This document shows positions 1 through 51,730 of a DNA stretch of 51,730 nt, in pieces. The notes beneath the pieces were generated by a model. That model did not search any database. It had not been told where the DNA came from and saw nothing but the letters and a program-made list of their open reading frames with translations. Source of the stretch: Methylobacter sp. (GTDB lineage Bacteria > Pseudomonadota > Gammaproteobacteria > Methylococcales > Methylomonadaceae); the NCBI GenBank assembly GCA_016784875.1, contig JADHTX010000001.1, forward strand, positions 1 through 51,730, written 5' to 3'. The position numbers and the translations under genes were made by a program. Positions within the stretch are counted from its first letter, which is position 1. Each line of letters starts with the position of its first letter.

Positions 1-2
1 CT

Positions 3-1655
3 AAGGCTCAGCAAAAACTGGCAAAAACGCTTAAAGAACTGGACATTCAGGTTTTTAAAAATACCACAGCGCTTAAACAGGACGCAGATGGCTTGGTGCT
101 TAAGGACGATAAAGACGGGGTTTATCGTAAAGATTTTTATCGGGTGCTGATGGCTACGCAAGCCGCTGCACCTAAGTGGTTTAAACTTTCAGGGCTGCCG
201 GTGAGTTCTGACGGTTTTTTATCGGTCACCGAAAAGCTGTTGGTTGAAAATGAATGCGACTTGTTTGCCGCCGGAGATTGCATATATTTTTCGCCTTATC
301 CTTTAAAAAAAGCCGGCGTTTATGCCGTGCGCCAAGGAAGGGTGCTTGAGCACAACATTCGCGCTTTTTTCAATGAAAAGTCCGCATTAAAGAGCTTCCA
401 TCCCAAAAAACATGTGCTGTCTTTAATCACCATAGGCGAGCGAAAAGCGCTAGTTCATCAAGATAGCGCATCGTTACTCAGATGGATGCGGCCTTCATTG
501 TTATGGAAAGTTAAAGGTTGGATCGACAGACGCTTTATGAGTCGTTTTCAGGCCAGGACTTTTAGTACGAAATCCGAGTATGTTGATAGGTTTATGCCAG
601 TGCCGAGTAGCACTTTGGTTCCGGAAGATTGGGAAAATAATTCCTGCGGAGGTTGCGGCAGTAAGCTGGCGGCTTCGACATTAACCCTCAGCCTGAATAA
701 GCTGGATATTCCAAAAGATGATGCCGTGTTGTTGGGTGTTAATGATGGCGAAGATTGTGCGTTGACCCGGTTTTCAGAACATGCCCTGTGTTTGCAAAGT
801 ATCGACCAATTTCGCTCGTTTATTTCCGACCCTTATTTATTGGGTCAAATTGCGGTCCAGCATGCCTTAAGCGATGTCTATGCCATGGGCGGCATTGCCA
901 AGACGGCTCAAGTCGGTTTAACACTTGCCGCTGCGAACAAGAAAATTCACCAGGAAGATATTTTTCAGCTGATGTCGGGGGTGTTGGATATTTTAACCAA
1001 AAGCGGAGCCTCTCTGATCGGCGGTCATACCGGAGAAGGTTTCGAGCTTGCCATTTCAGTTGCCGTCCAGGGCGAAGTCGCGCCGGAGCAGATTTCAAGA
1101 AAACGGATTACACAATCGGGGAACCGATTAATACTGACAAAACCTATAGGTACCGGCGTTATTTTTGCCGCCAATATGCTGGCTCAGGCCAATGGCAAAT
1201 TGGTCGATGAGGCGATCTCAAGCATGCTGGAATCCAACAAAACAGCCATGGCGATTATCAAAAGATTCGATGTTTCCGGTTGCACGGATATTACCGGCTT
1301 CGGCTTGTTAGGACACGCGTTTGAAATGCTGGGGAGAAATGGCGCCGGCAGGCTGGGGCTTAAGATCGACTATCAATCGATTACCCTATTCGATGGCGTT
1401 GCCGAGCTATTTGCCAAAGGCTACTACGCCTCCATTGCCGGTGAAAATTATCAGTCTTTAACTGCGGTATTGAGTGCCGATGTCAGCAATCAAAAGTTTC
1501 CTGCGCTGTTTGATCCGCAAACCAGCGGCGGGCTGTTGTTTTCAGTAGCGGCCGAACAAACCGAAGCGTGTCTGCAAGCCTTACATCAAAACGGCGTGAG
1601 CAAGGCCGGTGTTATCGGCGAAGTTGTTGGGCGCCGGGAAATTGTGATTGTTTAA
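3..1655 (+). CDS. selD: FAD/NAD(P)-dependent oxidoreductase-selenophosphate synthetase (SelD) fusion, 5' truncated by window edge
   Basis: Frame is open from position 3. NDH-2-like C-terminal motifs (FAAGDC, KAGVYAVRQG, WIDRRFM) are followed by SelD motifs CGGCGSK, LSDVYAMGG, GGHT, LTKPIGTG, TDITGFGLLGH, DPQTSGGLL. Confidence 0.9.
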   Translation, partial: KAQQKLAKTLKELDIQVFKNTTALKQDADGLVLKDDKDGVYRKDFYRVLMATQAAAPKWFKLSGLPVSSDGFLSVTEKLLVENECDLFAAGDCIYFSPYPLKKAGVYAVRQGRVLEHNIRAFFNEKSALKSFHPKKHVLSLITIGERKALVHQDSASLLRWMRPSLLWKVKGWIDRRFMSRFQARTFSTKSEYVDRFMPVPSSTLVPEDWENNSCGGCGSKLAASTLTLSLNKLDIPKDDAVLLGVNDGEDCALTRFSEHALCLQSIDQFRSFISDPYLLGQIAVQHALSDVYAMGGIAKTAQVGLTLAAANKKIHQEDIFQLMSGVLDILTKSGASLIGGHTGEGFELAISVAVQGEVAPEQISRKRITQSGNRLILTKPIGTGVIFAANMLAQANGKLVDEAISSMLESNKTAMAIIKRFDVSGCTDITGFGLLGHAFEMLGRNGAGRLGLKIDYQSITLFDGVAELFAKGYYASIAGENYQSLTAVLSADVSNQKFPALFDPQTSGGLLFSVAAEQTEACLQALHQNGVSKAGVIGEVVGRREIVIV

Positions 1656-1752
1656 AGGAGTCGATAAGTTTCTGCTTCTGGCCTGTATCAGGCCCGCTTA
1701 TTTTTAATAACCAAAGTCAGCTTTGGATTCTAAAAACGTTTAATGCTGGAGT

Positions 1753-2652
1753 TCAAAGCTGGTTTTGAAGTTTCAAAAATAACTCGGCATGGTCTTCCCG
1801 ACTGGGTAAACCTAAACGAGCGCCCATTTTTGTACAACACAACGATCCTGCCGCACTGGCATATCGAAGCAGCGTTTGCCATTCCATACCGGCTGCCAGC
1901 GCCGCACAAAAAGCGCCATGAAACGCATCGCCAGCCCCCGTGGTATCAATCGCAGTTATCGGGTAAGCAGATAACGAGCCTTGCTCAGTGCCTCTTTGCC
2001 AAATTAGTCCTCGTTCGCCCAAGGTGATAACAACTACGGGAGCCAATTCAGCGAGTCGGCTTAAGGCGCTGTGTTGGTTACCGTCGTACTGGTTGGCAAA
2101 TTTTTCCGAACAAACCAGATAATCGACGCAGTTCATCAGCGCTAAGGTGCCTTCATGTACCGAGCCTGCATCCAATACCGTGGGGATGTTGGCTTGCCTG
2201 GCCTTTTCAGCCAGCGGCAATGAGATTAAGGGTTCATGTCCGTCGAACAATACCACCTTGGCCGAGACAGCGGTGAGATTGAGCGCATCGGCTGATAAGG
2301 CTTGCGTTTCACCTTTGTAATTGATCAAGCAGCGCTTGCCGTCGGGTTTGACTAAAATGGTCGATAGCGGGGTAGGGGAGTCGCCGCGAATAATTAGTTG
2401 CGTGTTGATACCGTAATCATTAAGCTCTTGGGCATGTTTGTCGCCGTAAAGATCGCATCCCAAGTACCCGGCAAAGGCGGAATTTAAACCCAGCTTCGCA
2501 ATGCAAATGGCGGCATTGGCGGCCGGTCCGCCGCCGCAACTGAGCAGGCTGTCGGCCACTATTTTTTCATCGGCGTCAGGATGTCGGCTCACCGAGAAAA
2601 TCAAATCATAAGAGGCGTGGCCTACGCACAGTACATCAACATTGATAGTCAT
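1753..2652 (-). CDS. PfkB family carbohydrate kinase
   Basis: GGGPAANAA and DTTGAGDAFHG PfkB signatures; ATG at 2652 (MTINVDVLCVG) preferred over the upstream alternative start. Confidence 0.9.
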   Translation of the reverse strand: MTINVDVLCVGHASYDLIFSVSRHPDADEKIVADSLLSCGGGPAANAAICIAKLGLNSAFAGYLGCDLYGDKHAQELNDYGINTQLIIRGDSPTPLSTILVKPDGKRCLINYKGETQALSADALNLTAVSAKVVLFDGHEPLISLPLAEKARQANIPTVLDAGSVHEGTLALMNCVDYLVCSEKFANQYDGNQHSALSRLAELAPVVVITLGERGLIWQRGTEQGSLSAYPITAIDTTGAGDAFHGAFCAALAAGMEWQTLLRYASAAGSLCCTKMGARLGLPSREDHAELFLKLQNQL

Positions 2653-2859
2653 GGTTATACAGTTTGAGAAATGGATCAATTCCACTATTTTACAGGTTTT
2701 CCAGGCAGATGAAGCCAAAGGATCCCGCTGTAACGTTTGTACATAGAAATTTTCTGTTAAATCTTCTCGCTAGTGTAAAGTTGATCTGATTTTAAGGCGT
2801 CAAGCATTGGTTATGCCGATGAGTGCCGTATAATGAAAAAAACATAATTGAGTTAACTA

Positions 2860-3225
2860 ATGATTAGACAGCGATTTTTATTACTGTTAATGCTCATGAT
2901 GGTGATTACGCCAGTTTTTTCGGCGCTTGGTTATTATTCGAGTATAGTCAATTCGTTATCTACTGAATCCTCTGTCGAATAAGCTATCGCTGTATCAGAT
3001 TTGGCTGAGGCCGCAGCACAAAATGACGATCATTGTCTGCATCAGGATAGATTTAAAATAGCCTGCCATGCAAGCGGGAGTTGTACCTTTCATGTTTGCG
3101 GTGACGGGGCAGTCGCCACGATTTTTTTATCGACTCAAGTTTATAGCTTGTACCGCTACCGGCTTTGGGAAAAGTCCTCTTCCCGATCTCTCTCATTCGC
3201 CCCCGAAATACGACCTCCCATCTAA
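2860..3225 (+). pseudogene. CopL/DUF2946-like Cys/His-rich leader protein with C-terminal RPPI, interrupted by in-frame TAA (2980-2982)
   Basis: ATG 2860 gives MIRQRFLLLLMLMMVITPVFSALG...SVE*AIAVS...HCLH...CHASGSCTFHVC...APEIRPPI in one frame: hydrophobic N-terminus, Cys/His middle, RPP end, directly upstream of a metal efflux operon. Confidence 0.65.
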
Positions 3226-3332
3226 TAGCCTCTAACAGTCGCAGAGTGGCTAGGATTTTTTATCAACGCCCTGCGCTGAGTTCAACATAACAGATCCGTT
3301 TCACGGACTTTATAACGAATGTAGGAGGACAT

Positions 3333-4628
3333 ATGTCACTACGCATTATGCTCAAGTATTGCAGCTTGATTTTATTGTTGTTTTCTACCGGGGTCTTTGC
3401 CGATGAAGAGCCGGTAGGTAGGGATGTTTTAACATTAAAAACGGCTGCCGAACTGGCTGTGCAAGAAAATCCCGGCTTGGCTCAAATCCGGGCTAGAGCG
3501 GAAGCCTTGGCGGCCATTCCCTCTCAGGTTGGCACTTTGCCGGATCCTGTTATCAGCTTCAGTGCCATGAATTATCTGGTGGATACTTTCGATACCCGGC
3601 AAGAACCCATGACGCAGACTCAATTGGGCGTATCCCTGAACATTCCGTTTCCGGGCAAACTGGCGCTACGCGAAGCTGCCGCGTCATTTGAAGCTGAAGC
3701 GGCTCTGCAAAATGTAACGGAAGCGCAAGGGTGGTTGCAGAAAAATGTCAAACACACCTGGTGGCAGATTTTTTATCTGGATCATGCTTTACAGATTGTT
3801 GACAATAACCTGATCTTATTAAGACAGTTTGTTCAAATTGCCCGAACCAAATATGAGGTTGGCGAAGGCTTGCAACAGGACGTGCTGCTGGCGCAATTGG
3901 AATTGTCTAAAATTCTGGATCAGCAGATCAAATTGGCAGGACTGCGGCGCAACACTGTCGCGCAACTCAATGCTTTGCTGAATAGATCCCCCAATCAGCC
4001 CATCGCTTTATCTGAAAAAGTAGAAGAAAAATTACCTAAGCTGATGGCTGAAACTGAGCTTTACCGGCAGGCTGAAAACTTTAGAGCACTGCTGGCAGCC
4101 AAAAATGAATCCATAAACGCTGCGCAATCCCGTCTCGATCTGGCTGAAAAAGATTACTTTCCCGATTTTAATGTCGGAGCGGCCTACGGTGTTAGAGACA
4201 ATACCTTAGCCGGTGTGCAACGCGCGGATTTACTGACGATGAAACTGAGCATGAATGTGCCGATTTTTGCAGCCGGTAAACAGGCCAAAGCGGTAGATCA
4301 AAGAACTAGCGAGTTGATGCAGCAAAAGTATGCGTTACAGGATGAATGGAATAACGTGCGGATGCAAATCTCGCAAGGTTCCAGCGATTATCAACGGGCT
4401 AAAGACCAAGTTATTTTGTTCAAGTCCGGCATTATTCCTCAGGCACGGCAGACCGTCGCTTCCATGTTGTCCGGCTACCAGGTCAACACCGTCGATTTTT
4501 TAAACCTGGTGCGCAGTCAGATCACTTTATTTAATTATGAAATGCAATACTGGAATGCCTTTGCAGAGGCCAATCAGTCTTTAGCGCAATTGACGGCCGC
4601 AGTAGGCAAGGAAGAAATTTATGAATAA
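3333..4628 (+). CDS. TolC/CusC-like outer membrane efflux protein
   Basis: Signal peptide, LPDP and PFPGKL motifs typical of copper-resistance TolC proteins; AGGAGG RBS; first gene of RND operon. Confidence 0.9.
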   Translation: MSLRIMLKYCSLILLLFSTGVFADEEPVGRDVLTLKTAAELAVQENPGLAQIRARAEALAAIPSQVGTLPDPVISFSAMNYLVDTFDTRQEPMTQTQLGVSLNIPFPGKLALREAAASFEAEAALQNVTEAQGWLQKNVKHTWWQIFYLDHALQIVDNNLILLRQFVQIARTKYEVGEGLQQDVLLAQLELSKILDQQIKLAGLRRNTVAQLNALLNRSPNQPIALSEKVEEKLPKLMAETELYRQAENFRALLAAKNESINAAQSRLDLAEKDYFPDFNVGAAYGVRDNTLAGVQRADLLTMKLSMNVPIFAAGKQAKAVDQRTSELMQQKYALQDEWNNVRMQISQGSSDYQRAKDQVILFKSGIIPQARQTVASMLSGYQVNTVDFLNLVRSQITLFNYEMQYWNAFAEANQSLAQLTAAVGKEEIYE

Positions 4629-5994
4629 AAAATTCTGGATAACGACTCCTCTGATATTGGCTTTAGGCTTATTCGGCGGCTACCGGCTTGCTCATTTGCA
4701 AAACAACGAACCGGCGGTGACTTCAGTAGCCGCCAAGCAACCTTTGTTTTACCGCAGTCCGATGAACCCATCGGTCACTTCGTCCGTACCGGCAAAGGAC
4801 GCAATGGGTATGGATTATGTTCCGGTCTATGCACAAGACAGTAACGGAACGAAAGATGTCATCGGCACGGTCAAAATCGATCCGGTCACTGAGCAGGATA
4901 TCGGCGTACGCACGGCCGTGGCTGCCAGGGAAACGCTCTCGCACATTATCCGGGCGGTTGGCCGGGTGGCGTACGATGAAGAACATTTGGTGCGCCTGCA
5001 TCCGAAAACGGAAGGCTGGATTGAGTTACTGCGGGTAGACAAAACGGGCGAATGGGTCAAAAAGAATGAAGACTTGCTCAGTATTTATTCGCCGCAACTG
5101 GTGACCAGTCAACGGGAATACATTCTGGCCTTAAACAATCTTAAAGTTCTGGAAAAAAGTCCGATCGAGGACATTCGCCGTGGCGCGGAAGAGCTGGTTA
5201 AAAGCTCTCTGGAACGCTTGAAACTGCTGGATGTTCCCGATCACCAGTTACGCGATTTGACCGACAGCCATCAAATTAAAAAAAGCCTGCATATTCATTC
5301 GACGGCGGCGGGGATTATTATGAATATCGGCGTCCGTGAGGGCCAGTATGTGACACCGGCTACCGAACTTTATATGATCGCCGATCTGTCCACTGTCTGG
5401 GTGTATGCCGATATTTACGAATACGAATTGCCCTGGGTTAAGGTCGGCGACTCGGTTGAAATGCGTTTGGCTGCTGTGCCGGGGCGAGTGTTTAAAGGTC
5501 ATCTTGTTTTTATTTATCCTTATGCCGAACCTAAAACGCGGACTATTCAAGTGCGGCTTGTGTTCGATAACGCGGAGCTGTTATTAAAACCTGACCTGTT
5601 CGCCGAAATAACGATTCATGCCGGTAAAAAAGTAGAAGCGGTCACCATTCCCACTGAGGCGGTAATCCGTTCCGGCACCCGCAATCAGGTTTTTGTCGTG
5701 CGCGCTCCCGGTAAATTCGAACCGCGCACGGTCACGCTTGGGCTTTCGTCCAACGGCAAAGTGGCGGTATTGGACGGCGTGAAAGCGGGCGAGCGGGTTG
5801 TCATTTCTGCGCAATTCCTGATTGATTCGGAATCCAAACTGCGCGAGGCTGCGACCAAGATGACCGAACCGGATGAACCTGGCGGTTCGCTGAATATGGA
5901 TACCATGCCAGCTAACCCGCCTCCAGGCAGTAACGCTCAAAGTGTCGATAACGGAACGGATGCCGGTCTGTCGGGAGGTAGTCAAGATGATTAA
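4621..5994 (+). CDS. cusB: CusB-like RND periplasmic adaptor with N-terminal Met-rich metal-binding domain
   Basis: YRSPMNP...[12 protein letters not shown] motif, [24 protein letters not shown]. Confidence 0.88.
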
Positions 5995-8900
5995 AGTCTT
6001 GATCAACGGCTCACTGAAAGACCGGTTTATCGTACTTTTGGGTGCTGTTATCCTGGGGGTGGCGGGTTTATGGTCGTTTATAAACATGCCGATGGATGCG
6101 ATTCCGGATTTGTCCGATGTACAAGTCATCGTCTTTACCAAATATCCGGGGCAGGCGCCGCAAGTGGTCGAAGACCAGGTGACTTATCCGTTGACCACGG
6201 CCATGCTGGCCGTCCCGAAGGCCAAGGTTGTCCGGGGCTATTCTTTTTTCGGATTGTCTTTTGTTTACATCATTTTTGAAGACGGCACCGATATTTACTG
6301 GGCCCGTTCGCGGGTGCTGGAATACTTGAATTACGCCGGAAACCGCTTGCCGCAGGGCATTAACCCGGCATTGGGTCCCGATGCCACCGGCGTCGGCTGG
6401 GTTTATGAATACGCGCTGGTCGATAAAACCGGCAAACATGACTTGGCTCAGCTGCGCTCGATTCAGGATTGGTACCTGCGTTATCCGTTGCAGACGGTGC
6501 CCGGTGTTGCCGAAGTCGCATCGGTAGGCGGTTATGTCAAACAATATCAGATCGAAGTTGACCCGAACGCCCTGCTTGCTTACGGCATTCCGCCGGCAAA
6601 GGTCAAGCAAGCCATTCAACGTTCCAATAGCGATGTCGGCGGGCGCCTGATAGAGATGGCCGAAACCGAATATATGGTGCGCGGCTTGGGTTATATCCGC
6701 AGTATCGATGACATCAACAGCATACCCTTGACCGTTGATGCCAAGGGTACGCCGGTTCGGATACAAGATGTCGCCCATGTTCATATCGGTCCCGAATTAC
6801 GTAGGGGGGTGGTAGAACTGGATGGCGAAGGCGAAGTGGCTGGAGGAGTCGTGATCATGCGTTTTGGTGAAAATGCCAAGGCAACCATTGACGGCGTTAG
6901 AGCTAAGCTGGAGGAACTGAAACAAGGACTGCCGGAAGGCGTCGAAATCGTTCCGGTTTATGATCGGGGGGATTTGATTGAACGCGCCGTCGCTACGCTG
7001 AATGAGGCTTTAATCCAGGAACTCATTATTGTTTGTGCCATGGTGGCCTTGTTCTTGCTGCATCTGCGTTCGTCGCTGGTGATCGTGATTACTTTGCCGT
7101 TGGGTATCCTAATGGCTTTCATCGTTATGAAAATACAGGGACTCAACGCTAATATCATGTCGCTGGGGGGGATTGCGATTGCGATAGGCGACATGGTCGA
7201 CGGCGGTATTGTGATGGTCGAGAACGCCCATAAACATTTGGCCGAAGCCTCTGAACGGAAAAAATCGGAACTGACGCAGCAAGAACGCTGGCAAGCCATC
7301 GCCTCCGCATCGAAGGAAGTGGGGCCGACGTTGTTTTTTTCATTACTGATCGTCACCGTTTCGTTTATCCCCATTTTTGCCATGCAGGCGTAGGAAGGAC
7401 GGCTATTCAGTCCGCTCGCTTTTACCAAATCTTACGCGATGGCGGCTGCGGCCTTGTTAACGATTACTGTCGTGCCGGTATTGATGGGCTATTTTATTCG
7501 CGGCAAAATTATTCCCGAGCATAAGAATCCGGCTAACCGTCTTTTGCATTTCATTCATTCGCCGGTGTTAAAAACGGCTATGCGTCGGCGCCCGGTTACC
7601 TTATTAATAGCCGTAATCTTACTGGCATCCACGGCTTATCCATTCGCTAAAATCGGCAGTGAATTTATGCCGCCGCTGGATGAAGGAGACATTCTTTATA
7701 TGCCGAGTACCTTCCCCGGTATCTCCATCACCAAGGCCAAGGAGTTGCTGCAACAAACCGATAAAATCCTGAAAACTTTTCCCGAAGTGCAACATGTCTT
7801 CGGTAAAGTCGGACGAGCCGACACTGCCACTGACCCGGCGCCGCTGTCGATGACCGAAACCACAGTGCGGCTCGCTCCCAAAGAAGATTGGCCCAATCCT
7901 GATAAAACCACCCGGCAATTGATGACCGAAATGGACCGGGCGATTCGTTTTCCGGGGGTCACTAATGCCTGGACCATGCCGATTAAAACCCGTATCGATA
8001 TGCTCTCAACCGGCATTAAAACGCCGGTCGGCATCAAAGTGTCCGGTCCGGACTTGAATGAATTGCAGCGTTTGGCCAAGTCGATAGAACAGGCGATGAA
8101 AACCTTGCCGGAAACGTTATCCGCTTTCGGCGATCGCGCCGTGGGCGGCTATTATCTCGATTTCGACATCGATAGGGACGATGCCGCCCGCTACGGATTA
8201 ACGGTCGGCGACGTACAGGATGTCATTCAAAGCGCTATCGGCGGCATGAACGTGACCGAAACGGTGGAAGGCCTGGAACGCTATCCGGTCAATCTGCGTT
8301 ACCCGCGTGAACTGCGGGACAATCCGGATAGCCTGAAACGGGTGTTGATTCCGACCCCGACCGGTACGCAAGTTCCGCTGGCTTTGGTGGCTGATCTTAA
8401 TTTGAGACGAGGCCCCCCAGTCATCAAAAGCGAAAATTCCCGGCCCAATGCCTGGATTTATGTCGATATTAAAACTTCCGATATCGGCGGCTTTGTCGAA
8501 CAGGCCAAGAAGACACTGGCGCAACAGGTCGAAATACCCAAAGGCTATACAGTCAGCTGGTCCGGCCAGTTCGAATATATGGAACGAGCGGCAGAGCGAC
8601 TGCGTTTGGTGGTGCCCATGACATTGCTGTTGATCTTTTTACTGTTGTATTTTAATTTTCGAAACCTGGTCGAGCCGGTCATTGTGATGTTGACGGTTCC
8701 TTTCGGCCTGATCGGCGGTATCTGGACGGTTTACTGGTACGGCTTTAATCTGTCGGTGGCTGTCTATGTCGGCTTTATCGCCTTGGCCGGTACAGCGGCC
8801 GAGACAGGTGCCATGGTATTGAATTTTATTGATATAGAAATCGCCAGGCTCAGGGAAGAAAAACAGGCACCGCTAACGGGACAGGAAATCAAGGATGCTG

Positions 8901-9133
8901 TTGAAGCGGCCACGGCTCTACGCGTACGTCCTGTCGCGATTACCGCTTTTACGACCATGCTGGGCTTGGTTCCGATCATGTGGGCCACCGGCTCCGGCGC
9001 CGATGTGACTCAGCGCATCGCCGCGCCGGTGTTGGGCGGTATGCTGACCGTATTGATGCTGAGCCTGCTGGTGTTTCCGGTGATTTACAGTTTGGTATTG
9101 CAGTTTCAGGAACGACATAGGCAGGTGCTTTGA
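5987..9133 (+). pseudogene. cusA: CusA/CzcA heavy-metal RND transporter with a single in-frame TAG at 7391-7393
   Basis: [59 protein letters not shown]. Both track ORFs (5942-7393, 7439-9133) are in the same frame and the gap reads FAMQA*EGRLFSPLAFTKSYAM, the conserved QEGRLF.PLAFTK segment. Confidence 0.9.
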
Positions 9134-9195
9134 CTGGTTAATTCCCAAGCTTAAGAGGCTGTGACAGTTCGGAAATGTATTAAAAACTTCGTGAT

Positions 9196-9237
9196 CTCTG
9201 TGTTCTCCGTGTCTCTATGGTGAATTGAGGTTTTTAG
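9196..9237. repeat. 42-bp dispersed repeat (CTCTGTG-rich), copy A
   Basis: 36/42 identical to the reverse complement of 24270-24311. Confidence 0.8.
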
Positions 9238-9549
9238 TTTAATTGCTTTTTCTGACAATGAGCCTCTAAAAATGGCATCTTATCTGCTTTATATTTAAAT
9301 TTTCACTGTAAAAATACTTTGAAGTCACATGGTAACTGGGCTGAAAAATGTATTACATGACCTACTAAGGCATTTCACGCAGAAAAATAGGGCATATGAC
9401 AGAGGCCGATACTGATTATCCCGACCTTTGGGCATCCGGTAATTTATTGAAGCGCTAATGTCGTGCATAAACAGTATCTTCGATCAAGCTCAGCTTCCTG
9501 AATATACAGATGGTGAATTGACCAATTTAACACTAGTGGAGGAGCTAAC

Positions 9550-9861
9550 ATGACTAAATCAGAACTCATTGATGTATTGGCTAAAAAACACCCGCATTTG
9601 GAGAGAAAAGATGTGGGGTTAGCGGTTGCTTGTATGATCGAACAAATGAGTGAAGCGCTGATGGCTAACGATAGAATAGAAATCCGGGGCTTTGGCAGTT
9701 TTTCCCTGCACTACCGTCTGCCTTATACGGGCCGGGATCCCCGGACAGGAAAAAAGTTAAGATTGCCAGCCAAATATTATCCCTATTTCAAACCGGGCAG
9801 AGAGCTGCGTCAGAGAGTTGATTTGTTAAAGGCAACTTGTCAGATTAAGCAAAGAAGCTAG
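9550..9861 (+). CDS. ihfB: Integration host factor beta-like protein (probable paralog)
   Basis: [39 protein letters not shown]; GGAGG RBS. Confidence 0.85.
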
Positions 9862-9879
9862 CTTTTTAATAGCACGATG

Positions 9880-11118
9880 TCAGCGAATTTTGAAATTGTT
9901 AAAAATAATTTTACCGCCTGACATTACAAGGTCTGGGTACTCCAATATTTTTAGCGCCTGTGTCGGGTCGCCTTTTACGGCAATCATATCGGCCGGTGCT
10001 CCGGGTTGTAGGGTACCCAATAGCGGACGATTTAAATGCTGGCCTGATTTAGATGTCGCGCTGCGCAAGACTTCGAGCGGTTGCATGTTTGTCGAGTGCA
10101 TCATTGCGAGAAGCTCCTGCGCATCAATGCCCCAGGGAATGTCCGGGTGTGCGATTTCAGCGCCGTATAACAATTCCCCGCCCAATAACGCCCATGTCTT
10201 GGCGTTCTCATTAACACCGTGACATTTCGATAAGGTATCCAGCGTAGTGACTATTTTGACCTTATGCGCCAGCGCTTTTTTTAGCAACGCTTCGGGAATG
10301 ATTTCGCATGGCATATGCGCCCATTCATCAATGCCTGCGTCAATGGCGATTTTTGCACCTTTTGCTTCGCCTAGATGTGCGGTCACCTTTCGCCCCCGGT
10401 TATGGGCTTCATCGACTATCGCCTCGACAATATTTTCCGGTAACAGCGGCCATGATTTTTTTGCATGGGCAGTGTTGTGAAGGAAGTTGTCATGCCCGGA
10501 ACCAGTATGATGACGGTGACTCGAAGCCCAAGGCGCACCGACTTCGCCGCCGGGTTCCAGAGCGACTTTAATTACCACCGCGCCGCCATCAATAAGGTTG
10601 TCAACCGTTTCCCGTGCTTGCCGTTCGGTGTCCACCGCTATGGCGATATTTTCAGTGCCTAAGGCTGGAATCGGATAGCCGCCGGGCGCGGTAATAATCG
10701 GCCCGGATGTCAGCACCCGCAAGCTGCCGTTACCGCCGTACGGCTTATGCAAAGGCCCGCCCACATCACGGATTGTGGTGATACCGTGTTTTAACACAAT
10801 ATCGGCCGGAATGTGCTGAAAGGCGAGGTGGGCGTGTAATTCAATGAAACCGGGTAGCAGGGTTGCATCGCCCAAATCAATGACTTTCGCATCGCTGGAC
10901 TTGAATGCTTCGCGGATGTCGATTTGGGCGATAAGCCCATCGGTTATTAATACCGAAGTGTTTGTCCTGATATTTTTACCGTCGAAAACTCGGGCGGCAT
11001 GGATCAGAAGCGATTTTTGCTCCGGTTCTTGGGGAATGGTTAATGAGGAGGTGCAGGCTGTTAAGGTTACTAACAACACGAAATTGATTAGGCCGATTAA
11101 TCCCGAAGGTATTTTCAT
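9880..11118 (-). CDS. Lipoprotein amidohydrolase family protein
   Basis: Lipobox-like LTAC; DLGDATLLPGFIELHAH (HxH), GITTIRDVGG, VTAH, G.L.PGAPAD motifs. Confidence 0.85.
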   Translation of the reverse strand: MKIPSGLIGLINFVLLVTLTACTSSLTIPQEPEQKSLLIHAARVFDGKNIRTNTSVLITDGLIAQIDIREAFKSSDAKVIDLGDATLLPGFIELHAHLAFQHIPADIVLKHGITTIRDVGGPLHKPYGGNGSLRVLTSGPIITAPGGYPIPALGTENIAIAVDTERQARETVDNLIDGGAVVIKVALEPGGEVGAPWASSHRHHTGSGHDNFLHNTAHAKKSWPLLPENIVEAIVDEAHNRGRKVTAHLGEAKGAKIAIDAGIDEWAHMPCEIIPEALLKKALAHKVKIVTTLDTLSKCHGVNENAKTWALLGGELLYGAEIAHPDIPWGIDAQELLAMMHSTNMQPLEVLRSATSKSGQHLNRPLLGTLQPGAPADMIAVKGDPTQALKILEYPDLVMSGGKIIFNNFKIR

Positions 11119-11192
11119 TATGTTTGTACGCTGAAATTGCCAAAAAAATGCGGTATCAGCGCTATGGCCGATACCGCCGAATAGGCCCGTTT

Positions 11193-13172
11193 TTAAAAAC
11201 GTGCCGACAAACCGATTTGCCCCCAGCGTCCCGGCATCGGATAGCCTGGGATATACTGATAATCGCGATCCAGCAGGTTTTCTACAGCCAAAAACGCTTC
11301 ACCCTTTTTACCTAATAACGGGATAGGGTAAGACGCTCGCGCATTGACTACGGTGAAAGAGTTGACCTTGTTGGTATTAACGGCGCTGATATTACGATCG
11401 CGGTTCAACGCGAACATATCCGATTGATACTGGGCATCGACAGCAAGACGAACCTTGGCAATCTGACCGTTTAAACCGGCCGTTACTGTACGCTTGGGCG
11501 CGTAGGGGAGGTTATCGAGACTGGGATCAAGCAAGGTAAGGCCGCCGAAAATAGTCCAGTTTTCAATAATCTCCTGTTTGATTGCTATCTCAGCGCCTCG
11601 CGTATGATAGGTGCCGATATTGGTGAATTGCGGTGTCGGCACAGCGGGAGGGAATCCGAATAAATAGCGGTTTCTTACCTTATCATTAAACAAGCTGACA
11701 TCGATTTGAGTGGAATCGGTCGGTGAAAGTTTTGCACCGACTTCAATATGATCCAATTCCTCAGGCGACAGTTTTGTCCATGTACTGGAAAGCGCAGGGA
11801 TGTAGGCTGCCAGAGTAGCGACTTCCAGGCCTGGGTAATTGATACCGCGCGATACGTTAGCAAACAAGGTGACTTTATCTGAAACCAAAGAAAGGCCGGC
11901 ATGAGGAGCCGGTTCCGAGCTGTACTGGCTGTGATCGTAAACGCGAACCCCAGCGGACGGGACCAGTGTCCAGTCTTCGTTAATATCGATATTCTGACTG
12001 ACGGCAATATAAGGCGAAGTGACCCGGAAAGTCGGCGTATCGTATCGGCCCTGAGAAGCGGCTAAGCCAATCTGATCGCGTACATCGCCGGTTGTCCAGT
12101 CGCTGTCTAAACCGATCACAACCTCGCCGCCCGACCAAGGTGAAAACGCTTCTTTCCAGCGCAAACCGCTGGTTTGAAAGTTAGTTAGCGTATCGGTGTT
12201 CCTATTGTCGAAAGGAGGGCTGTTAGGGTGGTTATACCAATTACCCGATCCCACGTTGGTATAAAGACGTAAGTCCCCCGTCCAATCGCCGTGCTGATGA
12301 GACAGGTTGACCGAAACCATACCGGCCTCTGTCGTGTATTTTGGGGTTAGCGCGGGCATTGCTACCCGGTTGTCGCCAGGGTCGTTGGAAGTGTTGTTGG
12401 TGTAAAGAAATTGAGTGCCGACCGACCAGTTATCGTTGACCTGCCATCCTACGTGGCCCATCACATTTTTTAATTCGCCGTCGGCGTTGGGACGATGCCC
12501 GTTCGACCTCGCATAACCCTGAGCCAGCGAGAAATCGAGATCGCCTTTTTTGCCTTCAATATCGGCTTGCTCGACAAAAGTATCGAAATACCCGCCCGAG
12601 ATTCGGCCGCTGCCGTGAATGCCGTCCTCGGTTGCGCGTTTGGTGGCTAAATTGATCGACGCAAAATTGTTGCCGTTGATGTGCGGTTGTGGGCTTTTAT
12701 AAACGGTGATCGACTGCATGCCGTTGACAGGCAGTAAATCCAGTAACGGATGACCCCAGACACCTGTATATACGGGTACGCCATCGACATAAGTTTTGAT
12801 TTCGCTGCCTGGGCGACTGGCACCCATGCCACGGATAAATACGCCGCCGCCCTGATTGCCGCTAAAAGAGCCCACCGGATTAAACCGGGTAATCTGGACG
12901 CCAGGAGTGCGCCGCAATGCCGATGCCAGATCGACAGCGTTCTGGTCGCGCAACTGATCTTCAGTCACCACCGACGAAACATCCGAATAAGCATCAAGAT
13001 GGGTTTCTTCAATGACAGGGCTGGCAGTTACCTGCATCGGTTTAAGTTCAATGGGCTTAGTCGTTTCGCTAGCCATTGCTGCGGAGCTGGAATTAAATAG
13101 TAGCAAAGACATAAATAGAGGGCTGCCTAACTGAAAAAACCTGACAGGTCGACTGGAGCGTTTAAATTTCAT
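11193..13172 (-). CDS. TonB-dependent receptor
   Basis: Signal peptide, plug motifs (LRRTPGV, FIRGMG, YVDGVP), VENLLDRDY...PGR and C-terminal Phe. Confidence 0.92.
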   Translation of the reverse strand: MKFKRSSRPVRFFQLGSPLFMSLLLFNSSSAAMASETTKPIELKPMQVTASPVIEETHLDAYSDVSSVVTEDQLRDQNAVDLASALRRTPGVQITRFNPVGSFSGNQGGGVFIRGMGASRPGSEIKTYVDGVPVYTGVWGHPLLDLLPVNGMQSITVYKSPQPHINGNNFASINLATKRATEDGIHGSGRISGGYFDTFVEQADIEGKKGDLDFSLAQGYARSNGHRPNADGELKNVMGHVGWQVNDNWSVGTQFLYTNNTSNDPGDNRVAMPALTPKYTTEAGMVSVNLSHQHGDWTGDLRLYTNVGSGNWYNHPNSPPFDNRNTDTLTNFQTSGLRWKEAFSPWSGGEVVIGLDSDWTTGDVRDQIGLAASQGRYDTPTFRVTSPYIAVSQNIDINEDWTLVPSAGVRVYDHSQYSSEPAPHAGLSLVSDKVTLFANVSRGINYPGLEVATLAAYIPALSSTWTKLSPEELDHIEVGAKLSPTDSTQIDVSLFNDKVRNRYLFGFPPAVPTPQFTNIGTYHTRGAEIAIKQEIIENWTIFGGLTLLDPSLDNLPYAPKRTVTAGLNGQIAKVRLAVDAQYQSDMFALNRDRNISAVNTNKVNSFTVVNARASYPIPLLGKKGEAFLAVENLLDRDYQYIPGYPMPGRWGQIGLSARF

Positions 13173-13337
13173 GATAATTCCAATGTAGTAAAGACATTCA
13201 TCTCAGTATTGGCTGAGAATTTTGATTCGGCCATTAAATTTGGTTCGAACAGGGTTGCAGATACTACTCAATAACAGGTTCGGTTTCCTCGCTCATTCAT
13301 ATGGCAAAGGGATTGTTTCTTATGCTAAAAGTAGGAT

Positions 13338-13381
13338 TGTGTGATATGCCTTGGTTTTTTGTATTGAGTGTGTGATATGCC
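13338..13381. promoter_or_regulatory. Perfect 13-bp direct repeat TGTGTGATATGCC (13338-13350, 13369-13381) in the divergent TBDR/AraC intergenic region
   Basis: Read directly from sequence; 31-bp periodicity. Regulator-binding role is inferred. Confidence 0.55.
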
Positions 13382-13513
13382 GTACTTTTTGCGCAGGAGT
13401 GCAAACCATGGGTCATGAAAGCAATCATTAACGCTATGAAAAATAATACGCAAGCAAGTCAAGGCCTGATTTATGCTCAATAAATCAGGAAAAATCTATA
13501 GCGATAGGCAGAA

Positions 13514-14470
13514 ATGGAAATACAACACGCAACGGCAACAAGATGGAGCATAAGCAGCGATGAGCTGCAATTGCATCGGCAAAAAGACTGCCTGCATCAG
13601 TCTTTACCGAAAAGCTTAGGTCTGGGACACTCAGCCATATTCCAGCTCGATCAAGACTTAAGCTATATAGAAACCCGCTACACGCCGTCGAAAGACCTGG
13701 CTGTTTTGAGCCGAATAGGCGATCAGGAGTCGAGACTCGTGGTTACCCTCGGCTTAAAAGGACAATCATGTTTTGTCGGTAATAGCGGTGATGAGCTGGT
13801 TTTTCGCGAAGGCTATACGGCTATCACAACAATTCAATCCAGCATTGGCGAGCGGCAATACCAAGCCCATAAAGCCACTATGCAACTTCGTTTCGCACTG
13901 AATAAAAACTGGTTGGACAGATATTTTGGCGAAGATAAGACGGCGCAGTTATTCAACAAAAAAGGCATGCAATTATTAAGCTATCAGCCGATCTCGCCAC
14001 AAGCAATGTATGCGGCGCAACAGTTATTGAACGGCAAGGTATCGAAGGAAACAAATCGAATATTCATGCATGGGCAAGCCATGTCGCTGTTGGCTAGTGA
14101 ATTAAGCCCTCTTTCCGAAGACAAGCGTCGCGATTCGTCGAGATTGGATCAGAATAATGCTGCCATAGCGAAGTTGGCGCGGGATATATTAATGCGCGAA
14201 TTTAGAAACCCTCCGTCGGTTAAAGATTTGTCGAAACGGGTGGGAACCAATCAATTTAAATTAAAGCAGGTATTTCATCATTTTTTTAGTAACACGCCTT
14301 ACGGTTTATTGCTGGAAATCAGGATGAATAATGCCTATCAGTTGTTGGCGTCGACCGGATGTCAAGTGAGTGTTGCCGCCGATCTTGTCGGCTATAGCCA
14401 TGCAAGCAATTTTAGCTCTGCATTTATCAAGCATTTTGGTGTTTCGCCCAAGGCTCTCAAAAAACACTAA
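13514..14470 (+). CDS. AraC family transcriptional regulator (PchR/YbtA-like)
   Basis: C-terminal PPSVKDLSKRVGTNQFKLK...VGYSHASNFSSAFIKHFGVSPK double HTH; divergent from TBDR. Confidence 0.9.
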   Translation: MEIQHATATRWSISSDELQLHRQKDCLHQSLPKSLGLGHSAIFQLDQDLSYIETRYTPSKDLAVLSRIGDQESRLVVTLGLKGQSCFVGNSGDELVFREGYTAITTIQSSIGERQYQAHKATMQLRFALNKNWLDRYFGEDKTAQLFNKKGMQLLSYQPISPQAMYAAQQLLNGKVSKETNRIFMHGQAMSLLASELSPLSEDKRRDSSRLDQNNAAIAKLARDILMREFRNPPSVKDLSKRVGTNQFKLKQVFHHFFSNTPYGLLLEIRMNNAYQLLASTGCQVSVAADLVGYSHASNFSSAFIKHFGVSPKALKKH

Positions 14471-14486
14471 ATGGGGCATTGGTAAA

Positions 14487-14512
14487 AAAGGGGCGGAATT
14501 TCACGCCCCTTT
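14487..14512. terminator. Bidirectional intrinsic terminator
   Basis: AAAGGGGCG-gaatttca-CGCCCCTTT with A/T tails between convergent araC and smbP. Confidence 0.75.
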
Positions 14513-14533
14513 CTTTATTAAATTAAGGCGATA

Positions 14534-14872
14534 TTATTTTTTGCTGCTCGCTTTAATGTGCTCTACAGCGGCTTCGGCATGCGTAGTTGCCACGTCGGCA
14601 TGGCCCAAACCGCCGTGATCGATAGCTTCTTGCAGCTCCTTGGCTCCAGCGTCTAAATGGTTTTTGGATACTCCTTTAGCGACGATGGAAGCCCCTAGCG
14701 TATAATCCAGAGCCGTTTTTGCATGTTCGACTAAAATCAGCGCATGGCCGGCTTTGCCATGAACGACTGCTTCTTTGGCGTGTTCCAGTGCGGAAGTGGA
14801 TTGCTCTTTGGCAAAAACAGAAGTACTTAAAAGAAATAATAAACCTGCACAAGAAAATGCTAATTTTTTCAT
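14534..14872 (-). CDS. smbP: Small metal-binding protein SmbP
   Basis: Signal peptide followed by regularly spaced His (ALEHAKEAVVHGKAGHA...EHA...HLD...HG..GHADVATTHAEAAVEHI), as in Nitrosomonas SmbP. Confidence 0.85.
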   Translation of the reverse strand: MKKLAFSCAGLLFLLSTSVFAKEQSTSALEHAKEAVVHGKAGHALILVEHAKTALDYTLGASIVAKGVSKNHLDAGAKELQEAIDHGGLGHADVATTHAEAAVEHIKASSKK

Positions 14873-15283
14873 AATTCTCTCCTCAATATTTATGTTTATA
14901 GGTAGATGCCGATTCTTTGTTTAGTTTTAAAAAAATTTTTATGAATCGACGGCTATATTTTTACAAGATGTCAATATTTTTGCAATACCCATAATTAATC
15001 AATGGACAATACATAATTTGGCGATGTACTCAGTCGTTTTTTCACATGCAGCAACAATATCGACCACTGGCTTAGTGAAATTGGCTATATCAGTTAACAT
15101 GATTGGCGCGGCCTATAGCTGGCTTGGCTTGAGTCGCTGATAATCGGGAAAAACGATTTTAAGCGCCTGAGGTGGTGTTTAAAGATGAAGCGTTTTATTA
15201 CGGATTATACAGATAGGGATTTTTTATTCCGGTAAGCGTAAACTATGCCAACTTGCTCCTTTTAAGTGCTGTTGCCTTTTATT

Positions 15284-15456
15284 GGCTATCCACTTAAGAC
15301 GGGACAATAGGCAAGGCTTAACCGTTCGTCCTGAGCTTGTCGAAGGATGGAAGGTTAAGCCGTTCATGGTTCGACAAGGCCTTTAGTCCTGAGCGCAGCC
15401 GAAGGGGCACCACGAACGGCTTAACCTTTAAACTGTCCCGCCTTAAGTGGGTAGCC
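15284..15456. mobile_element. 173-bp MITE with 23-bp TIRs and 8-bp target-site duplication, containing nested palindromic repeats
   Basis: TIRs 15284-15306 and 15434-15456 match 21/23; flanked by CTTTTATT at 15276-15283 and 15457-15464. Confidence 0.85.
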
Positions 15457-15529
15457 CTTTTATTGAATGAGTTCAATTGGACGGATTTTTATTATTCGCC
15501 AAGTGTAAACGGTCTGCCGGATTGATATA

Positions 15530-16258
15530 ATGAGTCTTGATTTTATAGTGAGAGATTGGAACGCTTGGGCTCCCGGCATCAGCAGTCGCGATGATTGGCG
15601 AAACCGGCTGGTTCGCCAGACCTTTGTTCAGAGCGAAAAAGCGTCAATACCTGCTAGGGTGCCTAAGGCACTCCAACGCAGATTAAGTCCATTAGGTCGG
15701 GCGGTTTTTAATGCGGCGGATGGTTGTTTTGATAGCGATAAGTCGCTGCCTATTGTATTTAGCACTGCCCATGGCGAAACCAATAAGTCGTTAGAGATGC
15801 TTAAAGCGATGCAGCGCGGTGAGGAAGTTTCGCCGACCGCCTTTAGTTTATCAGTTCATAATGCCATAGCAGGATTGTTTTCTATCGCTTATGCCGATCA
15901 TCAGGAAATTACCGTGATTGCACCCGCTCAGGACGGTATTGCTCCGGCGTTTATTGAAGCATTGGGGCTGTTGCAGGAGCAGCACAGCGAGGTGCTGATG
16001 GTTTTGTATGACGAACCGCTAGCGGATTTTTATCCGTCGTTGCCGTTTGCGCTCAATGCGCCGGTTACTTGCGCATTGGCAATGAGGGTTTCTTTAAGCG
16101 GGCAGGGTTTGCCGTTGCGCTTTAGCCGATCATCTGAGCGGCGTGACGATGGCGAGCATGCTTTGCAGATACTCGCCTTTTTAAAATTTCTGGTCGCCGA
16201 CGGTAAGGCCTTGGCGTTGGGTAATCATAGACACAGCTGGGAATGGCACAAAATATAA
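15530..16258 (+). CDS. Beta-ketoacyl synthase chain-length factor (ApeC-like)
   Basis: RRLSPLGR, VFSTAHGE, SPTAFSLSVHNAIAG motifs. Confidence 0.88.
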   Translation: MSLDFIVRDWNAWAPGISSRDDWRNRLVRQTFVQSEKASIPARVPKALQRRLSPLGRAVFNAADGCFDSDKSLPIVFSTAHGETNKSLEMLKAMQRGEEVSPTAFSLSVHNAIAGLFSIAYADHQEITVIAPAQDGIAPAFIEALGLLQEQHSEVLMVLYDEPLADFYPSLPFALNAPVTCALAMRVSLSGQGLPLRFSRSSERRDDGEHALQILAFLKFLVADGKALALGNHRHSWEWHKI

Positions 16259-17037
16259 CAGCAAAATTAGGCTATGGCTGGCGTCTTTTGGCAACAGGAT
16301 TCAGTTTTTTTAGTTTTGGCGTGGGCGGATTGTTGTTGTGGGCATTGGTGTTTCCGGTGTTGTCTATGTTACCCGGAACGCCGTTGCAAAAGGTCAGTCG
16401 CGGTCAAAAAGTAGTGTCATGCAGTTTTTATGTATTCATCGGCTTGATGCACAGGCTGGGCATAATGACTTACGAAATTGTGGGGCTGGGCAAGCTTAAC
16501 CGGCCCGGTCAGTTAATCATCGCCAATCATCCGACGCTGGTCGATATTGTGTTTTTGATCAGCCGTATCACACAGGCCAGCTGCATAGTCAAAGCCGGAT
16601 TGTTCCGTAACCCGTTCATGCGCGGCCCAATCATTAATGCAGGCTACATCAGCAACGGCAACCCTGAGCAAATGATAGCCGAATGCGTTGCCTGGTTGCG
16701 CTCAGGCGGATCGATGATTATTTTTCCCGAGGGTACGCGGTCTATACCGGGCAAACCGTACCGTTTCCAACGGGGCGCGGCTGCCATCGCCTTGCAGGCC
16801 GAGACCGTGGTGACACCGGTGACGTTGGGCTGTTATCCCAGCACCTTAACCAAAGCCGAGCGGTGGTATGAGATTCCTTATCGCCGCTTTCATCTGACCC
16901 TGCATGTCGGAGATGATATTGATGTGGCGGCGTTTACCGATGGCAGGCCGAAATCGATAGCGGTGCGCCGTTTTAACCATTATTTACAAGATTATTTTAC
17001 CCAACAGAGAGATCTCTATAAGCACCATGGAAAATGA
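16243..17037 (+). CDS. Lysophospholipid acyltransferase (ApeD-like)
   Basis: NHPTLVD and FPEGTRS PlsC motifs. Confidence 0.9.
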   Translation: MAQNITAKLGYGWRLLATGFSFFSFGVGGLLLWALVFPVLSMLPGTPLQKVSRGQKVVSCSFYVFIGLMHRLGIMTYEIVGLGKLNRPGQLIIANHPTLVDIVFLISRITQASCIVKAGLFRNPFMRGPIINAGYISNGNPEQMIAECVAWLRSGGSMIIFPEGTRSIPGKPYRFQRGAAAIALQAETVVTPVTLGCYPSTLTKAERWYEIPYRRFHLTLHVGDDIDVAAFTDGRPKSIAVRRFNHYLQDYFTQQRDLYKHHGK

Positions 17038-17275
17038 ATTAAAACAACTGATTATCGATACACTGGATCTGGAAGACATTAGTGTGTCCGATATTGACAG
17101 TGATGCGCCGTTGTTTAACGACGGTTTGGGGCTGGATTCCATCGATGCGCTGGAATTAGGCTTGGCTATCCGTAAAAAATACGACGTAAAAATCGATGCC
17201 GATAAAGACGATGTAGTGAAGATTTTTTCCTCGGTTGCAACGTTGGCTGAATACATTCAAGCAGCGCGTGGTTGA
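17027..17275 (+). CDS. Acyl carrier protein (ApeE-like)
   Basis: GLGLDSIDALEL phosphopantetheine site. Confidence 0.92.
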   Translation: MENELKQLIIDTLDLEDISVSDIDSDAPLFNDGLGLDSIDALELGLAIRKKYDVKIDADKDDVVKIFSSVATLAEYIQAARG

Positions 17276-17282
17276 GGTTATT

Positions 17283-17534
17283 ATGATAAAAGAACGCGAA
17301 CAAATCCTGGCGGCCATTCAGGAGATTATGGTCGAGATGTTTGAGATGGAGGAACAGGCCGTCACTCTGGAAGCAAAGCTTTACGAAGACCTGGATTTTG
17401 ATAGCATCGATGCTGTGGACATGATCGTCAGGCTTAAAGAAATGACCGGCAAAGCCATTAAAGCCGAGGATTTTAAAGCGGCCAGAACCATCGGCGATGT
17501 GGTTGAGGCCGTTTATAAGATGCTTAATAGCTAA
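17283..17534 (+). CDS. Acyl carrier protein (ApeF-like)
   Basis: LYEDLDFDSIDAVD; ATG at 17283 after GAGG RBS. Confidence 0.9.
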   Translation: MIKEREQILAAIQEIMVEMFEMEEQAVTLEAKLYEDLDFDSIDAVDMIVRLKEMTGKAIKAEDFKAARTIGDVVEAVYKMLNS

Positions 17535-18086
17535 ATGCGTTTGCTTGTAAACGGCGTGATGGGATTAACCACTCTGTTATATCCGTTGGCGGTTTTCTTC
17601 GGCAGCCAATATTTTGAACCGTGGAAAATGGCCGCCATATTGATTGTGCTGTTACTGATCAGACTGGCGGCCAGTTATTCCAGTAAGCACTGGAGTACAC
17701 CGTTATTGGTAGCCGGTATCGCTTATTGCGTCTTTGCGATGTGGAGCAACCAGTTAGGCGCTTTGCGTTTGTATCCGGTCTTGGTTAATGGGCTGATGCT
17801 GATGATTTTCGGCTGGAGCTTATTTTCTCCCACCAGTTTGGTTGAGCGTCTGGCGCGCATGCAGCACCCTGATTTGCCGCCGGAAGGCGTTATTTATACC
17901 CGGCGAGTGACCCAAGTCTGGTGCGGCTTCTTTATCGTTAATGGAACACTGGCATTGATAACGGCATTGTGGGCCAGCATGGAAATCTGGAGTTTATACA
18001 ACGGCCTGATTGCCTATGTGTTGATGGGGATTTTATTTTCAGCTGAGTACCTGGTCAGGATCAGAACCCAGAAGCATGTTAGATAA
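17535..18086 (+). CDS. COG4648-type membrane protein (ApeG-like)
   Basis: LYPVLVN, ERLAR..HPDLP...YTRRVTQVW, WSLYNGLIAY. Confidence 0.85.
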   Translation: MRLLVNGVMGLTTLLYPLAVFFGSQYFEPWKMAAILIVLLLIRLAASYSSKHWSTPLLVAGIAYCVFAMWSNQLGALRLYPVLVNGLMLMIFGWSLFSPTSLVERLARMQHPDLPPEGVIYTRRVTQVWCGFFIVNGTLALITALWASMEIWSLYNGLIAYVLMGILFSAEYLVRIRTQKHVR

Positions 18087-19776
18087 ACTGTCCCACTGTT
18101 TAATCAGTCGAAGGCCGGATGATGCAACTATTGCCTATCATTCCGGGCAATACTATTCGACCGGGCAGTTTGTCGGCGCGGTCGAGTTTTGGGTCGAAAA
18201 ATTGCAAGCGCAACCGTTCCGGAATTACGCCTTATACACGGAAGATGCCTATCCGTTTGCCGTGTTGTTGTTTGCCTTGTTGCATGCCGGTAAAAAAATC
18301 TGGATACCCGGCAATAATCGCCCCGGCACTGCTGAACAATTATCGTCAGACTGTCAGTTGTTGGGCGAGTGGCAAAATAGCGGGTGTTTCGATTACTGTT
18401 TAGACGCAATGGATAGTTCCAGCCGCTTATGCCCGTTAAATCCATTGGAGGCTCAGCTGGTTATTTTTACCTCCGGTTCTACAGGGAAGGCCAAGCCGAT
18501 AGTCAAATGCTTGAATCAATTTCAGCTTGAAATCGCAAATCTGGAACATCTTTGGGGCGAACGGCTGGCCGGGGCTGAAGCGCTAGCTACGGTCAGTCAT
18601 CAGCATATCTATGGTTTGTTGTTTCGTGTGTTATGGCCGTTGTCGGCGGGGCGATGTTTTCATAGTCAGGCTTATATCAATCCTGAATCGCTGGTCAATG
18701 CACTGCAACGCGGCCCGGCATACTGGGTAGCCAGTCCTGCGCATTTAAAGCGTTTGGATCAATATTCTCCCTGGGATAGCATTGCCGAGTTAAAGGCGGT
18801 TTTTAGTTCCGGCGGCGTGTTACCGGCGAGCGCCGCGCAACAGATATTCGATAATGGCGGGCAGGCGGTAATTGAAATTTACGGCAGTTCCGAAACTGGC
18901 GGTATCGCTTGGCGACAGCAATATAATGCCGCATGGACATTATTTTCCGGCATGAGCTTAAGCAATATCGATGGGAAGTGGTTGCTGCATTCGCCTTATT
19001 TGCAAAGCCCCGCTTTAGACATCGGGAGGGGATTCAAATTGGACGATCAACTCACTCTGTTGGACGATGGCCGGTTTACTCTGCACGGCAGGTCGGATCG
19101 CATCGTCAAAATCGAAGAAAAGCGCTTGTCCTTGGTTGAGCTGGAGCAACGCTTAATGGCTGTGCCGTGGATAGACGAAGCTTATGCATTGGTGATCAGC
19201 AAAAGCAGGGATGTTGTCGCGGCGGTTATCGTATTGAGTTCCCTGGGTTTAGAGCAGTTGGCTATTCAGGGCAGAAACCAACTAATCAGACATTTGCGCA
19301 AGACGCTGGAGCCATGGTTCGAGTCGCTGGTATTGCCCAGAAAATGGCTGTTTGTCAATGTCATCCCGTTATCTAGCCAAGGCAAAGTCGATCGGCAGTT
19401 GTTAACAAGTTTGCTGGATTTCGATAACAGGAAACTCCCTCAGGTACTCAATCTTGAAATTGCCCAAGACGAAGTCCTGCTGAGTCTTAGAGTACCTGAA
19501 GATTTGCTTTATTTTCCTGGTCATTTTTCCGGTTACCCGATTTTGCCGGGCGTAGTGCAATTGGCTTGGGTAGAGTATTTCGGCAAGCTGTTTTTCAACA
19601 TCGATAAGCCGTTTTCATGTATGGAGGCGATTAAATTTACTCAAGTGATCCGGCCCGGCGAGAAATTGACATTGTCTATCGACTGGAAAGCCGCGCAAGG
19701 CAAACTGTATTTTAATTTCAGCTCAGAGCACGGTACGCATGGCTCAGGGCGCATGGTTTACGAGGGCAATCAATGA
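18076..19776 (+). CDS. AMP-binding acyl-ACP synthetase fused to C-terminal hotdog dehydratase (ApeH-ApeI-like fusion)
   Basis: FTSGSTGKAK, SHQHIYG, EIYGSSETGG, GRSDRIVKIEEKR; C-terminal YFPGHF..YPILPGVVQ. Confidence 0.88.
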   Translation: MLDKLSHCLISRRPDDATIAYHSGQYYSTGQFVGAVEFWVEKLQAQPFRNYALYTEDAYPFAVLLFALLHAGKKIWIPGNNRPGTAEQLSSDCQLLGEWQNSGCFDYCLDAMDSSSRLCPLNPLEAQLVIFTSGSTGKAKPIVKCLNQFQLEIANLEHLWGERLAGAEALATVSHQHIYGLLFRVLWPLSAGRCFHSQAYINPESLVNALQRGPAYWVASPAHLKRLDQYSPWDSIAELKAVFSSGGVLPASAAQQIFDNGGQAVIEIYGSSETGGIAWRQQYNAAWTLFSGMSLSNIDGKWLLHSPYLQSPALDIGRGFKLDDQLTLLDDGRFTLHGRSDRIVKIEEKRLSLVELEQRLMAVPWIDEAYALVISKSRDVVAAVIVLSSLGLEQLAIQGRNQLIRHLRKTLEPWFESLVLPRKWLFVNVIPLSSQGKVDRQLLTSLLDFDNRKLPQVLNLEIAQDEVLLSLRVPEDLLYFPGHFSGYPILPGVVQLAWVEYFGKLFFNIDKPFSCMEAIKFTQVIRPGEKLTLSIDWKAAQGKLYFNFSSEHGTHGSGRMVYEGNQ

Positions 19777-20507
19777 AACCTTGCATCATTATCCCGGTGT
19801 ACAACCACGAAGCAGCAATCCCCCAAGTGCTTGCCAAACTTAAAAGATTCGGTATTCCAACGATATTAGTCAATGACGGCAGCTCGGCGCAATGTGCGCA
19901 GACTCTGGCCGACTGCGCCGAACAGGAGCCGGATTGGCTCACCTTAATTAATCGTTTGGAAAATGGCGGCAAAGGCGCCGCCGTGCTGGACGGGTTTAAG
20001 GCGGCAGAGATTTTGGGATATAGTCACGCGATCCAAATCGATGCGGACGGTCAGCACGACGTTAACGATATTCCTGCATTTCTGGATGCAGCAAAACAAT
20101 GCCCGAACGCGCTGATTTTAGGCCAGCCGCTGTTCGATGAAACCGCGCCGAAGAGCCGGGTTTACGGTCGGACTATTGCTAATTTTTGGGTATGGGTAAA
20201 CACGTTATCGTTAGCGATTGCAGACAGCATGTGCGGCTTTCGCGTGTATCCGTTGGCGGCAGTGACTCAGTTAATCGGCACAACAGACATAGCCAGAGGC
20301 ATGGCTTTCGATATAGACATTCTGGTGCGCTTGTATTGGCAGGGCGTGGAGGTCATTAATATGCCGACGCGGGTGAGTTACCCTTACGACGGCGTGTCGC
20401 ATTTCAAGTTATGGCGGGATAATCTGATGATCTCGAAAGCCCATGCCAAGCTGTTCTTCGGCATGCTTCGCAACTGTTCGCAATTGCTGAGCAGGCAACG
20501 GTCGTGA
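19773..20507 (+). CDS. Glycosyltransferase family 2
   Basis: IIPVYNH, VNDGS, NGGKGAA, QIDADGQH, DSMCGFRVYP. Confidence 0.92.
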   Translation: MKPCIIIPVYNHEAAIPQVLAKLKRFGIPTILVNDGSSAQCAQTLADCAEQEPDWLTLINRLENGGKGAAVLDGFKAAEILGYSHAIQIDADGQHDVNDIPAFLDAAKQCPNALILGQPLFDETAPKSRVYGRTIANFWVWVNTLSLAIADSMCGFRVYPLAAVTQLIGTTDIARGMAFDIDILVRLYWQGVEVINMPTRVSYPYDGVSHFKLWRDNLMISKAHAKLFFGMLRNCSQLLSRQRS

Positions 20508-21433
20508 ACAAGCCGTCGCATTGGGCCGCGAAGGGGGAATGGAGTCTGGTCTGGGGCATGCGTGTTTTGTTGCGCGTTTACCTGTTATTCGGGCGTACCG
20601 TGTTGCAGTGGTTTTTATATCCGGTGGTCAGTTATTACTGGCTGGCGAATAAGTCGGGCAGAGAGGCTAGCCAGGCCTATCTACGGCGCATTGCCAAGCT
20701 TTCGCCCGTATCCAATATAAGCGGAAATCTCTGGGACAGTTATCGGCATTTCATCAGTTTTGCTAACGCGATTACCGATAAGTTGGCGGCCTGGTCAGGC
20801 GCGTTGTCGCTGGCCGACGTGGAGTATCGGGGACGCGAAGTGTTGCTGGCTCAAATCATGACGGGGAAGGGCGCAATCCTGTTAGGTTCGCATTTAGGTA
20901 ATCTTGAAGTCTGCCGCATGATTGCCGATTTGGATGGGGCGTCTCGCATTAACGTACTGGTACATACCAAGCATGCTGAGAAGTTTAATAAATTGTTACG
21001 GAAAACCAATGAAAACAGCGGCTTAAATCTGATTCAGGTGACCGAGATTAGCGCCGCTACCGCCATGTTGCTGAGCGATAAGATCGATAACGGCGAATTG
21101 ATCATTATTACCGCCGACCGGACGCCGGTCAGTCAAAATTCGAGGATCAGTCGAGCCGAATTTCTGGGGGCTGAGGCATTATTTCCGCAAGGGCCGTTTA
21201 TCTTGGCCTCGTTGCTTAAATGTCCGGTTTATACCCTGTTTTGCCTTAAGCAACAGGGCAAGCAGGTGATCTATTTTGAACATTTCAGCGATGGCTTAAC
21301 GTTCCCTAGAAAAACCCGCGAGCAAGCCATGCAACAAACCATACAGCGCTATGCAAAGCGCCTGGAACACTATTGCTTAACAGAGCCGTTACAATGGTTT
21401 AACTTTTTCGACTTTTGGCGGCAGGATGAATAG
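20504..21433 (+). CDS. LpxL-like acyltransferase (C-terminal half of ApeJ-type proteins)
   Basis: SHLGNLE, ADRTP, P.GPF.LA, PLQWFNFFDFW. Confidence 0.85.
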   Translation: MNKPSHWAAKGEWSLVWGMRVLLRVYLLFGRTVLQWFLYPVVSYYWLANKSGREASQAYLRRIAKLSPVSNISGNLWDSYRHFISFANAITDKLAAWSGALSLADVEYRGREVLLAQIMTGKGAILLGSHLGNLEVCRMIADLDGASRINVLVHTKHAEKFNKLLRKTNENSGLNLIQVTEISAATAMLLSDKIDNGELIIITADRTPVSQNSRISRAEFLGAEALFPQGPFILASLLKCPVYTLFCLKQQGKQVIYFEHFSDGLTFPRKTREQAMQQTIQRYAKRLEHYCLTEPLQWFNFFDFWRQDE

Positions 21434-22958
21434 TAACAATACCGTGGTTTTTGATGGGCAGACGCTGACCATTGAGGATATTTGCAAGATAGCCAAGCAA
21501 CAAACGCCGATTGAATTGAGTCGGCAGCCCGAGTTTATCGAACGCATCGACAAAGGCGCACGGTTTATCGACACCTTATTAAAAGAGGAAGGCTTTGTTT
21601 ACGGCGTAACCACCGGTTACGGGGAATCCTGTACGGTATCCATTCCGCTCCATTTGGTCGAGCAATTGCCCAAACAGCTTTATACCTTTCATGGTTGCGG
21701 GCTGGGCGATCATTTCGATGCTCAGCAAACACGAGCCATTTTAGCGGTGCGAGTGACCAGTTTGGCAAGAGGTTTTTCCGGGGTACGCTACAAGTTATTG
21801 CAACAGCTGGTTGAATTATTGAGGCAGGATATTCTGCCGATAATCCCGCAGGAAGGCTCGGTTGGCGCCAGCGGCGATTTAACGCCATTGTCTTATGTGG
21901 CCGCAGTTTTGGCCGGTGAGCGGGATGTCTTGTATCAGGGGCAACGGCAAGCTGCGCAAACCGTTTTTGCCAAGCTTCATATCGAAGCGCTGACCTTAAA
22001 ACCTAAAGAAGGCTTGGCGATTATGAACGGCACCGCCGCCATGACCGGCATCGCCTGTCTGGCTTATCAACGTGCCGAATATCTATCCCGTTTGACCACA
22101 CGTATCACTAGCTTGGCTTCAATTGCTTTAAACGGTAATGCCTACCATTTTGATGAAAAACTGTTTTCGGTCAAACCGCATCCCGGACAAAACCGAGTCG
22201 CCGAGAGGCTGCGTGCGGATTTGCAGTTGCAGCAGAGCGCGCCGCGTCACGATACCCGCTTGCAGGATCGCTATTCCTTGCGTTGCGCGCCGCATATCAT
22301 CGGTGTCTTGGAAGATTCCTTGCCCTGGCTTAGGCAGTTTATCGAAAACGAATTGAATAGCGCCAACGACAACCCGATTATCGATGCCGAAGGCGAGCAT
22401 GTTTTACATGGCGGCCATTTTTACGGCGGTCATATTGCCTTTGCAATGGACGGCTTAAAAACCGCCGTAGCCAATCTAGCCGATTTAATGGACAGGCAAA
22501 TGGCGCAGTTGATGGATCCCAAATTCAATCAGGGCTTGCCGGCCAACCTTTCCGGCGCGGTTGGCGAGAAAGCCTTGCTGAGTCACGGCTTTAAGGCCTT
22601 GCAAATCGCCGTATCCGCCTGGACGGCGGAAGCCCTTAAGCTGACCATGCCTGCCAGCGTGTTTTCCCGTTCTACTGAATGCCACAATCAGGACAAAGTC
22701 AGCATGGGCACCATCGCCGCCCGAGATTGCATCCGTATTTTGGAGTTGACCGAACAGGTTGCTGTGGCTGTTTTACTCGCAGTTGTTCAGGGTGTGGAGT
22801 TGCGCGGTAATATGGATGGCTTAAGTCCGGCGCTTAAAAATACCGTAAAGCAATTGCGTACGCATAGTCCGTTTTTAAGTGCCGATCGGGCCTTGGAGCA
22901 AGAGCTGCGGCTGTGTTTGGGATTGAGTCGACAGCAGCATTGGGATTTATATGACTAA
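21426..22958 (+). CDS. Aromatic amino acid ammonia-lyase (HAL/PAL/TAL family)
   Basis: YGVTTGYG, GSVGASGDL (MIO-forming ASG), QDRYSLRC, NSANDNP, NQDKVSMG. Confidence 0.92.
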   Translation: MNSNNTVVFDGQTLTIEDICKIAKQQTPIELSRQPEFIERIDKGARFIDTLLKEEGFVYGVTTGYGESCTVSIPLHLVEQLPKQLYTFHGCGLGDHFDAQQTRAILAVRVTSLARGFSGVRYKLLQQLVELLRQDILPIIPQEGSVGASGDLTPLSYVAAVLAGERDVLYQGQRQAAQTVFAKLHIEALTLKPKEGLAIMNGTAAMTGIACLAYQRAEYLSRLTTRITSLASIALNGNAYHFDEKLFSVKPHPGQNRVAERLRADLQLQQSAPRHDTRLQDRYSLRCAPHIIGVLEDSLPWLRQFIENELNSANDNPIIDAEGEHVLHGGHFYGGHIAFAMDGLKTAVANLADLMDRQMAQLMDPKFNQGLPANLSGAVGEKALLSHGFKALQIAVSAWTAEALKLTMPASVFSRSTECHNQDKVSMGTIAARDCIRILELTEQVAVAVLLAVVQGVELRGNMDGLSPALKNTVKQLRTHSPFLSADRALEQELRLCLGLSRQQHWDLYD

Positions 22959-23070
22959 CGCCTATCAGGCGCTACGCTAAACGAGATAATACCTTATTAA
23001 TACCCGATAAAATGGGTTCCGCATCATTCCTTTTATGATGCTTTATGCCAATTTTTCTTAAAAAGAAATT

Positions 23071-24210
23071 ATGACTTTACCTAACTCAAATTCTATTGCG
23101 ACATCATTACCTTTATATAATTTTTCCGGCGGTGTTGGACTTTTACCGCCGACAGTTATTTCTGAAGCTCAACAAGCCATATTAGAGGTGCCGGGAACAA
23201 GAATATCCGCCTTAGTGATTAATCATCGCTCCCAGCTTTGTCGGGATATATTGGATGAGACGGAAAAGAATTTAAGAACCCTGCTCACTATTCCTGATAA
23301 TTACCATATTCTTTTTTTACAAGGCGGAGCAAGTCTGCAATTTTCGATGATTCCGATGAATCTTTGGGTAAATAAAAACCAACCTGTCGATTATCTCGTT
23401 TCCGGTTATTGGAGTTCTAAAGCTATTAAGGAAGCGGAAATAGAGAAAAAAAACGTTAATATAATTTGGAATGGCAAAGCGCAAAAATTTGTCAGAGTTC
23501 CCCGGCCCGATGAATACCAAATCGATCCCGATGCCGCCTATGTTCATTATTACTCTAATGAAACTGTCGAAGGATTGCAGTTTGAAAATCCCTTAGAAAC
23601 TGGAGATATACCGTTGGTATGCGATATGTCTTCGGATTTCCTCGCTAAACCCATCGACATTAGCAAATACGCTTTGATCTATGCCCACGCCCAAAAAAAT
23701 ATCGGCGCGGCGGGAGTGACAGTGGTTATTATCCGGGACGATTTACTGGAATGCATTCCCGATAATATTCCCACTATTCTCGATTATCGTCCCCATGTCG
23801 AAATGAAATCTATCTATAACACGCCGCCTATTTTTGCGATTTATGTGGTGTTATTAGTTACCCGTTGGCTGCTTAACGATATAGGCGGCTTGACGAATAT
23901 GGCCCAACAAAGCCAACATAAAGCGGCTCTTCTTTATAAAGCTATCGATGAATCTCAAGGCTTTTATCGAGGCCACGCCCAAGTTGACAGTCGGTCGCTT
24001 ATTAATGTGGTTTTTAATCTGGCTACGCCAAATTTAGAAAGGCAATTTATAGAAACTGCTGAACGACTGGGTATTATCGGTTTGGAAGGACACCGTTCGC
24101 TTGGAGGTATCCGCGCCTCTTTATACAATTCTATGCCTGTCGAAGGCGCTCTGTATTTACAAAATTTTATGCTGGAGTTTCAACAGCAATTCAAAGGTCA
24201 GCAGCAGTAA
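23071..24210 (+). CDS. serC: Phosphoserine aminotransferase-like protein (divergent SerC paralog)
   Basis: FLQGGASLQF, CDMSSD, AQKNIG (PLP Lys), NTPP, GHRSLGGIRASLYN. Confidence 0.85.
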   Translation: MTLPNSNSIATSLPLYNFSGGVGLLPPTVISEAQQAILEVPGTRISALVINHRSQLCRDILDETEKNLRTLLTIPDNYHILFLQGGASLQFSMIPMNLWVNKNQPVDYLVSGYWSSKAIKEAEIEKKNVNIIWNGKAQKFVRVPRPDEYQIDPDAAYVHYYSNETVEGLQFENPLETGDIPLVCDMSSDFLAKPIDISKYALIYAHAQKNIGAAGVTVVIIRDDLLECIPDNIPTILDYRPHVEMKSIYNTPPIFAIYVVLLVTRWLLNDIGGLTNMAQQSQHKAALLYKAIDESQGFYRGHAQVDSRSLINVVFNLATPNLERQFIETAERLGIIGLEGHRSLGGIRASLYNSMPVEGALYLQNFMLEFQQQFKGQQQ

Positions 24211-24269
24211 TTCGAATGTCCGTATTCGTATCTAAGCTTGGAAAAGCAACATGTCTTTAAGCGATAAAC

Positions 24270-24311
24270 CTAAAAACATTAGTTCACCACAGAGGCACGG
24301 AGAGCACAGAG
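24270..24311. repeat. 42-bp dispersed repeat, copy B (inverted relative to copy A)
   Basis: CTAAAAACATTAGTTCACCACAGAGGCACGGAGAGCACAGAG; a partial inverted partner lies at about 24490-24505. Confidence 0.8.
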
Positions 24312-24406
24312 TAAAATTATCGGCTTTAAAAAAACATTTCTATACTCGTTGGGTGAGCGACTGATAAGGAACGAGCATGAAATAAGGTGGACAACTTCGT
24401 GCGGCT

Positions 24407-24450
24407 GGAGTGCAAGCTTTGCTTGCTTATGCAGGCGAAGCCTGCACTCC
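24407..24450. repeat. REP-like palindrome
   Basis: GGAGTGCAAGCTTTGCTTGC-ttat-GCAGGCGAAGCCTGCACTCC, arms 17/20 complementary. Confidence 0.7.
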
Positions 24451-24603
24451 GACTATTGGTAACTTGCCTAAGTTTATAACACGTTGATTCTATGTGTCTC
24501 TGTGCTTAACAACTGAGTGAACATTCGAGTCAGTTTGGAATCGCGACGCCATCACTCATTTTTTTGCTATGGTGCGCTACGATTTCTGGGTCTTTAATCG
24601 ATT

Positions 24604-25179
24604 TTAGCATCGCTTGCGAATGACAAAAAGCCTGGGTGCCGTGTCTTTAGGTTCGGCGCTGTAAATCGTGTTGATTTCAAATTGCTGAGTATCCAGTCGT
24701 TCGCACCAATGTTTGACCTGATCGGTTTCCATATCGCCGCCTTGGTGTCCTGGATAAGCTAGTAGTGTGATGATGCCGCTGCCTGCTAAAATTCGAGCGG
24801 CGATTGCTAATGCGGTTAATGTCGAATCGCTTAGGGTGATGACGCTTTTATCGCCGCCCGGCAGATAGCCCAGATTAAACATAATGGCCTTGATTTTACC
24901 GTGGAGATGAACGGGGATTTTAGTCTCCATGGTTGCATGGCTGGCATGAATCAGAGTCAAGCAGTCTTGTAATTCGGTTTGCCGGAATTTTTCCAGAGTT
25001 TTATCGATAGCCGCCTGCTGTATATCGAATCCGTAAACGTGGCCGGATGGGGCGATTTGTTCGGCAAGGAACACAGTATCGTGACCGTTGCCCACTGTGG
25101 CATCAATCGCAATATCGCCTGGGTGGAGAATGTCTCGAAGTTGGTTATGGGCTGTGTTAAGCAGCGAAATGCGTTTCAT
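24604..25179 (-). CDS. YtqB/MnmM-like class I SAM methyltransferase
   Basis: AIDATVGNGHDT.FLA, VYGFDIQ, MFNLGYLPGGDK, YPGH.GG..E; ATG at 25179 overlaps upstream gene end. Confidence 0.88.
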   Translation of the reverse strand: MKRISLLNTAHNQLRDILHPGDIAIDATVGNGHDTVFLAEQIAPSGHVYGFDIQQAAIDKTLEKFRQTELQDCLTLIHASHATMETKIPVHLHGKIKAIMFNLGYLPGGDKSVITLSDSTLTALAIAARILAGSGIITLLAYPGHQGGDMETDQVKHWCERLDTQQFEINTIYSAEPKDTAPRLFVIRKRC

Positions 25180-26218
25180 AGTACCGTTCAATATTGCAGG
25201 TGTCGGCTAAGGGGATGTCGTTTAATAAGGTATTGGCAAAGTGTTGGCTGTACCAAGGTATTTGCAAGCTGCCTTTGGCGCCGAAACCGTTAAAAATTGC
25301 CAGTTGCTTGTGCTTTGAATGCCGGCCGATAAAGGGTTGTTTATCCAGGGTGCAAGGCCGGATATTGGCTTGATGGTTGATCAGGGTTGTCTGTGTAATG
25401 TCGGTTGAGACTTGATTGAGTGAGCTTAACAAGTCGTTTTTGCCCTGCTCGGTAATCTCAGTGTTCAAGTTCTCACGGTCGAAAGTTGCGCCGATGCGGA
25501 TTTGACGGCTGTTTAACGGAATCAGCCAATTACCGTAATTGAGGATTTTATCGGGCAAGTGAGCTTGGTGTTCCAGCGTTAAAATTTCGCCTTTGACGGA
25601 CTGAAAAGGCAAGCAGGAAAACCAGGGGTTTTGGCTTGCCTGATGTCCTTCGCAGAAAATAATGCATTTTGGATAAATATCCTGCCAGCGTAACGACGGC
25701 TCAAACCGGATGTCTTGATAATCAAAATCAGCCTGCCGATAACTGTTTTGGGCAATGAAAAACGCTTTCAAGCGGCTTAATAACGGGCGGGTTTGTAAAT
25801 AGCCGGTTTGTTTTTGTTCCAAAAAGCCGAACGGAGTTGCAAGATGTTTAATGGGCTTGCCCGGTGGCTGCATGCCGCCCAAGTAGGCTTGATAGGCGGG
25901 GTTGTTAAGGCGCTTGTCGGCGTTTTTAGCTTCGCTATTGCTACGGAAAATCCGCAGCATCGATTTTTCTATATAGAATTCGTGCCGGAAAAAATCGGCT
26001 AACTGGGCATAACGGTGTTTTGCGCTCGGCAGCAGCGTATCCACATCGGTAGACTTGACGAAGCGCATGCCGGTAACCGGGTTAATTAGTCCTGCGGCGA
26101 CTTGGGAGGCGTTTTCCTGACCGTTATCGACAATGACGACTGTGCAGCCGCGATGTATGAGCTCCCATGCCAGCAAGCTTCCGGCCAGTCCTTGGCCGAT
26201 GATGAGGAAGTCGGTCAA
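25157..26218 (-). CDS. FAD-dependent oxidoreductase (DAO/MnmC1-like)
   Basis: IIGQGLAG Rossmann motif, ASQVAAGLINPVTG, VKGEIL, IGATFD, RP...D..P.IG, NGFGAKG; TTG start. Confidence 0.85.
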   Translation of the reverse strand: MTDFLIIGQGLAGSLLAWELIHRGCTVVIVDNGQENASQVAAGLINPVTGMRFVKSTDVDTLLPSAKHRYAQLADFFRHEFYIEKSMLRIFRSNSEAKNADKRLNNPAYQAYLGGMQPPGKPIKHLATPFGFLEQKQTGYLQTRPLLSRLKAFFIAQNSYRQADFDYQDIRFEPSLRWQDIYPKCIIFCEGHQASQNPWFSCLPFQSVKGEILTLEHQAHLPDKILNYGNWLIPLNSRQIRIGATFDRENLNTEITEQGKNDLLSSLNQVSTDITQTTLINHQANIRPCTLDKQPFIGRHSKHKQLAIFNGFGAKGSLQIPWYSQHFANTLLNDIPLADTCNIERYYETHFAA

Positions 26219-26220
26219 TC

Positions 26221-26574
26221 TTATTTAGCCGTCAACGCCACGTCTTTAAAACGAATGCCATCCCAGCCGTATTGCATGAAATTCCTGATGTTTTGGTGAC
26301 CTGTGCCGTGCGGATCGTTTAAAACATCCAGCCGGTAATAGTCGCCGAACAGGTTTAAGGTCTGTTGTTGATCGAGTTGGTTGAGTTGGGCGAAGGCGAA
26401 AATCTTGCAGGAGCCTTCGTTGGTACCTGCTTTATTAACCAGCAATTGCTCATTCAGGCCGTTGCAAAACTCGGTGGCTTGGTAATGGTAGTTTTCGGTA
26501 ATGACCGAGATAGTTTCATCGAAACTGACAGGGTCATTATTTTTTATTTTTTCAATAAAAGAGATAAGCGACAT
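26221..26574 (-). CDS. HopJ type III effector-like protein
   Basis: N.AGTNEGSCKIFAFA, FGDYYR.DVL..P.G..HQNIRNFM..GW.GI.F. Confidence 0.85.
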   Translation of the reverse strand: MSLISFIEKIKNNDPVSFDETISVITENYHYQATEFCNGLNEQLLVNKAGTNEGSCKIFAFAQLNQLDQQQTLNLFGDYYRLDVLNDPHGTGHQNIRNFMQYGWDGIRFKDVALTAK

Positions 26575-26598
26575 GGGTAAAGATTAAGGCAAAAGGGG

Positions 26599-27165
26599 TT
26601 AGCGGAGTAATCCTGAAATCTTTTTAAAATCAGGATGGGTGGAATCTTTGAGCCATTCGAATAACACCGATTCATAATTGGTAATGGTCGCTGTTTGTTG
26701 TTGCATGCGTTGCAAGGCATAGAATTTATGTTCCGCTTTGCGTGAGCAGACGGCATCTTCAACGACATGCACCTGATAGCCTAAATGCAGTAATTCCAAT
26801 GCGGTCTGCAATACGCAAACATGGGCTTCCTGACCGACTAATATGACTTGCTTGCGGTCGGTGTTGGCTACGGTGTCGGTAAAGCCTTCAGCCGCACAAC
26901 AGGAAAATCCGGTCTTGTCGAAAATCAGGGTGTCTTCCGACAAGATGTCGGTGATATTCGTGTCGGTAGCGCCCAAGCCTTTTGGATATTGTTCTGTTAA
27001 TAATACCGGGATGCTTAACAGTCCGGCGGCTTCGACAAGGCTGCGGGCGTTGGCTGTCATCAGTTCCGCTTCGGCTTCAGGCATGACAGCCGACAAGGTT
27101 GTCTGTAAATCGACGACGATTAATAGGCTATTTTGTGTAGACAGGAGGTTAGGGTGTGTAGTCAT
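26599..27165 (-). CDS. Isochorismatase family hydrolase
   Basis: VVDLQ, TEQYPKGLG.T, K..FSC, G.EAHVCVLQT, DAVCSR. Confidence 0.9.
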   Translation of the reverse strand: MTTHPNLLSTQNSLLIVVDLQTTLSAVMPEAEAELMTANARSLVEAAGLLSIPVLLTEQYPKGLGATDTNITDILSEDTLIFDKTGFSCCAAEGFTDTVANTDRKQVILVGQEAHVCVLQTALELLHLGYQVHVVEDAVCSRKAEHKFYALQRMQQQTATITNYESVLFEWLKDSTHPDFKKISGLLR

Positions 27166-27208
27166 TTTAATTTTGGGGAAGTGTTTAGGGAAAGAAGGCT
27201 AAAAACAG

Positions 27209-27694
27209 TTAGCCTTTCTTCATGATTCGGGCTTTTTCACGTTGCCAATCGCGGTCTTTCGAGGTGGCGCGTTTGTCGTGTAATTGCTTGCCTTTGGCTA
27301 GGCCGATTTCCAGTTTGGCTCTGCCGTTTTTCCAGTACATCTTCAACGGAATCAGGGTGTAGCCCTTGCGTTCGACCGAGCCGATCAGCTTATTGAGTTC
27401 ATGCCGGTGCAATAGCAGTTTTTTAGCACGGATAGAATCGGGGTTAACGTGAGTGGATGCCGATAGCAATGGCGATATATGCGCACCGGACAGCCAGGCT
27501 TCGCCCCGCCTAATCACTACGTAACTTTCTTTGAGTTGGATGCGACCATCCCTCAGACTTTTCACTTCCCAGCCTTCCAAAACAACCCCGGCCTCAAACC
27601 GTTCTTCAATCGAATACTCATGAGTAGCCTGACGATTAACGGCAATGGTAGCGTTTTGCTGCTTGGTATTTTTCTTAGACTTTTTATCGGCCAT
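27209..27694 (-). CDS. smpB: SsrA-binding protein
   Basis: [40 protein letters not shown]. Confidence 0.97.
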
Positions 27695-27836
27695 AAGTGC
27701 GGATTAGGATTTTTAAACTGACGTAAAGGAATAATTTTGCTATTTTACTCGATATTACTGCATTAGTCAGAAAAGCTCGCCACGAAAGAAATATCCGTGG
27801 CGAATTGATAACCTTTACGTTTTTACAGGCGCACAA

Positions 27837-29198
27837 ATGACGGATACAAAAAAATCAATACATGGTGAATGGTCATCACGTTTCGCATTTATTCTGGCGG
27901 CGACAGGTTCCGCAGTCGGCTTGGGTAATATTTGGAAGTTTCCCTATATTGCCGGAGAAAATGGCGGCGGAGCATTTGTCATCGTCTACTTGTTGTGCGT
28001 GGTACTGATCGGTATCCCCATCATGATGGCTGAAACCCTGCTCGGGCGGCGCAGTCGGCAGAATCCGATTAACACCATGAAGGCTCTGGCCGAGGAAGCC
28101 GGAGCCGATAAGAATTGGCATTATTTAGGTTGGATGGGCGTTATTGCCGGCTTTTTAATACTTTCGTATTACAGTGTCATTGCAGGCTGGGCTTCCGCTT
28201 ATGTCTTCAAGGATTTTACCGGCAGTTTTTTCGATGCCGACGCCTCAGAGATAAAAGGCCTGTTCGACAGCTTTATTGCCAGTCCGGTGCAGTTGATTTT
28301 TTGGCATAGCCTGTTCATGCTGGCGACTATGGTTGTTGTTGCGCGCGGCGTTAATTCCGGTATTGAGAAGGCCGTACGTTTTTTAATGCCCAGTTTGTTT
28401 GTGATGCTGGTATTACTGGTGGCTTATGCAATGACTACCGGTAGCTACGATGAAGGCATTGAGTTCTTATTCATGCCCGATTTTAGCAAACTGACCGGCG
28501 ATAGCGTATTAACCGCCATGGGGCATGCTTTTTTTACCCTCAGTTTAGGCATGGGCGCGATCATGATTTACGGCTCATATTTGCCGAAAGACGTGTCGAT
28601 TTCCAAAACCGTATTTTTGATTGCCGGCACCGATACCGTCGTTGCGTTATTGGCGGGTATTGCCATTTTCCCGATTGTTTTTGCCAGTGGGCAGGAGCCA
28701 TCCGCAGGCCCCGGATTGATCTTTCAAACCTTGCCGATTGCATTCGGCAGCATGACCGGCGGCTGGTTATTCGGCTTGTTGTTTTTTGTGATGCTGGTAT
28801 TCGCAGCCTTGTCTTCGTCTATTTCATTGATTGAACCCGCTGTTGCCTGGTTGGTTGAAAATAAAGACATGAACAGAAAACAAGCTTGTATCTGGTCGGG
28901 TTCGGTAACATGGCTGCTGGGATTCGGCACCATTTTTTCATTCAACGTCTGGTCTGAATTCAAGGTTTTCGACCGCACTATTTTTCAATTATTGGATTAT
29001 TTAACCGCTAACTTAATGTTGCCTATCGGCGGTTTTTGTATCGCGGTATTCGCCGGTTGGATTATGACACAGCAACACACCGAGCAGGAACTGAACATGC
29101 CTAGCCCGCGTAACTATCAAGCTTGGAAGATTTTGATTTGCTATGTAGCGCCTGCCGCCGTATTTTTGGTGTTTTTGAATGTGATCGGGGTTCTTTAA
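27837..29198 (+). CDS. Sodium-dependent NSS-family transporter
   Basis: WSSRFAFILAATGSAVGLGNIWKFPY..GENGGGAF; FFTLSLG. Confidence 0.95.
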   Translation: MTDTKKSIHGEWSSRFAFILAATGSAVGLGNIWKFPYIAGENGGGAFVIVYLLCVVLIGIPIMMAETLLGRRSRQNPINTMKALAEEAGADKNWHYLGWMGVIAGFLILSYYSVIAGWASAYVFKDFTGSFFDADASEIKGLFDSFIASPVQLIFWHSLFMLATMVVVARGVNSGIEKAVRFLMPSLFVMLVLLVAYAMTTGSYDEGIEFLFMPDFSKLTGDSVLTAMGHAFFTLSLGMGAIMIYGSYLPKDVSISKTVFLIAGTDTVVALLAGIAIFPIVFASGQEPSAGPGLIFQTLPIAFGSMTGGWLFGLLFFVMLVFAALSSSISLIEPAVAWLVENKDMNRKQACIWSGSVTWLLGFGTIFSFNVWSEFKVFDRTIFQLLDYLTANLMLPIGGFCIAVFAGWIMTQQHTEQELNMPSPRNYQAWKILICYVAPAAVFLVFLNVIGVL

Positions 29199-29200
29199 GG

Positions 29201-29632
29201 ATGACGGTTGTCCAAAAAAGCGCGCTGGTCAAATTTTCAGCCCAGCAGATGTTCGATTTGGTTAACGACATCGAAGCCTATCCGAAGTTTTTGCCTTGGT
29301 GCAGCGGCAGTCGAATCATCAAGCGCGAAGACGACATAGTTGAAGCCGAGTTAGTTATTTCCAAAGGCGGTTTTAACAAGTCCTTTTCGACCCGAAACAA
29401 GATAGATAACGGGCGCAGTATGACGATTTCCCTGTTGAACGGCCCGTTTTCTTCTTTGGAGGGAAGGTGGGAGTTTATACCTTTACGTGAAGATGCCAGC
29501 AAGATTTCCGTAGACCTGGAATTTGAAATGTCGGGAAAGTTGGCAAGCCTGGCTTTTGGCGCGGTCTTTAACCAGATTTGCAACACCATGGTGAGTTCTT
29601 TTACCGCAAGGGCTAAAGAAGTTTATGGTTGA
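29201..29632 (+). CDS. ratA: RatA/CoQ10 START-domain protein
   Basis: SAQQMFDLVNDIEAYPKFLPWC, GPFSSLEGRW; ATG 29201; conserved context. Confidence 0.92.
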   Translation: MTVVQKSALVKFSAQQMFDLVNDIEAYPKFLPWCSGSRIIKREDDIVEAELVISKGGFNKSFSTRNKIDNGRSMTISLLNGPFSSLEGRWEFIPLREDASKISVDLEFEMSGKLASLAFGAVFNQICNTMVSSFTARAKEVYG

Positions 29633-29900
29633 AATCGAAGTGGCATATGCCGACCCTGAACAGCAGGCGATAGTCCCGTTGGCAATGCCGGAAGGTTCAA
29701 GTGTTGAGACCGCAATACAAGCTTCCGGATTGTTGACGCGTTTTCCTGAGATAGCGTTGTCTGAACTTAATGCAGGTGTTTTTGGCGTGGTTTGCAAGCT
29801 GGATCAGACTGTCAAAGAGGGCGATAGAATAGAAATTTATCGGCCTTTGCTGCATGACCCGAAAGAGGCGAGAAGGCAGAGGGTTTTGAAGGGAGGGTGA
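29625..29900 (+). CDS. rnfH: RnfH/RatB ubiquitin-like protein
   Basis: IEVAYA, GVFG, GDRIEIYRPL..DPKEARRQR. Confidence 0.92.
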   Translation: MVEIEVAYADPEQQAIVPLAMPEGSSVETAIQASGLLTRFPEIALSELNAGVFGVVCKLDQTVKEGDRIEIYRPLLHDPKEARRQRVLKGG

Positions 29901-30147
29901 CGTTATAATCAGAGCTAATGTTGATTTGTTACGAGTCGGCAACAATATCAAGTATTGGCTCTCGCATTTCGGCTAATAGCCAATATACGAGATCTTGAAA
30001 AATATGCATTTAAAAATCAGGTGAATACTATAAAGCAGCCGTTCACCGCATCCTATTCAATCGCATGCAAAACAAGCTGCACCGCCGAATACCGAATTAA
30101 TAGCCTGTGCCTATCACTATGCAGAAATAGACAATATTATTTCCCTG

Positions 30148-30185
30148 TGTTACGTTACTGAGTAAATTTACTCAGTAACGTAACA
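30148..30185. promoter_or_regulatory. Perfect 38-bp palindrome immediately before the AAA ATPase start codon
   Basis: TGTTACGTTACTGAGTAAA|TTTACTCAGTAACGTAACA, no spacer, ends 2 nt before ATG 30188. Function is inferred. Confidence 0.7.
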
Positions 30186-30187
30186 TT

Positions 30188-31471
30188 ATGAATTACCAAA
30201 GACCGCAAGAAGATTTGCTTAAATCGCGACTTAGCGAATCCGTTCATTTTATTAATCTGCTGGCAGGCCCAAGACAAGTCGGCAAGACCACCATCATTCG
30301 GGATCTTATCTCGCAGATTCTAACTCAAGGTTACTACATCTCGGTTGATGAAGAACCGGCCAAGGCTAATGATGTTTATAGCTTGGACAGTCCCCTTTCT
30401 ACTGTTTCGCCGCCACAAAAAAAGGATGCCGCTTGGTTGCAATTTCAGTGGCAAGAAGCCAGAAACCGCACAGCTCAATGGCTAAAGTCGAGGCAAAATA
30501 CCGGCAAGAACGAACCCATTGCAGCCTTTATTTTTGCTATCGACGAAGTCCAGAAAATCGAACAGTGGTCGGACATAGTTAAAGGCCTATGGGACGCCGA
30601 TAGGACTAATGGCGTTCCCATGCATGTTGTGTTGCTGGGCTCCGCACCTCTGCTCATGCAAAAAGGCTTGTCCGAAAGCCTAGCCGGGCGCTATGAAGTG
30701 ATTCCCGTCAGTCACTGGGGATTCACCGAAATGCAGCAAGCTTTTGGTTTTAGCTTAGAACAATACATTTATTTTGGTGGTTATCCCGGTAGCGCGTGGC
30801 TAATCAAAGATGAAACCCGTTGGCGGCGCTATGTGAGGGAAAGCTTGATCCAACCCAATATTGAAAAAGATATTTTGCAAATGGTGCGTATCAAAAATCC
30901 TATGCTGCTAAAACAACTTTTCGAATTGGGTTGTCATTATTCTGGCCAGGAATTGTCGCTGACCAAAATGATTGATGCTATCAACGAAGCAAAACACACC
31001 GAGACACTGGCAGATTATCTGCATTTATTAGCTGAAGCGAAATTGCTGACCGGATTACAAAAATATGCGGCGCAAGAAGTCCGTAAACGCAACTCAGCTC
31101 CAAAGCTCCACGTCTTTAATACAGCCTTGATGTCGGCAATTCAGGATTACAGCTTCGCCGAAGCGCAGGCTGATAGGAGTTATTGGGGCAGATTAGTGGA
31201 AAGCTGCGTCGGCGCGCATCTGCTTAATACCTGCGACGAAGATACCAAGCTTTATTACTGGCGTGAAGGCAATCAGGAAGTCGATTTCATCTTGGCTAAA
31301 GGGAGAAAATTGGCCGCTATAGAAGTGAAAAGCGCGCCTAATCCGGTGTTGTCAAAAGGTTTGGATGTATTCGGTCAAAAGTACAGCCATGCCAGAAAGA
31401 TTTTAGTGGGGAATGGCGGTGTAGCACTGGCAGAATTTTTATCTCAGCCTGCCGATTATTGGTTGGATTAA
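30188..31471 (+). CDS. AAA_14-type ATPase with C-terminal DUF4143/PD-(D/E)xK-like domain
   Basis: GPRQVGKTT Walker A, IDEVQK Walker B, ESLAGR, GGYPG, YYWREGNQEVDFI...AIEVKS. Confidence 0.88.
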   Translation: MNYQRPQEDLLKSRLSESVHFINLLAGPRQVGKTTIIRDLISQILTQGYYISVDEEPAKANDVYSLDSPLSTVSPPQKKDAAWLQFQWQEARNRTAQWLKSRQNTGKNEPIAAFIFAIDEVQKIEQWSDIVKGLWDADRTNGVPMHVVLLGSAPLLMQKGLSESLAGRYEVIPVSHWGFTEMQQAFGFSLEQYIYFGGYPGSAWLIKDETRWRRYVRESLIQPNIEKDILQMVRIKNPMLLKQLFELGCHYSGQELSLTKMIDAINEAKHTETLADYLHLLAEAKLLTGLQKYAAQEVRKRNSAPKLHVFNTALMSAIQDYSFAEAQADRSYWGRLVESCVGAHLLNTCDEDTKLYYWREGNQEVDFILAKGRKLAAIEVKSAPNPVLSKGLDVFGQKYSHARKILVGNGGVALAEFLSQPADYWLD

Positions 31472-31475
31472 AATC

Positions 31476-34400
31476 ATGTACCACGTTCCGCGTACCTGCA
31501 CCGAAAAAAAAATTGATGATGGGGTCGAGAGTCGTCCAATTACCGACTTCAGGGAGAGGGCAGCCTATGTCTTGCTGGGCGAGCCCGGCGCAGGAAAATC
31601 AACCCTATTCGAAGAAGAAGCCGATAACACCGTCAACGGCCTTTGCATTTCCGCCCGCGATTTCATCGTTCTCGACCCAAAGGAATGGCGGGATAAAACC
31701 TTATTTATCGATGGCCTGGATGAAGCAAGAGCGGGCAAAGACGATGCCCGCACGCCGTTAGACGCCATTCGCGGCAGACTCAGTCAATTAGGCTGTAAAT
31801 GTTTCCGTATTTCCTGCCGGGAAGCCGACTGGCTGGGTTCACCCGATGCCAATGATTTGGAAAGAATCAGCCCTAACCAGGCAATAACCATTCTGCATTT
31901 AAACCCGCTTAGCAGTGACGACATTGAGCAGATAGTAAACAACGATCAGCGAGTGCCTGATCCGAACGGCTTTATTGAAAAAGTCGAACAACTCGGCTTG
32001 TCCGGTTTGCTAAACAACCCGCAAACCTTGGATATGCTGATTAATGCTGACATAGGTGGTCATGCGAGGCCGAAAAGTAAACAGGAAGTTTATGAATTGG
32101 CCTGTAAACAACTGGCATCCGAATTTAATGACGATCATGCCGTAACGCAAACAGCCACGATCCCACAATTAATGGAAGCGGCAGGTTTTTTGTGCGCGGT
32201 ACAACTTATCGCAAATATTTCCGGCTTCACTGAAGGCCAAGCCGGGGAAGGCCGGTTGAGCCTAAAAGAATTGACCATTCCGAATGACTTACCCATACAC
32301 GCTGCCTTAAAAACGCGGTTATTTAACAAGGTCGGAAATAATGAGTTCAGCTACATACATCGCAGTGTGGCGGAATATCTGGCGGCACAATTCATAGCGG
32401 GAAAAATCAATCAAGGCTTATTGATTAACAGGGTACTGGCGCTAACCAGTGGTTTTGATGGTGGTATAGTCGCTGCCTTGCGCGGGTTAATGGCTTGGTT
32501 GAGTGTGCATTCCGAGCAAGCGCGGGAGCGTTTGATTGAGATTGATCCTGTCGGCATCATCGTCAATGGCGATGCGTTGCTTTTTCCCAGACAAGCTAAA
32601 TCCCAATTATTTCTCGCTCTGATTAGGGAGGCAGAAACTACCGCTTTCCCTAATCGGGATTGGCATACCACAGCATTCGCAGCAATCACCACTAGGGACA
32701 TGGCGAATGAGCTAATCGAGATACTGAACAGCCAGAGTCGTAATGATGGTGAGCAATTCCTTTTGTACTGTTTATTAAAAGGTTTGTCCTGTTCCGAGTC
32801 GATAGCGGAAATCAAAGTATCGTTGCTAGCGATTATTCGTGACAACTCCTATTGGGAGGCAATACGTGGTAATGCACTCAATGCATTTCTTCATCAATAT
32901 CCCGAAGACCTGGATAGCTTGTTGCTATTGGCCGAGGATATTCGACAAGGCAAAGTTGAGGAAACAGAAAATGGCCTTATGGAAACATTGCTGGACAGGT
33001 TATTTCCAGCAAAAATTGGTGCTTCCAACCTACTCAAATACCTAATACCGCCAAAAAATAATCGCGTCATTCTTTATCATTATTTTTGGCGGACGATTCT
33101 ATCAGAACGTTTAACAGATATTGATCTTGCCGTAATCCTCGACCAGCTTTTTGAACTGGGATCAGTTTTCTGGGAAGGCGTGCATGAGGATTTTATTGTC
33201 GAGACGGTGGGACAATTATTAATACGGGGTTTGCAGGTTCATGGATTAAACATTAGCTCTGAGCGACTCTATCGTTGGCTGTCCATCGGTATAGATCAGT
33301 ATGATGATTGTAGGCTCACACTAGAACAGCGTCAGCAAATCGCTAACTGGATTGACTCCCATCCTGATTGTTACCTAACAGCTATCCGTGAAGGATTAAA
33401 GCAAATAAAAGACTTTGAAAATATCAATTGGGAAATTCATAAAATATTTTCACGATTACACGGCGCCACTCCGCCCAATAACCTTGCGCAGTGGTGGCTT
33501 AATCAAGCGCTATCGGAAACCGACATCAAATTGAGCTGTGCTTATTTTGAACAGGCATTCGTAACACTGTACGACCAACAGAACGATAGTGACTTATCCC
33601 TGGATTATTTTGTTGATTGGTTAGAAGATCATCCCGAATTCCGTGACACTTATCAGAACTTGACTTATTGCGTTATTCCAGACTGGCGACTTAAACGTGC
33701 TAACTCAACACAAAAATGGGCGAACCAACGTGATGAAGAACAACGCAAAAAACTGAGCTACTTACATGAACATCAAGCGCAAATTGCCGACGGCAGCGCA
33801 CCTCCGCAACTCTTTCATCAGCTGGCGATAGCGTTTAATCACCGTGTCCAAATCAGCGGCAAATCACGCGAAGAACGTTTATCTGAGTTTCTGAATGGCG
33901 ATGAAATACTTATAGCCTCTGCAAAAGCTGGTTTCCGAAAAATACTACAACGAACCGACTTGCCAACGTCTCATGAGATATACAAGTCGGCGGCAAAAAG
34001 CGGTGAGTACCATTACATCCGCCTACCTTTTCTGGTTTGCATGGATACGCTTTATCAGGAAAATCCTGCCATGCTCGAAATACTAAGTGATGAGTTACTT
34101 AGCAAAGCCGTGGCTTTTTGTTATGCGGAAGGTAATTCTCATGAAGCTTGGCTTAAATCGCTTTGTCAGTCGAAGCCGGAATTAGTCTCACGCTTATTTA
34201 TCGATTATGTCGTCGCGCTTTTAGCTGCTAAAAGTCAATTTATTCATGGACTGCATAATCTGGCTTATGACCAAGATTTCCAGAAAATTACCCAGCTGAC
34301 GGTTATGCCTTTGCTCAATAAATATCCGGTTAGAGGTTATAAAAATCATATTACCCATCTCCATTACCTGCTTGACGCCGCTATTGCAAACATTGATAAG

Positions 34401-35477
34401 CAGGAGTTGTTAACGCTGATTGAAAAAAAGCTGGCTTGTAAAGGTATGGACTTAGCTCAACACATTTACTGGCTTGCTGCCGGTCTGGTCATAGCGCCCG
34501 GAGTATATGAGGCCAAAATCAAACAAACTCTTTTAGGAAAAAGCGAACGTATCAATCGTTTGTCCGATTTTTTGTGCCCAAGTTTTGTATCAAAAATGTA
34601 CGACAGATACGACTTTCCTGCATCAACTAAAGGAATGTTGATCGAATTATTCGCACCACGCTGCAATCCTGAATGGCCTAGAGGCGGTGGCATTGTGACA
34701 CGCGCAATGGAAGAAAGGGACTATGTTCGATTTTTACTCAACAGCCTTGCTTACAATCCCGGCGAGGACAGTGCAGTAATTTTGGCCGATTTACTGAAAC
34801 AATCTGAATTAAGCGCTTGGCATACACAAATTCAAAACGCCCAACAAACCCAACAACTAAGCCGCAGAGAAGCATTGTTCAAACATCCCAATGCTATGCA
34901 GGTTATAAATACGCTCGGCAATTCAAAACCGGCTAATGTCGCTGATTTAGCGGCACTGACTGTTGATTGCTTGGAGCAACTTGCAGCAGAAATGCATGGC
35001 AGCAATACCGATAGCTATAAACATTTTTGGAACTTAAAACCCGACAGCCCCAAAGACGAAAATGAATGCCGTAATTATTCAGTTGTAAGACTCAAACCAT
35101 TGCTTTTGCCGTATGGTGTCAGCGTCGAACTTGAAGCTTATCAAGCCAAACAGAAACGTGCAGATATGACAGTATCATTTACTGGCGAAGGTAAAACATT
35201 CTACCTTCCTATCGAAATTAAACGCGATTATAACGATAAATTATGGAAAACCATCCACGAACAACTGATACCTTTTTACACCATTGCACCGGAAACCGAA
35301 GGCCGAGGCCTATTTTTAGTCATTTGGTTTAATTATGCAAAAATACCTACCCATCCTAAAGGCCTGCCTCCGCCAAAGTCAGCGGAACATTTAGCCGCGA
35401 TGCTTAAAGATACAATGACGCAGCAGGAACAAAAACTGATTAATATTTTTGTACTTGATGTTTCAAAAAAACACTAA
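31476..35477 (+). CDS. Large NACHT/STAND-type NTPase with C-terminal PD-(D/E)xK-like domain
   Basis: VLLGEPGAGKST, LFIDGLDE, RISCR, NNPQTL, YIHRSVAEYLAA; long Leu-rich helical middle; C-terminal KRADM...LPIEIK. Confidence 0.75.
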   Translation: MYHVPRTCTEKKIDDGVESRPITDFRERAAYVLLGEPGAGKSTLFEEEADNTVNGLCISARDFIVLDPKEWRDKTLFIDGLDEARAGKDDARTPLDAIRGRLSQLGCKCFRISCREADWLGSPDANDLERISPNQAITILHLNPLSSDDIEQIVNNDQRVPDPNGFIEKVEQLGLSGLLNNPQTLDMLINADIGGHARPKSKQEVYELACKQLASEFNDDHAVTQTATIPQLMEAAGFLCAVQLIANISGFTEGQAGEGRLSLKELTIPNDLPIHAALKTRLFNKVGNNEFSYIHRSVAEYLAAQFIAGKINQGLLINRVLALTSGFDGGIVAALRGLMAWLSVHSEQARERLIEIDPVGIIVNGDALLFPRQAKSQLFLALIREAETTAFPNRDWHTTAFAAITTRDMANELIEILNSQSRNDGEQFLLYCLLKGLSCSESIAEIKVSLLAIIRDNSYWEAIRGNALNAFLHQYPEDLDSLLLLAEDIRQGKVEETENGLMETLLDRLFPAKIGASNLLKYLIPPKNNRVILYHYFWRTILSERLTDIDLAVILDQLFELGSVFWEGVHEDFIVETVGQLLIRGLQVHGLNISSERLYRWLSIGIDQYDDCRLTLEQRQQIANWIDSHPDCYLTAIREGLKQIKDFENINWEIHKIFSRLHGATPPNNLAQWWLNQALSETDIKLSCAYFEQAFVTLYDQQNDSDLSLDYFVDWLEDHPEFRDTYQNLTYCVIPDWRLKRANSTQKWANQRDEEQRKKLSYLHEHQAQIADGSAPPQLFHQLAIAFNHRVQISGKSREERLSEFLNGDEILIASAKAGFRKILQRTDLPTSHEIYKSAAKSGEYHYIRLPFLVCMDTLYQENPAMLEILSDELLSKAVAFCYAEGNSHEAWLKSLCQSKPELVSRLFIDYVVALLAAKSQFIHGLHNLAYDQDFQKITQLTVMPLLNKYPVRGYKNHITHLHYLLDAAIANIDKQELLTLIEKKLACKGMDLAQHIYWLAAGLVIAPGVYEAKIKQTLLGKSERINRLSDFLCPSFVSKMYDRYDFPASTKGMLIELFAPRCNPEWPRGGGIVTRAMEERDYVRFLLNSLAYNPGEDSAVILADLLKQSELSAWHTQIQNAQQTQQLSRREALFKHPNAMQVINTLGNSKPANVADLAALTVDCLEQLAAEMHGSNTDSYKHFWNLKPDSPKDENECRNYSVVRLKPLLLPYGVSVELEAYQAKQKRADMTVSFTGEGKTFYLPIEIKRDYNDKLWKTIHEQLIPFYTIAPETEGRGLFLVIWFNYAKIPTHPKGLPPPKSAEHLAAMLKDTMTQQEQKLINIFVLDVSKKH

Positions 35478-35903
35478 ATCGTTTTATCAATCATGTGTTC
35501 AGAGCATGGAAATACAAGGTTTTCGATGAGCGCCAGTCAAACTCGACAAACTGAAAGCAGTTTGTGATGATTCACCCACGAAGGACAGCTAAGACTAACA
35601 TCAGAGTCATTGAGAGTGATTAAATGTTAGTGGCAGCATTGGGTCGACTTGAGACGGTCAATGCCCGATGCTGCTTAGAATTTTTAGAAACTGCCAAGTT
35701 AAGTCCAGAGCTTTACATTTTATCTTTTACTTTGAGCGGCACAGGCAACCGAGCACCTTACTCGGAAAGTTACTTGGTCTTTTCCTTCATTGTAAAAATT
35801 AACTTATAAATGACTGAGTTTTATTTGCACCCTTTAGATCGACGGTAGTGCTTTATCTCCTGCATCCCTGTATTCATAGCGCGAAACTGTCAAGCTACAT
35901 AAT

Positions 35904-36458
35904 TTAAAGCGGATGTTGATCCGATGAGGGTGCAGGCGATGGTTTTTTATCCGATCTGTCTGTCGCAGGTTCGTCATCAATGTCGTCATAGCCGAACAGG
36001 CCTGAGATCATTTCCCATAGGGTTTTATCAAGATCCCGCTTGGGTACATCGACTGTGGTTTCCTCCGATAATTTAATAACGGGAACTTCGCTAGGTTTAA
36101 AATCGCCTTGCACGCCGATCAGTTGGTCATTATCAAAGTACAATGAAATTCTTTTTTGTTGTCTGCTTCCTCCGTCCAATTGCGCCGAATAGAGGTAGTC
36201 CCAGCGTTTCTGATGGAAAAAATCAATCAGCATCGGCGAACCCATTATGTACAGCACTTGGCGTTTGTTCATATTGGGCCTGAGTTGGTCAATCATGTCT
36301 TGATCGACCATATTGCCTTGCTGGACATCAACGGTATAGACGCCGGGCAGGTTGGTCAGGATGGTGGAGCATGATGCGAGTGTCAGGCTTGCCGCAATTG
36401 CAAGGATGCAGGAGTAGCGGTTTCCACGTAGGGGTAAAGCAAAAAGCGGCTTTCTCAT
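35904..36458 (-). CDS. bamE: Outer membrane protein assembly factor BamE
   Basis: Lipobox LASC, DVQQGN, L.P.M.K.QV.YIMGSP, RWDY; divergent from fur. Confidence 0.93.
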
Positions 36459-36607
36459 TTGAGGCTGCGGATGTGTTATTAAATTTAAAATGATACAGGA
36501 TGTTAAACAATTATCCTATAAAACTGTCATGCGCAAATGGTCAAAAAAAGGCTACAATGCGCGCAGTTCTATATAAAGCTGCCTGTACAAGGCATAATCG
36601 GAGATTA

Positions 36608-37027
36608 ATGTTGGAAACTCATGATTTAAGGAATGCAGGCCTGAAGGTGACGTTGCCTCGAGTCAAGATTCTGCAAATTTTAGAAAAGCAGGTTGATGAG
36701 CGTCATTTAACCGCTGAACAGGTTTATAAGATACTGTTGAGTGAGGATGAGGAAATCGGCTTGGCTACGGTGTATCGAGTTTTAACGCAATTTGAAGCTG
36801 CGGGGTTGGTGACTCGTCATCACTTTGAAGGCGGCAACTCTGTTTTTGAGCTGGATAAAGGGACGCATCATGATCATATACTGTGCATGAAGTGCGGAAG
36901 AGTAGATGAATTTACCGATGAAGTTATTGAGGTTCGGCAAAAGGAAATTGCCGAAAAACTGGGCTATGAGTTGACCGACCACGGCCTTTACTTATACGGT
37001 TTTTGTACTCAGTGCAGGAAATCCTGA
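36608..37027 (+). CDS. fur: Ferric uptake regulator
   Basis: AGLKVTLPRVKIL, IGLATVYRVLTQFE, HHDH..C..CG; ATG 36608 after GGAG. Confidence 0.96.
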   Translation: MLETHDLRNAGLKVTLPRVKILQILEKQVDERHLTAEQVYKILLSEDEEIGLATVYRVLTQFEAAGLVTRHHFEGGNSVFELDKGTHHDHILCMKCGRVDEFTDEVIEVRQKEIAEKLGYELTDHGLYLYGFCTQCRKS

Positions 37028-37053
37028 TTTTTTAATTTTAACTTGTAGACTTC

Positions 37054-38301
37054 ATGTTTAAACCTCTCATTTTTTATATCGGCTTGCGCTATACGCGGGC
37101 CAAACGCCGAACTCAGTTCATTTCTTTTATTACCTTAACTTCCGTTCTGGGCATTGCTTTGGGCGTTACTGCGCTGATTGCGGTGTTGTCGGTGATGAAC
37201 GGTTTTGAAGCCGAATTGCGCGAGCGAATACTCGGCATGACTTCTCACGCGACGGTTACCGGAAATTACGGTCAGTTGGATAATTGGCGGGAGCTGGAAC
37301 AGAAATTAACAGATTATCCTCATGTAGAAGGCGTAGCGCCATTTATTAACGGGCAGGTAATGATTAATGCAGATCGACGCGTCAGCGGCACTATGCTGAA
37401 CGGGATTTTGCCGGAATATGAATCCAGAGTGTCGGAAGTCGCCGATAAAATGAAGGAAGGCAAGCTGTCTGATCTGGTTCCGGGCGAATATGGGATTGTT
37501 TTAGGCGTGGAACTGGCCAATTATTTGGGCGTGTTCATGGGCGAAAAAATTACCGTGATCAGTCCGCAGATTAATTCAACGCCAGCCGGCATTGTGCCGC
37601 GTATGCGCCGCTTTACCGTGGTCGGTATTTTCAAGGTAGGTATGTACGAATATGATCGCAATATGGCGATGATTCATATTGATGATGCGGCTAAATTATT
37701 TCGTTTAGAAGGCGCAGTTTCAGGTCTGAGAATCAAGCTGGACGATTTGTTTAATGCGCCGAAAATAACCCATGATCTGTCAAAAGCGTTGTATGACAAT
37801 TATCAGGTCAGCGATTGGACGCAGGCGCACAGCAATTTCTTTCGGGCGATACAAACCGAAAAACGGGTGATGTTTATTATCCTGTTGCTGATTGTGGCGG
37901 TGGCCGCTTTTAATATCGTTTCGACCTTGGTAATGGTGGTTACCGATAAGCGCGGCGATATTGCTATTTTAAAAACGCAGGGACTCACGGCAGGTTCGGT
38001 GATGGGGATTTTTATGGTTTTGGGTGCGGTAATCGGCGCTGTCGGCACGGCACTTGGAACAGTTGGCGGAGTGTTGCTGGCTTTGAATGTTGAAACTATC
38101 GTGCCGGCGATTGAAAAATTATTTCAGGTTCAGTTTATGGCGGCTGATGTCTATTACATCAGCGAACTGCCGTCCAAACTGGTTTGGTCTGATGTCTATG
38201 TCATAGCGGGCATGGCCTTTTTCTTGTCGTTATTGGCGACTATTTATCCTGCCTGGCAGGCAGCCAAAGTCAATCCAGCGGAAGTTCTCAGATATGAATA
38301 A
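37054..38301 (+). CDS. Lipoprotein-releasing ABC transporter permease (LolC/E)
   Basis: GLRYTRAKRR..FISFI, VLSVMNGF, AAFNIVSTLVMVVTDK, YPAW.AA...PAEVLRYE. Confidence 0.95.
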   Translation: MFKPLIFYIGLRYTRAKRRTQFISFITLTSVLGIALGVTALIAVLSVMNGFEAELRERILGMTSHATVTGNYGQLDNWRELEQKLTDYPHVEGVAPFINGQVMINADRRVSGTMLNGILPEYESRVSEVADKMKEGKLSDLVPGEYGIVLGVELANYLGVFMGEKITVISPQINSTPAGIVPRMRRFTVVGIFKVGMYEYDRNMAMIHIDDAAKLFRLEGAVSGLRIKLDDLFNAPKITHDLSKALYDNYQVSDWTQAHSNFFRAIQTEKRVMFIILLLIVAVAAFNIVSTLVMVVTDKRGDIAILKTQGLTAGSVMGIFMVLGAVIGAVGTALGTVGGVLLALNVETIVPAIEKLFQVQFMAADVYYISELPSKLVWSDVYVIAGMAFFLSLLATIYPAWQAAKVNPAEVLRYE

Positions 38302-38977
38302 TACCAGCATCTTGCAATGCCAGCAGTTAACCATGCGCTATGATCAGGGTGGGCTGGATGTTGAGGTTTTAAAAGGGGTCGATTTAAGTATCGGCGTTGG
38401 CGAGCGTGTTGCGATTATGGGCGCGTCGGGTTCCGGAAAAAGTACGTTGTTGCATCTGCTGGGGGGGCTTGAAAAACCCAGCGGCGGCAGAGTGGTTTTG
38501 GACGGTGTTAATCTTCAAGCCGTCGGCTCCGGGCAATTGGCAAAACTAAGAAATAAATCCCTTGGCTTTATCTATCAGTCGCATCATTTATTGGGGGAGT
38601 TTACCTTACTGGAAAATGTGGCGATGCCGTTGTTGATCGCCGGTTTATCGGTAAAACTGGCTAGTCTCCGTGCGGTTGAATTATTAAAGCGGGTGGGGTT
38701 GGGGCATAGAATCGAACACAAACCCGGTGAATTGTCCGGCGGAGAAAGGCAGCGCGCTGCAGTTGCCAGAGCGTTAATTAATAAGCCCTGCGTGGTTTTG
38801 GCCGATGAACCGACCGGAAACCTGGACAGTAAAACGGCTGACCAGGTTTATCAGTTAATGCTGGAATTAAATCAGGAGCTGAATGTCAGCTTTCTGGTGG
38901 TGACCCATGATCATGAATTGGCCGCAAAAATGGGCAAAGTTCTGCACATGGAAGATGGCTTGATTTTAGGCCAATGA
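38294..38977 (+). CDS. lolD: Lipoprotein-releasing ABC transporter ATPase
   Basis: GASGSGKST, LGFIYQ.HHLL, LSGGERQR, ADEPTGNLD. Confidence 0.95.
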   Translation: MNNTSILQCQQLTMRYDQGGLDVEVLKGVDLSIGVGERVAIMGASGSGKSTLLHLLGGLEKPSGGRVVLDGVNLQAVGSGQLAKLRNKSLGFIYQSHHLLGEFTLLENVAMPLLIAGLSVKLASLRAVELLKRVGLGHRIEHKPGELSGGERQRAAVARALINKPCVVLADEPTGNLDSKTADQVYQLMLELNQELNVSFLVVTHDHELAAKMGKVLHMEDGLILGQ

Positions 38978-39142
38978 TATACTTCGCCCGGCCACGGTTG
39001 CGGATTCCTAGCGGCTGATTTTATGCCGATAGCCGCGTTGCTAAAACAGTTTCATAGCTTGCTATGCGCTTGTTTCAGCGCCTTGCTATCGACAAAAATC
39101 AACTCGCTATCATTTCCGCAACCGTAACCGTGCGAAGTATAT
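38977..39142. mobile_element. 166-bp long imperfect palindrome, ERIC-like MITE
   Basis: Ends ATATACTTCGC / GCGAAGTATAT; inner arms ACGGTTGCGGA / TCCGCAACCGT; centre CATAGC-tt-GCTATG. Confidence 0.7.
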
Positions 39143-39179
39143 AAGGCGAAAGGCAATATTTTAGCGCCTTTCGCCTTTT
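39143..39179. terminator. Bidirectional intrinsic terminator
   Basis: AAGGCGAAAGGC...GCCTTTCGCCTT followed by a T-rich tail, between convergent lolD and DUF2062 genes. Confidence 0.75.
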
Positions 39180-39185
39180 GTGTTT

Positions 39186-39725
39186 TTAGCCTTTTCCCTT
39201 TAATCTGCTTTTTTTCCGTTCTTTCCATTTTTTAGCTATGCGATGTTGCCAGTAATATTTCATGCCGAAATAGCCGCCAGCGGAAGAAAGTATGCCTAAA
39301 ATCAAACAGCCTAGTAGAAACGGCTGCCAGATATCCCCAAGCCCTGAGAGCATGGTGCTAAGTGTAAACTCAAAGTCATCGGCGCTGGATGGCTGTCCCA
39401 TCGCTAAAAGCCCGACTCGATAAGCAAAATAAAACAGCGGCGGCATGGTGATAGGGTTGGTTATCCAGACCAGCCCTACCGAAAGCGGCAGGTTGGCGCT
39501 GAAATAGATAGCGGCAGCTGCGGCAATGGCCATTTGCGTAGGGGTGGGGATCCATGCGCAAAAAAGGCCTACGGCAAAAGCCATAGCGATTGAGCGTCGG
39601 TTTAAATGCCAGAGGTTAGGCGCATGCAGTTTATCGCCCAGAAATTGAAGGCTCTTGTGGCGTTTGATTACTTCAGGATCAGGGATGAGTTTGTCGATCA
39701 GTTGTTGTATACGTTTTTTTGGCAT
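39186..39725 (-). CDS. DUF2062 domain membrane protein
   Basis: PNLWHLNRRS, FAVGLF, ANLPLSV.LVWITNP.TMPP; usual position between lolD and comEC. Confidence 0.88.
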   Translation of the reverse strand: MPKKRIQQLIDKLIPDPEVIKRHKSLQFLGDKLHAPNLWHLNRRSIAMAFAVGLFCAWIPTPTQMAIAAAAAIYFSANLPLSVGLVWITNPITMPPLFYFAYRVGLLAMGQPSSADDFEFTLSTMLSGLGDIWQPFLLGCLILGILSSAGGYFGMKYYWQHRIAKKWKERKKSRLKGKG

Positions 39726-39802
39726 CGTTATTTTTATTATTAAAGTTACACTTGCCTAAGTCTATCAGGTTTTTGTCAGCCTAAAAAATCCCAAGGTACT
39801 AA

Positions 39803-42145
39803 ATGGTTATTTCCGCTCTGTCATTTTTAGCCGGGTTGTTGCTGGTTCAACAGTTTTCGGTATTGCCGGATGTTAAATGGCTGATAGTCGGTGCGGTAGT
39901 GGTCGGCAGTATTGCATGGTTGCGTTATTGGCGATGCCTGTTCTTTTCGGTTGGCGTTTTGTGGGCGATAGTGTTTGCCATGCATCGATTGTCCAGCCAG
40001 TTGCCTGAGTCATTAGAGGGTATTGAGATTCAGGTGAGCGGCGTCATAGCCGATTTGCCGGTGCAAGACGAAAAGCGAGCCCGTTTTGATTTTATCCCCA
40101 GGGATGGGGTGTATGCCGCAAGCCCGTCGGGAACGGGTGCGGCGATCCCCAGGGATAGTGCATATGGGAGAGCTGCTAATGAGCCTGCTCAACACTTACC
40201 CGCCAAACTGCGATTAAGCTGGTATTACCCTGATCAGCAAATCAAGGCAGGCCAGCATTGGACTTTTACCGTCAAACTAAAGCGCATCCACGGCACTATG
40301 AATCCCGGCGGCTTTGATTATGAACGCTGGCTATTTACCGAAGGCATCGGTGCGACAGGCTATGTTCGGCCTAACCATAAGCCGGTTTTACTGGGTCGCG
40401 ATTCGGCCTGGAGCAGTATTTCCGTCTGGCGGCAGAGTATCGCCGATCGGCTTTCAAGCCTATTAGGCAATAGCCCAAGTCTTGGGCTGATAAAGGCGCT
40501 GACCATTGGCGACGCAAGCCGCATCTCGCAAAAGCAATGGGAGATTTTTCGCAAAACCGGCACGGTTCATTTGATGGTGATTTCCGGCTTGCATATCGGC
40601 CTTGTTGCCGGGCTGGTGTATTTTTTGGTGCTTAAATTGTGGGCGTGGACGGGTTTGTTGGCATGGTCGCCGCAAAGAGTCTCGGCAGTGGTGGCGGTGT
40701 TGGCTGCGATTTTTTATTCAGGATTGGCCGGTTTTTCCGTGCCTACTCAGCGCTCGGTGGTTATGTTATCTATCGCCATGACGGCGATTATTCTGCAACG
40801 CAACTCCCGCCCCCTTAATACCTTAGCCATCGCCTTGTTTGCCGTATTGATATTCGATCCGTTAGCGGTGCTGGCGGCAGGATTCTGGCTGTCGTTTCTC
40901 GCCGTAAGTGTCATCGTTTATGCCGTTTCCGGGCGCTTGGGCAAGGCCGGGTATTTATGGAGTGCCTTGAAAATACATTGGGTTACCTCGGTGGGTTTAT
41001 CGCCTTTGTTGCTGCTGTTTTTCCAGCAGGTTTCGCTGATTGCGCCGCTGGCTAACTTGTTTGCCGTGCCGGTCATCAGCCTGCTGGTAGTACCGTTGTC
41101 GTTGCTGGCGGTCATGGTCATGTTTGTATCAGCAACGCTGGCGGACAAGTTGTTCTTTTTGGTCGATCGCCTGCTGCAAGGTTTATGGTGGTTTTTGGAA
41201 TATTTTGCGGAACTCCCGATGGCATCGATAACGCATGAACCACCTTCGTATTGGGCGTTATTTTTCGCTGTGCCGGGGATGATGCTGTTGCTTGCACCGG
41301 TAGGCATTCCGGCGCGTTGGCTAAGCTTGGTGATGTTTTTACCGTTGCTGTTTACCGAGGTAAAGCGACCTGAAATCGGCGACATCAATATGACCTTACT
41401 GGATGTCGGACAAGGTTTATCGGCGGTTGTGCAAACTGCCGAACATCTGCTGGTTTACGATACTGGTGCAAAATTTTCGGCTGACAGCGATATGGGGCAA
41501 CGGGTAGTGCTGCCATTTTTGCACTTGCAAGGTCTAAACAAAATTGACAGCCTGATTATCAGTCATGGCGACAACGATCATATCGGCGGCGCGGCATCGT
41601 TAATGCACGGCATGGATACCGTGCAAGTATTAACCAGTGTCCCGCAAAAGTTGATTGAGTACGCGCCAATCGAGTGTATAGCCGGGCAATCGTGGCTATG
41701 GGATGAGGTTGAATTCACTATGTTGGGGCCAGCACAGGCATTTAACTCAAAAAACGACAGCTCCTGCGTGCTGAAAATTCAGTCGAAACACGGCACGCTA
41801 TTATTGACCGGCGACATTGAAGCGACAGCAGAATCCTGGCTGGTTGATACTTACGGCGAGGCGTTAAAAGCCGAGGTGTTAGTCGCCCCGCATCATGGCA
41901 GCAAGACTTCATCGACAATGAGTTTTTTGCGCGCCGTACAGCCGGAGTATGTATTGATTCCGGCAGGTTACCGCAGTCAATTCGGTCATCCGCATAAAGA
42001 TGTTTTGGCGCGCTATCGGCGAATCAATGCGACATGGCTAAATAACGCCGACAGCGGGGCGATTTTTGTCAATGTTATCAATAATGCTTGGGCAGTGCAG
42101 GGGATGCGGCAGATGGAAAGTAAGTATTGGAATTTTAAAAAATAA
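39803..42145 (+). CDS. comEC: DNA internalization competence protein ComEC/Rec2
   Basis: NPGGFDYE, TGT.HL..ISGLHIG, LDVGQG, SHGDNDH.GG, LTGDIE, PHHGSKTSS; carries an in-frame insertion at about 40094-40190. Confidence 0.95.
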   Translation: MVISALSFLAGLLLVQQFSVLPDVKWLIVGAVVVGSIAWLRYWRCLFFSVGVLWAIVFAMHRLSSQLPESLEGIEIQVSGVIADLPVQDEKRARFDFIPRDGVYAASPSGTGAAIPRDSAYGRAANEPAQHLPAKLRLSWYYPDQQIKAGQHWTFTVKLKRIHGTMNPGGFDYERWLFTEGIGATGYVRPNHKPVLLGRDSAWSSISVWRQSIADRLSSLLGNSPSLGLIKALTIGDASRISQKQWEIFRKTGTVHLMVISGLHIGLVAGLVYFLVLKLWAWTGLLAWSPQRVSAVVAVLAAIFYSGLAGFSVPTQRSVVMLSIAMTAIILQRNSRPLNTLAIALFAVLIFDPLAVLAAGFWLSFLAVSVIVYAVSGRLGKAGYLWSALKIHWVTSVGLSPLLLLFFQQVSLIAPLANLFAVPVISLLVVPLSLLAVMVMFVSATLADKLFFLVDRLLQGLWWFLEYFAELPMASITHEPPSYWALFFAVPGMMLLLAPVGIPARWLSLVMFLPLLFTEVKRPEIGDINMTLLDVGQGLSAVVQTAEHLLVYDTGAKFSADSDMGQRVVLPFLHLQGLNKIDSLIISHGDNDHIGGAASLMHGMDTVQVLTSVPQKLIEYAPIECIAGQSWLWDEVEFTMLGPAQAFNSKNDSSCVLKIQSKHGTLLLTGDIEATAESWLVDTYGEALKAEVLVAPHHGSKTSSTMSFLRAVQPEYVLIPAGYRSQFGHPHKDVLARYRRINATWLNNADSGAIFVNVINNAWAVQGMRQMESKYWNFKK
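40094..40144 (+). repeat. 51-bp in-frame coding double-hairpin element, copy 1 (in comEC)
   Basis: ATCCCCAGGGATGGGGTGTATGCCGCAAGCCCGTCGGGAACGGGTGCGGCG; 42/51 identical to 47471-47521; first 12 bp repeated directly after it (40145-40156). Confidence 0.88.
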
Positions 42146-42173
42146 TAGCAACAGCTTTACTCTGTTATTAAAT

Positions 42174-42190
42174 AGGACTAAAATGGTCCT
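42174..42190. promoter_or_regulatory. Rrf2/IscR type-1-like operator upstream of suf regulator
   Basis: AGGACTAAAATGGTCCT imperfect palindrome resembling the GACTRwwwYAGTC core, 19 nt before the Rrf2 start. Confidence 0.6.
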
Positions 42191-42209
42191 CAATTAATAG
42201 GGGCGATAT

Positions 42210-42659
42210 ATGTTACGGCTGAGTAAGTTAACCGATTATGCGACGGTCATTTTAAGTTTTATGGCTAAAGATAAAATACAGGTGCATGCGGCTATGGAAA
42301 TAGCAACGGTGACCGGTATTGCTTTGCCTACGGTCAGCAAAATCCTTAAGTTATTGGTTAATGCTAAGGTGTTGATTTCTACACGGGGTGCGAAAGGCGG
42401 TTATATTTTAGCCCGAATGCCGGAAGAAATTAGTGTTGCGGCGGTTATCAGCGCATTGGAAGGGCCGATTGCCCTGACCGAATGCAGTATTTCCCATCAA
42501 GGCTGCGAGCAGGCTTCGGGTTGTGATATTCACGGCAATTGGAGCCTGATTAACCAAACCATACATAACGCATTAGAGTCGGTGACTTTGGCCGATTTAA
42601 CCAGACCAGTTGTCGTGCCGGAAGAGGTGTTTGTCCCGGTTTCCAGTTTATATCGATAG
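42210..42659 (+). CDS. SUF system Fe-S cluster assembly regulator (Rrf2 family)
   Basis: MLRLSKLTDYA, PTVSKILK.L, S.RGAKGGY.L, EGPIALTEC.....C.....C. Confidence 0.93.
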   Translation: MLRLSKLTDYATVILSFMAKDKIQVHAAMEIATVTGIALPTVSKILKLLVNAKVLISTRGAKGGYILARMPEEISVAAVISALEGPIALTECSISHQGCEQASGCDIHGNWSLINQTIHNALESVTLADLTRPVVVPEEVFVPVSSLYR

Positions 42660-42668
42660 GACGTTTTT

Positions 42669-44117
<1,449 letters not shown>

Positions 44118-44124
44118 TGAACGG

Positions 44125-44396
44125 ATGATTTCCTATGATGACAATAAACGCCAAATTAATTTGAAAAAGCATGGCATTGATTTAGCGGAATGTGTCAGCA
44201 TCTTCGATCACTTAATGATTACCAAAGAAGACGCGCGTGAAAATTATGGCGAACAGCGCTTACAAAGTTTAGGATTATTGAATTCCGTTGTCGTTTTTAT
44301 GGTTTGGATTGATAAGGTTGAGCTCCACATTTAATTTAAGTTCGTGAGGCTACTAAATATGAGCAAAAATACTACTACGCCAACATTGGCTACTGA
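44125..44396 (+). pseudogene. BrnT family toxin, frameshifted and with nonsense codon
   Basis: YDDNKRQINLKKHGIDL...D.RENYGE.R. The C-terminus continues in another frame as APHLI*VREATKYEQKYYYANIGY (TAA 44337-44339 at the Ser of IS.R.A). Confidence 0.8.
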
Positions 44397-44640
44397 AGAA
44401 CCGCCTTATAACCCTGACGATCTTGATTCAGTAGAAAACTTTTGGGAAGGTGCCCGTATTGAACATCAAGGTAAAATTATCGGCGTAAGTCATCGTATAA
44501 AAGAATGTGAATTAGCAAAGGTTCAAGTCACTTTAACCTTATCACCGCAGGTGGTCGATTTTTTTAAAAACACAGGCAAAGACTGGCAAACGCGAATGGA
44601 TGAGGCGTTGATTGAATATATTGAAACGCATCATGCTTAA
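44359..44640 (+). CDS. BrnA family antitoxin
   Basis: KVQVTLTLSPQVVDFFKNTGKDWQTRMDEAL ribbon-helix-helix motif; ATG 44359. Confidence 0.85.
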   Translation: MSKNTTTPTLATEEPPYNPDDLDSVENFWEGARIEHQGKIIGVSHRIKECELAKVQVTLTLSPQVVDFFKNTGKDWQTRMDEALIEYIETHHA

Positions 44641-44641
44641 T

Positions 44642-44848
44642 ATGAAATATAAAATGATTATTTACTGGAGCGAAGAAGATCAAGCTTATATCGCCGAAGT
44701 GCCGGAATTAGCCGGTTGTATGGCCGATGGGAGCAGTTATCAAGAAGCGGTTAGCAATGCTGAACGGGTTATTGCTGAATGGATAGAGACTGCCGTAGAA
44801 CTGGGTCGGCATGTTCCCGAGCCTAAAGGGCGATTGTTATATGCCTAA
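44642..44848 (+). CDS. Short HicB family antitoxin (no hicA adjacent)
   Basis: Y..IIYWSEEDQAYIAEVPELAGCMADG.SY.EA..N....I.EWIETA.ELGR..PEP. Confidence 0.85.
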   Translation: MKYKMIIYWSEEDQAYIAEVPELAGCMADGSSYQEAVSNAERVIAEWIETAVELGRHVPEPKGRLLYA

Positions 44849-44878
44849 GTAAGCAATGTTTTTAAAATAAGGCCGTTC

Positions 44879-45493
44879 ATGGGTAATTCGAATGAAACAA
44901 GCAGTGCTGATTTCAATAGCATCAAAACAGGATGGGTTCTAGCAATACTTGTTGTAATAGGGTTGGTTATTGTCGGTTTCTATTTCTTTAATTTCAATTC
45001 TCATATACTAAAAAACGAGGGTTGGTGGAAAGTTTTTCAAAACCTGTCCGCAGATACTGGAAATTGAGGAACATTTGGCGATTATGTTGGCGGCATACTT
45101 AATCCGGTTATTGCTGGATTTGCATTTTATTTGATAGCCAAGACTTATGAGCTTCAAAAAAGCGAGTCGACAAAAACTATAAAAATAGCTGCACTGACTG
45201 CGCTTCTTAATTCGAATTTAACAAAAATTGGTTTGCTGAGAACCGAAAAAGTCGAACTATTAGGCCAAATACCGCAAGAACATCAACAGGATATGCTCCG
45301 TGATATAGAAAATGACAAATATGACAAATCCGAAAAAAATCAATTTGATAAAGAAATATCGACAGGACGTAATAGGCTTAATTATCGCGAATATTACGAT
45401 CTAATAACAAGAGTGCCCCAAATAGATCGGGAAATTGAGATATTAAGGATTAAGAATTTTAAGCTAGAAGAAAAAATTACGTTTTTTCTTTAA
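44879..45493 (+). pseudogene. Membrane protein with WGxFGDYxGG motif, interrupted by in-frame TGA (45065-45067)
   Basis: Two track ORFs in the same frame, joined by DTGN*GTFGDYVGGILNPVIAGFAFYLIAKTY. Confidence 0.75.
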
Positions 45494-45557
45494 AAATAGC
45501 CCGACCTACAGTACTTTGGCAGAGATATAGACTTATGATCAATCCAAGGAAAATGCA

Positions 45558-45809
45558 ATGTTAGAAACCACAGCGACCAAGTTAATTAAGAACTTACCCA
45601 AGGAAATAGAACCTTGTTTTAATAGCCATGAAGCACTGCACGTTAAACAAGATGATGGTAAAGATTTTGTGATTATCAACGCTGAAGATTGGCGGGCGAT
45701 TGAGGAAACCCTGTTCCTTAATCAAATTCCCGGCATGGTTGCCAGTATTCATGATGCGGCTAACGAATCATTGGACAAAGGTGTTCGTCTACAGGATTTA
45801 GACTGGTGA
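45558..45809 (+). CDS. Phd/YefM family antitoxin
   Basis: V.INAEDWRAIEETLFL..IPGM..SI, ends LDW overlapping yoeB start. Confidence 0.85.
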   Translation: MLETTATKLIKNLPKEIEPCFNSHEALHVKQDDGKDFVIINAEDWRAIEETLFLNQIPGMVASIHDAANESLDKGVRLQDLDW

Positions 45810-46070
45810 CTTGGCAAGTTACTTTAAGTCGGCAGGCGGAAAAGGACGCAAAAAAAATTGCTCAAGCAGGCTTGAAACCGCAAGCCGGAAAATTATTGGA
45901 GCTTTTGACTGAAAACCCATTTACCACACCGCCACCTTATGAAAAATTAGTGGGCAATCTGCAAGGCTTTTATTCCAGACGTATCACTATTCAACATCGC
46001 TTAAGTTTATCGTATTGTTGAAATAGAAAAAGTGATTCATGTGTTGCGGATGTGGACGCATTATGAATAA
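45806..46070 (+). pseudogene. Txe/YoeB family toxin with +1 frameshift at about 46004
   Basis: NPF..PPPYEKLVGNLQGFYSRRITIQHRL, then an extra A; the shifted frame reads VYRIVEIEKVIHVLRMWTHYE*, the canonical C-terminus. Confidence 0.88.
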
Positions 46071-46112
46071 AACAGCGCGTTAAGCGATATTAACAAAACA
46101 ATTGGAACTCTT

Positions 46113-46862
46113 ATGCTCAGCATTAAAAACTTAACCGTCAACGTAAACGACAAACAAATTCTTAAAGGCATTAACCTTGAGATTAAGGCCGGTGAAATCC
46201 ACGCGATTATGGGGCCGAACGGTTCCGGTAAAAGCACCTTGTCGCATGTGCTGTCGGGCAAGGGCGGTTATACCGTGACCGGCGGTTCGGCGACTTATCA
46301 GGGTAAGGATTTGCTGGAGATGGCGCCTGAAATCAGGGCGCGTGAGGGCGTGTTTTTGGCCTTCCAGTATCCGGTTGAAATCCCCGGCGTCAGTAATATT
46401 TATTTATTGAAAGCGGCGCTGAACTCGATACGCAAACACCACGGGCAGCCTGAAGTCGATGCGATGGATTTTTTAACGCTGGTTAAAGAAAAAGTGCGCT
46501 TGCTGGAAATGGATGAGAAGTTTTTGTACCGCGCGGTGAACGAAGGTTTCTCCGGCGGCGAAAAGAAACGCAACGAAATCCTGCAAATGGCTATTTTGGA
46601 ACCCAAGCTGTGTATTATGGATGAAACCGATTCCGGCCTGGACATCGACGCGTTGAAAATCGTCTCGGAAGGCGTTAATTCCTTGCGTTCGCCGGAACGT
46701 TCGTTTGTGATGGTCACCCATTACCAGCGCTTGCTGGACTATATCAAACCGGACTTTGTCCATGTGTTGGCGCATGGTCAAATCGTCAAATCCGGCGGTG
46801 CGGAGCTGGCATTGGAGCTGGAAGAAAAAGGCTACAGTTGGGTTGAAGAGGCGGTAGCGTAA
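46113..46862 (+). CDS. sufC: Fe-S cluster assembly ATPase SufC
   Basis: MGPNGSGKST, FLAFQYPVEIPGV, NEGFSGGEKKRNE, DETDSGLDIDA. Confidence 0.98.
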   Translation: MLSIKNLTVNVNDKQILKGINLEIKAGEIHAIMGPNGSGKSTLSHVLSGKGGYTVTGGSATYQGKDLLEMAPEIRAREGVFLAFQYPVEIPGVSNIYLLKAALNSIRKHHGQPEVDAMDFLTLVKEKVRLLEMDEKFLYRAVNEGFSGGEKKRNEILQMAILEPKLCIMDETDSGLDIDALKIVSEGVNSLRSPERSFVMVTHYQRLLDYIKPDFVHVLAHGQIVKSGGAELALELEEKGYSWVEEAVA

Positions 46863-48235
46863 TGAATACGGCAACAGCAAGCCGTTATACGGCTGAATAC
46901 CAAACCATAGCGTCTGTCTTGCCTGGGCAAAACTTGCCTTGGTTGCAGACCTTAAGAAGCGAGGCTCTGGAGCAGTTTTCTGCGCAAGGATTTCCATCGC
47001 CGCGCGAGGAAGAATGGCGCTATACCAATGTGTCCGGCATTGAAAAGAAACTGTTTTCGCCGTCGGTCGATTTAACTACTATTGATATAAACGCAGACTG
47101 GCTAAAAGCCTATCGATTGGAAGATGCTTGGGTTTTGGTTTTGGTGAACGGCCATTTTTCAGCCGAGCTTTCGGTCTTAGAGGGTCTGCCCGAAGCCGTT
47201 ACTGTGATGGGTATGGCTGAAGCGTTGGCAAAGCAGCCGGATACAGTGGAAAAATATTTAGGGAAGGGTGCCGATCAATCTGAGCACAGTTTTATTGCTT
47301 TCAATACGGCATGGTTTACCGATGGCCTGTTTGTGCATGTGCCTGCCAAACTGGTTTTAGACAGGCCGATACAGTTGCTGCACATTGTGACCGGCAGCGA
47401 TGCAATGGCTACGACCCGCAATATTGTTATTGCTGACGCTTTGGCCGAAGCTAAAGTCATAGAGACGTTTATCTCCAGGGATGGAGTGTATGCCGCGAAT
47501 CTGTCAGGAACAGATGCGGCGCTGGGACAAGACAGCGCTTACTTAACCGCCGCAGTCACCGAAGTTTTCGTCGGGAAAAACGCCGATGTGACCTTGTACA
47601 AACTGCAAAGCGAGTCGGAAAAAGCCTACCATTTTGGCGGCTGCTACGTTAAACAGGCGAGAGATGCCCGCTTTACCCATCACAATTTCGCTTTTGGCGG
47701 TTTGCTGGCGCGCAGTGATATTCATGTCGATCTCGATCATGCGTCTGAGTGCGAACTGAACGGTTTGTACTTAGGTATCAAGCGTCAGCATCTCGACAAC
47801 CACACCCGAATCAACCATTTAAAGCCTCATGCGATCAGCCGCGAGCTGTATAAAGGCGTATTGGACGATAGAGCCAGAGGTGTGTTTCAGGGGAGGGTGA
47901 TTGTGTCTGAGGATGCGCAGAAAACCGATTCGCAAATGAATAACCGTAATCTGCTGTTATCGGACGATGCCGAAGCGGATACCAAGCCGCAGCTGGAAAT
48001 TTATGCCGATGATGTGAAATGTGCTCATGGCGTGACGGTGGGGCAGCTGGACGAAAAATCCATTTTCTATCTGCAATCACGTTGCGTAGATGAAGAGACA
48101 GCTCGGAACATGCTGACCTTTGCCTTCGCCAACGAAATGGTCGATAAGGTCAAGATTAAAAGCTTACACGATAAGGTTTTAGAACAGGTGTTGGTGCGTT
48201 TCCCGCAACAAGGCGTGAACAAAGAATGGCTATAA
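46862..48235 (+). CDS. sufD: Fe-S cluster assembly protein SufD
   Basis: EEWRYT, AQKTD, NLLLS..AE.DTKPQLEIYADDVKCAHG.TVG; contains a 17-aa insertion. Confidence 0.96.
   Translation: MNTATASRYTAEYQTIASVLPGQNLPWLQTLRSEALEQFSAQGFPSPREEEWRYTNVSGIEKKLFSPSVDLTTIDINADWLKAYRLEDAWVLVLVNGHFSAELSVLEGLPEAVTVMGMAEALAKQPDTVEKYLGKGADQSEHSFIAFNTAWFTDGLFVHVPAKLVLDRPIQLLHIVTGSDAMATTRNIVIADALAEAKVIETFISRDGVYAANLSGTDAALGQDSAYLTAAVTEVFVGKNADVTLYKLQSESEKAYHFGGCYVKQARDARFTHHNFAFGGLLARSDIHVDLDHASECELNGLYLGIKRQHLDNHTRINHLKPHAISRELYKGVLDDRARGVFQGRVIVSEDAQKTDSQMNNRNLLLSDDAEADTKPQLEIYADDVKCAHGVTVGQLDEKSIFYLQSRCVDEETARNMLTFAFANEMVDKVKIKSLHDKVLEQVLVRFPQQGVNKEWL
47471..47521 (+). repeat. 51-bp in-frame coding double-hairpin element, copy 2 (in sufD)
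   Basis: ATCTCCAGGGATGGAGTGTATGCCGCGAATCTGTCAGGAACAGATGCGGCG encodes ISRDGVYAANLSGTDAA. Confidence 0.88.
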
Positions 48236-48796
48236 AATGTCGGCGATGTTGATGGTAAGCTGGTTTATCTGAGACAAGGTGACGCTATCGCCAATCCGCA
48301 ATGTGGTTTTTTCGCCATAACAATCGCCATGCGGTTGGCGGTATACTTCGACGCAGGAGTCGTTCAAGTTCATCAGCCAGTATTCAGGGATGTTATGGCT
48401 GGCGTATAAACGCAGTTTCTGGTTTTGGTCGAAACTGAGCGAACTGTCGGCGACTTCAATCAGCAGCAAAACGTCATCGGCAGTAGGGTGACGGGATGAG
48501 TAGAAATCATCGCTCGGTTTTAACAGCATAAAATCGGGTTCGGGTTCTGAAAGGTCGCCGAGTTGTAATGGGTCTTGGACGCTGAGAATGGCTTTACCGA
48601 AAGCCAAGGCGGATAGTCTGTTATTTAAACGTTTTACATGTCCTGCATGATTACAACCGATAGGGGCCATTTCTAAAATTTCTCCATTGATAAGCTCAAG
48701 CCGACTTTCAGGCGGAAAAATATTAGCTTCGCCCAATCTTTGCCATTCATTAATATCGGTGAGATGTTTGCGTACACCCGCAGTTGCTGTAGCCAT
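48230..48796 (-). CDS. Uma2 (DUF820) family PD-(D/E)xK endonuclease-like protein
   Basis: RLELINGEILEMAPIG..H, SEPEPD, LLIEVADSSL..D...K...YA...IPEYW. Confidence 0.9.
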   Translation of the reverse strand: MATATAGVRKHLTDINEWQRLGEANIFPPESRLELINGEILEMAPIGCNHAGHVKRLNNRLSALAFGKAILSVQDPLQLGDLSEPEPDFMLLKPSDDFYSSRHPTADDVLLLIEVADSSLSFDQNQKLRLYASHNIPEYWLMNLNDSCVEVYRQPHGDCYGEKTTLRIGDSVTLSQINQLTINIADIL

Positions 48797-48879
48797 GTTC
48801 TTAAAATAGAGTCAGGTAAGAATGTTTAAAATATAATACCTTGCAATTGAAGAATCAATAACTTATTTGAAATGTAAAT

Positions 48880-50103
48880 ATGACAAATTTTCCCGTAGAA
48901 AAAATCCGCGCCGATTTCCCGATTTTGGCTGAACTTATACGCAACAAGCCGCTGGTCTATCTGGATAACGCGGCTACTTGCCAAAAGCCGCAAGCGGTCA
49001 TCGACAGTATCGTGCATTTGTACAGCCATGATTACGCCAACGTGCATCGCGGCGTACATACCTTAAGCGTGCGTTCCACCGATAAATTTGAAGGCGCGCG
49101 CACTAAGGTTAAAGATTTCATTAACGCCGCCAGCGACAAAGAAATTATTTTTGTCAGGGGCGCTACCGAAGCGATCAATTTGGTTGCGCAGACTTACGGC
49201 AAAGCCAATATCAAAGCCGGGGACGAGATTTTAATTACCGCGATGGAGCATCATTCCAATATCGTGCCTTGGCAAATGCTTTGCGAGCAGACCGGGGCCA
49301 TCTTAAAAGTTGCGCCGATTAACCTGAAAGGCGAATTGATCTATGACGAATTTGAAAAATTGATCAGCGAGAAAACCAAGCTGGTTTCAGTCGTGCATAT
49401 GTCTAATGCCTTGGGTACGATTAATCCGGTTAAACAGATGATTACAGCGGCTCATGCCAAAAACATTCCTGTATTGCTGGACGGTGCGCAGGCTATTCCG
49501 CACATGGCAGTTGACGTGCAGGACTTGGATTGCGATTTTTACGTTTTTTCCGGTCATAAACTTTACGGCCCGGCAGGCGTAGGCGTGTTATACGGCAAGC
49601 AGGCGTTGTTGGAAGACATGCCGCCGTATCAGGGCGGCGGCGATATGATTCGCAAAGTCACCTTTGAAGAAACCGAATATAATACCCTGCCTTATAAGTT
49701 TGAAGCAGGCACGCCGAGCATTGCCGATGTGATCGGTTTGGGCGCAGCTATCGATTATCTGAATGCCATCGGCATGGGTAAGATTGCCGCTTACGAAGCC
49801 GAGTTGCTCGATTATGCTACTGAAAAAGCCAAGCAGATTAAGGGGCTACGGATTATCGGCGAGGCCGAGCATAAAGGCGCAATTTTGTCTTTTGTGCTGG
49901 ATAAAATTCATCCGCACGATATAGGCACCATGCTGGACAGTTTAGGTATTGCGGTCAGGGCAGGGCACCATTGCGCAATGCCGGTCATGGATTTTTTTCA
50001 AGTCCCTGCAACGGCGAGAGCATCGTTTGCGATGTATAACACCAAAGAAGAAATTGATGTTTTAATGAAAGGCATAGAGTCCTTGATTGAGGTATTTGGC
50101 TAA
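48880..50103 (+). CDS. sufS: Cysteine desulfurase SufS
   Basis: YLDNAAT.QKP, ANVHRG, EHHSN, SGHK, RAGHHCA. Confidence 0.97.
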   Translation: MTNFPVEKIRADFPILAELIRNKPLVYLDNAATCQKPQAVIDSIVHLYSHDYANVHRGVHTLSVRSTDKFEGARTKVKDFINAASDKEIIFVRGATEAINLVAQTYGKANIKAGDEILITAMEHHSNIVPWQMLCEQTGAILKVAPINLKGELIYDEFEKLISEKTKLVSVVHMSNALGTINPVKQMITAAHAKNIPVLLDGAQAIPHMAVDVQDLDCDFYVFSGHKLYGPAGVGVLYGKQALLEDMPPYQGGGDMIRKVTFEETEYNTLPYKFEAGTPSIADVIGLGAAIDYLNAIGMGKIAAYEAELLDYATEKAKQIKGLRIIGEAEHKGAILSFVLDKIHPHDIGTMLDSLGIAVRAGHHCAMPVMDFFQVPATARASFAMYNTKEEIDVLMKGIESLIEVFG

Positions 50104-50555
50104 TGTTTGAAGATTTACGCGACCTCTACCAGGAGGTGATATTCGACCACAACCGCAACCCGCGTAATTTCCGGGTTATGGACAATGCCGACCGCAAGGT
50201 GGAAGGCTTTAATCCGCTGTGCGGCGACCGTTTGACTTTATATTTGAAAATGGACGGCGATACCATTACCGATGCCAGTTTTCAGGGTTCAGGCTGCGCC
50301 ATTTCCACAGCTTCGGTTTCGTTAATGACCGAGATCGTCAAAGGCAAAACCGAACAGGAAGCCGAGGACTTGTTTAAAAAATTCCATGAAATGACTACCG
50401 GAAAAGATGAGAAGTTCAATCTTGAAGCGGTCGGCAAACTGGCGGTATTAGCCGGAGTGCGCGAATATCCTGCTCGGGTTAAATGTGCGACCTTGGCTTG
50501 GCACACGTTGGATGCGGCGTTGAAAAACGAACAAAAGTCAATTTCCACAGAGTAA
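50103..50555 (+). CDS. sufU: SUF system NifU-family protein SufU
   Basis: NPLCGD, GSGCAIS.AS.S, PARVKCATL.WH. Confidence 0.95.
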   Translation: MFEDLRDLYQEVIFDHNRNPRNFRVMDNADRKVEGFNPLCGDRLTLYLKMDGDTITDASFQGSGCAISTASVSLMTEIVKGKTEQEAEDLFKKFHEMTTGKDEKFNLEAVGKLAVLAGVREYPARVKCATLAWHTLDAALKNEQKSISTE

Positions 50556-51368
50556 ATGTCGTCGCAAAAAAACGCCGGTGCCGCGCCTGTTCCTGACAAG
50601 CTTATAACATACACGCCATCAAAACCGGCGGTACTTTATCAAGGGCAGGGCGATAGCCTGCCTTTTCAGCAGCTGGCAGACAGGTTGGGCGTTCCTTTGC
50701 ATCAATCCCCAAGCGATACTCAGGAAGAATTCTTTTTAACCTGGCGCGATGGTTGCTTAAAGCTGCTCGACCGGGAGCTGCTTAAAAAAGGCGGCATGAC
50801 TGTCGAAATAGAGCCGCGCAACGGAGAGCAGCGTTCATGGCCTGCACCCAAAGACGGCGCGTTGGCGCAGGCTTTGGGACGAAAAACCAGAACCGTTGTC
50901 GATGCGACTACCGGCTGGGGTCAGGACAGTCTGCACATCTTCCGCATGGGCTACGAACTGCTGTGTATCGAACGATCTCCGGTTATGGCGGAATTGCTGG
51001 CAGACGGTTTTGTTCGACTGGCGCAACTTGACTGGATGCAGCGGCTTAATCTTGAGTCGCCCCGATTGCTACAGGGCAATGCCATTGACTTGTTAGCCAA
51101 TCTGGAAACTCAGCCTGATTGTATTTATCTTGATCCGATGTTTCCGCCTAAGCGCAAAAAATCCGCATTAGCTAAAAAATCCATGATGGTGTTGCGCGAT
51201 TTGCTGGGCGACGACCCGGACAAGGAGCAACTTTTTGAGGCCGCGATAAATGCAGCCGGAAAACGGGTGGTGGTGAAAAGCCCCGATTATGCCGAACCTT
51301 TGGGCGGTAAGCCTAGCCAAAGTTTCCAGGGCAAGTTGCTGCGGTATGATGTTTATTTGAAAGGTTAA
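50556..51368 (+). CDS. rsmJ: 16S rRNA m2G1516 methyltransferase RsmJ-like
   Basis: VVDATTGWGQD, ERSP, YLDPMFP, KRVVVK.P, RYDVY. Confidence 0.85.
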   Translation: MSSQKNAGAAPVPDKLITYTPSKPAVLYQGQGDSLPFQQLADRLGVPLHQSPSDTQEEFFLTWRDGCLKLLDRELLKKGGMTVEIEPRNGEQRSWPAPKDGALAQALGRKTRTVVDATTGWGQDSLHIFRMGYELLCIERSPVMAELLADGFVRLAQLDWMQRLNLESPRLLQGNAIDLLANLETQPDCIYLDPMFPPKRKKSALAKKSMMVLRDLLGDDPDKEQLFEAAINAAGKRVVVKSPDYAEPLGGKPSQSFQGKLLRYDVYLKG

Positions 51369-51389
51369 AGGACAGAAAAACCCATAAAC

Positions 51390-51459
51390 GGAGCCGTGAC
51401 TTCAGTCGCGCAGTTGCGTTCATGTCAAGCCAACACCGCGACTGAAGTAGCGGCTCCAC
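51390..51459. repeat. Inverted REP-like pair
   Basis: GGAGCCGTGACTTCAGTCGCG ... CGCGACTGAAGTAGCGGCTCC, each unit internally palindromic. Confidence 0.7.
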
Positions 51460-51502
51460 GCCTTGCGGCGTTCATTTTACAAGACAAAATAACGGTAAAA
51501 AT

Positions 51503-51730
51503 ATGTCGGACTGGATAGATGTAATTGATGAAAACGCCTTGGCGAATGGCGAAAATAGGGTCATAGATGTCGATGGTACCGATGTCGCCGTCTTCAAAAT
51601 TGACGGTCAATTTTATGCGATTGAAGATGTCTGTACCCATGACGGCGCGGAAATCGCCAGCGGCATATTGGAAGGCGACGAGATTATCTGCCCCCGACAC
51701 GGCGCTCGTTTTTGCGTGAAAACCGGCGCA
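51503..51730 (+). CDS. Rieske (2Fe-2S) ferredoxin, 3' truncated by window edge
   Basis: Not in ORF track. MSDWIDV...FYAIEDVCTHDG...IICPRHGARF has the CxH/CxxH Rieske ligands. Confidence 0.93.
   Translation, partial: MSDWIDVIDENALANGENRVIDVDGTDVAVFKIDGQFYAIEDVCTHDGAEIASGILEGDEIICPRHGARFCVKTGA

What the first reader, a model, noticed from the sequence alone, without database searches (positions are those of the whole stretch)
40091..40195. Mobile 51-bp element inserted in-frame into unrelated proteins (comEC copy)
Seen: comEC 40094-40144 and sufD 47471-47521 are 42/51 identical with no gaps. Both are on the sense strand, start on a codon boundary after TTT, are exactly 17 codons, and encode I[PS]RDGVYAA[SN][PL]SGT[GD]AA. 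In comEC the first 12 bp (ATCCCCAGGGAT) recur right after the element, followed by about 40 bp that also look inserted, suggesting tandem or nested insertion. ComEC and SufD are not homologous. Known analogy: Rickettsia palindromic elements insert in-frame in coding genes. Inference: a family of protein-coding mobile palindromes adding peptide segments to core proteins, which I do not recognise as a named family.
Basis: partly seen in the sequence, partly recalled or inferred. Interest (0 to 1): 0.9.

Follow-up and report, generated by a model that had tools for sequence, protein, structure and literature searches.

The report
Self-targeting mobile hairpin inside methanotroph proteins
A methane-eating bacterium (Methylobacter-like) carries about forty copies of a gene-less 51-base double-hairpin repeat that sit, without breaking the reading frame, inside unrelated housekeeping genes and are absent from the same spots in many relatives, so it is likely a tiny selfish mobile element that would add 17-residue loops to proteins, much like the known palindromes of Rickettsia, but with a definable target site and an enzyme still unfound.

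Summary
Confirmed and extended. The two copies are 42/51 identical; the genome holds 45 strong matches, 0 in a reversed control, mostly in frame in housekeeping genes on either strand, including four units in the only assembled valS. Orthologues show clean filled and empty sites with no target duplication. The unit folds into two covarying hairpins. New: the target is WT|NNNG (G at +4 in 55/68 sites; 17/18 held-out), which the element's own start recreates; arrays have 51-bp spacing and decay towards the 3' end (24 vs 3). Only 27 bp after the comEC copy are inserted, not about 52. The family was found only in the window's own family; 52-53-bp sisters sit at stop codons or in REP loops elsewhere. 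No linked transposase was found; an HUH-type enzyme acting in trans is inferred. Translation is untested. It works like Rickettsia RPEs but is not one; I found no published description. The scan noted similar, different elements in other genomes, not this family.

The parts
40094..40144 (+). Intact 51-bp unit in comEC (hairpin 1 at 40096-40109 with a GGGA loop, 5-nt linker, bulged hairpin 2 at 40115-40143 with a CGGGA loop); codons 98-114
   Evidence: (-17.8 kcal/mol as DNA, z -4.0)
40145..40171 (+). 3'-decayed remnant of an older second unit (9 codons), head-to-tail with the first
   Evidence: 19/27 identical to the first unit; length fixed by the 12-residue native linker of orthologues
40092..40093 (+). 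Left half of the target (TT)
   Evidence: T at -1 in 70 of 74 and 19 of 19 sites
40172..40175 (+). Right half of the target (NNNG) at the start of the native linker
   Evidence: G at +4 in 55 of 68 and 17 of 18 sites
39803..42145 (+). Host gene comEC (780 aa, open frame); the insert lies in the DUF4131 domain
   Evidence: single assembled copy
47471..47521 (+). Intact 51-bp unit in sufD, residues 204-220, preceded by TT and followed by CTGG
   Evidence: (z -4.9)
46862..48235 (+). Host gene sufD (457 aa, open frame, predicted fold intact)
50579..50629 (-). Third, 5'-decayed unit lying antisense and in frame near the start of the SAM-methyltransferase gene; intact copies occupy this site in relatives (18 arrays)
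   Evidence: (36.7 bits)
50556..51368 (+). Host gene, putative SAM-dependent methyltransferase (PF04445)

Best explanation
It is a gene-less 51-bp double-hairpin repeat that sits in frame inside many unrelated genes at a WT|NNNG site with no target duplication, and it is likely a non-autonomous mobile element moved in trans, probably as folded single-stranded DNA by an HUH-type strand-transfer enzyme that I did not find. Shown: about 40 copies here; filled and empty orthologous sites; two covarying hairpins with GGA-ending loops; no terminal inverted repeat; the target motif; exact 51-bp tandem spacing; decay towards the 3' end of arrays; local clustering; no bias to the sense strand or to a replication strand. 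Inferred: because the unit begins ATCG, a T-preceded resident copy recreates the target at its own 5' junction, so new copies would enter in front of old ones, often copied from the resident or a neighbouring unit (adjacent units share private variants). Inferred: a length of 17 codons with no stop in most frames lets insertions in surface loops and near termini survive, so the peptide is a tolerated by-product and not a function. My odds: mobile selfish element 0.9; structure-recognising single-strand mechanism with self-targeting 0.65; enzyme of the HUH superfamily 0.45.
For: Copy number and control. Hosts are unrelated housekeeping genes (valS, uvrD, prlC, purH, recO, rapA and others); valS is the only assembled copy, keeps its HMGH and KMSKS motifs and carries four units. 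Filled/empty sites: SufD 43 empty, 12 filled at one position, 7 at a second position 12 bp away, of 62 distinct rows; ComEC 0 to 3 units. Structure: 91% of cells paired, 14 of 16 pairs with two-sided changes, 0 of 500 shuffles as high, slid controls 25-48%. Target: T at -1 in 64/68, W at -2 in 62/68, G at +4 in 55/68 (p 4e-14 even against a G frequency of 0.36); held-out metagenome sites 19/19 and 17/18. Spacing 51 in 75 of 76 junctions. First copy closer to the consensus at 24 of 31 multi-copy sites, last at 3; remnants 3' at 8 of 74 sites, 5' at 0. Adjacent units share a non-consensus start in 22 of 28 arrays. Clustering: 11 pairs within 12 kb against 2.0 expected. A G-T mismatch is kept at one stem position only (145 of 224 distinct copies), like the irregularities that ssDNA transposases read (PMC8266576 passages). 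Insert in a beta-helix turn, model pLDDT 90.3, TM 0.82-0.91 to E. coli SufD. A sister unit shows a recent burst of 121 near-identical copies and also inserts without duplication.
Against: No enzyme gene is flanked by the unit: 0 of 68 Y1 loci from 11 genomes (60 of the 84 matches in the ten other genomes came as loci), 0 of 19 GIY-YIG loci, and none of the IS91, IS110, RT or DUF559 loci. IS91-type genes were found in only 1 of 5 genomes tested. No lagging-strand bias (12 vs 12), whereas IS608 and ISDra2 show one (bioRxiv 10.1101/279083, start of abstract). There is no GTAG tag and the hairpins lie 1-2 nt from the ends, unlike REP and (recalled) IS608 ends. Many sites are shared across genera and the SufD tree is too weak to force many events (2 changes forced per site), so part of the patchiness could be old insertions, loss, or gene exchange. 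Covariation could come from template switching rather than selection. No RNA contig covers a unit; no protein evidence.
Confidence: 0.6

Rival explanations
1. The same mobile unit, but integrated by a site-specific recombinase (tyrosine or IS110-type DEDD enzyme) that exchanges strands over the first few bases shared by the target (NNNG) and the unit's start (ATCG).
For: The target is two-sided around the cut; the unit's start resembles the right flank consensus (A at +1, G at +4, C at +5). In 11 of 22 arrays whose first three bases deviate from ATC, the deviation matches the right flank (rows not independent), as a short heteroduplex would give. No replication-strand bias.
Against: IS110 genes in only 2 of 5 genomes and none next to a unit; absent from G000 (80.65% complete). 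The unit has no inverted binding sites at its ends; its conserved features are single-strand hairpins. Tyrosine integrases were not searched as a family.
Confidence: 0.2
2. The unit spreads through an RNA copy, by target-primed reverse transcription from a T-rich nick.
For: T-rich 5' flank and decay at the far (3') end fit priming from a T-rich end. RT genes occur in 4 of 5 genomes tested.
Against: No target duplication and no tail; G-T pairs do not exceed A-C mismatches outside one position (112 vs 105); one high-copy genome (G011, 99% complete) had no RT match; the one RT near a unit (L444, about 1.4 kb away) looks like a broken group II intron; the G at +4 is unexplained.
Confidence: 0.08
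3. The unit is kept by the host as an RNA signal: both loops end in GGA and hairpin 1 resembles a CsrA/RsmA binding site (resemblance recalled; ANGGA motif seen in PMC9788540 passages).
For: csrA is in the genome; loops are NGGA in 213 of 224 copies for hairpin 1; first copies at orthologous sites show 52 two-sided compensated states against 35 one-sided breaks.
Against: 15 of 31 intragenic loci are antisense, where the mRNA would show UCC loops; no strand-wide G-U excess; sites are freely empty in close relatives; hosts share no pathway. This could at most be a later side effect.
Confidence: 0.07
4. There is no current mobility: a few ancient insertions were inherited, duplicated by slippage, polished by template switching and shuffled among species by homologous gene exchange.
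For: Site-private variants are shared across species (9 of 12 sufD site-1 copies share one stem variant); 46 of 67 held-out arrays fell at known sites; template switching can create compensated stems (PMC8794818, search listing and start of abstract only).
Against: 46 of the 74 site clusters were seen once and 19 more were new; slippage alone predicts no 5'-to-3' polarity (24 vs 3); it still needs a mobile origin. It probably contributes to the covariation and to some arrays.
Confidence: 0.05

Closest known systems
Rickettsia palindromic elements (RPE; Ogata et al. 2000, 2002, seen only as summarised in passages of PMC10969869, PMC2229807, PMC3733652)
   Same: Small non-coding-capacity hairpin repeat, inserted in frame in unrelated conserved genes, sometimes twice per gene; mobiliser unknown; predicted compatible with the fold.
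   Different: 51 bp against 105-146 bp; two separate hairpins and no terminal inverted repeat (RPE: 12-bp TIR); free-living methanotroph; defined two-sided target; polar head-to-tail arrays; almost all copies are intragenic (about half for RPE). No sequence comparison with RPE was run.
Betaproteobacterial repeat element (BRE; PMC3110155, passages and supplement passages)
   Same: Multi-hairpin repeat, variable-number tandem copies at one locus, some inside genes, no known transposase.
   Different: About 90 bp, usually intergenic, T-tract ends; the listed BRE sequences show no likeness to this unit by eye (not aligned).
GTAG and CGTC REPs with TnpA-REP/RAYT (PMC3733652, PMC8266576, bioRxiv 10.1101/279083; passages)
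   Same: Short stem-loops with a conserved irregularity, read as single-stranded DNA; intragenic copies known in some species; sisters of this unit nest inside such REPs.
   Different: No GTAG or CGTC tag; cleavage context is T|NNNG, not CT; no REPtron found; REPs are mainly extragenic and form inverted dimers, this unit forms direct arrays.
IS200/IS605 and IS91 ends and their non-autonomous derivatives (IS608 model from PMC8266576 passages; IS91 target rules recalled)
   Same: No target duplication, subterminal hairpins, target tetranucleotide resembling the element's own terminal tetranucleotide (on the minus strand CNNN and CGAT).
   Different: No autonomous partner found; no replication-strand bias; far smaller; hairpin-to-end spacing differs.

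Membership tests
Protein-coding palindromic elements (RPE-like behaviour) | Dispersed repeat inserted in frame in unrelated conserved genes, absent from orthologues | tested here: met
Protein-coding palindromic elements (RPE-like behaviour) | Stable, conserved hairpin structure | tested here: met
Protein-coding palindromic elements (RPE-like behaviour) | Insert compatible with the host fold (surface loop) | tested here: met
   SufD only: predicted turn between strands 196-205 and 228-237; other hosts not modelled
Protein-coding palindromic elements (RPE-like behaviour) | Host protein made with the extra peptide and active | not testable with these tools
   RNA contigs did not cover a unit; only inferred from single-copy valS
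RPE family proper | 105-146 bp long stem-loop with terminal inverted repeats | tested here: not met
   51 bp, two separate hairpins, ends do not pair (RPE values)
RPE family proper | Sequence homology to RPE-1 to RPE-10 | not tested
   no RPE sequence was fetched
Bacterial MITE | Terminal inverted repeats | tested here: not met
Bacterial MITE | Target site duplication (often TA) | tested here: not met
   filled and empty sites differ by exactly 51 bp; partial 2-6 base matches in a minority
GTAG/CGTC REP with RAYT | GTAG or CGTC tag at the foot of the hairpin | tested here: not met
   alignment A1
GTAG/CGTC REP with RAYT | Cognate tnpA-REP flanked by the repeat | tested here: not met
   0 of 68 Y1 loci from 11 genomes; 24 matches had no locus and were not examined; the Y1 genes seen carry other repeats
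HUH-mobilised non-autonomous element (IS200/605- or IS91-like) | No target duplication and short-motif target choice | tested here: met
HUH-mobilised non-autonomous element (IS200/605- or IS91-like) | Autonomous partner with the same ends | tested here: inconclusive
   none found; genomes are drafts and the enzyme may act unlinked or be lost
HUH-mobilised non-autonomous element (IS200/605- or IS91-like) | Orientation bias to the lagging-strand template (IS608, ISDra2) | tested here: not met
   12 vs 12 of 24 loci on contigs with a clear skew
BRE | About 90-bp BRE sequence, mostly intergenic | tested here: not met
   length and location differ; sequences compared by eye only
Any Rfam family (including CsrB/Rsm RNAs) | Match at the family's threshold | tested here: not met
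   one chance match elsewhere, E 0.52; 0 matches in 12 loci

The most novel reading that the evidence does not exclude
The unit is the minimal member of an undescribed superfamily of about 50-bp GGA-loop double-hairpin mobile modules of Gammaproteobacteria, moved by a not yet identified enzyme that cuts at WT|NNNG and re-targets its own 5' junction, building polar arrays; the length of each sub-family decides its niche (51 bp inside proteins, 52-53 bp at stop codons or inside REP loops), which makes the 51-bp form a standing, precisely reversible source of new protein loops in methanotroph core enzymes and a tractable model for how RPE-like elements move.
Probability: 0.35. Interest if true: 0.8.

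Novelty: new variant of a known kind. Interest (0 to 1): 0.57.

Why it matters
How Rickettsia-type protein-coding palindromes move has been open since 2000, partly because their hosts are obligate intracellular and their targets are undefined. Here the target motif, the polarity of arrays and many filled/empty pairs are defined, and copies are present in cultured strains (for example Methylobacter tundripaludum SV96 comEC, locus L079; OWC-G53F, locus L070; Methyloglobulus morosus KoM1 sufD, locus L098), so mobility, the enzyme and the cost of the peptide can be tested. It also matters for annotation: core Methylobacter proteins carry 17-68 foreign residues that can mislead alignments, trees and start-site calls.

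Tried and rejected
Rfam: no match. Plasmids and viral contigs: no match. Mobiliser by linkage: Y1/RAYT in 11 genomes, GIY-YIG in 6, IS91 (65), IS110 (85), RT (86), DUF559 (88), each checked for a flanking unit: none; one unit lies about 600 bp from a Y1 gene but inside the neighbouring permease gene (L175). Pfam scan of 150 of 310 neighbour-protein clusters (only those up to 420 aa, 150 of 246 such) and 34 host ORFs: no transposase or integrase. Lagging-strand preference: none. RNA-level role: no sense bias, no G-U excess. Transcription or splicing of the unit: two RNA contig sets did not cover any unit, so no verdict; joints listed there come from other organisms or repeats. First SufD model was useless (pLDDT 42.8). 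The SufD tree (quick method, 62 rows; 18 of 96 loci not parsed, 16 duplicates dropped) needs 8 and 6 changes for the two sites but strong branches force only 2 each, so I do not claim a number of events. Frame use is only partly explained by the target: observed +0 21, -0 15, -1 15, +1 3, +2 1, -2 1 against 17, 12, 7, 11, 5, 5 expected (p 2e-4; 18 of 74 sites near ORF edges left out); the rest may be selection on the peptide, untested. Literature: searches found no description of this family (for I saw 40 of 103 listings, all unrelated by title); Ogata 2002 and a Shewanella mobile-element paper were not held; subscription journals are mostly outside the library, and supplements of PMC3733652 (intragenic REP lists) were not read and could bear on prior description.

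Full report
Observation. The two stretches are as described: 42 of 51 identical, ungapped, sense, after TTT, 17 codons, in genes with no shared family. The window is contig C165 of a 2.97-Mb, 80.65% complete genome whose SufD is closest (84-88%) to Methylobacter records. Contigs of a different sample span both copies with no difference. The stretch after the comEC copy is a 27-bp decayed second unit (19/27) followed by native linker. A third, decayed copy lies antisense at 50579-50629.

The family in this genome. A matrix grown from the two copies gives 45 matches at 22 bits or more and none at 14 or more in the reversed genome; three of the 45 are sister types. A profile search gives 36 loci at 25 bits or more, 32 after dropping four sister-type loci. 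Of the 36, 16 are sense and 15 antisense within long ORFs; 5 were called intergenic, at least two of them wrongly (they lie in the PP-loop and DUF447 ORFs). Long ORFs cover 79% of the genome, so the unit is not depleted from coding DNA. Hosts include valS, uvrD, prlC, purH, an ornithine/aspartate carbamoyltransferase, recO, rapA, a type II/IV secretion ATPase, aminotransferases and a histidine kinase. valS is the only assembled copy (next hit 24.7%), keeps HMGH and KMSKS, and holds one plus three units; that it is translated with them is inference.

Filled and empty sites. ComEC: among 17 same-genus rows covering the site, 12 carry one to three recognisable units, 2 carry short remnants and 3 are empty; 11 rows from other families lack the insert. 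SufD: of 96 loci, 78 parsed and 62 were distinct; 43 are empty, 12 are filled after ETF and 7 are filled four codons further on, so one loop was hit at two positions. Intact single inserts add exactly 17 residues, with no duplication. The tree is weak: 8 and 6 changes, only 2 each forced by strong branches. In a good model (pLDDT 90.3, pTM 0.91) the insert extends the turn between strands 196-205 and 228-237, and the fold matches E. coli SufD (TM 0.82-0.91).

Structure. Both window copies fold into two hairpins on either strand (z -4.0 to -5.4). Across 35 copies 91.1% of cells pair, 14 of 16 pairs show two-sided changes, no shuffle reaches this and slid controls pair 25-48%; the structure was derived from these sequences, which favours it in the slid control. 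Both loops end in GGA. One G-T mismatch is the majority state (145 of 224 distinct copies), while elsewhere G-T and A-C are equal (112, 105). At orthologous sites whole stems are swapped in compensated form (52 two-sided against 35 breaking states at 17 sites); replacement by fresh copies, selection or template switching could each do this.

Target and arrays. From all loci fetched I collected 175 arrays (248 copies) in 74 site clusters (clustering is approximate and at least three clusters are the same gene). T precedes the unit at 70 of 74. Leaving out 6 sites whose right flank is a remnant, T at -1 is 64/68, A or T at -2 is 62/68 and G at +4 of the right flank is 55/68 (p 9e-24 against genome G, 4e-14 against 0.36); the G holds in every frame class. 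A held-out metagenome set (80 of 130 or more loci fetched) gave 67 arrays, 46 at known sites and 19 new sites with T at -1 in 19/19 and G at +4 in 17/18. The unit starts ATCG, so a resident copy recreates WT|NNNG at its 5' junction. Tandem spacing is 51 in 75 of 76 junctions; the first copy scores better at 24 of 31 multi-copy sites, the last at 3, 4 tie; remnants lie 3' at 8 sites and 5' at none. Adjacent units share a non-consensus start in 22 of 28 arrays, and loci cluster (6 pairs within 3 kb against 0.85; 11 within 12 kb against 2.0), pointing to local copying. There is no replication-strand bias (12 vs 12). Frame use is uneven and only partly follows from the target and from a stop created in one antisense frame.

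Range and sisters. A strict pattern is found in 13 of 62 family genomes, 7 of 7 in the genus, and 0 of 88 genomes of other families of the order. It was not found in plasmids or viral contigs. The genome holds a second 51-bp in-frame family (15 loci) and longer intergenic relatives, some nested in CGTC-type repeats. A loosened pattern hits 8 of 300 other gammaproteobacterial genomes, control 1. In G158 and G340 close sisters with 52-53-bp spacing begin at the stop codon of a gene in 10 of 11 loci. G126 has 121 near-identical copies of a mostly 52-bp sister, mainly inserted without duplication in the loop of a GTAG-type repeat.

Mechanism. No duplication, no terminal inverted repeats, subterminal hairpins with a kept mismatch and a short target resembling the element's own end are the marks of single-strand HUH transposition (PMC8266576 passages; IS91 rules recalled). 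I commit to that at 0.45 for the enzyme class and 0.9 for mobility. Against it, no enzyme gene is flanked by the unit in any search and the strand bias known for IS608 is missing. Recombinase, reverse-transcription, CsrA-signal and no-longer-mobile readings are set out as rivals.

Comparison and novelty. It works like the Rickettsia palindromic elements but fails their size and terminal-repeat features, fails the MITE and REP tests and differs from BRE (all read as passages, the primary RPE papers not seen). No Rfam match and no description in eight searches. The scan has noted in-frame hairpin elements of other families in other genomes (unchecked AI notes, not support) and nothing on this family or genome. 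Verdict: real; a new variant of a known kind, whose added value is a defined target, self-targeting polar arrays and cultured carriers. Interest 0.57.

Noticed in passing
G000 contigs C30:2626-2827, C174:9568-9769, C146:860-961, C148:1474-1574, C269:5324-5417 (loci L163, L168, L170): A second 51-bp double-hairpin family with the same first-loop motif but a different linker, also in frame and in 3'-decaying arrays (15 loci, 4 sense, 11 antisense); its flanks do not show the T at -1, so its target differs.
   Followed up: partly
G000 C33:2536-2876, C13:1345-1470, C255:28050-28210, C14:3750-3905, C266:2450-2550; L225, L563: Longer intergenic relatives with GGA loops, nested in one another and inside CGTC-type and other repeats; in purK and an ABC ATPase, two types are nested in frame.
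   Followed up: partly
G126 (loci L305-L353): Recent burst of 121 near-identical sister units (spacing 49, 51, 52, 110) mostly inside a GTAG-type repeat, surrounded by runs of 7-base repeats; best genome for finding the enzyme.
   Followed up: partly
G158 and G340 (loci L276, L277, L285, L289, L290, L292, L293, L296, L298, L302): Sister units with 52-53-bp spacing that begin inside the stop codon (T then AG or AA) of unrelated genes, 10 of 11 loci.
   Followed up: partly
L178 (G000 C162:3457-6648): A RAYT-like gene flanked by its own two-hairpin repeat whose loops also end in GGA on one strand; different sequence from the unit.
   Followed up: no
window 5942-9133: A CusA/AcrB-type efflux gene is split into two ORFs (profile positions 3-453 and 471-1020 of PF00873).
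   Followed up: no
window 31476-35477: A 1333-aa ORF with no Pfam match, next to an AAA_14/DUF4143 ATPase gene.
   Followed up: no
window 44118-46112: About 2 kb between sufB and sufC with only one ORF of 100 aa or more (45131-45493, no Pfam match); relatives have variable spacing here.
   Followed up: no
L493:2100-2825, L473:1947-2570: Uma2-family (PF05685) putative nuclease genes lie at or carry the unit in frame in metagenome loci; probably just hosts.
   Followed up: no
L444:775-2090: A broken group II intron-like RT about 1.4 kb from a unit that lies in an ATPase gene.
   Followed up: partly

Follow-up and report, generated by a model that had tools for sequence, protein, structure and literature searches.

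In relatives of a Methylobacter sp. genome, a 51-base element with two successive GGA-loop hairpins is present or cleanly absent at identical sites, and one copy of it lies in frame within sufD in the stretch of DNA analysed here (the window: 51,730 nucleotides, contig C165 of a genome of 2.97 Mb that is 81% complete). This element, which we call family A, very probably is or was mobile. On balance, we read the sufD insert as a copy of a non-autonomous mobile element whose folded single strand would be read in trans, most likely by an HUH enzyme of the IS200/IS605-RAYT type. A preliminary description, made from the letters of the window, had offered two options, a mobilisation signal or a portable CsrA-binding module placed inside mRNAs, and the exact, polymorphic and target-specific insertion reported below bears out the first. 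At the level of titles and abstract openings, we found no published description of family A, the literature on CsrA with repeats included; the 51-base in-frame twin-hairpin element itself is undescribed in the literature searched, and in-frame palindromic repeats in general are known.

The repeat unit and its fold

The features of the window are the following, with the evidence for each in brackets.

46862..48235, + strand: sufD, host gene (Pfam, TIGR01981)
47468..47470, + strand: target flank to the left of the element, with the invariant -1 T at 47470 (site clusters; also in empty alleles)
47471..47521, + strand: family A element, 51 bases, residues 204-220 of SufD in frame (tandem-array period; 51-base filled/empty difference)
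47473..47486, + strand: hairpin 1 (element positions 3-16); the loop is of the ANGGAN type, and pair 4/15 covaries (fold and covariation)
47488..47491, + strand: linker of four conserved bases next to the 5' foot of hairpin 2; candidate guide motif (conservation)
47492..47520, + strand: hairpin 2 (element positions 22-50); bulge of two bases, CNGGA loop (covariation, alleles found by homology)
47522..47525, + strand: right target flank; the +4 G is native host sequence (site clusters; also in empty alleles)
39803-42145, + strand: comEC, host gene (domain search; first unit of its array in frame)
40094..40144, + strand: second intact copy, which lies in frame in comEC and opens a polarised array as its first unit (repeat search, BLAST)
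40145..40195, + strand: second unit of the comEC array, decayed, with a match left in about the first 22 bases only (nhmmer)
50579..50629, - strand: third copy, decayed and without hairpin 1, lying antisense within the 5' portion of an rsmJ-like gene (nhmmer E 4.5e-7)

The element had initially been placed at 47468..47530, an interval that does contain it, with three bases too many on the left and nine on the right of the unit (47471-47521). A repeat search of the window joined the sufD and comEC copies as a 54-base repeat pair of 83% identity, and in the genome their match has a BLAST E of 7.8e-10. Alignment of the two copies returned exactly the nine differences listed beforehand: pairs 4/15, 30/44 and 32/42 are each C-G in comEC and T-A in sufD, position 29 goes from G.T to A-T with position 45, and positions 27 and 36 lie in the bulge and in a loop. 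The sufD allele is identical in independent contigs from other samples. Between sufB and sufC, a duplication of the start of sufC was looked for and not found.

For the sufD copy, the structure of lowest energy contains both hairpins, whether it is computed for RNA or for DNA, and together with the covariation of the family this upholds the in-frame two-hairpin structure with GGA loops that had been described. A single copy folds only modestly better than shuffled sequence (z values of -1.96 and -2.02, each with 8 of 200 shuffles), and the stronger case comes from the family as a whole. Among 170 distinct in-register units, the nine base pairs within the top-ranking pairs by MI-APC are all predicted pairs. 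The order is 32/42, 29/45, 34/40, 4/15, 26/46, 30/44, 25/47, 26/29, 31/43, 50/51, 23/49 and 24/48, in which 26/29 (rank 8) and 50/51 (rank 10) are non-pairs. Because the pattern used to collect most of these units prescribes part of positions 5-41, invariance there is partly by construction; the 3' partners at positions 42-51 lie outside the pattern. In 15 hand-picked copies, 11 of 15 pairs change on both sides, a number reached in none of 500 shuffles, and 94% of cells pair, as against 31-57% in slid controls.

Hairpin 1 fits CANGGANG in 164 of the 170 units, with variation limited to the two N positions. Its loop is mostly ARGGAT, and the Y position holds a pyrimidine in 17/170. Pair 4/15 covaries; the innermost pair, A7-T12, never shows a compensatory change (A7 is present in 169/170 units), and hairpin 1 can therefore equally be drawn as an ANGGAN hexaloop closed by C-G. 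In hairpin 2, the loop reads CNGGA, with ANGGA in only six of 170 units, and the inner stem combines high variability with compensation. Between the hairpins, linker positions 18-21 are constant in 167-170 of the 170 units of this pattern-biased sample, and the linker is also kept in 19/20 sufD and 42/42 comEC units found by homology. The motif GTAT stands before hairpin 2, in an internal position only, and the ends of the unit read ATCG, ATCT or ATCA and CGCC or TGCC (the five commonest classes, 124/170). As DNA, the top strand is the more stable one in 147/170 units.

The constraint can also be seen within a single host gene. Nine wobble positions are invariant in all 17 sufD first units, which were found by homology, whereas fourfold sites in the rest of sufD have a mean major-base frequency of 0.78 and are invariant in 10 of 93 cases; this indicates a constraint at the nucleotide level that covers the loops and the linker as well as the stems. 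Changes at first and second codon positions are coupled to wobble partners, and the site-specific variants at comEC show that compensatory change arises in place too.

Insertion sites, empty alleles and arrays

The sufD locus could be parsed in 37 of 43 congeneric genomes, with two rows from named records left out. Eleven of these alleles are filled at site 1 (three of them with two tandem units), five are filled at site 2, which lies 12 bases downstream, three are hybrid or deletion alleles without the 12 native bases, and 18 are empty. These 18 display the native SufD loop that had been predicted to remain after removal of the 17 codons. Filled and empty alleles differ by an exact 51-base indel with no target duplication: the insert starts with ATC even in alleles whose native right flank reads GTC or GTT, so nothing has been duplicated. 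The C112 site shows the same exact 51-base indel, with seven filled and 23 empty alleles out of 30, and the filled and empty alleles of the two sites together rule out a target-site duplication. At C112, the -1 base is T in 7/7 filled and in 11/23 empty alleles, and the filled ones are probably of one origin. At comEC, two alleles are empty. Among the joints listed from population contigs, which drop rare variants, there was no empty or excised allele.

Sharing of sites across the genus is common, in that 164 arrays grouped by their left flank collapse into 78 site clusters, at least two of which duplicate others. The -1 base is T in all 78 clusters, -2 is A or T in 73 (T being commoner, 47 vs 26) and +4 is G in 60, which gives the target rule (A/T)T^NNNG. 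Positions -3 and -4 are loosely constrained; the only fixed base is -1, and the sites are old. At comEC, T occupies the -1 wobble base in 35 of 36 parsed alleles and the Phe codon two codons upstream has T in 11 of 36; the lone allele with C at -1 carries a remnant only. The base preferred at -1 differs by family, being T in A and G in 8/8 B and 8/9 C. Filled and empty states are dispersed over a sufD tree that was built without the loop and has firm support for only 8 of its 27 inner branches: site 1 takes six changes for six rows, and the filled G000 is the sister of the empty G009 with support of 100/100.

Tandem arrays are directional. Counting without any filter on the first unit, we found that the first unit outscores the last in 48 of 60 arrays of at least two units, with the reverse in eight and ties in four; by site cluster, the first is higher in 27 of 28 informative cases, with two ties. 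Thirteen of the 60 arrays carry weak units at the 3' end, but none does so at the 5' end. Alleles of comEC stack different variants before decayed ones, and some arrays consist of identical or alternating units. The tandem junction contains the HIP1 octamer. Targeting to HIP1 was considered and rejected, as the genome shows 34 cases against 45.8 expected and the octamer is not the first-insertion target.

These observations suggest a model in which a trans-acting strand-transfer enzyme would read the folded top strand and insert the unit precisely after a T. The T would stay outside while the first bases of the element recreate NNNG, so that a newcomer would be placed ahead of the copy already there; the polarity of the arrays would then follow from repeated use of a single T. 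Recombination between tandem units may collapse arrays, refreshing old sites and yielding the hybrids and deletions, and selection would filter the reading frame of copies that fall in genes. Copies would persist there because 51 is a multiple of three and because they are placed in tolerant loops.

Spread, orientation and host proteins

A profile built from 20 seed copies gave 85 nhmmer matches in the genome, compared with three weak ones (E>2) in the reversed genome. At E<0.05, the genome holds 47 family-A-like units at 32 sites, of which, by gene calls from our own dicodon model, 15 are sense in a gene, 13 antisense and four intergenic. On the same gene calls, coding sequence accounts for 28 of these 32 sites and for 71 of the 78 site clusters. 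An exact 21-base pattern occurs in 23 of 24 congeners and in none of 16 other genomes of the order, and the two-hairpin pattern occurs in 7 of 33 members of the family and in 0 of 87 genomes from the order's other families. Among named genomes, at least 128 loci match, and the 80 listed belong to Methylobacter, Methylovulum, Methyloglobulus, Methylococcaceae or other gammaproteobacteria. In a class-wide sample, three of 300 other genomes were positive: two genomes of one distant genus hold the A-like unit, and the third holds just one unit, which is C-like. In G187 and G352, from a distant family, the unit is 52-53 bases long and starts with AG or AA, and it keeps the -1 T, forming TAG or TAA; the copies inspected lie at gene ends, with one further copy in a different register. 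The 52-base B-type variants of Methylobacter are likewise found between genes or at gene ends. G008, which is 99% complete, has no match to the exact A and B patterns and carries in comEC a decayed two-unit tandem remnant. Viral and phage contigs gave four short matches, with no full element and no match to the two-hairpin pattern. Rfam returned nothing at gathering score on the window, nothing at E<=10 around the element, and only a tRNA and three sub-threshold matches on eight array-bearing loci; NCBIfam has no model for the element peptide.

With respect to transcription, 36 site clusters are sense, 35 antisense and seven unclear, where 59% sense would be expected from target availability (p=0.15), and the strand bias that the preliminary description took as a mark of an RNA role is therefore not seen. 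Reading frames are non-random (overall p=3.6e-4): sense frames 0/1/2 are used 31, 1 and 4 times against 22, 6.3 and 13.8 expected, and antisense frames 17, 2 and 16 times against 14.9, 5.1 and 8.9. Four of the six frames are used repeatedly, and at a TT target a stop closes one antisense frame. This pattern indicates that the peptide filters which copies survive. The earlier view that selection acts on nucleic acid rather than peptide thus holds for the variation among copies, which keeps the structure, and was overstated for their retention.

Antisense copies are informative about the strand on which the fold is conserved. After hand correction of three of the 78 frame labels, pairing was 0.911 in antisense units (n=96) and 0.894 in sense units. 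Mismatches on the element strand are more often G.T than A.C in antisense copies (55 vs 29, p=0.006), with 77 vs 62 in sense copies, and pair 4/15 is G.T in 70 units and A.C in none. The antisense pairing and the preference for G.T indicate that the fold is conserved on the element strand, regardless of its presence in the host mRNA. Against this, sense units more often have an intact hairpin 1 (159 of 163) than antisense units do (86 of 96) (p=0.009, for units that are not independent), and in this genome at 14 of 15 sense and 7 of 13 antisense sites.

In the protein, the insert corresponds to a gap in the alignment with E. coli SufD (1VH4). The AlphaFold2 model, which is mediocre (mean pLDDT 69), gives residues 207-225 a pLDDT below 50, between strands at 196-205 and 227-237, and the insert is accordingly predicted to occupy a loop between two beta-strands.

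Candidate movers and known repeat systems

Elements of the IS200/IS605 group act through one strand only; they have imperfect hairpins, their target lies beyond the left end, and they leave no duplication (PMC3333891, PMC6006769). Family A shows insertion 3' of a target outside its left end, no duplication, and strand-specific imperfect hairpins near both ends, and it is this signature that leads us to favour, on balance, an HUH-type mover. REP sequences are described as having four conserved bases that act as guide at the 5' foot of the hairpin (PMC3479197, PMC8266576), and family A resembles REP/BIME sequences and their RAYTs both in such a motif and in local tandem amplification. There are also differences. 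The cut as it now appears at these old sites, (A/T)T^NNNG, with one or two fixed bases and a downstream G, is neither C^T nor a tetranucleotide, and the putative guide would predict A at -2, where T is commoner. Tandem BIME copies are described as near-identical, whereas adjacent family A units often differ. Family A has neither the 5' tetranucleotide (GTAG/GTGG) nor the predominantly extragenic location of GTAG-type REPs; its 170 units carry no GTAG or CGTC tag, and no Y1 gene flanked by it was found. A replication-strand bias, as in IS608 and ISDra2 on the lagging strand, was not detected, with 11 of 28 scorable sites on the G/T-rich strand by a contig-level proxy (p=0.34). A search for Y1 transposases gave 145 matches in 21 genomes, 21 of them with no locus, and none of the 124 loci examined, about 1.5 kb on each side, is flanked by family A; at one, a nearby permease gene contains a copy. 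In the clustering of Y1 proteins (86 of the 124 could be parsed), none of the clusters is common to every genome with the element, and one Y1 gene persists in G008. The HUH reading also leaves the in-place compensatory change at comEC unexplained by insertion alone, and the better preservation of hairpin 1 in sense copies counts against it.

It is possible, but unlikely, that the element is mobile and moved by another class of enzyme: a reverse transcriptase acting on an RNA intermediate (in which case CsrA would bind the GGA loops of the element's own RNA), an Ssn-like single-strand nuclease with host repair, or an IS110-type recombinase. The tolerance of G.T suits RNA as much as DNA, and the failure to find a strand bias or a flanked Y1 gene speaks for such an enzyme as well. 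Twin GGA hairpins recur in the multicopy TwoAYGGAY RNA family (bioRxiv 10.64898/2026.09.22.753630). Family B, for its part, has CG on both sides of the cut in 8/8, like a recombinase core, whereas the ends of family A have no shared core, and family A shows neither target duplication nor 5' truncation. By eye, neither a reverse transcriptase nor an IS110 gene was recognised in the first 140 of 258 clusters of neighbouring ORFs (287 loci); read in the same way, these 140 clusters showed housekeeping genes and no transposase, and pairs and arrays of loop motifs in near-complete and other genomes lead to housekeeping operons only. The Ssn version can be compared with SRM/NTS repeats of the CGTC type, hairpin repeats described as handled in the form of single-stranded DNA by SsnA GIY-YIG nucleases (PMC11893778). 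This system appears to be present in our genomes as a separate repeat family: five small GIY-YIG genes are flanked by a different, CGTC-type repeat that, like family A, carries CAGGGAT hairpins. Against it, the SRM pattern matches 0/170 family A units, and 0 of 21 GIY-YIG loci, ssn-like genes included, is flanked by family A.

Somewhat less probable still is an ancient spread with no dedicated enzyme at present, in which gene conversion among the repeats would homogenise the copies, template switching within the quasi-palindrome would create the compensatory changes, and strains would exchange filled or empty alleles by homologous recombination. Template-switch correction of quasi-palindromes is an established process. 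The many sites common across the genus, the site-specific variants and hybrid units at comEC and sufD, the identical or alternating units of some arrays and the poor resolution of the sufD tree all fit such a history. Template switching, however, would spare neither loops nor linker, and yet the wobble bases there are invariant in the 17 sufD first units. A trans-acting factor is suggested by the polarity of arrays toward the -1 T, by the family-specific -1 base and by G008, in which intact copies of A and of B have been lost together, and the related form in a distant family obeys the same target rule.

The CsrA-binding loop motif is ANGGA. The second option of the preliminary description, in which CsrA/RsmA dimers bind both GGA loops in host mRNAs and tune translation or stability, has in its favour a csrA gene in the genome, the near-constant hairpin 1 and its better preservation in sense copies (which may also reflect a better-tolerated peptide in sense frame 0), but we regard it as very unlikely because orientations are balanced, antisense copies keep a top-strand fold that is missing from their mRNA, and csrA is retained in G008, which has no intact copy by the patterns applied, as it is in G153 and G155, where, taking the three together, intact copies are absent or scarce; moreover, hairpin 2 rarely offers the motif, the sites are dispensable, as the empty sufD and C112 alleles show, and copies lie mid-gene, away from ribosome-binding sites.

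Family A has relatives in kind among described repeats. RPEs and intragenic GTAG/CGTC REPs are palindromic repeats found in frame in unrelated housekeeping genes, plausibly as flexible loops (PMC10969869, PMC3733652). Family A likewise consists of in-frame palindromes in unrelated genes that are absent from orthologues, which places it descriptively in an RPE-like class, and the repeat ends that supply stop codons in those accounts have a parallel in the 52-base form. It differs in having no GTAG/CGTC tag, in its mostly intragenic location with four of six frames in repeated use, and in a target rule and array polarity that are resolved; RPE-1-type elements are also larger, at about 150 bases with a conserved peptide. 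TwoAYGGAY (RF01731) is presented as a motif of 168 positions with a common basal stem and two AYGGAY loops, intergenic in location (PMC2864571). It shares with family A the succession of two GGA-loop hairpins and a dispersed, multicopy occurrence in variable number (PMC2864571, bioRxiv 10.64898/2026.09.22.753630), whereas family A has ANGGAY in loop 1, CNGGA in loop 2 and no basal stem among its covarying pairs; the RF01731 covariance model had no match in this genome at E<=10 and none in the window or the eight loci. Cyanobacterial SDR5 repeats, as related in PMC4390886 and PMC5861425, are very small and insert precisely into a short target, as family A does. In this comparison the size of the unit also deserves mention, family A having 51 bases. 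SDRs measure 21-27 bases.

It is a speculative idea, which we hold to be improbable, that family A, its sisters and TwoAYGGAY form one cross-phylum class of minimal mobile elements whose mover is neither a known RAYT nor Ssn and may act through a CsrA-bound RNA intermediate. If it were true, family A would be a handle for the enzyme and a potential tool for scarless 51-base insertion.

In conclusion, RPEs, CGTC repeats and TwoAYGGAY have, in the accessible parts of their descriptions, no demonstrated mover, and family A offers junctions resolved to the base, a target rule of a single base that is not the same in its sister families, directional arrays, congeners without intact copies and a distant lineage that carries the unit. 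With handles as sharp as these, the search for the enzyme becomes a tractable profiling problem. The length of the unit and its first bases decide its habitat: the 51-base form resides within genes, the 52-base form at stop codons. As a consequence for the host, the loops of SufD and ComEC in abundant methanotrophs carry a repeat-derived peptide that differs between species.

Sister families and a loop that accepts repeats

Family A, the 51-base twin-hairpin repeat carried in frame by sufD, has sister families (B, C and others) with units of 51-52 bases. In these, hairpin 1 is laid out as in family A and hairpin 2 again has a GGA loop, but linker and target are different.

G000:C14:3751-3866, C30:2626-2829, C112:6712 and C174:9668-9769; loci L312-L327 and L658-L666: sister families (B, C and others)
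G000:C264, about 23426, and orthologues L484-L513: repeat-accepting protein loop

Family B is inserted 3' of CG (8/8) and family C 3' of a pyrimidine followed by G in eight of nine cases; family B also contains family C, nested in reverse. The 52-base variants are intergenic or lie at gene ends, and a pattern search found the B-type pattern in 39 of the 43 genomes of the genus. The protein loop on C264 has acquired repeats of three families that are not related to one another, depending on the congener: family A, a REP of the GTGG type (5 genomes) or another family with GGA loops.

The suf cluster and other genes of the window

44118-46112: sufB-sufC junction, interrupted by toxin-antitoxin modules
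48230-48796 (-): Uma2-family nuclease gene (Pfam), antisense, between sufD and sufS
5942-7393 and 7439-9133: CusA/AcrB-type efflux gene in two consecutive ORFs (Pfam ACR_tran 3-453 and 471-1020)
26221-26574 (-): 117-codon ORF matching Pfam HopJ (PF08888)

The antitoxins at the sufB-sufC junction are of the BrnA and Phd/YefM types (Pfam), and the adjoining toxin-like frames appear broken by eye; a 120-codon ORF there had no Pfam match. The efflux gene (5942-9133) would be either a split gene or an assembly error. A 1333-codon ORF (31476-35477), which follows an AAA_14/DUF4143 gene, was likewise without a Pfam match. The HopJ match is in an environmental genome.

GIY-YIG loci and occurrence outside the order

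L232, L234, L235, L238, L239 (G000:C63:4178-4396): small GIY-YIG genes, CGTC/SRM-like repeats on flanks
G187 and G352 (L358-L366, L375-L385), gammaproteobacterial genus outside the order: family-A-like unit

The CGTC/SRM-like repeats of the GIY-YIG loci also contain CAGGGAT hairpins, one of which resembles a consensus of the RNA-binding protein CsrA. These genes and their flanking repeats probably represent an Ssn system in Methylobacter.

In this gammaproteobacterial genus a probable sufB gene (L359; gene named by eye) also carries the family-A-like unit, at its end. The simple reading is that the unit was spread by horizontal transfer.
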